This document shows, piece by piece, positions 1 through 47,670 of a DNA stretch of 47,670 nucleotides (positions within the stretch are counted from its first letter, which is position 1; each line of letters starts with the position of its first letter). A program made the position numbers and the translations under genes. The notes below the pieces were generated by a model. It was not told the DNA's origin. It was given only the letters and a program-made list of their open reading frames with translations, and did no database searches. This DNA comes from an uncultured Planctomycetia bacterium (GTDB lineage: Bacteria > Planctomycetota > MHYJ01 > CAYXQY01). The stretch lies in assembly GCA_964594615.1 (NCBI GenBank), contig CAZQNZ010000003.1, positions 1 to 47,670 on the forward strand, given 5' to 3'.

Positions 1-1
1 G

Positions 2-49
2 ATGATGTTTCGCAGCGTCTGGACTCTTTTTGCAGCGGAACTGCCATGA
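2..49 (+). CDS. Possible 3' end of an upstream gene (partial, ...FRSVWTLFAAELP*), translationally coupled to senA
   Basis: Frame 2 is open from the window edge to TGA 47-49, overlapping the senA ATG as ATGA; too short to identify. Confidence 0.3.
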   Translation: MMFRSVWTLFAAELP

Positions 50-1374
50 CCGATCTCACGGACTGGCTATCGAAGGATATGCTGTGTGAGTGGGTGAAGG
101 ATGCGCGCAACCGCTCCATCGAACTGGTGGATGATCTGACGGATCAGCAGCTTCGCCAACCTCCATACATGTCGAAGATCAATCCACCACTGTGGGAGAT
201 TGCGCACCTGACGTGGTTTCAGGAAAATTTCGTATTGCGGGATCTGCTGGGGCGCGAGCCGGTGTTTGATGACGTGGACCGCCGTTACAACTCCAGTGTG
301 ATCGGTCATGAAAAGCGGTGGTCGACGGACCTGTTCCCTCGCGAGAAAGCGTACGAATACATGAGGACCGTACGTGACCGTATCGTCGATTTCGTACAGC
401 ACGGGCGGCCGGATGAGGAAGCACTTCACCGGATCCTGTATACGGTGTACCACGATGACATGCACAACGAGGCGTTCACGTACACCCGTCAGACGCTCGG
501 GTATCCCCCGCCTGACCTGGAAGGTGTTGGGAACGGCACCATCGTGGAGGGGGAGGAATCGATCGAGTCGGATGACGTGGACGTGCCGGGGGGCATCTTT
601 CCGCTTGGTGCAAGCCGCAGCGAGCCGTTCGTCTTCGATCTGGAAAAGTGGGTGCACCAGGTGGAGGTCGAACCGTTTTCGATGGCACGTACACCGGTGA
701 CCCAGGGACAGTTCGCGGAGTTTGTGGAGGATGGCGGGTATCGTATGCCGTCCGTCTGGAGCGACGCCGGATGGCGCTGGCGGCAGGCGAACAACGCGGA
801 TCATCCCCTGTACTGGCGGCGTGACGGCAACGGCGGTTGGTTGCGGCGGGATTTCGACGCATGGACCGAACTTGAATCGAACCGACCGGTCGTCCATGTA
901 AATTACTACGAGGCAAAGGCGTACTGCCGCTGGGCGGATCGCCGATTACCGACGGAAGCGGAATGGATGGTGGCTGCCTCCGCCGAGCAGATGGAGGACG
1001 GCGACCGGCTGACGGGGGACAAGCTCCGTTACCCGTGGGGAGATGAACGCCGGGAAGATCCGCCGGCACAACTGGACTGGCGGACGATGACATGTGCCGG
1101 CGTCAACGCATTTCCGGATGGGGACAGCCCGGCCGGGTGCCGGCAGATGGTCGGGAACGTATGGGAGTGGACGGATTCCGATTTCGAACCGTTCCCGGGA
1201 TTTGAGCCGGACTTTTACGAGGACAACGCCGAGCCGTGGTTCGGCACCCGCAACGTGCTGAAGGGCGGGGCGTGGCCCACGCGAAGTCGGTTCATCCGCT
1301 CGGAGTACCGCAACTATTTTACCCCTGAACGCCGAGACGTCTACGCCGGATTCCGAACCTGTGCTCCCCAATAG
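46..1374 (+). CDS. senA: Selenoneine synthase SenA (EgtB-like non-heme iron enzyme; DinB-like + FGE-sulfatase domains)
   Basis: NPPLWEIAHLTWFQE and HDDMHNEAF (3-His iron site), C-terminal FGE motifs RLPTEAEW, GNVWEW, GFRTC; adjacent to a SenB-type glycosyltransferase. Confidence 0.85.
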   Translation: MTDLTDWLSKDMLCEWVKDARNRSIELVDDLTDQQLRQPPYMSKINPPLWEIAHLTWFQENFVLRDLLGREPVFDDVDRRYNSSVIGHEKRWSTDLFPREKAYEYMRTVRDRIVDFVQHGRPDEEALHRILYTVYHDDMHNEAFTYTRQTLGYPPPDLEGVGNGTIVEGEESIESDDVDVPGGIFPLGASRSEPFVFDLEKWVHQVEVEPFSMARTPVTQGQFAEFVEDGGYRMPSVWSDAGWRWRQANNADHPLYWRRDGNGGWLRRDFDAWTELESNRPVVHVNYYEAKAYCRWADRRLPTEAEWMVAASAEQMEDGDRLTGDKLRYPWGDERREDPPAQLDWRTMTCAGVNAFPDGDSPAGCRQMVGNVWEWTDSDFEPFPGFEPDFYEDNAEPWFGTRNVLKGGAWPTRSRFIRSEYRNYFTPERRDVYAGFRTCAPQ

Positions 1375-1409
1375 AAACCGTTTTAAACGAGATTCAAGTC
1401 GGTCTCTCT

Positions 1410-2366
1410 ATGAACGTTCTACTGATCACCCCCGTTCCGCGAACGTCCCGGAAAGGTAACCGGATTACCACCGATCGATGGGAGGCGATGCTCACGGAGA
1501 TCGGTCATAACGTGCGGGTGGAGGAGTCGTACTCGGGTCAGCAGGCGGAGGTCATGCTGGCGCTGCACGCACGACGAAGTGCCGATGCGGTGCGTGCGTT
1601 TGACCGTGATCAACCGGATGCACCGATCGTGCTGGCATTGACGGGCACGGATGTGTATCGGGATATTCACGAGAATGAGACGGCTCGCGACACGCTTTCT
1701 TACGCGGACCGGTTTATCGTGCTGCAGCCCGAGGCCGCGAAGGAGCTTCCGGAGGCAATGCGTGACCGGGTGCAGGTGGTGTATCAATCGATCAACAACG
1801 TTCCCGAGCCGGTGGCCGCCCGGACGGATGCGTTTGAGGTATGAGTGATTGGCCACCTGCGGTCCGTGAAAGACCCGTTTCGTGCAGAGGAGGCCAGCCG
1901 GATGCTGCCGGAGGATTCGAACGTTGAGGTGACGCACGTGGGCGGTGAACTGGAAGACGGCATGGCGGAGGAGGCTCGTCGTCGAATGGAGGATAACCCA
2001 CGATACGAATGGGTCGGCGAACGTCCACGGGACGAGACCCTCCGGATTCTGTCGCGCAGCCGATTGCTGGTGCATTCCTCGTTGATGGAAGGGGGAGCGC
2101 ATGCCATCTCGGAGGCAATCGCCTGTGAAACACCGGTTCTGGCTTCGGAGATCCCCGGCAACGTGGGGTTGCTCGGCCAGGGGTATCCGGGATATTTTCC
2201 CGTCCGTTCATCGGAGGCACTGGCCGACCAGTTGGCCAGAGCGGAGTCGGTTGACACGTTTTACGATCAGTTGCAGCAGGGGGTCACGTCGAAAAAGGAA
2301 ATCGTTCAGCCTGCGCATGAACGACGCCTGTTGCGAGAGCTTTTTGACGACGTTGCATCTCTTTGA
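1410..2366 (+). CDS. senB: Selenosugar synthase SenB (GT-B glycosyltransferase) with one in-frame TGA at 1842-1844 (candidate selenocysteine); 318 codons if read through
   Basis: ORFs 1410-1844 and 1845-2366 are in the same frame, separated only by TGA. Family motifs on both sides: GNRITTDRW, ALHARRS, LTGTDVY, then (FEV*)VIGHLRSVKDPF, SSLMEGGAHAISEA, IPGNVGLLG..YPGYF. Confidence 0.85.
1845..1896 (+). promoter_or_regulatory. Candidate bacterial SECIS element immediately 3' of the in-frame UGA
   Basis: Upper stem GGTC(1861-1864)/GACC(1872-1875); 7-nt loop CGTGAAA with GU at loop positions 2-3, 20 nt after the UGA; lower pairings CTGC/GCAG and TGGCC(1850-1854)/GGCCA(1892-1896). Confidence 0.5.
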
Positions 2367-2879
2367 TCATAACGAAGTGGCCAGTGCACGGAGGACCGGG
2401 GGCAGAGGGGCTTGGCCTGACGGTAGTAGGCAGGGGGTTCGATCATTCCTGACGTTTACATGGAACCTGTTGGTTCGTGGTTCCGTTTTGCTTTCGCTTC
2501 ATGGGTGCAGAAGCACAGCGTTACTTTTGCATAGGCATGCCGGGTACCTCCGGCCTTCAGGGCCCGGTGTATTTCCCGGCGAGCCCCAATCTGTTCCGTA
2601 TGAGCATATTTACCCCTGGCTCCTGAGGTTTTTGCAGTCAGTGACACCAAATTTGTTGAATTTCTGGTAAACGGTGTCTAAAATGGGTTTCCAAATTTTT
2701 GGATCGGTATCGCGGAAAAAGGCAGTCATCCATGGTTGATTCTTCCCTCTGATGGGCTCGCCGGAAGATGTTTGCCGGAGGGTTCGGCGTGCCCGTTCCA
2801 TTCGACGACGTTGATCCGTTACGATCGGTTCGGAGCCGTTTTCAATTTTCAACTGTCAACCAATCCATGACGTTCGTTC

Positions 2880-3620
2880 ATGCGGGAGAATAGCGACATC
2901 AAAGCCGTATTTTTCGACGCGGGCGGAACACTGCTTTACATCCATCCGTCCGTCGGCAACGTCTACGCGGACGTGACCCGGGAGATGGGAGTGGAGCTCT
3001 CGAATGAACGGATCGAGTCTCGCCTGCGAGAGATCTGGGAGGAATACGCTCCGACCAACGCCGTTCGAGAAGGAGATTATCGGGCGTCGGATGAACGGGA
3101 TCGAAAAATGTGGAAAGAGTTTCTTCGCCGGCTATACGACGACATCGATCAACTGCAGGACCTCAATTTTGACGACTGGTTCCAGCAGGTGTTCAACCGA
3201 TTCGGGAAACCGAAAACGTTTGAGTTGTACGAGGAGACGCTTGAGACGCTGGCGACCCTGCGAAAAGACGGGTACCACGTGGGTGTCGTATCCAACTGGG
3301 ATTCGCGGCTCATTTCCATCTGTGAAGGACTCGGGGTGGATGAGCACGTGGATTTTATCTTGCCCAGTGCCGTGGCCGGTTATCGCAAACCCAGCTCGAA
3401 GATTTTTGAACAGGCGCTGGAAAAGGCGGAGGTGCAACCGGATGAAGCCATGCATATTGGTGACAAGGAGCTGGATGATTACCGGGGGGCTCGGTCCGTC
3501 GGACTCACGCCGGTACTGCTGGATCGAAACAATCAGCAAAGGGAGCAGAATCAAAACATTATTTCGTCACTCGACGAGGTTACGAATTTTTTGAATACTC
3601 AGAAAATTGATTTCACGTGA
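2880..3620 (+). CDS. HAD-superfamily hydrolase, subfamily IA (REG-2/HDHD3-like)
   Basis: Motif I FFDAGGTL, motif II VSNWD, motif III/IV RKP...HIGDKELDDY. Confidence 0.9.
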   Translation: MRENSDIKAVFFDAGGTLLYIHPSVGNVYADVTREMGVELSNERIESRLREIWEEYAPTNAVREGDYRASDERDRKMWKEFLRRLYDDIDQLQDLNFDDWFQQVFNRFGKPKTFELYEETLETLATLRKDGYHVGVVSNWDSRLISICEGLGVDEHVDFILPSAVAGYRKPSSKIFEQALEKAEVQPDEAMHIGDKELDDYRGARSVGLTPVLLDRNNQQREQNQNIISSLDEVTNFLNTQKIDFT

Positions 3621-3629
3621 GGTTTCAGG

Positions 3630-4349
3630 ATGCACAGTGACATAACCGAGGAACTCGAACCGGCGTGGGACGCCCTGCGGGAGGGAAACGATCAGGAAGC
3701 GCTTGACCGTGCTCAATCCACGCTGGATCAGGTCGAAGAGCAGGAAGCAGATCAACAGACCGATGAGGAGGAGGATCAGGTGGAACCGTCGGAACGTCCT
3801 CCTGCCTACTGGGACGCACAGTTGGTGAAGCTGATGGTCCAGCTCAAGCGCGAAGAAGTGGGCGAAACGTGGGATACCATTGAGGCTCTTCTCCCCTGTC
3901 AGGATAGCGATTATCGGGCTCTGGCCGTCGGCATGGCCCGGCTCGGGGAAGGGTTGATGATTCGTCGCATGGAGGAACATGGATCACAGCAGGATAGTCA
4001 AAATAGCCTCGAACGGGCCGCTCAGGAACTGGAGGATCGGGTGCTGACGTTTCAGGGTGATATCAAGGACGACGCGGACGTTCGGGATGTCTTCCTCGCG
4101 GCCCTTGCGACGATTCTTGGAGAAGGGGATTGGGATAACATGAAAACCCTGGTCGATCGTCTGGAGGACCAGGACGACCTCTCGAAAGATGAGGAGAACC
4201 TTTACAGCGCCGCCGATAACATCCTGGAACTTGAACAGTTCTGTACCCCTGAAAAGATTGAAGAGGTCAAACAGACGGGGCTACCGGAACATTACCAGGT
4301 GTTCCTTGAACTCCTGGAGTGGGGAGGCAGTGATCTTGAGAATCTGTAA
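3630..4349 (+). CDS. Hypothetical, very acidic alpha-helical protein
   Basis: 239-aa ORF tightly packed between neighbours with an SD-like sequence upstream; no recognised motif. Confidence 0.75.
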   Translation: MHSDITEELEPAWDALREGNDQEALDRAQSTLDQVEEQEADQQTDEEEDQVEPSERPPAYWDAQLVKLMVQLKREEVGETWDTIEALLPCQDSDYRALAVGMARLGEGLMIRRMEEHGSQQDSQNSLERAAQELEDRVLTFQGDIKDDADVRDVFLAALATILGEGDWDNMKTLVDRLEDQDDLSKDEENLYSAADNILELEQFCTPEKIEEVKQTGLPEHYQVFLELLEWGGSDLENL

Positions 4350-5328
4350 CCCGCTTCGGCTTCGCCTGGCATGTCTCCTCGTCGCCGCCGGTCTGGTTGT
4401 GGTGGCCGGTTGTTCTTCGACGCAGGAGCCCCGTGAGAACACCTCGTCCACATCACGTCAGACCCGTAGCCAACGGGTGGAAACGACGGTTCCGATCACG
4501 CTCAGCAACCGGCGGTTGATCGAGTTTACAGTGGAGGTGGGGGATCAATCGCACCAGTTTTTACTGTATCCCTCCCTGGATCGTTCCATTGTGTTCGAAG
4601 GGGAGAACGGGTTGAGTACAGATGATCCGGCGGTTCAACCGCGATCGGGGTCCGAACGCGAAGTGCGGCTGCAATCGGTGGTCGTGGGTTCGGTGACGTT
4701 TGGACCGCTGGAGGTGCTTCAGCTGAAAAGGGATCAGGTGAAGAATTTTTCAACGGTTCTCAACCGGGCTTCACTGTCCTCGTACACCGGCATCCTCGGA
4801 TACAACTTTCTGCGCGACAAGCAGTTAACCGTCAACTACCCGGATCGACGGATGCGGCTCGTGACCGCGGACGTGAATATGTCCCGCGCCGCTCGCGAGG
4901 TGCTGAAGCCAGGTAAGACGGAATTCGAGATGGCCGAAACGGCCCAGAGCAAACGGATGATCACGTTTCAGGTGGGCATCAACGGAAACCATCGGGGCAC
5001 GTTTGCCGTGGACCTGGGGATTCCGGTGAATTTAATTGACAAAGCGTATCTTGATCGATGGAACCTTCAAACGCTTTCAAGCTCGGCGCTCCAGCAACGA
5101 TTCGGCTCGTCAAGTTCCCGATACGATTTCGTGTCGGTTTCGCGGTTATGGATCGGGGGGCGTGTCTTCGAGAATGCGCTTCTTCGAGTCCGCTCGGACA
5201 TGCGGCTTCAGCTCGGTGTGGATGCGCCGGTTATTCTCGGCAATTATTTTTTCACCGACAAGGTGGTGCAGATCAACTTTCCACAACGCTGGCTCGCTAT
5301 TCAAGCCGGAGATTCCGCGGAGGAGTAA
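4330..5328 (+). CDS. Lipoprotein with two retropepsin-like (aspartyl protease fold) domains and degenerate catalytic motifs
   Basis: GTG 4330 follows GGGAGG; signal peptide with lipobox VVAG-C; two repeats ending GILGYNFL and ILGNYFF; DTG positions read YPS and DLG. Confidence 0.65.
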   Translation: MILRICNPLRLRLACLLVAAGLVVVAGCSSTQEPRENTSSTSRQTRSQRVETTVPITLSNRRLIEFTVEVGDQSHQFLLYPSLDRSIVFEGENGLSTDDPAVQPRSGSEREVRLQSVVVGSVTFGPLEVLQLKRDQVKNFSTVLNRASLSSYTGILGYNFLRDKQLTVNYPDRRMRLVTADVNMSRAAREVLKPGKTEFEMAETAQSKRMITFQVGINGNHRGTFAVDLGIPVNLIDKAYLDRWNLQTLSSSALQQRFGSSSSRYDFVSVSRLWIGGRVFENALLRVRSDMRLQLGVDAPVILGNYFFTDKVVQINFPQRWLAIQAGDSAEE

Positions 5329-5331
5329 GGG

Positions 5332-5934
5332 ATGTTTGAATTCATACAGGGTGAACTCGTGCAGAAAGCGTCGGATCACGTCGTGGTCCAGGCGGGGGGT
5401 GTGGGGTGGCGCTGTGACATCACAATGAATACGTTTGAGTCGCTCCCGCCGGACGGAGAAGTTCAAGTGTTTACTTATCTTCACGTGACGGAGAATTCGT
5501 TCGGGCTGTATGGCTTTGCCGAACGCGAGGAACGGGAGCTGTTTCAGCTGCTGTCGTCCACGAGCGGAATTGGACCGAGCAAAGCCATTAGCCTGTTATC
5601 CGAAGCCGCACCCGGTCAGATTGTGCAGGCGCTTCACGAGGAAAACACCGGTTTGCTCGAGCAAGCCAGCGGCATTGGACCAAAAACCGCCCGCCGCCTC
5701 GTCGCTGAACTGCAGGATCGGGCGAAGGACATGCGGGATCAGTTCCAGACCGGACCGGTGGGCGGGGCGGACATCGATCAGGAGCTTGTGGCCGAATCGG
5801 TTCAGGCCCTTGAGGAGCTGGGATATAATAGCACGAACGCCCGGGCAGCCGTGGAACGGATGGCACAGGAACACCCGGACATCGACGATCCGGGAAACCT
5901 TGTGAAACGTGCATTGCAGGAGGTCATATCATGA
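5332..5934 (+). CDS. ruvA: Holliday junction branch migration protein RuvA
   Basis: MFEFIQG start, LYGF..EERELF..L, two HhH motifs SGIGPSKA/SGIGPKTA, C-terminal ALEELGY. Confidence 0.97.
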   Translation: MFEFIQGELVQKASDHVVVQAGGVGWRCDITMNTFESLPPDGEVQVFTYLHVTENSFGLYGFAEREERELFQLLSSTSGIGPSKAISLLSEAAPGQIVQALHEENTGLLEQASGIGPKTARRLVAELQDRAKDMRDQFQTGPVGGADIDQELVAESVQALEELGYNSTNARAAVERMAQEHPDIDDPGNLVKRALQEVIS

Positions 5935-6764
5935 AGATTCGCTGGATCCTGATTGGTTTTTTGGTGGCGGTGCTTGCCTGTGAATCCGGACCAAACCGGG
6001 CGTTTGACGAACCGGAGGAATACGTAAAATACGGTAATGCTCACCTTCGGCAGGAGAAGCCGAACTTCACGGAGGCGGCCCGACAGTTCAAATTTGCACT
6101 GGATCTGGACGAGGATCATTTTGATGCATTGATCGGGCTGGGGGACGCTTTGATGTATCGTGCAAAGGCCCTGTCCGCTGTGCAGTCGAAGCGTGAGACG
6201 TCGTCCTCAGGGGGTCAAGGAGGGGAGAACCGGGAAGGGGATTCGGAGGCCCGTCCGCCGACCCCGGCAGACGCTCAGGTACCCGGCCAGGGACAGCCGT
6301 CCCGGCCGGACCAGGAGGGGGGAGAATCGCTGGAAAAACGGATTCGTCGTTTGCTCGGACAGGCAACCACGGCATACAAGAAAGCACGGAAAGCCCGTCC
6401 GGATTCGGCGATTCCCTACTACAAGTACGCACGGCTGATTTATATGTTTCGTGAGCGGGATCCCCGGGAAGTCACACGCGCTCGCCGCTTGCTCAAACAG
6501 GCACTCGATCGGGTATCCACTCAGAACAATCCGCGACTTCGTGCGAAGATCCTGTTTTATCTCGGCAATGCAACGCTGTATACCGAACAGCTCAAGCCCG
6601 CGGGCGAGCAGGATTATTCCGAGGTCACATCCCTTTTCAATCGGTACCTGGATATTTTTGACGAGCGCGATATTCGGGCGCCCAGACGTGCGGAAGTCGA
6701 GAATTTACTCATGCAAATCGAGGATTATCAGGAGGAACAAAATGAAAGCGGTTCAAATCCCTGA
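5931..6764 (+). CDS. TPR-like lipoprotein
   Basis: ATGA overlap with ruvA; lipobox VLA-C; TPR-like helices (AARQFKFALDLDEDHFDALIGLGDA; ILFYLGNA). Confidence 0.7.
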   Translation: MKIRWILIGFLVAVLACESGPNRAFDEPEEYVKYGNAHLRQEKPNFTEAARQFKFALDLDEDHFDALIGLGDALMYRAKALSAVQSKRETSSSGGQGGENREGDSEARPPTPADAQVPGQGQPSRPDQEGGESLEKRIRRLLGQATTAYKKARKARPDSAIPYYKYARLIYMFRERDPREVTRARRLLKQALDRVSTQNNPRLRAKILFYLGNATLYTEQLKPAGEQDYSEVTSLFNRYLDIFDERDIRAPRRAEVENLLMQIEDYQEEQNESGSNP

Positions 6765-7770
6765 TCACGGATCCACTGACGGTATTACCGTCAACGACGT
6801 TCCGGAACCCGAGCCCGGACGGAAGGAGGTGCTGCTCGACGTACAGGCTGCAGCCCTGAACCACCTGGATCTCTGGGTGCTGGAGGGCCTTCCGGGGGTC
6901 GAACTGGATTTCCCTCATACGCTTGGATCGGATGCGTGCGGAATTGTGCGTGAGACGGGTCCGGAGGTGTCCCGTTTCGAAGCGGGAGACCGCGTGGTGA
7001 TCAACGCGGGCATATCATGCGGTCACTGTGAACATTGCCGACGGGGCGAGCAGAGCTGCTGTGATTCCTTCTACCTGATCGGAGAACACGTCGACGGGAC
7101 GTTTGCCGAACAGGTGACGGTGCCGGAGGAAAATTGTGCGATGGCCCCCGGTCACCTGGAGGACACGGAGGCGGCGGCGTTCCCGCTCGTGTTCCTGACG
7201 GCCTGGCGCATGCTCCACACGCGCGTCGGAATCACCTCCGGGGATACCGTGCTGATCCATGGAATTGGAGGGGGGGTCAGCAGTGCTGCACTCACCATCT
7301 CAACCTCGGCCGGCGCGCAGTGCATCGTGACCTCCGGGTCTGAGAACAAGCTTGATCGAGCTGCCGATCTGGGCGCACGCCATGGCATCCTTTACGCAGA
7401 GGAAAACGTCACCAAACGTGTGCGTTCCATCACCAACGGCCGGGGCGTGGACGTGGTGGTGGATAACGTCGGAGCGGACACCTGGGAAGAGAGCGTATCC
7501 TGCGCCCGAAAGGGTGGATCCATCGTGACCTGTGGGGCGACCACCGGGCCGGCCGCTGAAACCAACATCCATCAGCTATACTGGAAACAGTTGAACATTT
7601 ACGGCTCCACTATGGGAAATCATGACGACTTTCGACGGATGATGCAGTGGGTGCGACAGACGAAGATGAATCCCATCGTCGATCGTGTTTTTCCGCTGGA
7701 AGAGGCACAGGCAGCGGAAGAACGGCTTCAGGAGGCGGAGCAGTTTGGAAAAATTGTCCTTGACGTCTGA
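6742..7770 (+). CDS. Zinc-binding medium-chain dehydrogenase / quinone oxidoreductase family protein
   Basis: ATG 6742 after GGAGG; MKAV start, ALNHLD, structural Zn CGHCEHC..C, GIGGGV nucleotide-binding loop, FGKIVL end. Confidence 0.93.
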   Translation: MKAVQIPDHGSTDGITVNDVPEPEPGRKEVLLDVQAAALNHLDLWVLEGLPGVELDFPHTLGSDACGIVRETGPEVSRFEAGDRVVINAGISCGHCEHCRRGEQSCCDSFYLIGEHVDGTFAEQVTVPEENCAMAPGHLEDTEAAAFPLVFLTAWRMLHTRVGITSGDTVLIHGIGGGVSSAALTISTSAGAQCIVTSGSENKLDRAADLGARHGILYAEENVTKRVRSITNGRGVDVVVDNVGADTWEESVSCARKGGSIVTCGATTGPAAETNIHQLYWKQLNIYGSTMGNHDDFRRMMQWVRQTKMNPIVDRVFPLEEAQAAEERLQEAEQFGKIVLDV

Positions 7771-7832
7771 GGTGAATCCGGCGTATGCCCCGGAGCCCTG
7801 AAACGGGGGTCAAAACGTTCGGATTGAAAGGG

Positions 7833-7855
7833 ATTCCCCCGCACTGCGGGGGAAT
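7833..7855. terminator. Perfect 10-bp hairpin between the convergent dehydrogenase gene and ssrA (terminator or REP-like palindrome)
   Basis: ATTCCCCCGC-ACT-GCGGGGGAAT; no long U tract. Confidence 0.4.
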
Positions 7856-8049
7856 GGATCGCTGTGGGACACCCCATGCTTCACCGACAAAAGATGAAAC
7901 CTTCCTCCGGGCATCGTTTCATTCAACGCCTTTGCGGGAGGGAGGGCAGAGAAGAGGTATTCACGGCTTCGTTCGGAGGGGTCACGTGCCGTCCGTGCTT
8001 TCGGCAGGACGTCATGTCAACTGTTGACCGCCGAGTCACCGGAAGAGAG

Positions 8050-8426
8050 TGGAGGCGGGGGGAATCGAACCCCCGTGTCACTGTGATCGGGAAGGCTTCT
8101 ACGTGCTTAGCTTGTGTTTGATCTGGCCCGAAAGTAGCCCGCAAGCAGGCACACAATCGGGCGAGGCGCCAGTATTTGCTTGGCTCCGGTCACCTGGCTC
8201 CGCCATGACCGGAACGGCGTCCCGCTGCATTCGCTTTCCGGGGCCACCGGCTCAAACGAGCCGGGTGCGGGAACGGCCACACGGAAAGCGTGACCGCAGT
8301 TTATGCAGCCATTGCGTAGTTGTTGTTGTTCGCATTTACTGTTGTGTCAGGTTTTTTACGAGGCCGCCTGACAACCTCGGCACGCTTCCCTTCTCCTCAC
8401 GACAGCGAGCGAATCCCTTCGCCCCC
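8050..8426 (-). ncRNA. ssrA: tmRNA; tag reading frame ANNNNYAMAA* at 8333-8301
   Basis: 5' GGGGGCG acceptor strand pairs with the 3' end GGGGGTTCGATTCCCCCCGCCTCCA (T-arm, G.U Ala identity pair); PK1-like CGAGG..GTCAGG..CCTCG..CCTGAC; tag ending YAMAA-TAA; CCA not encoded. Confidence 0.95.
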
Positions 8427-8451
8427 AAATAAGAAGAAGTACGATTGTATT

Positions 8452-8481
8452 ATTGTATCCCGGATTGCCGGGAGGTGTCAA
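8452..8481 (-). promoter_or_regulatory. sigma70-type promoter of ssrA
   Basis: TTGACA-18 nt-TACAAT on the minus strand, about 25 nt upstream of the mature 5' end. Confidence 0.7.
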
Positions 8482-8594
8482 GGATACCGCTGTGGAGGAT
8501 CGATTGAAAGAAAGGTTCTACAGGGAGAAAACAGACCATTCGGGTTGAGAAAAGCGAATCCGTTGTCGTCGGCCGTGGACGAAACCGAGCGCCG

Positions 8595-9293
8595 TTACCC
8601 GGGGGGCGTCGCTTCGTCCTCGTCTTCGTCGACCGGGTATTTCGGTCCGCTGAAGGTATCCGAGAGGTACGGGTCCTCGTCGTTATTTGCGTCTTTCGGC
8701 GTGCTGTTACCGTCTTCCGTTCCGGGAGCGGTCTGGTCGCTCACGCCGCCCATGACGATCTCGAAGTAGGGGGAATTCTCCGAGGTATCTGTGTCGATGA
8801 TCTCCGTCCATCGCTCTTTCAATATGCTTCGAACATGTTCCACGACGTCTTTGAACTTCGTTTTTTCAAATGTGGTGACCGTTGTTCGTATGTGAATCTT
8901 TCCATCCGGGTCCGCTGTTTCCTTCATCACGTCGACGCTGGCGTCACTGATTTCCGCGAGCGCTTCAACGGCACGTTCCAGCGTGTCCTCCACCGCTTTC
9001 ACGGCGATCGACACCTCGCCGTCCTCCGTCTCCGACCGCAGATGCGTGTGGTACCGAGCCGAGCCGAGGCAGGAAACCAGGCAATACACGTTCAGGAAGA
9101 GCAGGACAAAGGCGGAGATGCCGAGGACAAGGCGAGGTCGCACGAGGACTTCGGTGACCCGTTCTTTGATCAGCGAGAGTTCAGGAAGTCCAGCGGGGTT
9201 GGCCGCCCAGGCAAGTAGGGTAGCGAGGACGACAAATGCAATGACTCCATTAATCGTTCGAATGCACCGGCCGATCAGAGAGGTTGTTTTCAT
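8595..9293 (-). CDS. AmaP/Asp23-like membrane anchor protein
   Basis: Two N-terminal TM helices then TEDGEVSIAVKAVEDTL..EISDASVDV (Asp23-like segment); directly downstream of accC; acidic tail. Confidence 0.6.
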   Translation of the reverse strand: MKTTSLIGRCIRTINGVIAFVVLATLLAWAANPAGLPELSLIKERVTEVLVRPRLVLGISAFVLLFLNVYCLVSCLGSARYHTHLRSETEDGEVSIAVKAVEDTLERAVEALAEISDASVDVMKETADPDGKIHIRTTVTTFEKTKFKDVVEHVRSILKERWTEIIDTDTSENSPYFEIVMGGVSDQTAPGTEDGNSTPKDANNDEDPYLSDTFSGPKYPVDEDEDEATPPG

Positions 9294-9308
9294 GTCTGTT
9301 ATCGCTGG

Positions 9309-10658
9309 TTATGAAAGGAGTTCTTCCTCAAGAAAATTCGTATGGATTTCCCCGCGCAGGAAACTCACGTTGCGCATAATCTTTTTCTGCAGGGGAATGG
9401 TGGTTTTGATCATGGCCCCTTCAATGGTAAATTCGTCCAGGGCGCGTTTCATGACGGAGATGGCTTCGGATCGTGTGTTGTCATGCGTGATCAGTTTGCC
9501 GATCAGGGAGTCGTAGAACGGGGGGATCGTGCAACCCGAGTAGCAGTGGGAGTCCAGTCGGACACCCCGTCCTCCGGGGGGATCAAACGTGTCAATCTGT
9601 CCCGGACACGGATTGAAGCCGCTGGAGGGGTCCTCGGCGTTAATCCGGCATTCCATGGACCAGCCATTCAGTTCGACGTCCTCCTGTGAGAAACGGAGCG
9701 GCTCACCAGAAGCGATGCGGATCTGTTCTTTGACGATGTCGATGCCCGTGACCATTTCCGTGATGGTGTGTTCCACCTGCAGCCGCGCATTGACTTCAAG
9801 GAAATAAAAGTTATCGTCCTTGTCCAGCAGGAACTCGACCGTTCCGGCGTTGGAATAGTCCGCCGCGCGGGCGAGGTCAAGGGCCGCGTTTCCGATTTCC
9901 TCACGGAGTGCGTCGTCCACCACCGGAGACGGCGTTTCCTCCACCACCTTCTGATGATTGCGCTGCAAGCTGCACTCTCGTTCCCCCAGGTGCACGTAGT
10001 TATCGTGTTCATCTCCCAGAATCTGGATTTCAATGTGCCGGGCGTCTTCGACGAACTGTTCGATGTAAAGCTCGGAGTTGTCGAACGCCGCCTCGGCTTC
10101 CGAGCTGGCGGCGTGAAAGCCGTTGACGAGGCTCATGTCGTTATGCGCGAGACGCATGCCTTTCCCACCTCCTCCACCGGCGGCTTTGATCATCACGGGA
10201 TAACCGATTCGGTGGGCTTCGTCGAGCGCCTCCTGTTCTTCGTGAACAGGGCCCTGGGATCCTTCCACAACGGGAACGCCGACTTCCCGGGCGAGCTCCC
10301 GAGCTTTCGACTTGTCTCCGACGGCGTCGCTGGCTTCCGGGGAGGGCCCGATGAACCCAATGTTGCAGGATCGACAAACCTCGGCGAAGTGGCTGTTCTC
10401 GGAAAGAAATCCGTAGCCCGGATGAATGGCTTCAACGTCGGACACTTCCGCGGCACTGATGATCTTGGAGATGTCCAGATAACTTTCGGACGCGTTTTCG
10501 GGGCCGACGCAGACCGTGTCGTCCGCGAGGTCGAGGTACCGCTGATCCTCGTCCGCCTGAGAGTAGATGGCAACGACTTCGATGCCGAGTTCTTTGCAGG
10601 CTCGAATGATACGGAGTGCGATTTCTCCGCGGTTAGCGACCAGAATTCGTGATAGCAT
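9309..10658 (-). CDS. accC: Acetyl-CoA carboxylase, biotin carboxylase subunit
   Basis: ILVANRGEIA, HPGYGFLSEN, GGGGKGMR, RECSLQR, EVNARLQVEH, YDSLIGKLI. Confidence 0.97.
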   Translation of the reverse strand: MLSRILVANRGEIALRIIRACKELGIEVVAIYSQADEDQRYLDLADDTVCVGPENASESYLDISKIISAAEVSDVEAIHPGYGFLSENSHFAEVCRSCNIGFIGPSPEASDAVGDKSKARELAREVGVPVVEGSQGPVHEEQEALDEAHRIGYPVMIKAAGGGGGKGMRLAHNDMSLVNGFHAASSEAEAAFDNSELYIEQFVEDARHIEIQILGDEHDNYVHLGERECSLQRNHQKVVEETPSPVVDDALREEIGNAALDLARAADYSNAGTVEFLLDKDDNFYFLEVNARLQVEHTITEMVTGIDIVKEQIRIASGEPLRFSQEDVELNGWSMECRINAEDPSSGFNPCPGQIDTFDPPGGRGVRLDSHCYSGCTIPPFYDSLIGKLITHDNTRSEAISVMKRALDEFTIEGAMIKTTIPLQKKIMRNVSFLRGEIHTNFLEEELLS

Positions 10659-10661
10659 TGA

Positions 10662-11279
10662 TCAATCCGTTTTGATCTCAAATAGGGGTTCGTCAAAGTC
10701 GACGGCCTCCCCGTCGTTGACAAGGATGCGTTTCACCGTGCCTGTCATTTCCGCTTTTATTTCGTTCATGACCTTCATTGCTTCGATGATACAGACAACG
10801 GTGTCATCGTCAATCTCATCTCCTTCCTCCACGTAGGGGTCCGCTTCCGGTGACGAGGCCCGGTAGAAGGTCCCGACGAGAGGGGATTTGATCACTTCAA
10901 CGTCTTCGTCCTGCTGTGTTCCGGACTGCTGGTCCGACGACTGCTCCTGCTGTCCGGTTGCGGACGGTGCACCGCCTCCCTGAGCACCACCTCCGGCTGC
11001 GCCGGGTTGAGATTGATGGGCTGCGGGTGCGGGCGCCGGAGCTGCAGGCGGATTCTGCGGTTGTTCCACCTGCTGCTTTTTTAGCCGAATCCGACGGTCG
11101 GTATCCTCAAATTCGACCTCCGCCAGATCGTGCTCGTCCATCAGGATGACGAGGTCCGTGATGTCCTCATACTCCTCTTCGGTCAATGCCGAAGAAGGAT
11201 CCCGGTCGGATTCGGTTTTCTGCTCTTCGGATTGCTGATCTTCGTTTTCCAAGACATCAACACCCTCTGAATCTACCAT
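10662..11279 (-). CDS. accB: Acetyl-CoA carboxylase, biotin carboxyl carrier protein (start uncertain)
   Basis: KSPLVGTFY, biotinylation motif EAMKVMNEI, Pro/Ala/Gln-rich linker; upstream of accC. Confidence 0.95.
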   Translation of the reverse strand: MVDSEGVDVLENEDQQSEEQKTESDRDPSSALTEEEYEDITDLVILMDEHDLAEVEFEDTDRRIRLKKQQVEQPQNPPAAPAPAPAAHQSQPGAAGGGAQGGGAPSATGQQEQSSDQQSGTQQDEDVEVIKSPLVGTFYRASSPEADPYVEEGDEIDDDTVVCIIEAMKVMNEIKAEMTGTVKRILVNDGEAVDFDEPLFEIKTD

Positions 11280-11337
11280 ATCCGATTGCACTCAAAAAAT
11301 TCATGAATAGGTTTGTCCGCCCGATTGCCTGTAGATC

Positions 11338-11464
11338 AAAATCGAACCCGGTCAACCCCTGTGGCTCCGTGACGACACAGGTTAACGGTCCATCCTCTGG
11401 CCCGGGTGTACGGACTCAGGTCCTTCCACACGCTTGACTGCGGGAAGGACGAATACCCGATTTT
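11338..11464 (-). ncRNA. Candidate structured 5' leader (four-way junction) of accBC
   Basis: Three consecutive hairpins enclosed by AAAAUCGGGU/GUUCGAUUUU; G.U pairs favour the minus strand. Confidence 0.35.
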
Positions 11465-11662
11465 TCCGAATCTGACTTATGTTAAGGTATTCAGACGGTT
11501 GGTTTCCAACCAAACCGTAGCAAAAACACCTGGTTTCTTCTCAACAGCGGATGCAAAAGCGTATTCATCAACCCCGCTTCAAGAAGTTCCGAACCGTCGC
11601 TTCCATCATCTATTGTCGGGATTCTGGTGGTGAAACTGAAGTTTTTTCAGATCGGACCGGGT

Positions 11663-12727
11663 TCAGGAGTCCGCTCTCAGGTCGTCCGGGAACAAAAGTT
11701 CGCCGGATCTCTTGTCGCCGGTCAGCTGTTTTCCGATCACGCCATCCCGCTGTCGAACCGGGATGCCCTCGGCCGGTCTCAGGGCGGTAAGGTCCTCCGG
11801 TTGAAGCTCGGTTCCCGCCTCCCTGCTGTGCCGGACGGCCAGGCTTCGCATAAGGTGCGGTCGGAGGTCCCGTTCCGTCTGGGACATCTCTTTTTCTCCG
11901 GATCCGAGGGCGTTTTCCACCTTCCGAATACGCTGGATGAAGGTATGGAACCGTTCCGGTTCGAGACCGATGATGTGATCGGGTCCGTCTGCATCACGGT
12001 CGAGTGTGAGGTGTCTGACGATGATCCCGGCACCAAGCGCGACCGCCATCTCCGCCGCCTGAAAGCCGGTGGTGTGATCCGAGAACCCGATGGTTTGTTC
12101 ATATCGATTGTCGTAGTGTGTAATGGTGTGCAGGTCCAGATCGTCCTTCCCGGCCGGGTAACAACAGGCCTGGTACAGCAGAAGCAGGGAACCGGTCGAT
12201 GTGGAGTCGGTCAAACGGGTGATTACCTGATCGACCTCATCCAGTGTATGCAGACCGGTGGAGAGCAGCACCGGAAGGCCTGTGTCAGCGCACGCATCGA
12301 CGAGCGCTGTGAATGTCAGGTCCCCCGCCTCAATTAGCAGGCCGGACCATTCGTGAGGGGATAGTTCCGACAGGCTGTCCGTATCCCGTGGGGCGGGAAT
12401 TACGTCGAGTCCTCGCTCATCGGCAAAAGAAAACAGTTCGTGCACCGTTTCCGGTGCCAGCTCGTAGCGTCCGAGCATGTTTCGGGGAGATCCGGAGGGG
12501 TGCCCCAGGTGATCTCGGCGTCCCGGAGCCAGCTCCGCCTGTTCGGAGACCACCGCGTCCGTGTGGTAAACGGGTAGTGCGACCGCATCCGCTCCTGCTG
12601 CGTCCGCCTGTCGAATCAGTTGACGGGCTTCCGAGGCCCGTCCATTGTGGTTTAGACCGAGGTGAGCGACGATGTAAGACGGTATTCCGTTCCCGTCCGG
12701 GTTGGATCGAAGTGTGTGGTCATTCAT
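11663..12727 (-). CDS. NeuB/SpsE-family (N-acetylneuraminate synthase-like) protein with C-terminal SAF domain and degenerate active site
   Basis: GLNHNG, AGADAV, LLSTG, GFSDHT, HLTLDR..GPDH, RPAEGIP; several usually invariant Glu/Lys/Gln residues are substituted. Confidence 0.85.
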   Translation of the reverse strand: MNDHTLRSNPDGNGIPSYIVAHLGLNHNGRASEARQLIRQADAAGADAVALPVYHTDAVVSEQAELAPGRRDHLGHPSGSPRNMLGRYELAPETVHELFSFADERGLDVIPAPRDTDSLSELSPHEWSGLLIEAGDLTFTALVDACADTGLPVLLSTGLHTLDEVDQVITRLTDSTSTGSLLLLYQACCYPAGKDDLDLHTITHYDNRYEQTIGFSDHTTGFQAAEMAVALGAGIIVRHLTLDRDADGPDHIIGLEPERFHTFIQRIRKVENALGSGEKEMSQTERDLRPHLMRSLAVRHSREAGTELQPEDLTALRPAEGIPVRQRDGVIGKQLTGDKRSGELLFPDDLRADS

Positions 12728-12756
12728 GGGAGACCATCCGGGAACGGGGGGGAGGT

Positions 12757-13041
12757 TCAGGACATCTCAGTCACGAATTCTTCCATGGGAATGGCCGGAT
12801 GGCTTTCACTATTGGTGTTCAACCGGGTGCCGAGTTCGACGGACATCCGGGCCACCGTTTCGTTATCGTCGGCATCGATAATGGTCAGGAAATCGTACGA
12901 GCCAAGCAGGGCGTACTGATCAATGACTTCCCCCCCAAGGCTCTCCACCTCCTGCCGGACGTCCTGCAGGATGGACGGATCTTCCTTGATTCGTTCCACT
13001 CCACCTTCGTCAAGTTCACTTAAAACAACGTACTTAGCCAT
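12757..13041 (-). CDS. GYD domain-containing protein
   Basis: 94 aa; ESLGGEVIDQYALLGSYDFLTI matches the GYD-family pattern. Confidence 0.85.
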   Translation of the reverse strand: MAKYVVLSELDEGGVERIKEDPSILQDVRQEVESLGGEVIDQYALLGSYDFLTIIDADDNETVARMSVELGTRLNTNSESHPAIPMEEFVTEMS

Positions 13042-13135
13042 ATGATCACGCTCCGGTAATCGAATTGAGAAAAACGATCGAAATTACTCCAGACAATGCA
13101 GGATGTTCGACTGTCGGCCAGGGTTTCATTTCTCC

Positions 13136-13164
13136 ATTATACGAGAGGGCTCAGGCGTGGTCAA
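13136..13164 (-). promoter_or_regulatory. sigma70-type promoter for the GYD-neuB-like unit
   Basis: TTGACC-17 nt-TATAAT on the minus strand. Confidence 0.7.
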
Positions 13165-13308
13165 TTCTTGAACGGTACGGGTTGTGGAGGAGGGTCCGGC
13201 CGACAGGCGTTGCGGAATTTATTTTCAGGGGGCAAGTGTCATTTAATACGTAGGAGCAGTTTTTTCTGAATTCGCCCCGGTCATCGTGTTGGTTCACAGG
13301 GAAGACCC

Positions 13309-14316
13309 ATGGCGCTTCGAATGGTTGAAATCATGATTCCGGACACGCAGCGCGAAGCGCTAAAGACCGAGTTGGAACGCTTGGAGCTGGAAGAAATCTG
13401 GGAGGAAGAGCTCCTTGAGGAGACGTTTCGTGTGCGTATTCTGTTTTCCGCCAACAAGGTGGAGCCGGTCACGGACAAACTTCAGCAGCGGTTCTCCAAC
13501 GTGAAACGGTTTCGCATGGTGATTTCACCGGTCGAAGCCACGATTCCCCGCCCGGAACCGGAAGGAGAAAATGAGGAAGACGAAGCTGAGGAAGATAGCA
13601 CGTCAACGGCCCAGGTCAGCCGGGATGAATTGCACGCGGAGTTGAGCGACGCCGTCCGGACGTCCCGGTCGTTCTTTGTCATGCTCGTACTCTCCGGCGT
13701 CGTGGCGGCGTTCGGTTTCTACCGCAACAACATTGCTCTGCTGATCGGCGCAATGGTGATTGCCCCCATCATCGGCCCGAACGTCGGCCTTGCATTTGCC
13801 ACCACTATCGGCGACGTACAGCTATTGTTTCGTTCACTGGTATCCACGCTCCTCGGTGCTGCATGTGTGTTTGGTGCGGTGGCGGCCATCGGTCTGATTC
13901 AGCCGGTAAACCTTGAGCAGTTATCCCATCTGCAAACGTTCACCGAGATCGGCTACGGGGACCTGGTACTGGGCATGTGTGCCGGCGCTGCGGGGACGCT
14001 TACCTACACTCGGAACTTTTCGACCTCCCTTGTCGGGGTGATGGTTGCAGTGGCACTGTTGCCACCGATGGCGGCCAGTGGGTTACTGCTGGGCAGCCAG
14101 TATTACCCGGAAGCGGGTATGGCCATGCTCCTGGCGATCAACAACATCATTTCCATCATAGTTGCATCAAATGTCACGTTTCTCCTGCAGGGCATCCGCC
14201 CGATCGACTGGTGGCAGAAAGAAGGCACACGCAAGATGACCCTGGTTGCGATGTCGATGTGGGCAATGTTGTTGTTGCTTCTCATTGCGGTGACGTATTT
14301 CCTGCAGGTTGGTTGA
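13309..14316 (+). CDS. TIGR00341/DUF389 family membrane protein
   Basis: IGAMVIAPIIGP, LVGVMVAVALLPP, about 7 TM segments, N-terminal soluble domain. Confidence 0.9.
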   Translation: MALRMVEIMIPDTQREALKTELERLELEEIWEEELLEETFRVRILFSANKVEPVTDKLQQRFSNVKRFRMVISPVEATIPRPEPEGENEEDEAEEDSTSTAQVSRDELHAELSDAVRTSRSFFVMLVLSGVVAAFGFYRNNIALLIGAMVIAPIIGPNVGLAFATTIGDVQLLFRSLVSTLLGAACVFGAVAAIGLIQPVNLEQLSHLQTFTEIGYGDLVLGMCAGAAGTLTYTRNFSTSLVGVMVAVALLPPMAASGLLLGSQYYPEAGMAMLLAINNIISIIVASNVTFLLQGIRPIDWWQKEGTRKMTLVAMSMWAMLLLLLIAVTYFLQVG

Positions 14317-14373
14317 TGCGCCAAGCGGACTCGCAAACCAACGGGTGTAGTAAATTGGTCTTCGTGGACAAGC

Positions 14374-14403
14374 TTGAAAAAATATGTAGATTGAAGATAA
14401 AAT
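14374..14403 (+). promoter_or_regulatory. Possible sigma70-type promoter
   Basis: TTGAAA-18 nt-TAAAAT upstream of the receiver-like gene. Confidence 0.4.
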
Positions 14404-14539
14404 TTGGTACCAATTCTCTTGAATGGGCGGACGTTCAGTTCAGTTAGCGGTTTCATTTGTCCGGGGGGAAAGCACTGGAAACCGCAGTTGCCGTGCGATG
14501 CCGAATGGGTTTTTGCTTCGATCACCTGGAGGAATTTCT

Positions 14540-14926
14540 ATGCTACGTTCAAAAGTTCTGGTTGTTGACCCCGTGACGGATCACTGGAAGAAGGTAAGTT
14601 TTCCCGTGACCGACGGTCAGGTCGAATTGCAGGTTCTTGACGACGGTCTCGATGCATACATGGAATGCGAACAGAGCGATTTCGAAACGCTTTTGATCCG
14701 GGCGGACATGCCCGGCGTTTCGGGCGAGGAGCTGGCCCGTACCGTTCTCAATAAGCAACCGGATACGAGAGTGGTGCTGTTTGGATGTGATGAACCGGGG
14801 GAGGAGGTGGGTGACTCGCTATCATCCCTCCACACGGAACATGTGTCGAGACAGCCCACGTCTCCCGAAGAAGCGAGTCAGTTGCTCCAGGAGGTGGTGG
14901 GAAATATGTCTCCTGCCGCCACGTAA
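14540..14926 (+). CDS. Stand-alone atypical (pseudo-)receiver domain protein
   Basis: ATG after GGAGG; KVLVVD..DGLDA..LLIRADMPGVSGEELAR..PDTRVVLF is a CheY-like pattern lacking the phospho-Asp. Confidence 0.75.
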   Translation: MLRSKVLVVDPVTDHWKKVSFPVTDGQVELQVLDDGLDAYMECEQSDFETLLIRADMPGVSGEELARTVLNKQPDTRVVLFGCDEPGEEVGDSLSSLHTEHVSRQPTSPEEASQLLQEVVGNMSPAAT

Positions 14927-14992
14927 TCGCTGTCAGCTATTTCAGCCTCTTGTCCGATTCACTCCGTCTCTCCGCCAGCAGATTGGAGCGAT

Positions 14993-15619
14993 TCACATCT
15001 CCATCACGGTGTGAAGGTCGTCGATGATCATGCGGGACCAGCTTTCGAACTGCTCGGGCATGTCGTTGCGACGTTGAATGAGTTCGTCCGCGGTACGAAA
15101 ACGCCCTTCCATGTTTTCCGTTTCCCGGATGTCGACAGGTGTGTCGCCGAAATCAATTCGGTAGGTCAATCCGAAGTGGACCGATCCGACGTCGTTTGAA
15201 TCGTCGTTGACGATCCCGGCGAACTGAGAAGTGTATGAACCGTCGAACTGAAGTTCCTCCTGCAATTCCCGTGCGATGCCCGCCTCCAGCAGGGAGTGAT
15301 CCTGGTCTCCGGCGTCCACGGGGTTTAGATGACCGCCCAATCCGATACTGAAGAGGGAATGCAGCCGTTCCTCACTCTGTTCTTCCAGCCGCTCCACTTC
15401 CAGAATGCGTCCGTCACGGTTGATCAGAAGATACGGAATAATCTGTTTCAGCGAGGATGTTTGTTCAGCCTTGCTCCGCTGAAGGTAATATCCGTCTTCC
15501 CGGGCCCGTTCCCGAAACCCGGATACCCGGTCCTTGTTGTTGCCGCAGCAGGCATGAAATCCCTGTGGATAACGAAGGTCGAACAGGTCCTCCCGGGAGA
15601 TGGCATAGACAAATTCCAT
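14993..15619 (-). CDS. Predicted NUDIX-family phosphoesterase (COG4112/YmaB-like)
   Basis: KQIIPY, E.RLH..SIGLGGHLNP.D, RELQEEL, NDDSNDVGSVHFG, ESWS. Confidence 0.88.
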   Translation of the reverse strand: MEFVYAISREDLFDLRYPQGFHACCGNNKDRVSGFRERAREDGYYLQRSKAEQTSSLKQIIPYLLINRDGRILEVERLEEQSEERLHSLFSIGLGGHLNPVDAGDQDHSLLEAGIARELQEELQFDGSYTSQFAGIVNDDSNDVGSVHFGLTYRIDFGDTPVDIRETENMEGRFRTADELIQRRNDMPEQFESWSRMIIDDLHTVMEM

Positions 15620-15758
15620 GGTTACAGGTGGAAATCAGTGTGTTTTGTTTTTAAAACGACACGAAGCGGGACGCATTAACACGGGATGAGTTTAAAATTT
15701 CAACAATTGCTACGTACGGCTCCTCGTTGACGAAACGAGCTGCCGGTGGAGGGACTGA

Positions 15759-16211
15759 ATGACCCGGCGTGGAATGTTGATCATCATGACAATCGGTGCG
15801 CTGGGATTGGTGCTCATGCTGATCATGCTGCAGCAGGCACTGGTAAACACCCGGCGGATTGGACCCCTGCTGCAACTGCGCCGACAGATTGAGCAGACGT
15901 TCGAGGTGGAGGGGGTGAAGGTCCGTCGCAACCAGGTATCGTCAATGGACGGCGAACCGTCCGGACAGGAGGGAAAACGGTTCTGGATTGTCGTTCGGAT
16001 GAAGGTCCCCTCATCCAAACGAGATGACGAGACATTTGCCAGGACGATGATCGATGAGGTGGAACGGATGTACGAGGGAGATCGACGAAACGTCCACGGG
16101 TATCGTCTGGAATTTCTGTCCTCCGGGGATCCTCCATCGGTCAAGCTTCTGGTGAAGAAAACCCGTGGCCCGGCCCCAACCACCGTGACGCGTCCCGGGA
16201 AACATCCGTAG
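15759..16211 (+). CDS. Hypothetical membrane-anchored protein
   Basis: ATG after GGAGG; N-terminal hydrophobic helix; basic soluble domain. Confidence 0.65.
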   Translation: MTRRGMLIIMTIGALGLVLMLIMLQQALVNTRRIGPLLQLRRQIEQTFEVEGVKVRRNQVSSMDGEPSGQEGKRFWIVVRMKVPSSKRDDETFARTMIDEVERMYEGDRRNVHGYRLEFLSSGDPPSVKLLVKKTRGPAPTTVTRPGKHP

Positions 16212-16414
16212 CTCACCTCGTGGTAACACGGATTCCGTGCACGAGTCAGGAATTTCGACGGGGGAAGCGGTGATGCGAAGGATGCACGGTGGTCGTTTGG
16301 AAGGAGTGCATCTGCCGTGTTTACTGTGCTCGGGATTCCGGCGGTAGCTCCGGTGATGGGTTCCGCTTGTTTCCGAATGTCCGGAACGGAGGTATCAGCC
16401 CGGAGCGTAAGAAA

Positions 16415-16870
16415 TTATTCCACGGTGTTCTGGTCTTCTTCGATAGGAATTTTGTTTACGCGGCGCTCGTGACGTCCCCCGTCAAACGGGGTGTTGAGCC
16501 ACTTCTTTAACCAGCGCTTGAAGTCGGCCAGTCGATGGCGTCGGGCACCGAAGCAGATGACATTTGTTTTCGTGTGCCGCCGACTCATTTCGGCGATGTA
16601 CTCATCCGTGCAGGAGAAGGCCCGTACACCGGGGTGTTTATTCGCGGTCATCACCATTCCCGCAGACGTCCCACAGATCAGCACCCCCCGGTCACACGAA
16701 CCATCGCTAACCGCTTCGGCGAGCGGATGAGCGAAATCGGGGTAGTCACATGGTTCATCATCGGAGGGGCCAAAATCCATTGTTTCATGATTGAGCTCCT
16801 CCTCGACGTACGATTGGAGTTCCTGTTTCTCGTCGTATCCGGCGTGGTCCGATCCAAATCCGATCATCAT
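16415..16870 (-). CDS. rpiB: Ribose-5-phosphate isomerase B
   Basis: GSDHAG, DYPD, GVLICGT, ANKHPGVRA, FDGGRHERRV. Confidence 0.95.
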   Translation of the reverse strand: MMIGFGSDHAGYDEKQELQSYVEEELNHETMDFGPSDDEPCDYPDFAHPLAEAVSDGSCDRGVLICGTSAGMVMTANKHPGVRAFSCTDEYIAEMSRRHTKTNVICFGARRHRLADFKRWLKKWLNTPFDGGRHERRVNKIPIEEDQNTVE

Positions 16871-17943
16871 GGGCTCAACTCCCTTTTTAAAATAGATTGA
16901 AGTGTACCGTGTATCTGCCGTGAACAGGCTTTGTACGTTTCATAGCTTCCTCCGACCGGGTCATCAATGCCTCCCTGTTCCCCGTTCAGCACGTGCACAC
17001 GATCCGTTGCTTCCGGCACCTCCTGCACGATCTGTTCGCGGTGGTGCGGGGTCATGGCGAAAATGTAGTCCGATCGACAGACGAGGGAACGAGTGACCGG
17101 CTGCGTTGTGTGGTCCTCCAGCGTAAGGCCGTACTCGTTCTGCAGCACATGCTGTGCCTGATCGGCGGCCGCCCCCCCCTCTCTCGCACTAACGCCCGCG
17201 GAGTAAACCTGGACCGGTTCCTCCATGTCCGTATCATCGTCGAGCATCTCCTGAAATAGACGAGCGGCCATGGGACTCCGACAGGTGTTTCCGGTACAGA
17301 CAAACAGGATCTGAATCCCGGATTCCTCCGCGATCTGCTCCACCGATAAGGCCCCTTCTCGAAGTATGTCCCACCCGTCTCCGTCAATGCGGACGACGGT
17401 GGAGGACGTACCGTGTTCCACGGGCCCCCCATCGATGACGTAGGATAGTTTGCCCTCGAACACCTCAAGCACCTCGTCGGCGGACAATGCGGGGTCGTCT
17501 CCGCTGAGGTTGGCCGAGGGGGCCACCACCGGAACGGCGGCGGTGCGAATCAGGTCCCGTGAGATCCGGTGATCGGGTAAGCGAAGTCCAATCGTTCCCC
17601 GTTCCGAGTGGGGAAGGACCAGGGTCAGGGGTCCGGGCCAGAACCGTTCGGCAAGCCGTGCGGCCATTGGAGGGGGGGACGGACAGTGGGTCCAGAAGTC
17701 TTCCATGTCCGCAATGTGTGTGGTGAGTTTTTTGTCCGGCGGACTCTTGCGAATTTCCAGGAGTCGTTCGACCGCCTTGTCGTCCTGCTCGTTGGCCGCG
17801 ATGCCGTAGACGGTTTCCGTGGGAAAGCCGACAAGATGGCCGTTTCGGACGGCGATGGCCGGTTCCTCAAGGAGGTCCGGTCGGTAACGACCTTCCGAAA
17901 CGTCGATCACGGAGGTCTCCTCATCGATAGATTCGGTATCCAT
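16867..17943 (-). CDS. tsaC: Fusion of a TsaC/YrdC threonylcarbamoyl-AMP synthase domain and an LMW protein (Arg/Tyr) phosphatase
   Basis: FPTETVYG, FWPGPLT, PSANLSG, SSTVV..REGA; then LFVCTGNTCRSPMA and DDPVGG. Confidence 0.88.
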   Translation of the reverse strand: MDTESIDEETSVIDVSEGRYRPDLLEEPAIAVRNGHLVGFPTETVYGIAANEQDDKAVERLLEIRKSPPDKKLTTHIADMEDFWTHCPSPPPMAARLAERFWPGPLTLVLPHSERGTIGLRLPDHRISRDLIRTAAVPVVAPSANLSGDDPALSADEVLEVFEGKLSYVIDGGPVEHGTSSTVVRIDGDGWDILREGALSVEQIAEESGIQILFVCTGNTCRSPMAARLFQEMLDDDTDMEEPVQVYSAGVSAREGGAAADQAQHVLQNEYGLTLEDHTTQPVTRSLVCRSDYIFAMTPHHREQIVQEVPEATDRVHVLNGEQGGIDDPVGGSYETYKACSRQIHGTLQSILKRELSP

Positions 17944-18191
17944 CGTGTTTTCGGAGAACGGAGTTAAATACCGCGCTGAACGTCAGTTCGACACACGAGA
18001 ATGGAACAAGGCACACCGGAATGTACCAAAACCCGCTTGTCAAATCAAAAGAACAGGACGCCCGGTACAGGGAGGATTCACGGGGTGAACGGGGTCAACT
18101 CAGAGGGTGCTTCCCGCTGGTATCCCGAAGCACGCGTGCGTTAAAATACACCTCGTTCAAAAACATCACGTTGTCAATACAGGAGTCGATC

Positions 18192-19742
18192 ATGATTCCG
18201 GATTTTGAACCCGTCGGACTGAGTGAGCTGGAGGACCCGGATGTACAGGAGGAGTTTCAGGAGGCCATTGATCAGGTGGATTCGGAGGGGGGGAAAGAAT
18301 ACCCGATGATTCTGGGAGGGGAGGACATCTGGACGGATGATTACATCGAATCCATCGATCCGGCAAACCATGATCACGTTGTTGGACGGGTGTCAAAGGC
18401 CACTGCTGAGCACGCGGAGCAAGCGATTCAGGAATCCTGGGACGCGTTCGAGACCTGGCGAGATTTTTCGGGTGAAGAGCGGGCCCGGGTCATGTGGAAA
18501 GCGTGCGAAATCATGAAGGAACGCCGTCACGAATTGTCGGCGACGATGGTTGCCGAGGTGTCCAAGAACTGGCTGGAAGCCGACGCGGATACGGCGGAAG
18601 CGATTGATTTCCTGAATTTTTATGGGCACGAAGCCGATCGACTGGGTCAACGACAACCGCTGACCCGGCTTCCCGATCGGGACAACGAACTCTATTATAT
18701 TCCTCTGGGGGCCGGAACGGTCATATCGCCGTGGAATTTCCCGCTGGCCATTCTCTGCGGCATGACTTCCGCGTCGATTGCCGCCGGCAACACCACTGCG
18801 GTCAAACCGGCCAGTGACTCGGTGGTGATCGGTTACAAGTTTGCCGACATCCTGCGCGAAGCCGGTCTTCCGGAAGGGGTTCTGAATTTTCTTCCCGGCG
18901 GGGGCTCAAGCGTCGGAAGCACGCTGGTCGAACATCCGAAAACTCGCTTCATCAACTTCACGGGCTCTCGCGAGGTGGGAACGCACATTTACGAGGAAGC
19001 GTCCAAGGTGCGGGAGGACCAGATCTGGCTGAAGCGCGTTCTGGCGGAAATGGGAGGCAAGGACGCCGTCATCGTTGACAACGAGCTGTATGACACGCAG
19101 GAGGCGGTGAACGGTGTGGTCAAGTCCGCGTTCGGGTTCCAGGGTCAGAAATGCAGCGCCGGCTCACGACTGATTCTCCATGATGATGTGTACGACGATG
19201 TGCTGGAGTCCGTGGTGGATCGGACGGAGGAGATTTCCGTCGGAGATCCCCGCGACCCGGAACATTACATGGGGGCGGTCATCAACCGGTCACAGTTCGA
19301 TAAAATTAGTCAATACATTGACATTGGAAAGGACGAAGCTGAGCTTCTCACCGGCGGTGAAACGGATGATTCGGATGGATATTTCATTGAGCCGACCATC
19401 TTTGCCGATGCGGATCCGGATGATCGTATTTCTCAGGAAGAAATCTTCGGCCCGGTTCTGAGTGTGATCCGGGCGGATGATTTCGATCATGCCATCGAGA
19501 TTGCCAACGGCACGGAGTATGCGCTGACCGGGGCGGTCTTTTCGAAAAACCGGAAACACCTCGAGCAAGCCCGCGAGGAGTTCGAAGTGGGCAACCTGTA
19601 TTTCAATCGGAAATGCACCGGTGCACTGGTGGACGTGGAGCCGTTCGGCGGCTTCCGGATGTCCGGAACGAATGCCAAGGCGGGCGGGCGGGATTACCTG
19701 AAGCGTCTTTCCAAGGTAAAATCGGTGTCCGAACGCCTGTAA
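18192..19742 (+). CDS. pruA: L-glutamate gamma-semialdehyde (P5C) dehydrogenase, RocA/PruA type
   Basis: ATG after [60 protein letters not shown]. Confidence 0.95.
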
Positions 19743-19746
19743 CGGT

Positions 19747-20664
19747 ATGACCCGGCTGGTTGTACACGGCGGGGCGGGCTCCATTTCCGAGGAGCGGCAG
19801 GAGGAACGCAAACCGGTGTTGCGCACAGCGGCGCGCGAGGGATACGATGTCCTTTGTGAGGAAGGAACCGCCGCGGAAGCAGTGGTGCAGGCCGTGAGGG
19901 TGCTGGAGGCGAATCCCCTGTTCAACGCGGGCGTGGGCTCCGCGTTAACCATCGACGGACGGGTGGAAATGGACGCGTGCTTGATGAGTACACGGGGTGT
20001 CCTGGGGGCCGTTTCGGAGCTACAACGTGTGAGGCACCCGATTGATGTCGCAAGACTGGTGCACGAGCGGACCGATCATTGTTTTTTGACCGGTGCGGGA
20101 CTGGAATCGTTTGTATCGTCCGCTGAGGTCCCACGATGTGACCCGGTCACGGATCGGCGTCGTGAGAAGTGGGAGCAGGTACGGACCCAGCTTCGGGACG
20201 CCGGGTATGAGGTAGATCGCATTCCCGATCCGGCGGTCTGGGGCCGTTGCCGTACCATCGTGGAGGAGGTACGACAACAGTGTCCGGACGACACCGAAAC
20301 CGTGGGGGCCGTTGCGGTGGATGCGGACGGGGAGGTCGCCGCGGCTACTTCGACCGGGGGAAAATCGTTCAAGCTACCGGGACGGGTCGGTGATTCACCG
20401 GTGGCCGGGGCGGGGACGATGGTTCGGGAGGCCGGAGGGGTATCGGTCACGGGAGACGGAGAGGGCATCCTGCGCATGGGTGTCGCTCACCTCGTGCTGG
20501 ATCAGCTCAAATCAACCGGTGCCGAGGAGGCCGCACGGCGCATCGTAGACCGCGCGGAAGAGCGGGGCGTGGAGTGCGGGCTTATCGTGATGGACCGGGA
20601 GAGCGGAGTGGACGGGTCAGCGTTCAACACGGACGCGATGAACACGGCGTCCATGCCGGGGTAA
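19747..20664 (+). CDS. iaaA: Isoaspartyl peptidase / L-asparaginase (Ntn hydrolase)
   Basis: VHGGAG, FNAGVGS, EMDA, autocleavage site E|TVGAVA, TSTGG, GRVGDSP, TGDGE. Confidence 0.92.
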   Translation: MTRLVVHGGAGSISEERQEERKPVLRTAAREGYDVLCEEGTAAEAVVQAVRVLEANPLFNAGVGSALTIDGRVEMDACLMSTRGVLGAVSELQRVRHPIDVARLVHERTDHCFLTGAGLESFVSSAEVPRCDPVTDRRREKWEQVRTQLRDAGYEVDRIPDPAVWGRCRTIVEEVRQQCPDDTETVGAVAVDADGEVAAATSTGGKSFKLPGRVGDSPVAGAGTMVREAGGVSVTGDGEGILRMGVAHLVLDQLKSTGAEEAARRIVDRAEERGVECGLIVMDRESGVDGSAFNTDAMNTASMPG

Positions 20665-20844
20665 CCGGAGAACGTCATTGCTACGGGCGAATTTTTCTGA
20701 TCCCCCTTTGCGGCACCCCTGCATCAGCTTCTTCGACGACCGCAAGGGTTGCGGTATGGATCTGAAATAGAAGTACCGCAGTGAACGGTACAGGTCCGTG
20801 GCGTAACATTCCGGGTTGCTGTTCCCGGCGGGGAAGAAGTCGGC

Positions 20845-22347
20845 TTACGTGCCCACAAGCTTTTCTTTCAGGTGGCTGACGATTCGCCTGTACTGTTCCT
20901 CGTCGTCCATCCGGTCTTCGACTTTGTTGACGGCGTAGTGAACCGAGGAATGGTTTTTATCACCGAAAAAGCTGCCGATTTCGGACAGGCTGTGGTTGGT
21001 CAGGCGCTTGCTGAGGTAGAGGGCCACGTGTCTGGCATCGGTCACCTGCCGGGACTGATCGTCCGACGTGATCTGATCCTCCTCTACGTCGAAGAAATCA
21101 CTGACCGTTTCCTGTATTGTACGCACGGTTACGGAGCGGGTTCGGGAAACCGCTCCGGATTGTCCGAGGAGATCCTTGACCTCGTCGAGCGTGAGTTCTC
21201 CGTCGTCCGCCAGGTCCGATGCGGCGGAGACGGCCGAAACAGCCCCTTCTATTTCCCGTATGCTGGACGAGATCCGTGCAATATAATTCATGATGTCTTC
21301 CTCCACCTGATCCCCGATAATGTCGAATTTTCGCCTGACGATGGCCAGGGCCGTTTCGTGGGACGGTTGATCCATCCGTGCCGTTAAGCCCCATTTGAAG
21401 CGTGACATCAGTCGTTCCTCGATGCTTGCCAGCTCGTCGGGCGGGCAGTCGCTCGAAAGCACAATCTGACTGTGACTGTTGTACAGGGCGTTGAAGGTAT
21501 GGAAGAACTCTTCCTGGCTGCCGGACTTGTTGGCGAGGAAATGTACGTCGTCGATGACCAGCAGGTCCACCTCCCGCAGTTCGTTGCGGATGGCGTCAAT
21601 GGATTGGTCCTGGATCCCGTTAATATACAGGTTCACAAATTTTTCACAGGGCAGGTACAGCACATTCTCGGCGGTCAGGTTCCGTTCGTCGTCTTCGATA
21701 ATGGCGTGGCAGAGGGCCTGAAGAAGGTGTGACTTTCCCAGTCCGACCGGGCCATGAAGAAAGAGGGGATTGTAGGCTCGCCCGGGTTCTTTGAGCACGG
21801 ACAGGGCGGCGGCGTGGGCCATCCGGTTGCAGGGGCCCACCACGAACTGCTCGAACCGGTAATCGTTTCGAAGCGACAGCTCATGGCCGGGGAGGATCTG
21901 GTTGACCTGTTTCTGCTGTGGGGACGGGCCGGAGCGAGAATCCGTATTGTTCGGCGATCCGTTCGGGGTGTTCCGGTTGGACCGATTATCAGGGTCCTGC
22001 ACCGCCTCACCGTTTTCCCGTGATGAAGCGGACGACGCTTTTGCGGCGCCGTCGCCGGTGCGGGACGGTGAGGCGGACCACTCCGTATCCCCCTCCGGCT
22101 CGCCATGAATGTCCAGGGAGACCTCTCCCCCCAGCACCTGTTTCACGGCGCGCCGAAGAGCTGACCCGAATCGTTCTCGGAAATACCGTGCCTGAGTTTC
22201 ATTTCGCAGACAGATCTCGATGCGCTCGTCACTCTGCTGCTCAATCGAGATGTCATCGAGCCATTTTTCAAACACGTCCGGTTCGTCGAGTTCACGACGA
22301 ACGGCCGTGATTAGACTGGACTGCGTCTCCGTATCTGAACTCGTCAT
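20845..22347 (-). CDS. dnaA: Chromosomal replication initiator DnaA (possibly a paralog)
   Basis: FVVGPCN, YNPLFLHGPVGLGKSHL, LLVIDDVHFL, QEEFFHTFN, RLMSRFKWGL, REIEGA, domain IV HTH. Confidence 0.95.
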   Translation of the reverse strand: MTSSDTETQSSLITAVRRELDEPDVFEKWLDDISIEQQSDERIEICLRNETQARYFRERFGSALRRAVKQVLGGEVSLDIHGEPEGDTEWSASPSRTGDGAAKASSASSRENGEAVQDPDNRSNRNTPNGSPNNTDSRSGPSPQQKQVNQILPGHELSLRNDYRFEQFVVGPCNRMAHAAALSVLKEPGRAYNPLFLHGPVGLGKSHLLQALCHAIIEDDERNLTAENVLYLPCEKFVNLYINGIQDQSIDAIRNELREVDLLVIDDVHFLANKSGSQEEFFHTFNALYNSHSQIVLSSDCPPDELASIEERLMSRFKWGLTARMDQPSHETALAIVRRKFDIIGDQVEEDIMNYIARISSSIREIEGAVSAVSAASDLADDGELTLDEVKDLLGQSGAVSRTRSVTVRTIQETVSDFFDVEEDQITSDDQSRQVTDARHVALYLSKRLTNHSLSEIGSFFGDKNHSSVHYAVNKVEDRMDDEEQYRRIVSHLKEKLVGT

Positions 22348-22516
22348 ATCCCCTCCAATTTGTATCCCCTCCAGAAGGCGGGACCACGGTGTTCGTTCAG
22401 GCGTACAAGCACGATTTCACGTAGCTTCTCGAGTGAAATTTTGGCCCATCTCAGCGCTCCGTAAATCGCTGATCAGGCGGGCCAGTTCTCACTCCTGAAA
22501 CGAAGCTACGCTTTAT

Positions 22517-22545
22517 AAAATAGAGGCGAGTAATTCCGGTGTCAA
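22517..22545 (-). promoter_or_regulatory. sigma70-type promoter of dnaA
   Basis: TTGACA-17 nt-TATTTT on the minus strand, about 170 nt upstream of the start. Confidence 0.55.
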
Positions 22546-23358
22546 ATGAAAAATTGAGCCGTTATTGAGCGATATTTAGCTAACCTATTGCCCCCCTTAT
22601 GTTTAACCGATTTCGGGAAATGCCCGATTTGGGCAGGTAGACCACAAGTCAATTATGAAGGGGTCTCGTTGCTTCGACCGGTAGTCGAAAAACTGGGGGA
22701 CAAATCAAGGGCATCCTCTTATGTTGGATAAACGCTGAGGCTCGTAAATGTGGGAAGACCATCGGTGGAACAATGATGGAGGTTGCAAGGGGTGTGGCCG
22801 GTAAAGCACGGACATGTCGTTCTTCTCAGATCACAGGATCCCCGAAGAATGGGGTCCGGGAAATAGGCTGATGGCGAACACAACGACACTACTTGTAGCG
22901 AGAAGCATCTTTTGTCGAAAGTGAACGTGATCTCATCAGCGATCCGCTGTGCGTACTGCTGCAAGATGTGCGGGATCTTGAGGAGCGGTGAACTCTCGGT
23001 ACCCGAAACCGAGCTCCGTTGGATGGTCGAAGGAACGGGATGGACGCTGCCTGAACGTGGCGCGGCGTTTCGGTGTTTCCCGAACCTGGGGAGATCCTGG
23101 GTTCAGGGGTGTTCCGGATACGTGGTACGGGTCACGGTGCGGATGAATAACAGGAGCCTGGCATTCCGTTTTTCAGCGTGGTCGATCCGTAACGGTGCTG
23201 TCGGATTGTTTCTGGGTGGAATGTCGTTTAAGCTTTGTACATTCATCCTTCTAGCTTGGGCCCGGTATGTTCGGGTACCCGAAGGGGTCCAATCCTTGCG
23301 AACGCTGCAGACGAATTTTGATTCCTAATTTTACATTCTTGTTACAGGAGACGTAGAT

Positions 23359-23787
23359 ATGCCTGAAGCGAAAGAGGGCGACACCGTACGAGTGCACTAC
23401 AAGGGAACGCTAAACGATGGATCGGTTTTTGAGGACACGACGGACAAGGAACCTCTCGAATTCACACTGGGTGAGGAAGACATCCTGCCCGGATTTTCCG
23501 ATGCCATTACGGGAATGAGTCCCGGCGACGAGAAAACCATCGAAATTGCCTCGGACGAGGCGTTTGGACCCCGTCAGGAAGACCTGGTTCAGAACGTTCC
23601 GGAGGATCAATTCCCGGAAGACATTGAGCTGGAGGAAGGGGTTCAGCTGGAGATTCCACAGGAAGGTGGGGGCGTCGTTCACGCCATTGTCTCCGAGCTC
23701 GGTGAATCGGAGGTCACGCTGGACGCGAACCATCCGCTGGCCGGCGAGGATCTGACATTTGAGATCGAACTTGTCGAAATCGTCTGA
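23359..23787 (+). CDS. FKBP-type peptidyl-prolyl isomerase (SlyD/SlpA-like, no His-rich tail)
   Basis: GDTVRVHYKG, PLEFTLG, AFGPR, LDANHPLAGEDLTF. Confidence 0.95.
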   Translation: MPEAKEGDTVRVHYKGTLNDGSVFEDTTDKEPLEFTLGEEDILPGFSDAITGMSPGDEKTIEIASDEAFGPRQEDLVQNVPEDQFPEDIELEEGVQLEIPQEGGGVVHAIVSELGESEVTLDANHPLAGEDLTFEIELVEIV

Positions 23788-23807
23788 ACATATGACGCAT
23801 GACGCAT

Positions 23808-23834
23808 CCCCCCGTGAAATATCGGGGGGTTTTC
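23808..23834 (+). terminator. Intrinsic terminator after the PPIase gene
   Basis: CCCCCCG-TGAAATAT-CGGGGGG followed by TTTT. Confidence 0.7.
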
Positions 23835-23851
23835 GTATGTCCGCGCGGAGT

Positions 23852-24892
23852 CTATTTGTCCGCCTTGTCGGTAAGGGTCCCTACCACGGGTTCGAGTGCA
23901 TTCACCACCCGTGACATGGCGGTGTAATCCAGTGTTTCGGGTTGGTCGGTGGAGGCGTGGTAGTGGGGATTGCGAAACACGGCGGTGTCCGTCACCATGA
24001 TGCCGGGATATCCTTCCTGCCAGAAGGACCAGTGATCGGACCAGCCCACCCCCTCTATCCAGCCGGGCGGAGCTCCTCCCTCGGACGGAATCGTGGCGTG
24101 CTTTCGAAACGTTCGAATGCACCTGCGGACCAGGGCCCGGTTCGAAAAATTGCTGACAAACCCGATGAAATCCCCGCGGGACGGATACAGCATGGAAAGC
24201 GGAAACGGATAATCCTGGCTGTTAGGCTCGTCCGAAAAATATCCAATCATCTCCAGGCTGACCATGGCAACGATCTGTTCGTTTCGCTGCCGGGCTCGTC
24301 TGGCGTACACCCAGCTTCCCATCGTTCCCTCCTCCCGGTAAAACGGAGGTTCTTCGTTCACAAACGCCACGAAACGGAGGGTGCGGTCCGGGGATCGTTT
24401 CGCGTACATCCGGGCCAGTTCCAGAACGCCCGCCACGCCGGACGCGTTGTCGTCCGCGCCGGGGTTGTTTGCTGTATCGTAATGTGCACCGATCACAACG
24501 ATTTGCTCCGGGTGGGTGGCCCCTTCAATTTCGACCTCCAGATTGGCAACGGGGTGGTTGTGCACGGAAAATTCCCGTTCCTTCGGGGAAAAACCCATTT
24601 GTGTCCACTGATCAAGAATATATCTTCGGGCCCGGTCCAGCGATTCGGGAGAGAACACGTTTCGATCGCCAATCTCACCGGCCAGGGTACGAACGTGCGC
24701 CTGAAGTCGATCCCGCAGATCGCGCTGTGGTTCGGTCAATGCCGGAGGAGGTTCTTCGAAGGAGCTTTCGGGCATGTTGAACATGGTGCATTGCACAAAC
24801 GTGATCAGGGCAAACAGAAGTACCAGATAGCATCCGCTTCGCCACCAGCCGAAGCGCAACAGGTCAAAGAATTTTTGAAGATGTTGATTCAT
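23852..24892 (-). CDS. M28-family metallopeptidase, membrane-anchored (start uncertain)
   Basis: IGAHYDT, GADDNASG, NEEPP, LEMIGY, SDHWSFW, YHASTD. Confidence 0.9.
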   Translation of the reverse strand: MNQHLQKFFDLLRFGWWRSGCYLVLLFALITFVQCTMFNMPESSFEEPPPALTEPQRDLRDRLQAHVRTLAGEIGDRNVFSPESLDRARRYILDQWTQMGFSPKEREFSVHNHPVANLEVEIEGATHPEQIVVIGAHYDTANNPGADDNASGVAGVLELARMYAKRSPDRTLRFVAFVNEEPPFYREEGTMGSWVYARRARQRNEQIVAMVSLEMIGYFSDEPNSQDYPFPLSMLYPSRGDFIGFVSNFSNRALVRRCIRTFRKHATIPSEGGAPPGWIEGVGWSDHWSFWQEGYPGIMVTDTAVFRNPHYHASTDQPETLDYTAMSRVVNALEPVVGTLTDKADK

Positions 24893-25174
24893 GATCCGTA
24901 CCGAACGCTCACCTCTTATCTTCCCGGAGTTCGAAGAGCAGAGCACCTCGGGGGAGGAAACAGGTATGTTAATTCGAAACACTCGTGATTTCAGGGGGAT
25001 GGATGAAAAGAGGAAAATTGAAATATTACGGAAAGGAATTTAGCATGATGAATCAATTTTCTCTTCTCAGTTTGGTGGTCCGTACGATAGACGCTTCTTC
25101 ATGATCACACGTTTTCCGCACCTCCTTCAGACCTCGAACCGGCACGTGAAACGTTGTATTGGGAGGTGGCACAC

Positions 25175-26740
25175 GTGATTATCGGAATCGACGCGGGGGG
25201 AACCAACGTGGACGCCGTGCTACTCGGATCGGACGGCGTTTTGGACGACGTGAAATCCGCCGAAACGGACACCTCCGCAGCCATTGCCGACGTGCTGGAG
25301 CAACTGCAGCAACACCACGAGCTTTCTGCCGTGGATCGTGTGGTTGTTGCCACAACCCTGGTATTGAACGCGGCCGTGGAAGGACGATTGCCGGATTGTT
25401 CCAACTTCATCCTGCCGGGACCCGGACTCAGCCCTCAACTCGCGTTTCACGGGGAGGAAAACCAGGTGCTGGAGGGATGTGTGGATCACCGTGGACGAGT
25501 GACGGAGACGGTGGGGGACGTACCGCAGCCCGGGCATGAAGTCGTGGCCATTACCTCGAAATTTTGCACCCGTAATCCGGACCTTGAACAGATGGTGTTC
25601 CGGGAGGTGGATCGTCCGGAAGACCGGGTGGCGCTGGGTCATCAAACCAGCGGACGCCTCGGATTTCCCAAACGGGCGGCAACGACGGTTTTCAATGCGA
25701 AGGGATCACCGGTTCTCAAAGAGTTTGCCGGGGAATTAACGGAAAACATCCGGCGGCAAGGCGTTGAAGCCCCGGTTTATTTTATGAAGGGAGACGCGGG
25801 TATGCTGACCGAGTCGATTATGTCGAAAACGCCGTCCCAGACCGTTCGAAGTGGACCGGCCGCCAGTTCACTGGGCCTGCTCTCACTAACAGGAGAGAAG
25901 GAGGCGCTGTGTGTGGATATCGGGGGAACCACGACGGATATTACGCTGATTGAAGAGGGGTATCCGGTACTGCAGGACGGATTTGAGGCGGGGGAGCTGT
26001 ACAGCCTGTATCGAGCAGTTGATTCAATTGATCTTCCGATCGGGGGTGACACGCGTGTGAAGGCATCCGGATTGACCGGCAACCGGGAGGGAAAGGCGGC
26101 GGCGTTTGGAGGAGATCGGCCAACGCCGACGGATGCGCTGCATGTGCGGACCGATTTTACGGCGGGTGACGCGGAAGCGGCCCGGCGGGCGATGAAGAGC
26201 GTTGGTGATCCGGCCGACGTTTCCAAACAGGTGATCGATGAGATGGTCACACGCATCTGCCGGGGCGCTGATGAGCTGGCCGACCGATTGGATCACCGTC
26301 CCGATCAACTCCTTGCAGGAGGGGTGCTTGCGCCCGTGCTTGTGGAATCCATCGGAGATCGGATCGAGTGGATTGAAGAGGCGAGAGCCCCGTCATTTGC
26401 CCATGTGGCCGGGGCGGTGGGTTGTGCGGCGGCCCGTGTGAGTTTGCAAACGCACGTACACATCGATTCAGCGCAGGGGGTCATGACGGTGAACCGCCTT
26501 GCCGGGGAAGAAAAGCGACACGTCAGCAAGGGAACGACCTTCGACGAGGAGGAGCTTCGGGAAATCGGTTGCGAGGAAGCGAAGGCATCCGCTTTGCAGG
26601 CGGGTGGGGGAGAAGATCAGGAGGCGGAGGTACAAACACTGAGGACATTTAATGTGGTGCAGCAGGGACGGCGACGCGGTCAGATTGCGAACATGACCTC
26701 TCAGGTCGTTCCCGGACTTGATCGATGGATCCAATCATGA
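25175..26740 (+). CDS. Hydantoinase/oxoprolinase (HyuA-like, ATP-binding) family protein
   Basis: GTG after GGAGGTG; IGIDAGGTNVD, TTLVLNA, SGPAAS, DIGGTTTDI, IGGD, PTPTDA. Confidence 0.88.
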   Translation: MIIGIDAGGTNVDAVLLGSDGVLDDVKSAETDTSAAIADVLEQLQQHHELSAVDRVVVATTLVLNAAVEGRLPDCSNFILPGPGLSPQLAFHGEENQVLEGCVDHRGRVTETVGDVPQPGHEVVAITSKFCTRNPDLEQMVFREVDRPEDRVALGHQTSGRLGFPKRAATTVFNAKGSPVLKEFAGELTENIRRQGVEAPVYFMKGDAGMLTESIMSKTPSQTVRSGPAASSLGLLSLTGEKEALCVDIGGTTTDITLIEEGYPVLQDGFEAGELYSLYRAVDSIDLPIGGDTRVKASGLTGNREGKAAAFGGDRPTPTDALHVRTDFTAGDAEAARRAMKSVGDPADVSKQVIDEMVTRICRGADELADRLDHRPDQLLAGGVLAPVLVESIGDRIEWIEEARAPSFAHVAGAVGCAAARVSLQTHVHIDSAQGVMTVNRLAGEEKRHVSKGTTFDEEELREIGCEEAKASALQAGGGEDQEAEVQTLRTFNVVQQGRRRGQIANMTSQVVPGLDRWIQS

Positions 26741-27825
26741 CCAGCACAGGAGAACGCACACAACTCGGTTTCGTCTACCACGAGAACTACCTTCTTCACG
26801 AGCACAGTCCCACGCACCCGGAGCGTCGTGAGCGTTTGATGTACACGATGGATCAGCTGGAAGAGGAAGGGTTCCTGGACATGGACTGTGTGGACGTCAT
26901 CGAACCGGATCCGGCCAGCGAGAACGACATGGAGCTTGTGCATGAAACGTCCTACCTGAATCGGTTGAAGCAGATGTCCGAGCGGGGACGGGGATCCTTG
27001 AGCATGGATACCCACGTGTCGGAGCACCTCTGGGAACAGGCGTTGCTGGCGGCCGGAGGGGTCATGCAGGCGGGCGAGCTGGTTGCGGAGGGGCAATACA
27101 GTCGGACGTACCTGATGTCCCGGCCGGGCGGGCACCATGCGTTTTCGGATCACGGTCACGGGTTCTGTTTTACGAACAACACGGCCGTAGCGCTGCGGCA
27201 CCTGCAGAACACCTACGATCACATCGATGATATCCTGGTCTGGGACTGGGATGCGCATCACTGTGACGGGACGCAATCCATTTTCTATGAGGATCCGAGT
27301 GTGCTCGTGCTCTCCACGCACCAGGACGGCCGGACCCTGTTTCCGGGAACGGGAGCGGTGGAGGAAACCGGTTCAGGTGCCGGGGAGGGCTACACGATCA
27401 ATGTCCCGCTTCCACCACGAACCGGTGATGCGTCCTACATGAACGTCGTAGAGGAGATTTTCGAACCCGTGGCCGGACAGTTCGAACCGGATTTCTTTTT
27501 CATTGAAGCCGGTCAGGATAACCACTACACGGATCCGATTACGAACCTGGGTGTGACCGCTCGCGGCTACACGAAACTCATGGAGGCGGCCGTTCGAACG
27601 GCGGAGAAACTGACGGATGGGGCATTTATGGCGTCCCAGGCGGGGGGATACGGCATCGAATCCGGTCTGCCGTACACGAACACGGGCGTGCTGGCGGCAA
27701 TGGCCGGCCTGGACACGTCCAGCGTTCGTGAACCGGGGCAACAACAGCCCCCGGAGGACACGGGAGACGTGCAGGGGGTCATCCGAAAGGTGAAGGACAC
27801 ACATTCCTCCCACTGGGCGTTCTGA
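26737..27825 (+). CDS. Histone deacetylase-family Zn amidohydrolase
   Basis: ATGA overlap with the previous gene; HPERRERL, RPGGHHA, GFC, DWDAHHCDGTQ, AGQD, GGY. Confidence 0.93.
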   Translation: MTSTGERTQLGFVYHENYLLHEHSPTHPERRERLMYTMDQLEEEGFLDMDCVDVIEPDPASENDMELVHETSYLNRLKQMSERGRGSLSMDTHVSEHLWEQALLAAGGVMQAGELVAEGQYSRTYLMSRPGGHHAFSDHGHGFCFTNNTAVALRHLQNTYDHIDDILVWDWDAHHCDGTQSIFYEDPSVLVLSTHQDGRTLFPGTGAVEETGSGAGEGYTINVPLPPRTGDASYMNVVEEIFEPVAGQFEPDFFFIEAGQDNHYTDPITNLGVTARGYTKLMEAAVRTAEKLTDGAFMASQAGGYGIESGLPYTNTGVLAAMAGLDTSSVREPGQQQPPEDTGDVQGVIRKVKDTHSSHWAF

Positions 27826-28096
27826 CCGTCTTCGGGAAAGGGATCAAACAACGTTTCCGGGGCCGGCGCGAAGGAAAGAAGGAAAATTGGAAAAGCACTG
27901 AACATTGAATCGGTATCGGGGGCTCAAGTGCTCCCGAAGCCCAACGAAGATTTACGACATCTCGAGACACACCGCAAGAAAATGGATGTCGAAAAAGTTA
28001 AAGATCATTCGGGCCAAATGACGATGAACAAATTGTTAGTATCCACGTCACGCTCTCTTATAATACGTCACCTCGTTCACGTCCATCTTCCTGCCC

Positions 28097-29434
28097 ATGT
28101 CCCTGAACCAAAAGGTTGTTCTTCTTGTCGTTTTGATCGGTGCGGTTGCCGCCATTGCTTTTTACGAAACACGATCTGAAACAACGAAAACGAATGATTC
28201 GACGTCGGTTGCGACCTCCTCGTCGAACGAACAGACAACGGAGGGGGACGGTCTTGACCTCACTCGTGACGAGCAGGAATCGTCCAGTGACGCCGCCGAA
28301 TCGGATCAAGACGGCAACATGACGGAGGTGTCGGAAGATGAATCCACCGCCTCGACGGACTCATCCCCGTCCGGCTCAACGTCCGAACCATCGTCCGACG
28401 TAACGTTCAGCGGAGAATTTGCCACCACCGAGCACGCAACAAATCAGAGTGAGGACGGTGAAATGGATGGGTTGACCCTGTCAACGGGCGATGAAACGTC
28501 ATCGCAGGAAGGGAACACGGAGGGCGATCAGAAAATGAGCCGTTCTTCGAACAATTCCTCGGGAGGCAATTCAGTGGGGGCTGTGACGGGCGAGGACCTC
28601 CCTTCCGCAAACTCCGATCCGTCGACGACCTCGTCGGGTTCCTCCACTGATTCGACCACGGAGGACACGGGGTCCGATGGATATGACACCTATGAGGTAC
28701 AGAGGGGGGATAACCTGTGGAAAATCGCCAGCAAGCAGTATGGTTCAGGCAGCCAGTGGAAGCGAATCAAGAAAGCGAATTCGGAGAAGATCGGCGATTC
28801 GAATGATCTGAAACAGGGTCAAGTTCTGCGAATCCCGACGAAGGAATCGTCAGGATCGACCACCGCAAATGCGGCCGGTGGAACTTCGTCCCAGGATATC
28901 GTGGTGCAGCAGGAAGCAACGGGTTCACAGGATCTGACAAATGGGTCGACCGGATCCGGGGAGACCACGCCCGATTCTTCAAACGAAACGGAAGGCGATT
29001 CAACCGGTTCCTACACGGTGCAGGAAGGGGATCGCCTGTGGAACATTGTGCAACAGCAGTACGGTTCAGCCACGTATGACCTCGTTCAGAAGGTGGCGGA
29101 CCACAATGACATCAATCCCCGAGCACTTCGTCCCGGGATGGAGCTCGACCTGCCCGCGGATCTTTCGTCGTCGGAATCCGCGACGTCGACCGGTTCATCC
29201 GCGGCGTCGACCACTCGGAATACGTCCGACAGTGCCGGCAACCCACCGTTTGAACCGGATGCGGGCCAGAAGTGGTACCGGGTGAAGAGGGGAGAAAGCC
29301 TCTGGAAGATTTCCAAAAAGGAATTTGGGGCCGGCAAATATTTCACCCGGATCTGGGAGCTGAACAAGGATCGACTGGAAGATTATAATTCCCTGTCCTC
29401 CGGGACCTGGGTTCTGCTTCCGGAGCGTCCGTAG
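28097..29434 (+). CDS. Membrane-anchored LysM peptidoglycan-binding protein (3 LysM domains)
   Basis: N-terminal TM; YEVQRGDNLWKIA, YTVQEGDRLWNIV, YRVKRGESLWKIS separated by Ser/Thr/Asp/Glu-rich linkers. Confidence 0.92.
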   Translation: MSLNQKVVLLVVLIGAVAAIAFYETRSETTKTNDSTSVATSSSNEQTTEGDGLDLTRDEQESSSDAAESDQDGNMTEVSEDESTASTDSSPSGSTSEPSSDVTFSGEFATTEHATNQSEDGEMDGLTLSTGDETSSQEGNTEGDQKMSRSSNNSSGGNSVGAVTGEDLPSANSDPSTTSSGSSTDSTTEDTGSDGYDTYEVQRGDNLWKIASKQYGSGSQWKRIKKANSEKIGDSNDLKQGQVLRIPTKESSGSTTANAAGGTSSQDIVVQQEATGSQDLTNGSTGSGETTPDSSNETEGDSTGSYTVQEGDRLWNIVQQQYGSATYDLVQKVADHNDINPRALRPGMELDLPADLSSSESATSTGSSAASTTRNTSDSAGNPPFEPDAGQKWYRVKRGESLWKISKKEFGAGKYFTRIWELNKDRLEDYNSLSSGTWVLLPERP

Positions 29435-29498
29435 TTCAGAGACGGCGTTTCGTTCGTACTTGCGGGTCCACGGGTAACGGGTATGGGCGGTGAATGAA

Positions 29499-29654
29499 AC
29501 GGCCCCCCTGCCTGCCGGGTTATGATCCATCGGACCGGCTTCCCGGCTCCACCAGATCTTAGCCGTGGGGAGCCCCGGCACATCGACTCGTGACGTTCAT
29601 GGGATTCGGCTCGGAGGGCCGGACCGACCGATGAGACCTTTCTGCGGGGACGCC
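29499..29654 (-). ncRNA. ssrS: Probable 6S RNA (ends approximate)
   Basis: Minus-strand blocks GGTCCGGCCCTCCGAGCCGA, GGGGCTCC and CCGGGAAGCC follow the order of E. coli 6S blocks as I recall them; ends pair (GGCGTCCCCGC/GCAGGGGGGCC); rod-like fold. Confidence 0.6.
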
Positions 29655-29708
29655 CTATCACAGAGGTGGTCCAATGGGGGGGATGAGCCGACTTTGCGTC
29701 CTGCGTCA

Positions 29709-31004
29709 TCAGGGCCGGCCGACCGATTCGTAGATCAGTCCCTTCGATCGTACGGCCTCCGGGTCGTACATGTTTCGGGCATCCAGTAGAAAAGGAAGGG
29801 ACATGTTCTCCTTCAGACGATCCAGATCCAGTTCGCCGAACTCCGGCCAGTCCGTGGTGATGACAAGGGCTTCGGCGTCCGCTGCCGCTTCGTACGGTGA
29901 GGACGCGTAGTCGATCCGGTTTCCCAGTACGTCTCGAGTGTTTTCGATGGCTTTGGGATCGTAGCCGGTAATTGAACAGCCCTCGTCCAGCAGGTCTTCA
30001 ATCAAGTAGATGCCCGGGGATTCACGAATGTCGTCCGTGCCGGGTTTGAAGGACAATCCGAGCACGCCGATGGATTTATTGTTCAGTACCCAGAGCTCTT
30101 GGCGTATTTTTTCCAGTACCCGATCCCGCTGTGTTTCGTTGATCTCCTGCACGTGTTCGAGCAGATCGAAGTCGTATCCGAGCTCCTCTGACAGGTTGTG
30201 AAACGCTTCCACGTCCTTGGGAAAGCACGAACCGCCGTATCCGATGCCGGCCTGCAGGAAATGGGGACCGATGCGTGGATCCATGCCCATGCCGCGAGCG
30301 ACTTCGTCGACGTCGGCGCCGGAAGCTTCACAGATGCGGGAGACGGCGTTGATGTAGGAAATTTTCATGGCCAGGAAGGAGTTTGACGCGTGCTTGATCA
30401 GTTCGGCCGAATTCAGGTCCGTCACAATCAGTGGGGCGTCAAACGGCTCGTAGATGTCCCGCATGGTTTCCTCCGCTTTGTCGGAGGTAACCCCCACCAC
30501 GATACGATGCGGGTTTCGCGCATCCGCCAGGGCACTTCCCTCCGACAGGAATTCCGGATTCGAAACCACGTCGAAGGAGACATCACGTTCCGTGTGGCGT
30601 TCGATTGTGGTGCCGACACGCTCACCCGTGTTGACCGGAACCGTGCTTTTTTCGACGATGATACGGTACGAGGAGAGGTTGGATGCGATATCCCGTGCGG
30701 CCTGCTCGATCGCGGTGAGGTCCGGTGCACCCGAATCGGTTGCCGGCGTACCAACGGCAATGTAGATGACACGTCCGTGTTCGACTGCCTTCGATGTGGA
30801 GGTCGTGAAACCTAGCTGATCCTGCTCCATCCGGGATTGCACCAGTTCCTCAAGCCCTTCCTCGAAGATGGGCAGGTTGCCCTGCTGAAGTTGCGAAATT
30901 TTTTCCTCGTCCACGTCGGCGCAGAGGACGTCGTGACCGGCTTCTGAGAGGCAGGCACCGGTAACAAGCCCGACGTATCCGGTTCCAATCACCGAGATGT
31001 CCAT
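29709..31004 (-). CDS. ugd: UDP-glucose 6-dehydrogenase
   Basis: IGTGYVGL, AVGTP, KSTVP, NPEFL.EG, GYGGSCFPKD, FKPGTDDIRES. Confidence 0.96.
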   Translation of the reverse strand: MDISVIGTGYVGLVTGACLSEAGHDVLCADVDEEKISQLQQGNLPIFEEGLEELVQSRMEQDQLGFTTSTSKAVEHGRVIYIAVGTPATDSGAPDLTAIEQAARDIASNLSSYRIIVEKSTVPVNTGERVGTTIERHTERDVSFDVVSNPEFLSEGSALADARNPHRIVVGVTSDKAEETMRDIYEPFDAPLIVTDLNSAELIKHASNSFLAMKISYINAVSRICEASGADVDEVARGMGMDPRIGPHFLQAGIGYGGSCFPKDVEAFHNLSEELGYDFDLLEHVQEINETQRDRVLEKIRQELWVLNNKSIGVLGLSFKPGTDDIRESPGIYLIEDLLDEGCSITGYDPKAIENTRDVLGNRIDYASSPYEAAADAEALVITTDWPEFGELDLDRLKENMSLPFLLDARNMYDPEAVRSKGLIYESVGRP

Positions 31005-31306
31005 GAATTTTCGTTCACGTAATTGAATCAGAAAATGTGTGGCTCCCCCGAAGCCGGGACATCAGGGGGATGAAATGATGCTTTTGCATATTCGTTTTAC
31101 TGTTCCCTTTGATTACCTACAGAAGTTATATCGACGCAGAAGGAGAATTCCAAATGCTCAAACCGAGAAAACCGTTCACAGAGGGAGGGATTTTGAGATC
31201 CATTACTTGAAGTTCCTTTCTCCATCAGTTATCGTAACGACATCAAACTTTTAAGAGGCCTGTTTGTTGAAGAAGGAAGATGCCACGTTTGAATTCGTCG
31301 AAAGAC

Positions 31307-31384
31307 ATGCGCGTGTTGTTTGATCTGAAACGGGCGTTTCTGTATTCCAACTTCTTTCGCTCGGCGTACGCATATATCAGCTGA
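31307..31384 (+). CDS. Candidate Phe/Tyr-rich attenuator leader peptide MRVLFDLKRAFLYSNFFRSAYAYIS (alternative in-frame ATG at 31280)
   Basis: 4 Phe + 3 Tyr in 25 codons; ends 147 nt upstream of the DAHP synthase gene; followed by hairpins. Confidence 0.6.
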   Translation: MRVLFDLKRAFLYSNFFRSAYAYIS

Positions 31385-31531
31385 GGGGGCAGGCGCAGGG
31401 GGAGTGGCCGCCGTTGACCTTCTTTCCAGTGGCCCGCTTTCCTGACTCATTCGGACCGCACTGAGGTCCTATCTTCTTCGTCACTCTTACTTCGATTCAC
31501 GTTTGTACCGTCATTCGGGAGGAAGCCCACT

Positions 31532-32608
31532 ATGATTATTATTATGAACACCGACGCCACCGAGGAGCAGATTGATCACGTCATTCAAGACTTTGAAGAC
31601 CGAGGATTCGACACGCACCTATCCGAAGGCGAACAGAAAACCGTCATCGGGATTATCGGGGATACTCACAAACTGAGTGAGGGACCGGTCGAATCGATGG
31701 ACGGGGTCGAAAAAGCCATGAAAGTGCAAAAACCGTACAAGCTGGCCAGCCGGGAGTTTCATCCGAAAGACAGTACCGTCCAGGTGGATGACGTCGAAAT
31801 CGGCGGGGATGAAATTGTCATCATGGCCGGTCCCTGTTCGGTGGAGAGCCGGGATCAGATGATGGAAACGGCGGAGGCCGTAAAGAATGCCGGGGCAAAG
31901 GTCCTGCGAGGAGGTGCGTATAAGCCGAGAACCTCTCCATACAGTTTCCAGGGCCTGGGAGAAGAAGGTCTGGAAATCATGAAAGACGTGGCGGAGGAGA
32001 CGGGTCTGAAAATGGTCACGGAGGTGATGGGGCCCAATCAGGTGGAGCAGATCGGTGAGTTCACCGACATCTTCCAGCTGGGTGCCCGAAACATGCAGAA
32101 CTACAACTTGCTCCGTGCCGTCGGCCGAACGGACACGCCCGTTCTCCTGAAACGTGGGTTCCGTTCCAAGATTGACGAGTTCCTTCTGGCTGCGGAATAC
32201 ATCATGAACGAAGGCAACGAGGATGTCATCTTATGCTGCCGGGGGATTCGAACGTTTGATCGGGCTCACACACGCAATACGATGGACATCAACGCCGTCG
32301 CGGTGCTGAACAAACTCAGTCACCTGCCGGTGGTGATGGATCCCAGTCACGGGACCGGAAAACGGGATCTGGTGCCCGCCGGTGCAAGGGCTGCTGTTGC
32401 TGCCGGTGCAGATGGATTACTGGTGGAATCTCACCGGAATCCGGAGAATGCACTATCGGACGGACCGCAACAGCTTCCACCGGAGATGTTCCGCGACGTC
32501 ATGGATCAACTCCGGGACGTGGCCAGCGCTGTTGGACGTACGATCCAGGAGCCGCTGGAAGAAGAAACCGCCTCGGACGAATCCGCTGCGGCAGCGGTCA
32601 GTTCGTAA
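31532..32608 (+). CDS. aroF: DAHP synthase type I-beta with N-terminal ACT-like regulatory domain
   Basis: AGPCSVES, GGAYKPRTSPYSFQG, QLGARNMQN, LLKRG, DPSHGTG; N-terminal extension with TVIGIIGD. Confidence 0.96.
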   Translation: MIIIMNTDATEEQIDHVIQDFEDRGFDTHLSEGEQKTVIGIIGDTHKLSEGPVESMDGVEKAMKVQKPYKLASREFHPKDSTVQVDDVEIGGDEIVIMAGPCSVESRDQMMETAEAVKNAGAKVLRGGAYKPRTSPYSFQGLGEEGLEIMKDVAEETGLKMVTEVMGPNQVEQIGEFTDIFQLGARNMQNYNLLRAVGRTDTPVLLKRGFRSKIDEFLLAAEYIMNEGNEDVILCCRGIRTFDRAHTRNTMDINAVAVLNKLSHLPVVMDPSHGTGKRDLVPAGARAAVAAGADGLLVESHRNPENALSDGPQQLPPEMFRDVMDQLRDVASAVGRTIQEPLEEETASDESAAAAVSS

Positions 32609-32832
32609 CGTCCCGATCGGAACGGGCTGAATGAAGGGGCGTTCAGGAGCCTCTCACGGGTACCGACATCCGAGAACTGATCGCGGATGGGTCGGACTGT
32701 TCCCGCAAACGGTTTCCTGTATCGGGCCCCGTTCTTCCATCTCCCGGTGCGAGGTGGTTCCATGCTTGACTGTTGGGCGACGATGGAGAGCTTCGTGACC
32801 GTCCTGTTCACCGTACGATCGACCCCAGTGAA

Positions 32833-33957
32833 ATGTCAGATGCAGATGCGATAGACGAGATCGAGGACCTTCGTGCGCAGTTGAAGGACCTGGATCGGGA
32901 GGTCCTATCCCTGATCAAAAAACGCATGGACATCGTCCAGGACATCGGTCGCCTCAAGAAGGAAAAGGACCTGCCCACCCGTGATTCCGATCAGGAAAAG
33001 AAGGTGGTGGGGCGGGCCCGGGAGGTATCCGAGGAACTGGGTCTGGATCCGGACGTGAGTGAGGATATCATGCTCCGGTTGATCGACGCGTCTTTGAAAG
33101 TTCAGGAGCAGGATCGGATGAGTCAACGCTCACGGGGCAGCGGCAAGAGTGTGTTGATCATTGGTGGGGCCGGGACCATGGGGCGCTGGTTTACCAGTTT
33201 CCTGAACTCTCAGGATTACGACGTGGAGATCGCGGATCCGGCCGGTCCGGTGGACGGGGTTTGCTCGCATGAGGACTGGGAGGAACTGGACCTGACGTAC
33301 GACGTGATTATCGTCACCACCCCGATTCGTCAGACCCGGGAGGTCCTGTTGAAACTCGCCGAGCGCCGTCCGGACGGTCTGGTGTTTGACATCGCCTCCA
33401 TCAAGGGACCGATCTCCGATGCCCTAAAAAAACTGGTCGACGCCGGGGTCACGGCAACGTCTATCCATCCGATGTTCGGTCCGGACAAGAAGCTTCTCTC
33501 CGGACAGCACGTGGTGTTCATTGACCTGGGTGTTCAGGAGGCCGTGGAGCGAGCAAAACATCTTTTCGGGGGAACGATGGCGCGGCTTGTCGACATGGAT
33601 CTCGACACCCATGATCACGTCATCGCATATGTGCTCGGTCTGTCTCACGCCGTGAACATCGCGTTTTTTTCCGCCCTCTCGAACTGCGGGTATAACCTGG
33701 ACGACCTTCAGCAGATGTCCAGCACAACCTTTTCGGACCAGGTCGAGGTGGCCGAACAGGTCGCTCGTGAAAACCCCCGGTTGTATTACGAAATACAGGC
33801 GTTTAACGAGTTCAATGCGGAAGCACTCGATAAACTTGAGTCCGCTTTTGACGCCATTCAGAACGTCGTCAGCGATCACGAGGAGGAAGAGTTCGTGTCG
33901 TTGATGAAATCCGGACGATCGTTTCTCATGGAGGAGGACGATACGTATTCAAGCTGA
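32833..33957 (+). CDS. tyrA: Bifunctional chorismate mutase / prephenate dehydrogenase
   Basis: AroQ-type LR..LDREVL.LIKKR..IGRLK..RD..QE; then IIGGAGTMG, DIASIK, HPMFGP, HD...VLGLSH. Confidence 0.92.
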   Translation: MSDADAIDEIEDLRAQLKDLDREVLSLIKKRMDIVQDIGRLKKEKDLPTRDSDQEKKVVGRAREVSEELGLDPDVSEDIMLRLIDASLKVQEQDRMSQRSRGSGKSVLIIGGAGTMGRWFTSFLNSQDYDVEIADPAGPVDGVCSHEDWEELDLTYDVIIVTTPIRQTREVLLKLAERRPDGLVFDIASIKGPISDALKKLVDAGVTATSIHPMFGPDKKLLSGQHVVFIDLGVQEAVERAKHLFGGTMARLVDMDLDTHDHVIAYVLGLSHAVNIAFFSALSNCGYNLDDLQQMSSTTFSDQVEVAEQVARENPRLYYEIQAFNEFNAEALDKLESAFDAIQNVVSDHEEEEFVSLMKSGRSFLMEEDDTYSS

Positions 33958-34493
33958 CTCGTACCTCCGGATATGATTTGCTTGCCGATACGTCATCATC
34001 GGATGCATCTTTGTGACTGATTCTCCTCCGTCTTGATCCCGCACGGTCGATTTGTTGAGTTATGTCTGCACTCGGCATAAAATTGCCTTTGGTTCGATTT
34101 TCTTCATCGTTATGTCGATTCGGATCTCAACAGTTATACCCTGTCCGTTGAGGACAAGGAGATCCTCTTAAAATAAATTCACAACTTCCTGGTGACGTCC
34201 AGTAAGAAGGAAAACGCCGAAGCCATTGCAGCAGCATTTCGTGAGCGTGAGGAGATCACGAATGCGTTTATGGGCAAATCGTGGCCGGCCCGCTCAGTGA
34301 ACGACAGGAGCAACTCGAATCTTCTGGCCGATTGAAGAACTTTTTGTTCTCTCCAGCAAATCGGATCCGATGTCGCCGGAACAGGCCGAGAACGCGCTAC
34401 GCTCGTTCTTGAAGCGCAGGAAACCGTCGGCGCAGGACGGTTCCGTGTCGGACGCATAACGGGCGGAACTCATTTACAGAACCTTTCGAATCG

Positions 34494-36146
34494 GTGAACC
34501 AACAGGACACGGAAAAATCGAGCGGGGAGGACCGGGAGGCTGGTTCATCCGAGGGGGGTGTGCTGAGAGGAGCCGGTATTATTTCCGGCCTGACCCTTCT
34601 GAGTCGCATTCTGGGGTTGTTTCGAGAAGCGCTGTTTGCGGCCCTGTTTGAACTCTCCCTGGTCGCCGACGCGTTCCTGCTTGCCTATCAAGTTCCGAAC
34701 CTGTTTCGGAAACTGTTCGGAGAAGGTGCACTGAACGCAGCGTTCATTCCGGTTTATACGGACTACCTTGAAAACCGCAGCCCGGAGGAACGGAACCGAT
34801 TTGGTTCCGTCATACTGAACATCCTGGGCCTTCTCCTGAGTGTGATTGTTCTCGTGGGGATTTTGTTCAGTTTTTTTATTCCGGAGGTGTTTCAGGGCGT
34901 TGAATCCCGTGAGTGGCTGGAGCTGTTCTCATGGCTGTTTCGAATCATGTTTCCATACATGATCCTGATCTGCCTTGTCGCCGTGCTGGGGGGGTTGCTG
35001 AACGCACACAAGCATTTTGCGGCCCCGGCCGCAGCTCCGGTCCTGATGAACGTGATTCTCGTTTCCATCCTGTGCTGGTTGCATTTTACCTATCAACAGG
35101 GCGAACGTGATCTGTCGTATCTGGTCGTTTTCGTGGCCGTGGGTGTTCTGGTTGGAGGGGTGGTGCAGTTGCTCCTTCAGATGCCGCCCCTGGCCGCCCG
35201 GGGATTCCGGTATCGGCTTACGCTGGAATGGAATCATCCGGGGATCCGGCGTGTGCTGAAATTAATGGGGCCCTCCGTGGTGGGACTGGCGGTGGTTCAG
35301 GTCAATTTGCTTATGGACTCGGTCATTGCGATGGTGCTCGTTCCGGAAAGCGGGGCCATCACCGCTCTGTGGTTGGGGAACCGGGTCATGCAGGTCCCCT
35401 TTGCACTGATTGGCATTGCCATTTCCACGGCGGCCTTTCCGTATTTCTCCAGCCACGCCGCAAATGAGAAATACGAGAAGCTCGCCGAACAGGTGACGAG
35501 CGGGGTGCAGATCACCCTTTTCCTTGCCATTCCCTCCTCGGTGGGCCTTGCGATTCTTGCGGAACCGTCCGTACGCCTGCTGTTCCAGTACGGAAATTTC
35601 GGGGAGGCCGCTTCCGTTCGTACCGGTTCCGTGTTGCTCTATTATTCGCTTGGCATCTGGGCATTCTGTGTGTATCACGTGATGACCCGGGCGTTTTACG
35701 CGATGGAGGACACGTTAACGCCGGCTCGTGTGGCGATGTGGATGGTGGGATTGAACATCTGTTTAAACGTGTTCCTGGTCTGGCTGATGGGGTACAGTGA
35801 AACGGGGATCGCCCTCAGCACCAGTATTACCTCCTTCGTGAATGTGGTCGTGCTGATTACGTGGTTTACGCTCCGGCGTCATCCGTTGAACGTGCAACGT
35901 CTGGTGGCGTCGCTCGTTCGGTGTGCGGTGATTGCCGGGGTGATGGGACTGGGTACGTTCCTTGCCATGAACGCCATCCGAACGACTGCGGCCACGTCCA
36001 TCTGGGGACGCCTCGCGAATCGACTGTTTCAGGTGGGGGGACCCGTTCTCGTGGGAACGGTGCTGTACCTGGGCCTGATGTATCTTATCCGAGCGGACGA
36101 GATGATCAAACTCGTGCAACGGCTGATCGGTACGCAAACGGAGTAA
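34494..36146 (+). CDS. murJ: Lipid II flippase MurJ (MviN)
   Basis: SRILGLFRE, ADAF, PNLFRKLFGEGALNAAFIP, many TM segments, RAFYAMEDT.TP. Confidence 0.96.
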   Translation: MNQQDTEKSSGEDREAGSSEGGVLRGAGIISGLTLLSRILGLFREALFAALFELSLVADAFLLAYQVPNLFRKLFGEGALNAAFIPVYTDYLENRSPEERNRFGSVILNILGLLLSVIVLVGILFSFFIPEVFQGVESREWLELFSWLFRIMFPYMILICLVAVLGGLLNAHKHFAAPAAAPVLMNVILVSILCWLHFTYQQGERDLSYLVVFVAVGVLVGGVVQLLLQMPPLAARGFRYRLTLEWNHPGIRRVLKLMGPSVVGLAVVQVNLLMDSVIAMVLVPESGAITALWLGNRVMQVPFALIGIAISTAAFPYFSSHAANEKYEKLAEQVTSGVQITLFLAIPSSVGLAILAEPSVRLLFQYGNFGEAASVRTGSVLLYYSLGIWAFCVYHVMTRAFYAMEDTLTPARVAMWMVGLNICLNVFLVWLMGYSETGIALSTSITSFVNVVVLITWFTLRRHPLNVQRLVASLVRCAVIAGVMGLGTFLAMNAIRTTAATSIWGRLANRLFQVGGPVLVGTVLYLGLMYLIRADEMIKLVQRLIGTQTE

Positions 36147-36348
36147 GACGCTATTATCAGCGAGAAATAACAACCGGGACGTTTTTCGAATATAAGTCTC
36201 AGCCCCACCCGTTCCCTCCTGCATGACAATGGGTCCGTTGATCGAAGGAGGAGAGCCGCGACCGCACGCAGTGCGATGGAGACCGTTGAATAACTCAAAA
36301 ATCCGATTTTTCTCGCTCAACGTTTGAGGAATAAAGTGAGATTGAAAA

Positions 36349-36901
36349 AGCTCCGAAGGAGCGAAAGCAAATAGCATGGGGCGTAAGTTCCATGTACAAA
36401 CGGGTCCCCAATCATGGAAGCCCCGAACGGGGCGAAACCCCGCAACACTTCTTCCCGCAGACAAAACATTCACCTATTAAATGTTCATCCGGGTTGTCTT
36501 ATAGAAGATCGCTCACTTCTTCATCTTGATCGTAATCCGTATCGTAATTGACGGTCCCTGGTCCGTTACGTGTCGCCCTGCTGGGGCTCAGGTGAACGTT
36601 CGGTTGAATAAAGAAGATTGACGTTCGGGAATGCCACGTGATATCGTCCCGGGAAACGGTTCAACACGCCCCAAATTCTCGGCCGTTCAACTTCGAACGA
36701 ATGTGTACATCACAATCGAGAATCGTTTTACGGCAATCAAAACGCGGGGAGATAAACCACCATGTTCACGTAGCAATAATGGAGCGTTCCATGACGATCC
36801 ATTCTCTCGCTGCCCCTCGAGAATCCGTTCTCACGAATACGCTGAAACCCGGGCTGCACTACGTTTGCCCGGGGCTATTCGCTGCCGCTCCGTTCGGAGC
36901 T
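36349..36901. repeat. Cluster of REP-like palindromes in inverted arrangement (REPIN/BIME-like)
   Basis: AGCTCCGAAGGAGCG (36349) and AGCCCCGAACGGGGCGA (36419) face the inverted copies TCGCCCTGCTGGGGCT (36573) and CGCTCCGTTCGGAGCT (36886-36901); the outer units share AATAGC..GGGC flanks. Confidence 0.7.
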
Positions 36902-37110
36902 CTCTTGATCGTTCAGAACCTCGAAAGAGGGGATATCAAGTCCCCTGGGGCGTCAGTCCGAGGTTGACATGAGCGGAGGGAGAGAATGGCTTGCCTCGCG
37001 GGAGCGAGGTAATGGATCGACATGAAGCGCGCCATACAGTCCCAATGTAAATACGTGATCATTGCTTACCCGTTCGATTCCAATCATGACCTTCGCATGC
37101 GTGCGGTCAA

Positions 37111-38223
37111 TCAGTTCTGTATCGCGTAGTCGGAGGGTTTCAGTCCTTTTTTGAAATCACCGAACCCGAATTTGTTTGGGTTGTACTCGCCCACAATTCC
37201 AACGTCCGTCTGCTGGGGGACCTTCTGGAAGAGGAGGAAGTACGCGGCATTGACCAGAAGCCGTCGGAACGCCGGGTTGAGCAGATCACGTGAGGCGCCC
37301 ATGGTGGTGGTAAACACCATGCCGTTCTTTCCGTTCGGCACCTGATACGGTTTCCCCCAGGCCACCGGCATCATGGGATCATTTTTGTCCGGGTGAGGTT
37401 CACTGTCAGGCTTCATGCCTTTCAAAACCTGTCCGCGCACGAGCACTTTCCAGCTGTCCGGCACGGGAAGGTTGACTTCGTATACGTCAGTGGGCCCCCA
37501 AATCTGTCCGCTTTTGATGCCGTTTGTAATCGGATGGTTCCGCGCCTGTTCGGGTATGATGCCGCGAGTGGATTCACTTCCGTGATTGCCGTGGTGGGCA
37601 ACCCACTTCTCGCCCAGAATCGCTTTGCCGAACCCTCCTTTCCAGAAGTCTTTCGAACCGGTGTATCCATTTGTGTAATGTTTGTAATTACTGTCGTTGG
37701 ACATCTTGAATCCGTGTGTGGCCGTGCGAAGACCCATGACCGGTTTTCCCGCTTTCAGATACCGGTCAATCGGTGTCATCTGTTTGTCCGGCAGATCTCG
37801 GAAACGGGTGGCAATGATCATCAGATCGGCGGATTTGAGGGCGGCTGTTCCGGGAATGTTTTTCTGGTAATCCGGATTGATGTTGCCGGTGTTCGGATCG
37901 ATCGGAAACAGCACGGTGCAGTTGAAACCGTGTCGTTTGGCAAGAATCTTTCCAAGTTGGGGTAATGCTTCCTCGGAACGGTACTCCTCGTCCCCGGAGA
38001 TGAGCACGACGTGTTTGCCGGATCCGGGACCTCCAGCACCGCGATACTGGACCCAGGGTTGATCCTGCTGAGCGTTAGCGGTGTGTATCCCTGCCGTGAT
38101 CACCAGCAGGAAGATGAAGAACAGCTGTGCGGGCCCTGATGAACGTTGAACGGCCGGTGATGTCTTTCGATGCGCATCATGGAGTGGGGACCAGCTCGTC
38201 ACGGTGTTCATGGGCAGGAGCAT
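37111..38223 (-). CDS. Secreted ThuA-like (class I glutamine amidotransferase-like fold) protein (start uncertain)
   Basis: Signal peptide ending ANA|QQ; KHVVLISGDEEYRSEE, GLRTATH, HPI..G, PVAW, VFTTTMG. Confidence 0.8.
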   Translation of the reverse strand: MLLPMNTVTSWSPLHDAHRKTSPAVQRSSGPAQLFFIFLLVITAGIHTANAQQDQPWVQYRGAGGPGSGKHVVLISGDEEYRSEEALPQLGKILAKRHGFNCTVLFPIDPNTGNINPDYQKNIPGTAALKSADLMIIATRFRDLPDKQMTPIDRYLKAGKPVMGLRTATHGFKMSNDSNYKHYTNGYTGSKDFWKGGFGKAILGEKWVAHHGNHGSESTRGIIPEQARNHPITNGIKSGQIWGPTDVYEVNLPVPDSWKVLVRGQVLKGMKPDSEPHPDKNDPMMPVAWGKPYQVPNGKNGMVFTTTMGASRDLLNPAFRRLLVNAAYFLLFQKVPQQTDVGIVGEYNPNKFGFGDFKKGLKPSDYAIQN

Positions 38224-38349
38224 ATTTCAGAGGAAGTGAGTGATTTCAGGATGATTCCATGTAAGAACATTAAAACAAATCACGGCAATGAAGTGAATTA
38301 TGGTTGATGATACGTGGGCTCAGGGCGGACGTTCCGCAGAACGGCTGTG

Positions 38350-39285
38350 TTATTCGGAGGCACGGTTCCGGAACGGCGACAGGAGGGCCATCTTAACGGC
38401 TTCCGCCGCGCCGCTGAGTAACGCATCCAGAGGCAGATTTACGGATGAATGCCCCGATGAAAGCGTGAACAAGAGATCTCCGTCCGACATGGTGCTGGCC
38501 GGGTGAACGACACGCGCGAGGCCATCGAAGCCGGAACCGGACACGTTGCAGCACTGTTCGCACGAGAGGTCCGCGTTCGTTAATATCGTTCCGACGATGG
38601 TGTTGCTTCGCGCGAATCCCGGTGCATCGTCCTCGTCGAGCGATCGAAATCGCTCCGCTCCGTCCATGAACTGATTGCGCTCGTCCCGAGCCCCGGCAAT
38701 GATGCGGTCGTCGTCCGGATCGTGGAGGTCCCCGACGCAGTTGACGGCAACAATCGCAGCGATTCGTATGTCGCGTTTCAGTTCGATTACCGCAGCACCC
38801 ATTGCACCGGGCTGGGCATGTGAAGGTCCGAACGCCTTTCCAATGGTGGCACCGGCTGCCGCCCCAACCCGACCGATATCACACTCGTTTGATGCGTTCT
38901 GACAGGCCGTTCGAGCCATTTCCGGACCCGGCCGAACGGATCCGTCACCGACTCCGAGGTCGTAGAGGGCCGCTGAGGGCACGATGGGGACGTGAAATGA
39001 GTCGGTCTCAAATCCTGCGGACCGTTGTTCGAGGTAGGACTGTACGCCGGCAGCGGCGTGCAGGCCGAAGGCACTTCCCCCGGTCAGGAGGATTGCGTGT
39101 GCGGTCTGAGTGAGTCGCCCGGGTCGCAGGGCATCGGTTTCCAGGGACGCGGGAGCAGCTCCTTCCACCCTCACTCCCCCCGTGGCACCCGCTTCGCAGA
39201 GAATGACCGTACATCCGGTCCGAGCCTCCGTGTTCGTGGCGTGACCGACCTGAAATCCGTCCATGTTCAGTGAACAGGAGGGCAT
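38350..39285 (-). CDS. P1/S58 family peptidase (DmpA-like)
   Basis: GFQVGH, TGCTV, LTGGSAFGL, VPIVPSAALYDL, NT cleavage site, DGDLLF. Confidence 0.9.
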   Translation of the reverse strand: MPSCSLNMDGFQVGHATNTEARTGCTVILCEAGATGGVRVEGAAPASLETDALRPGRLTQTAHAILLTGGSAFGLHAAAGVQSYLEQRSAGFETDSFHVPIVPSAALYDLGVGDGSVRPGPEMARTACQNASNECDIGRVGAAAGATIGKAFGPSHAQPGAMGAAVIELKRDIRIAAIVAVNCVGDLHDPDDDRIIAGARDERNQFMDGAERFRSLDEDDAPGFARSNTIVGTILTNADLSCEQCCNVSGSGFDGLARVVHPASTMSDGDLLFTLSSGHSSVNLPLDALLSGAAEAVKMALLSPFRNRASE

Positions 39286-39493
39286 CTGAGCAGGTTTCCA
39301 AATTTGGATGTCATCTGAAGCGTGCCGGAGCGATCCGGGGCACGTCGATCCGGGACGGACAGAGGTTGAGCCCTCGACCCTTCCCTTAAAAAACGATCAC
39401 ACAGCAGGTTCCAGTGAGCGCATCTCTGCAGTCGCCGGAGTTGCTCCGGCCCTCCGTTTGTCCAATGGCAAACCCCAGAAGCGGATGGGAAAA

Positions 39494-39567
39494 TGGGGGC
39501 GGGAGGATTTGAACCTCCGGCCAACGGCTTAAAAGGCCGCTGCTCTCCCGGGCTGAGCTACACCCCC
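39494..39567 (-). tRNA. tRNA-Lys (anticodon UUU), CCA not encoded
   Basis: GGGGGTGTAGCTCAGCCCGGGAGAGCAGCGGC-CTTTTAA-GCCGTTGGCCGGAGGTTCAAATCCTCCCGCCCCCA folds as a cloverleaf. Confidence 0.96.
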
Positions 39568-39731
39568 GAGTGTCGCAATTCGGAAAATACAGCGTCCGGC
39601 GAGGAATGGGCGGATAGAAGTGTATACTTTTTTACTACAAAGGGATATCAGATTCAACGGCGGCAGATGCCGAATCACTTTGACATGAGGTGAGGCGGTT
39701 GACGGTCTTGAGCGGACACAGGTTGTACCTC

Positions 39732-40412
39732 TCAGCGACGGGCTAGCAGCAGAAAATACAGCAACTGTGCAACCGCCGTGATCGTCGCAGCGACATACGT
39801 CAACGCGGCGGCGGAGAGCACGTCTTCCACGCCCTGCTGTTCCTGCGACCCCCGAATGATGTTGAGTTGCGCAAGCTGTTCCTTGGCACGGGAGGAGGCG
39901 TTGAACTCCACCGGCAGATTGATCAGTTGAAACAACACCACGGCGGAGAACCCGATAATGCCGACCCAGACCAGTTGCATCATCTGGAGCAGAATGCCAA
40001 TCAGAATCAACGGAAAGGCGAGGTTCGAACCGATGCTGGCCAGTGGCACCACCGCGTTCCGTAGATTCAAAGCGAGATAACCTTCCGCATCCTGAATCGC
40101 ATGGCCGGCTTCGTGACAGGCGACACCGACCGCGGAGAGGGTTCGTTTGTCGTGGACGTCCGGGGAGAGTGCCAGCTTCTTCTCCTGCGGATCGTAGTGA
40201 TCGCTCAGATGGCCTTCCGAACGGTCGATCTCGACGCTCGACAGGCCCGCGTGATCAAGCATTTTTCGCGCCGCTTCCGCACCGGTGAGTCCGGACGACG
40301 CACGACGTTCACTGTTCGCGGAGAAGGCGGATTTGACCTTCCACTGGGCCCAGAGGGCGAACAGAATTGCAGGACCGACAATGATGAGGTAAAGCGGGTC
40401 AATGAAAAACAT
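39732..40412 (-). CDS. Membrane zinc metallopeptidase, YugP-like
   Basis: LSDHYDP, ACHEAGHAIQ (HExxH), LPVEFNAS.RA, AAALTYVA. Confidence 0.93.
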   Translation of the reverse strand: MFFIDPLYLIIVGPAILFALWAQWKVKSAFSANSERRASSGLTGAEAARKMLDHAGLSSVEIDRSEGHLSDHYDPQEKKLALSPDVHDKRTLSAVGVACHEAGHAIQDAEGYLALNLRNAVVPLASIGSNLAFPLILIGILLQMMQLVWVGIIGFSAVVLFQLINLPVEFNASSRAKEQLAQLNIIRGSQEQQGVEDVLSAAALTYVAATITAVAQLLYFLLLARR

Positions 40413-40682
40413 GGGCGTCGGAGCGTAATAGGAGTGAGGTATAATCTATCCAGCGCATGATCCGAGCATTAGCTGAATAAGTCATCGTATCAGATTCTGC
40501 CTGGTCAATCAATATTCGAAAGGACGTAAGAGGCATCTGGTTGATATGCCCCCGGTACACTGGAGCAGACGCCGTGGCGGCAATCGTTGAAACTGGGAGG
40601 AAGATGGATGAAAATTGAACGGATTCGTGCGGAGGCGAGGGGTTCATCAAACCGTGCCATCTTATTTACGTTTCAGATTGCT

Positions 40683-41609
40683 ATGCCGCTATCCCAGAAA
40701 CCGGAATGGTTGAAAGTCAAGGCGCCGGGAGGGGAAAATTTTTCGAGCATCAAAGAGGTGCTTCGCAAGTTTAACCTGAACACCGTCTGTGAGGAAGCGT
40801 CCTGTCCCAACCTCGGTGAATGCTGGGGCGGGGGAACCGCCACGTTCATGTTGATGGGGGAGACCTGTACGCGGGGATGTCGCTTCTGTGACGTGGACAG
40901 CGGGCATCCCGAGGAAGAAATCGACCGGTTCGAACCGATGAAAATCGCCCGAGCCGTTTCGGAGATCGAGCTGGAATACGTGGTTCTGACGTCAGTGGAT
41001 CGGGATGATCTGCCCGACGGAGGCGCCGATCACTTTGCCACGACGGTGGAAATGATTCGAGAACTGGATCCGTCGATTTACGTTGAGACCCTGATCCCGG
41101 ACTTTCAGGGGAACCACGATCACATGGATCGTATGTTTTCCTCCGAGCCGGACGTTCTCGCACACAACCTTGAGACGGTCGAACGTCTGACCCCTGATGT
41201 GCGTGATCCGCGTGCCGGTTACGAACAGTCCCTTGAGGTACTCGAATACGCGAAGGACCGCAACCCGGATCAGATCACAAAATCCTCGATCATGGTCGGC
41301 TGGGACGAAACGCGGGAGGAACTTCGACAGGCGATGAAGGATCTCAGATCGGTGGGTTGTGACATCCTGACGTTTGGACAGTACCTCCGTCCCTCGTCGA
41401 AGCACAAGGAAGTGGATCGGTTTGTGCCGCCGGAAGAGTTCGAGGAACTGAAAGAGGAAGGGGAGGAGATGGGCTTTTCCTTCGTCGCTTCCGGACCGCT
41501 CGTGCGATCGTCCTACCGAGCCGGCGAATTTTTCGTGATGAACATGCTCGACAAGGACGAGGACGGTTCGACGACGCGTACGGACAGGGAAGCCGTTCAG
41601 GCCGGTTAA
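40683..41609 (+). CDS. lipA: Lipoyl synthase
   Basis: KPEWLK, CEEASCPNLGEC, radical SAM CTRGCRFC, TSVDRDDL, VRSSY. Confidence 0.97.
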   Translation: MPLSQKPEWLKVKAPGGENFSSIKEVLRKFNLNTVCEEASCPNLGECWGGGTATFMLMGETCTRGCRFCDVDSGHPEEEIDRFEPMKIARAVSEIELEYVVLTSVDRDDLPDGGADHFATTVEMIRELDPSIYVETLIPDFQGNHDHMDRMFSSEPDVLAHNLETVERLTPDVRDPRAGYEQSLEVLEYAKDRNPDQITKSSIMVGWDETREELRQAMKDLRSVGCDILTFGQYLRPSSKHKEVDRFVPPEEFEELKEEGEEMGFSFVASGPLVRSSYRAGEFFVMNMLDKDEDGSTTRTDREAVQAG

Positions 41610-41614
41610 ATTTC

Positions 41615-42607
41615 ATGTCCAAAGACCGCTTTGGTTATCACCCTGACGAGGACCGGTCGGCCGGGACCATCCGCATCGGGATCAGCAGCTGTCTGCTGGG
41701 AGAGGAAGTCCGCTGGAACGGCGGTCACACCCGTGACAATTACCTGACGGAAACCCTCGGGCGGTACTTTGACTGGATACCGGTGTGTCCGGAAGAGGAA
41801 GTGGGAATGGGCGTTCCTCGAGAGCGTGTTCGTCTGGTGGGTGATCCCGAGAACCCCCGGATGGTGGGCATCAAATCGGGTGAGGACTGGACGGACCGCA
41901 TGCAGGCGTACGCGGAGCAACGCATCACGGAATTGCAGCAGGAGAACCTGCACGGCTACATTTTGAAAAAAGGGTCTCCTTCCTGCTCCTTTCAGACACA
42001 GCACGTGCTGGGTGAGGACGGGGATCCGGTTGGGGAGTCAAGGGGGTTGTTCGCGAAGGAACTGCTGAACCGGATGTCGTTGTTACCCGTGGAGGACGAA
42101 GGCCGGTTGCACGACCCGGACCTGCGGGAGAACTTCATCGAACGGATCTTCGCTTACGTGCGCTGGCACCGCATGGTCGAGCTGGATCCGTCGCCGGGAG
42201 ACCTGGTCGCATTTCATACCGCGCACAAAATGACGCTGATGTCTCATCACCCGGATGCCAATCGAGAACTTGGACAGATCGTGTCGGAGGCGGGGAATGG
42301 AGATCTCAAGGAAAAACTCTCCCGTTACGGAGAGAAATTCATGCAGACGATGGAGATCCAGACCACCCGCGGACGACATGCGAATGTGCTGGATCACCTG
42401 CAGGGGTACGTGTCCGAGAATCTGACGTCGGACGAGCGCCAGGAACTGTCGGAGGAAATTGACAAGTACCGCCGCGGCGTTACGCCGCTGATCGTTCCCG
42501 TGACCCTGCTGAAACATCATTTCCGCAAGCATCCGGTCGACTGGGTCATGAAGCAGACGTACCTGTCTCCGTATCCCGAGGAACTCTCCCTTCGAAACCA
42601 CGTCTGA
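41615..42607 (+). CDS. YbgA family protein (DUF523/TudS-like domain + DUF1722)
   Basis: GISSCLLG..VRWNGGH, VCPE, SPSC, EDEGRL.D..LRENF, H.QGY, YLSPYP. Confidence 0.92.
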   Translation: MSKDRFGYHPDEDRSAGTIRIGISSCLLGEEVRWNGGHTRDNYLTETLGRYFDWIPVCPEEEVGMGVPRERVRLVGDPENPRMVGIKSGEDWTDRMQAYAEQRITELQQENLHGYILKKGSPSCSFQTQHVLGEDGDPVGESRGLFAKELLNRMSLLPVEDEGRLHDPDLRENFIERIFAYVRWHRMVELDPSPGDLVAFHTAHKMTLMSHHPDANRELGQIVSEAGNGDLKEKLSRYGEKFMQTMEIQTTRGRHANVLDHLQGYVSENLTSDERQELSEEIDKYRRGVTPLIVPVTLLKHHFRKHPVDWVMKQTYLSPYPEELSLRNHV

Positions 42608-42609
42608 AT

Positions 42610-42948
42610 CTAGGAGGCTGTTGAAAAACCCTTGTAGCGTCAGTGCGGATGCATTTTTTCCGTCCGCAAGGAGAAAAGCACAGACGATGCAGAGGGAGCA
42701 TCGTCGAGCATTTTCGACGCAGCGGACGTGTAAAATGCACCGCATTCGAAAGAACGGGAACGTTCATATTACCAGTTAATAGTGGGTGTTTGAAGGGATA
42801 TTTAAATTTTCGAACGGTCCAATTTCGCGGCGCACCTCGGCGTCACTCGGCGTCGACGATGCACTCACGGCATCGCCTCCTTCTCGTTCCTTGATCTGCT
42901 TGGAAATTGAACCGCTGACAATACAAGGGTTTTTCAACAGCCTCCTAG
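42610..42948. mobile_element. Non-autonomous MITE (331-bp core, 42614-42944) flanked by CTAG
   Basis: Perfect 27-bp inverted repeat CTAGGAGGCTGTTGAAAAACCCTTGTA at 42610-42636 and 42922-42948; no transposase ORF; internal nested palindromes. Confidence 0.88.
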
Positions 42949-43101
42949 TTGATATTCGAGTGGATCGGTCGTAATTTGATGTGTTCGATGTGCCGGATTC
43001 TGCTTGAGAATTGATCTTCGACGGATGGATCTCGAAGGTCACGCCCCCTCGAACGAACGTGTTCGTATACGTCGCATGCACACCCATTTGATGGGGGCAC
43101 A

Positions 43102-44595
43102 ATGAGTACACAAGTCGTCTGGTTTAAAAAGGACCTTCGGATCCGGGATCACCGACCGCTGGCCGAGGCCGTTGAACGGGGACCGGTGGTCTGCCTGTAC
43201 GTGTACGAACCACACTTGTACGAGGATCCCGAATTTCACAGCGCACGTCTCACGTTCATCAACACATGCCTGAAGGAGCTGGACGAACACCTTCGTGAGC
43301 GGGGCGGTCGACTGATTCGCCGTGTTGGTCGCGTGCCGGAGGTGCTGGACCGATTGCATCGATCCCACTCGATCAAACACCTGTGGTCTCACCAGGAAAC
43401 TGGCCGTTACGCCACCTACGAGCGTGACAAAGCCGTGCGAGACTGGACGGATCGGCACCAGGTTCCATGGACGGAATACCCGCAGAACGGAGTGGTCCGG
43501 GGACTGAACAGCCGGAACGGCTGGGCGGACCGGTGGGAGCAGCGGCACTCCCAACCGATGATTGATCCGCCGGACCAGATTCAGGCGCCCGACGACGTGA
43601 AGAGGGGCGAAGAATTAACGCCGTCGGACCTTGATCGAGACGATCCACCGAAACCGGAAGCCCAGGAGGGGGGTGTGGAACGGGCGAATGACATTCTTAA
43701 CTCCTTCCTCAGCGAACGAGGTGCCTCGTACCGTTCCGGCATGTCCAGCCCGGTGACGGCGTGGGATGATTGCAGTCGCCTCAGCCCGCACCTGACCTTC
43801 GGAACACTGTCGATGAAACAGGTGTACCAGCGTACGTCGGACCGCCAGGAGGAACTGAAGCAGATGAAAGACCAGGGACAGGAGGTGGACGGGGAATGGC
43901 TGCAGTCGCTGTCGATGTTCGTGGGACGATTGCACTGGCACTGTCATTTCATGCAGAAACTGGAGGACGAACCTCGCATGGAGTTCGAGAACCTGGCCCG
44001 GTCCTACGACGGGTTGCGGGAGGGGTCGTTTGACGAAGGGCAGTTTCGTGCGTGGAAACAGGGCGAGACCGGGTTTCCGATGGTCGATGCGTGTATGCGA
44101 GCACTGCACCGGTCCGGCTGGATCAACTTCCGCATGCGGGCCATGCTCATGAGTTTCTCCTCCTATCACCTCTGGCAGCACTGGCGCCGGCCGGGTCAGT
44201 GGCTGGCGCGTCAGTTCCTGGATTTTGAGCCGGGCATCCACTGGCCGCAGGTACAAATGCAGTCCGGCACGACTGGGATCAACTCGATACGTATTTACAA
44301 TCCGACCAAGCAGGTGCACGACCACGATCCGGACGGGGAGTTTATCCGCGAATACGTGCCCGAGCTACAGGACGTTCCCGGCGCATACATCGCGGAACCG
44401 TATAAAATGACGGAGGCCGATCAGCGGAAGGCCGGTTGTATCATTGGAACGGATTATCCCGAGCCGATCGTGGACGGCAAACAGGCCTGGAAACGCGCCA
44501 ATGATCGCATCTGGGCGGTGAAGGATTCAGAGGAGGCCAAACGGGAGGCGGAAGAAATCTACGAAAAGCATGGAAGTCGACGTGGACCCGATTAA
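43102..44595 (+). CDS. Cryptochrome/deoxyribodipyrimidine photolyase family protein
   Basis: VWFKKDLRIRDH, SRLSPHL.FG, WHCHFMQKLE, GETGFPMVDACMR, INFRMRAM, FLDFEPGIH. Confidence 0.93.
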   Translation: MSTQVVWFKKDLRIRDHRPLAEAVERGPVVCLYVYEPHLYEDPEFHSARLTFINTCLKELDEHLRERGGRLIRRVGRVPEVLDRLHRSHSIKHLWSHQETGRYATYERDKAVRDWTDRHQVPWTEYPQNGVVRGLNSRNGWADRWEQRHSQPMIDPPDQIQAPDDVKRGEELTPSDLDRDDPPKPEAQEGGVERANDILNSFLSERGASYRSGMSSPVTAWDDCSRLSPHLTFGTLSMKQVYQRTSDRQEELKQMKDQGQEVDGEWLQSLSMFVGRLHWHCHFMQKLEDEPRMEFENLARSYDGLREGSFDEGQFRAWKQGETGFPMVDACMRALHRSGWINFRMRAMLMSFSSYHLWQHWRRPGQWLARQFLDFEPGIHWPQVQMQSGTTGINSIRIYNPTKQVHDHDPDGEFIREYVPELQDVPGAYIAEPYKMTEADQRKAGCIIGTDYPEPIVDGKQAWKRANDRIWAVKDSEEAKREAEEIYEKHGSRRGPD

Positions 44596-44611
44596 TCGCG
44601 ACAGGTGACAC

Positions 44612-47047
44612 ATGGCTGAAACGATACAGGAAATGAGGGATCAACTCCCGAAACCGCTTCGCGAGCGCACTCGTGTTCGAACCGGTGGATCTCTCCGTCC
44701 CGGCAAACGGGTGGTATACTGGATGCGGAACGCGGCGCGGGGCCACGAAAATCCCGCGCTGGAGGTCTGTCTTCGTCTGGCGAATCGGCTGGACCATCCC
44801 CCGCTGGTGCTGCATGCCGTCACGTCGATGTATCCGTACGCCTCGGACCGGCATCACCTGTTTCAGCTGCAGGGGGCCCGGGACGTGGCCGATGAGCTGG
44901 AGAATCGGAGCATTCCATACGCGCTGTTCGTGCAGAAAGAGAAAGAGGAGTTGCCTTTCAGGGAGCTCCTCCGCGACAGTGCCGCGCTGGTGGTGGAAGA
45001 TCTGCATGTCAAACCGTTTTCACGCTGGGGGCCCGCGCTGGGTGATGTGATGGATACCCCGGTCCTTGCGGTGGACACCGACTGCATCGTGCCGGTGACC
45101 CTGCCGGACGAATATCACGATCGTGCTTACAAATTTCGCAACGCCACGGAAGAGGCGCGTGAACGACGGATTGATCACGAATGGACCGCGCAAACACCGG
45201 ATCATAAGGACGTGAGTGTCGATCAGCTGGAGTTCCAGCCGGTTGAGCCCCGGGATACGGATCTGCTGGAGCTGATACAGGACTGTGACATCGATCACGG
45301 GGTGGGGCCCGTTCCGCACCGGACGGGGGGATCGGAGGCCGGGTACCGGCGGTGGAACGCGTTCCGGGAGGAAGGACTGGAGACGTATCACCAGCGGCGA
45401 AACGACCCCGCACAGCCGGAATCCGTGAGCCGGCTCTCGCCGTATCTGCACTACGGGCATGTGTCGCCGTTTCGCGTGGCGCGGGAAGCACACGAACGTG
45501 CGTCGGACGGATCGGACAAATTTATCGATGAGCTGATCACCTGGCGTGAGCTGGCTCACCACTACTGTTTTCACCACGAGGATTACAACAAATACAGCGG
45601 CCTGCCGAACTGGGCGAGGAAGACCTTGCGAAAACACCGGAACGACGATCGTGAGACGGTGTACGACTGGGATACACTGGCCCGGGCCCGCACCGGCGAC
45701 CGGCTGTGGGACCTCTGCCAGCAGTCCCTTCTGACGCACGGAGAACTGCACAACAACGTGCGTATGACCTGGGCGAAACAGTTGCTGAAGTGGACCGATG
45801 CCCCCGAGCGGGCCCTCCGCATCGCAATCGACCTGAACAACCGCTACGCCCTTGACGGTCGAGACCCCAATTCCTACGGCGGGATCCTGTGGTGTTTCGG
45901 TCTGTTTGATCGACCGTATGACACGGACCGGAAGGTGATCGGTCAGGTTCGTCCCCGGACGACGGACTGGCACGCGAACCGACTGGACCTGGAGGGGTTT
46001 GAAACGCACGTGCGAAGACCGCTCACCGGCTCCAGTGTGTCCGTCGGCGTGGTTGGAGCGGGAATCACGGGAGCTACTGCTACTCGTATTTTACGTAATC
46101 ATGGCGTGCCCGTCGATGTCTATGAAAAGGCCCGCGGCAGCGGCGGCCGGTGCTCCACGCGGCGGGTGGAGCGGGAGGATGGACCCTGGTTTTACTTCGA
46201 CCACGGGGCCCAGTACTTCACCGCTCGATCCCCCGTTTTTCGTCGATTCGTCCAGTCCGCCCTCCGTCGCGAAGAAATCTCCGACTGGGCTCCGGACCTC
46301 GGTGTGCTGGAAAAGGGGGACATTCAGCCGATTCAGAGCGACACCCGCCGATTTGTGGCCGTGCCGGGAAACAGCACGCTGACGGATCTGTTACTGGACG
46401 ACGTGACGCCGGCGTATGGGGAGCGCGTGCAATCGGTGCGCCTGCAGGACGACGCTCCTTTTATACGGGATGAAGACGGACAGGAAGCGTCGTACGACGC
46501 CGTGATCGTCACGGCGCCACCGAAACAAAGCGCAGAGATGGTGAAGCGGGACTGGCCGCAATTGAGCGATGCCTGTTTGCAGGTGAAGATGGTGCCCGTC
46601 TGGGCGCTGCTTCTTGGTTTTGATTCGCCCGTTCCGGTGGATCAGGATGCGGTGTTTCTCGAGACGAATGCACTGCGCTGGACGGCCCGGAACTCGTCAA
46701 AACCCGGTCGCTCCGGCGGGGAGAGCTGGGTGGTGCACGCCACGTCCTCCTGGACCGCCCGCCACCTGGAGGAGAACCCGAAAACGGTGGCCACTCACCT
46801 GCTGAATAGATGGAGAGAGGCCCTTCACCTGCCCTCGGATCTTGAGCCTGCATACGCCCGAGCTCATCGCTGGCGATACGCCCGCGCGGAGGTGCCGGGG
46901 GACCGGACGGTTCTTCAGTCCGGCGGCGGCAGAGTTGTGGTGGCCGGTGACTGGCTTACGGAGAACCGGGTGGAGGGGGCGTTTAAGAGCGGACGTGTGG
47001 CGGCTTCGCGCGCCCTGCACGAGGTTGTGGGAAGCACGGGTGGTTAA
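44612..47047 (+). CDS. Fusion of a class II CPD photolyase-like domain and a renalase-like FAD/NAD(P)-dependent oxidoreductase
   Basis: YWMR, SRLSPYLHYG, RMTWAK, NNRYALDGRDPNSYGGILWCFG; then VGAGITG, EKARGSGGRCSTRR, FDHGAQYF, HRWRYA, AGDW..RVEGA..SG. Confidence 0.92.
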   Translation: MAETIQEMRDQLPKPLRERTRVRTGGSLRPGKRVVYWMRNAARGHENPALEVCLRLANRLDHPPLVLHAVTSMYPYASDRHHLFQLQGARDVADELENRSIPYALFVQKEKEELPFRELLRDSAALVVEDLHVKPFSRWGPALGDVMDTPVLAVDTDCIVPVTLPDEYHDRAYKFRNATEEARERRIDHEWTAQTPDHKDVSVDQLEFQPVEPRDTDLLELIQDCDIDHGVGPVPHRTGGSEAGYRRWNAFREEGLETYHQRRNDPAQPESVSRLSPYLHYGHVSPFRVAREAHERASDGSDKFIDELITWRELAHHYCFHHEDYNKYSGLPNWARKTLRKHRNDDRETVYDWDTLARARTGDRLWDLCQQSLLTHGELHNNVRMTWAKQLLKWTDAPERALRIAIDLNNRYALDGRDPNSYGGILWCFGLFDRPYDTDRKVIGQVRPRTTDWHANRLDLEGFETHVRRPLTGSSVSVGVVGAGITGATATRILRNHGVPVDVYEKARGSGGRCSTRRVEREDGPWFYFDHGAQYFTARSPVFRRFVQSALRREEISDWAPDLGVLEKGDIQPIQSDTRRFVAVPGNSTLTDLLLDDVTPAYGERVQSVRLQDDAPFIRDEDGQEASYDAVIVTAPPKQSAEMVKRDWPQLSDACLQVKMVPVWALLLGFDSPVPVDQDAVFLETNALRWTARNSSKPGRSGGESWVVHATSSWTARHLEENPKTVATHLLNRWREALHLPSDLEPAYARAHRWRYARAEVPGDRTVLQSGGGRVVVAGDWLTENRVEGAFKSGRVAASRALHEVVGSTGG

Positions 47048-47670
47048 GGCAGGGTTGGAGGCTCCTCAGGAACTCATTGTATGCCTCTATTCCCGGCCGT
47101 AGCAGGTCGGAGGAATGTAGGTAATTTTCCGCAGGGCGGACTGGAGCTTGAGCTTGCAGGCGGTCGCTCATCCGGCGCTGAAGATGGTCATAATCTCAAA
47201 AGTTCTCCTCGCCAGACGTCGAGACGGACGTGGTTGGTCAGCGGACCTCGCACGGACCCGATTTCACATTCGATTCTCATCAGGGGACACATCGCGGTAC
47301 CGGTGGTTGTTTGACGTGGTTGTCGGTTTCTCTTTCTTCGGCTCGACTGACAGACCCAAGCCCGGACGGGCCCTGGGATGGAGGACCCGAAGAACAGAGG
47401 CACGTTCGCAACGGGTTGCCGGCAGGACAGCGAAGATCGAATGCATCCGACATGGATCTTCTGCTCGCTTGAATGGTTTATAAGATTCCTTTGCAGTCGG
47501 AGACACGCCGGGCCCGATTCAGGGAGGGGAACAGGGCCGTTGGTTCCGCAGACGTGATGACTTAAGATTATCTGTTGTTCTGATGAACATCGAGCCTTGC
47601 GGAGGATCGTGACCATTCGTTCATTTTCGGTTTTCGGCATTTTACCATGCGCTGTGTCATTATCGGAATC

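Follow-up and report, generated by a model that had tools for sequence, protein, structure and literature searches.

A candidate selenocysteine codon in the selenosugar synthase gene senB of an uncultured Planctomycetia bacterium

The textbook bacterial selenoprotein gene is fdhF of Escherichia coli, which has a UGA codon read with the aid of SelB and a SECIS hairpin just downstream. Bacterial SECIS elements are hairpins that lie shortly 3' of the UGA and carry a G early in their apical loop. In SelD, the selenocysteine (Sec) or Cys is an active-site residue in the N-terminal glycine-rich loop. In Treponema primitia, selenium control of fdhF(Sec) has been described as operating via the translated UGA/SECIS region (PMC3892789). 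The selenosugar synthase SenB of Variovorax paradoxus, an enzyme of the pathway to the antioxidant selenoneine, has a selenophosphate pocket and catalytic Lys made up of N20, H58, T83/T85, R155, K158 and EGGAH, with residue roles as given in PMC10891094. SenB as a selenoprotein, or with an in-frame UGA, is unmentioned in the SenB literature that we searched, and supplementary tables of selenoproteome surveys might list the family. Here we analyze a senB gene in which, judging from sequence comparisons, a UGA at 1842-1844 is probably read as selenocysteine, making it a selenoprotein gene.

The gene lies in a 47,670-nucleotide stretch of contig CAZQNZ010000003.1 from an uncultured Planctomycetia bacterium (the window); all features described are on its forward strand. 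The contig edge is 45 nt 5' of senA (46-1374), which encodes an EgtB-like selenoneine synthase (NF041186 SenA profile, 462.9 bits with a cut-off of 420; Pfam FGE-sulfatase and DinB_2). In the congener G402 and in the Poribacteria locus L057, senC is not adjacent to senA-senB; in the window, the contig starts too close to senA to extend the comparison upstream. The senB gene (1410-2366) is a single frame of 318 codons from the ATG at 1410 to the terminal TGA at 2364-2366; as the earlier note had stated, its sole interruption is the TGA at 1842-1844 (..DAFEV*VIGHLRSVKDPF..), and both halves are intact, with no further lesion. Codons 1-144 (1410-1841) encode the N-terminal Rossmann domain and the interdomain linker (TIGR04348 profile positions 1-139, 160 bits), and 1845-2363 encodes the C-terminal Rossmann domain with its GHLRxVK (R151, K154) and EGGAH motifs (profile positions 142-309, 206 bits; Pfam Glycos_transf_1). 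The read-through protein passes the TIGR04348 cut-off of 300 with 385 bits, and neither half does so alone. When the window SenB was aligned to the V. paradoxus structure 8k5u, the pocket and catalytic residues matched. Among 28 homologs including the window SenB, N17, H53, T78, T80, R151, K154, E227 and G228 were invariant or nearly so, and R151, K154, E227 and G228 were fully invariant. By profile score and pocket residues, the protein is a predicted selenosugar synthase of the TIGR04348 family. An AlphaFold2 model of the read-through form (mean pLDDT 95.7, pTM 0.91) has residues 124-141 as coil, followed by a strand at 142-147.

The UGA is codon 145, the proposed selenocysteine, and the model places it in this strand, the first beta-strand of the C-terminal domain. 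Its counterpart in the alignment with V. paradoxus SenB is L149, which precedes R155 by 6 residues and K158 by 9. In the mechanism that we favor, the ribosome would read the UGA as selenocysteine from Sec-tRNA(Sec) delivered by SelB, and SelB would be recruited by a small hairpin 17-31 nt 3' of the UGA, within Arg-Ser-Val-Lys-Asp-Pro codons. The product would be a full-length selenosugar synthase of 318 residues carrying Sec145 in the strand.

A one-base sequencing or assembly error at 1842-1844 is highly improbable. Although the window comes from a metagenome assembled at modest depth, the TGA was unaltered in contigs assembled separately in Logan for X1, X2 and X3, runs that represent three samples of one study (contigs of depth ~3-12 rather than raw reads, with run X4 lacking coverage there). 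No variant was listed, and related fragments obtained elsewhere are broken at this codon too. The codon is also an ordinary stop, as claimed previously: of the open frames with at least 250 codons, TGA ends 15 of 32 within the window and 811 of 1731 genome-wide. Because it terminates so many long frames, global recoding of TGA was ruled out.

A recent TGC-to-TGA change could have inactivated senB and left a young pseudogene. The congener G402 has TGC at column 145, one base from TGA; the hairpin is already present in this Cys form and would need no special explanation; and sequencing depth is low. Against such a nonsense mutation, which we regard as quite unlikely, stand the 318 codons free of any other lesion and the coding potential on the two sides of the senB TGA, which ranked first among the genome's 8431 in-frame TGA contexts. 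The same break, with both halves intact, recurs in fragments that are 85% and 71% identical to the window SenB. The former, P0123 (144 aa), and the latter, P0124, both stop at FEV, and P0003 (174 aa, 84% identical) begins at residue 146; all three are known as proteins, from which the type of stop codon and the sharing of one contig by the halves are presumed. Substitutions avoid conserved columns: the window and its relative differ at 6 of 91 conserved columns (one of the six being a start-codon artefact) versus 43 of 223 variable columns (p 0.0055). The same codon is, moreover, kept in 10 Poribacteria species.

The candidate SECIS apical hairpin, GGUC[CGUGAAA]GACC, occupies 1861-1875 and was identified from sequence, folding and a place shared with the Poribacteria hairpin. 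It lies where the earlier note put it, with arms GGTC (1861-1864) and GACC (1872-1875) enclosing the loop CGTGAAA (1865-1871). As also described there, the loop begins 20 nt after the UGA (nt 24 counted from its U) and has GU at positions 2-3, and a longer enclosing stem (UGGCC/GGCCA plus CCUGC/GCAG.G) is present at 1850-1896 (MFE -17.1 kcal/mol, z -0.87). In G402, the 3' arm of the enclosing stem is missing (MFE z 0.01). The inner hairpin has only 4 base pairs, and its 15 nt are identical in the TGC-bearing G402; it therefore follows from the conserved peptide and reflects no adaptation specific to the window. A hairpin satisfying the same simple criterion follows 2.6% of the 109,135 TGA triplets in the genome. 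Other SECIS candidates in the SenB family and in the window genome have GC-rich stems of 6-8 bp, next to which the window hairpin is weaker. Its place and loop start are those of the invariant Poribacteria hairpin GUCC[CGUGAA]GGAC, and it is presumably bound by the SelB of this organism. With a 4-bp hairpin shared with a TGC congener, the selenocysteine case is weaker for the window itself than for Poribacteria.

Folding energy was dropped as evidence because it did not discriminate, all z values falling between -0.87 (the window) and +0.55 (0.01 to 0.55 for the other three SenB stretches, from the congener and two Poribacteria sites). This test has little power, since the likely genuine SECIS of an AhpD-like gene in the window genome also scores only -0.33. 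A search of Rfam gave no relevant family match in 1700-2050 at E values up to 10. Using RNAalifold and pair counts, we found no compensatory base-pair change in the SenB hairpins because their arms hardly vary, so the case is built on invariance at synonymous sites instead of covariation.

The machinery for selenocysteine insertion, on which the earlier note made its reading depend, was largely recovered from the window genome: selA (561 bits), selB (359 bits) and tRNA-Sec (selC, 82 bits) all scored above their cut-offs, whereas selD was not found in the assembly, which is 83% complete. In the relatives G402 and G404, selD is present with an in-frame TGA, and SelD had an in-frame TGA in 9 out of 9 relatives and other genomes with TGA-bearing SenB where SelD was found. 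Two further genes of the window genome probably encode selenoproteins: one is CMD/AhpD-like, with CEYU and the hairpin GCCUCC[GGUCU]GGAGGC, and the other is OsmC-like. Every TGA-bearing SenB genome tested had selB. Because 285 of the 401 genomes of the phylum sample also have selB, this is only weakly informative, and selB presence was dropped as a discriminator.

Poribacteria, which are sponge symbionts, allowed a survey not biased by stop type, covering 176 genomes, 45 of them with SenB. Ten of these 45 genes have one internal TGA, always at column 145; two TAG cases proved to be natural gene ends. For 15 non-TGA genes that we fetched, column 145 is Cys in 12, Ser (TCA) in one and Ala in two. 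UGA thus occurs at exactly column 145 in other homologs and is paired with Cys in their relatives, the pairing that the selenocysteine reading had led the earlier note to look for. Each of the 17 matches from pattern scans was a SenB with an in-frame TGA. The earlier note's statement that many homologs have Cys at this column was borne out in part. Cys, with 19 of 48 distinct non-TGA sequences, is more frequent than any other residue, but the column can also hold Ala, Val, Leu, Gly, Phe, Arg or Ser, and characterised SenB enzymes have Leu or Val. On this alignment, column 145 is not conserved and offers no chemical reason for expecting selenocysteine. In the trees, the window SenB groups with those of G402 (Cys) and G404 (Ser), with support of 100/99 and 100/100, outside the Poribacteria clade, and its TGA therefore arose independently.

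To assess synonymous sites we used 13 distinct TGA-bearing senB genes with 66-99.7% amino acid identity. One codon only was used in 9 of 156 degenerate columns with an invariant amino acid, and four of these nine are the consecutive codons +6 to +9. Together, these codons give an invariant 14-nt run, CGTCCCGTGAAGGA, and the next longest run in senB is 5 nt. This 14-nt hairpin sequence is present in all 14 distinct TGA forms but in only 2 of the 15 non-TGA forms from Poribacteria (Fisher p 1.8e-6), and the two exceptions nest among the TGA forms in the tree. Conservation of the hairpin at synonymous sites, a prediction of the selenocysteine reading, holds in Poribacteria only for the TGA forms; the window hairpin is the same as in the TGC congener. 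Overall, the suggestion that the UGA encodes selenocysteine is supported by the TGA in three samples, by selA, selB and tRNA-Sec, by the UGA/Cys pairs at column 145 and by the Poribacteria hairpin.

Translation might instead stop at the UGA and restart at the GTG at 1845-1847 directly 3' of it (Val146 in the read-through protein), so that a 144-aa N-domain and a 173-aa C-domain would form a two-chain GT-B glycosyltransferase. The restart features that had been pointed out do exist: the GTG abuts the TGA, and GAGGT lies at 1836-1840, with GAGG (1836-1839) at a workable spacing of 5 nt upstream of the GTG. The break is near the domain boundary (linker 124-141, strand 142-147 in the AlphaFold2 model), and P0003 opens with a start codon at residue 146. 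Half proteins of exactly this kind come from gene callers in many assemblies; of the best 120 fragment hits per side, 21 on the C-terminal side have column 146 as their exact first residue and 21 on the N-terminal side have column 144 as their exact last. On balance, we consider a split enzyme unlikely. The sequence TTTGAGGTN is just Phe-Glu-Val and is found in unbroken SenB homologs as well, and the break falls within a beta-strand, outside the linker. In 6 of 12 distinct TGA forms, a non-start codon (GTA, GTC or GTT) occupies +1, yet the amino acids of codons +1 to +5 are retained despite synonymous changes; these codons are therefore translated through the UGA, which weakens the split-gene alternative. 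A start codon and ribosome-binding site for the second half are not found in all TGA forms.

In-frame TGAs were not restricted to column 145. The scattered SenB TGAs of our first phylum survey could not be dismissed as noise, since a family survey found two places to be recurrent. One is in the interdomain linker, where a TGA in 11 SenB genomes is followed by a canonical SECIS hairpin of 7-8 bp, GC-rich and with a GGA loop (8 pairs, 93% of cells paired, no compensatory change). The other is codon 4, with a TGA in three SenB genomes. Recurrent UGA sites in SenB thus occupy up to three different places across bacteria, and at column 145 and the linker site SenB has no conserved catalytic residue. 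Two further candidates were rejected: the TGA of genome G463 is located upstream of the gene, and the TAG of G462 is a natural gene end. These sites also bear on the split enzyme. For a stop and restart any stop codon would serve, yet in searches unbiased by stop type the internal stops at recurrent sites were without exception TGA: all 10 in Poribacteria, all 11 in the linker and all three at codon 4. In addition, 9 of the 11 linker-site genes have an Arg, Ser or Pro codon after the TGA, with no start codon there.

If the UGA is read as selenocysteine, Sec145 presumably plays no catalytic part, as Leu fills this position in the characterised enzyme. The main consequence would then be that SenB synthesis depends on charged Sec-tRNA, and therefore on the supply of selenophosphate. 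A more tentative proposal, which we hold to be possible although we would not favor it over its negation, is that the UGA acts as a selenium gauge, selected as a codon and not for the chemistry of selenocysteine, and that it arose repeatedly at up to three SenB positions. The cell would complete SenB only if charged Sec-tRNA(Sec) is abundant, and selenophosphate would go to selenoneine only after the selenoproteins are served. The gauge could sit at codon 4, in the interdomain linker or in the strand before GHLR, with a downstream coding hairpin co-opted or built each time, and among close relatives the codon would have switched in both directions between UGA and Cys or Ser. The two further recurrent TGA sites, at least one of them non-conserved, make such a gate more plausible.

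If the selenocysteine reading is correct, the selenoprotein families would gain a glycosyltransferase of selenium natural-product synthesis, and selenocysteine decoding and selenoneine synthesis, which have so far been treated separately, would become linked. With as many as three independent UGA sites, two or more of them non-conserved, SenB would offer a rare natural test of a regulatory versus a catalytic selenocysteine codon. There is also a practical consequence for annotation. Gene callers split TGA-bearing senB into two halves called "glycosyltransferase" or "hypothetical", and surveys of selenoneine capacity therefore miss or discount such genes, for instance in Poribacteria. We also observed one SenB fragment in a Poribacteria MAG record that is named merely "glycosyltransferase".

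The closest characterised relative, V. paradoxus SenB (TIGR04348; structures 8k5u, 8jjn, 8jjq and 8fbx), belongs to the same family as the window SenB, with the same GT-B fold and a senA neighbour, and its catalytic set aligns with N17, H53, T78/T80, R151, K154 and EGGAH of the window. The two differ at column 145, where characterised SenB enzymes have Leu or Val and the window has UGA, and in gene order, as characterised senB genes lie in three-gene senABC clusters whereas the window, as far as its contig reaches, and its relatives have senA-senB without an adjacent senC. With classical selenoprotein genes, senB shares the in-frame UGA, the Sec/Cys pair, a G-U loop about 20 nt after the UGA and the presence of selA, selB and selC, and the linker-site forms have a hairpin of the textbook type. 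Unlike those genes, senB encodes a glycosyltransferase, and the window hairpin is far smaller than a textbook SECIS. Classical selenocysteine normally replaces a conserved redox-active Cys, whereas that of SenB would take up to three alternative positions with no known catalytic role. T. primitia fdhF(Sec), as presented in PMC3892789, provides a precedent for a UGA that ties expression to selenium supply; there, the selenocysteine is catalytic in formate dehydrogenase and the effect is on transcription elongation, whereas the gate in SenB is a proposal. SelD is, as SenB would be, an enzyme of the selenium pathway that itself needs selenocysteine, but its Sec/Cys is an active-site residue, whereas the selenocysteine of SenB would have no apparent catalytic role.

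The senA gene (46-1374; NF041186 SenA, scoring 462.9 bits where the cut-off is 420) is followed by senB (1410-2366), which matches the selenosugar synthase model TIGR04348 from end to end in a single frame. With the TGA at 1842-1844 read through, this frame scores 385 bits (cut-off 300), and its halves scored separately reach 160 and 206 bits. The TGA is the sole lesion in the frame, as an earlier note on this DNA had reported. Contigs assembled separately for each of three runs, which represent three samples of a single study, all carry the TGA with zero variants (these are low-depth contigs, not raw reads); a fourth run gave no cover at 1842-1844. In X1, one of the runs whose contigs cover the window, one short contig departs from the window after 1883. 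Its eight letters there are those of the congener G402, so a close relative of the window organism seems to be present in the same sample. As the note had stated, TGA serves elsewhere as an ordinary stop. It is in fact the most frequent one: in the window it closes 15 of the 32 long open frames, and genome-wide 811 of 1731.

The sen cluster appears to consist of senA and senB alone (window, with 1-45 all that precedes senA on the contig; locus L071 of G402; locus L057 of Poribacteria). Neither senC nor selD adjoins it at the G402 locus or at L057, and the selD located elsewhere in these genomes carries an in-frame TGA. A superoxide dismutase gene is located upstream of senA in G402, on the opposite strand. 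Downstream of senB in the window, past a 0.5-kb spacer, is a HAD-family hydrolase gene (2880-3620, + strand), whose G402 counterpart in the same position scores above the cut-off for the REG-2-like family IA (TIGR02252).

SenB was found in 61 of 401 genomes sampled from the window's phylum, and a TGA at the corresponding alignment column (column 145) occurs in the window alone; the congener G402 (74% identical) has TGC and G404, a member of the same family (61%), has TCC. Searching with the C-terminal half yielded numerous proteins, 170-179 residues in length and on long contigs, whose first residue is exactly 146; searching with the N-terminal half yielded numerous proteins of exactly 144 residues ending in FEV or FDV. 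Among the 120 best matches per side, 21 begin at column 146 and 21 finish at column 144. A degenerate DNA pattern (TGA followed by codons for x-[ILVMF]-[GA]-H-L-R-x-V-K-D-P) matched the species-genome collection at 10 places (nine in entries titled Candidatus Poribacteria, one in an uncultured bacterium) and metagenome contigs at a further seven. Each of the 17 is a SenB gene whose TGA is in frame, with both halves intact as far as the locus extends. Because this pattern required TGA, we repeated the survey without that bias on 176 Poribacteria genomes. SenB is present in 45, and 10 of these genes have a single internal TGA, every one at column 145; TAG in two Poribacteria SenB is the natural end, and column 145 there is TGC. 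In 15 sequences fetched from the remaining 35, column 145 is Cys in 12, Ser (TCA) in one and Ala in two, in agreement with the note's expectation of UGA and Cys at this site among homologs. selB and tRNA-Sec occur in each of five Poribacteria genomes tested, and a selD with an in-frame TGA in each of three tested.

In the SenB tree, G402 (Cys) and G404 (Ser) join the window (support 100/99 and 100/100) outside the Poribacteria clade, and thus the window's TGA arose independently. A relative about 15% diverged appears to have the same break: fragment P0123, an N-terminal half 85% identical to the window, ends in FEV, and P0003, a C-terminal half (84%), begins at residue 146. We infer that these halves are linked and that their break is a TGA. 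Of 91 conserved columns, 6 differ between them and the window (one a start-codon artefact), as against 43 of 223 variable columns (p 0.0055). Fragment P0124 (71%, G402-like) likewise terminates at FEV. P0004 and P0005 begin further on, at the following GTG (Val153); a GTA at codon 146, the codon that G402 has, would account for this.

The hairpin described in the note was found at 1861-1875 (GGTC, loop CGTGAAA, GACC), its loop beginning 20 nt past the UGA, within a longer stem at 1850-1896. The yardstick for the SenB hairpins was the usual description of bacterial SECIS elements, with fdhF of E. coli as the textbook case. The window hairpin is short, has ordinary folding energies and is not window-specific, as a hairpin lies downstream in the congener too. 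Conservation at synonymous sites, which the note had named as a test, was examined in Poribacteria-type genes. Across 13 distinct Poribacteria-type TGA genes (66-99.7% amino-acid identity), 156 columns have an invariant, degenerately coded amino acid, and only nine of them use a single codon. Four of these nine lie side by side, as codons +6 to +9 past the TGA, and yield an invariant run of 14 nt, CGTCCCGTGAAGGA; the next longest run in the gene is 5 nt, and none of the invariant third positions was imposed by the search pattern. Its fold is GUCC[CGUGAA]GGAC, and the loop begins at nt 24. All 14 distinct TGA forms carry the run, compared with 2 of the 15 Poribacteria forms that lack the TGA (Fisher p 1.8e-6), and its synonymous sites vary freely in the Cys forms of the same phylum. 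The two non-TGA carriers, L097 (G607; TCA, Ser) and L099 (G609; TGC, Cys), look like recent changes away from Sec because both nest among TGA forms in the tree. This pattern of codon use points to an RNA element peculiar to the Poribacteria-type genes with UGA. The window hairpin occupies the same position, its stem offset by one base, and both loops start with CGUGAA, the window having one additional A.

The note had also considered re-initiation at the GTG next to the TGA, which would give a split enzyme. Codon +1 is GTA, GTC or GTT in 6 of 12 distinct TGA forms, and codons +1 to +5 change synonymously but retain the amino acids that they encode; these codons are therefore translated, via the UGA. 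As they are kept as protein even without a start codon, we consider a split gene unlikely. Internal stops at recurrent SenB sites were always TGA in searches that specified no stop type.

Two other SenB positions have a recurrent in-frame TGA. SenB occurs in 108 of the 151 genomes of family f15, which belongs to the window's phylum, and 11 of those 108 carry a TGA in the interdomain linker (motif QSAPxU, about column 130). These 11 (loci L047, L080-L084 and L087-L091, in G240, G545, G442, G552, G500, G531, G472, G569, G448, G517 and G558) span five genera, including all four members of one and all three SenB-bearing members of another. The linker hairpins are canonical, GC-rich and 7-8 bp long; their loop, GGA or CGGGC, is at nt 24. 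Nine genes share an 8-pair hairpin, CG(N)(A/G)CGCC[GGA]GGCGUUCG, with its loop at nt 24 and 93% of cells paired; it shows one-sided A-U to G-U changes and no compensatory change among the nine. In the other two, this place is taken by another hairpin, CCGCGG[CGUGUC]CCGCGG. Cys is absent from this site in homologs that lack the TGA, and the linker there is variable and Pro-rich. selB is present in five of five linker-TGA genomes tested, and selD with a TGA in four. A TGA at codon 4 (RIU-IVTP) occurs in three families (L085 of G455, L049 of G099 and L050 of G204), each followed by a GC-rich hairpin and each in a genome with selB; this column is Cys in many Poribacteria SenB (MKICLITP). A single in-frame TGA at column 27 was seen in one genome only (L048 of G397, RWAR*LRSLGH). 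Eleven of the best 120 N-half matches are 129 residues long and end in ..IYQS(C/F)(T/N), some on 7-8 Mb contigs (P0139, P0150, P0159, P0175 and others), with C-half partners P0031, P0034 and P0067 starting MGHLR or MMGHLR; P0159 and P0031 are both on contigs of 31,348. Probably these form a further clade whose stop falls at the linker site, and they may be part of the linker class.

By its gene content, the window genome (2.84 Mb, 83% complete) is predicted to decode Sec: of the genes that the note had proposed to search for, selA (561 bits), selB (359 bits) and one tRNA-Sec (82 bits) are present, and selD was not found in this 83%-complete assembly. Both G402 and G404 have selD with a single in-frame TGA. 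selB is too widespread in the phylum to discriminate TGA-bearing genomes. Scored by codon usage on both sides, the senB TGA ranks first of 8431 in-frame TGA contexts in the genome, and the next-ranked include two likely selenoprotein genes. One is CMD/AhpD-like (L073, C193:2187-2708, - strand; motif CEYU), with a 6-8 bp hairpin GCCUCC[GGUCU]GGAGGC after the TGA; the other is OsmC-like (L074, C34:12603-13292, + strand; ..AAAGU LTGT..).

SenB seems secure as a selenoprotein family for the Poribacteria and linker-site forms. For the window we consider it probable that the UGA encodes Sec, as the note had proposed; the Sec genes, the UGA- and Cys-bearing relatives and the conserved Poribacteria hairpin agree with this. 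A neutral origin of the UGA is possible, as a Cys codon becomes TGA by a single base change and the downstream hairpin may pre-exist, as in the congener. Up to three unrelated sites are involved, all upstream of the catalytic loop, and the linker site and column 145 are non-conserved residues, which argues more for selection on the UGA itself, which would make SenB synthesis depend on Sec-tRNA and hence on selenophosphate, than for selection on selenol chemistry.

As the note had stated for many homologs, column 145 is often Cys, but Ala, Val, Leu, Gly, Phe and Ser occur too, a mix more in keeping with a buried position in a strand than with a catalytic residue. An AlphaFold2 model (pLDDT 95.7) has coil at 124-141 and the first strand of the C-terminal domain at 142-147. 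The column lies six residues before R155 and nine before K158 (V. paradoxus numbering), described in PMC10891094 as selenophosphate-pocket and catalytic residues, respectively.

A literature search found no paper whose main text calls SenB a selenoprotein; supplements may list the family. In their accessible portions, the original preprint on SenB and selenoneine has no occurrence of UGA, two SenB structure papers treat selenocysteine as background only, and a 2026 review of prokaryotic selenoproteomes names neither SenB nor a glycosyltransferase. Where the window senB has UGA, the V. paradoxus enzyme has Leu149 (Val in a second entry). The Treponema primitia system (PMC3892789) is the nearest precedent for selenium control via UGA.
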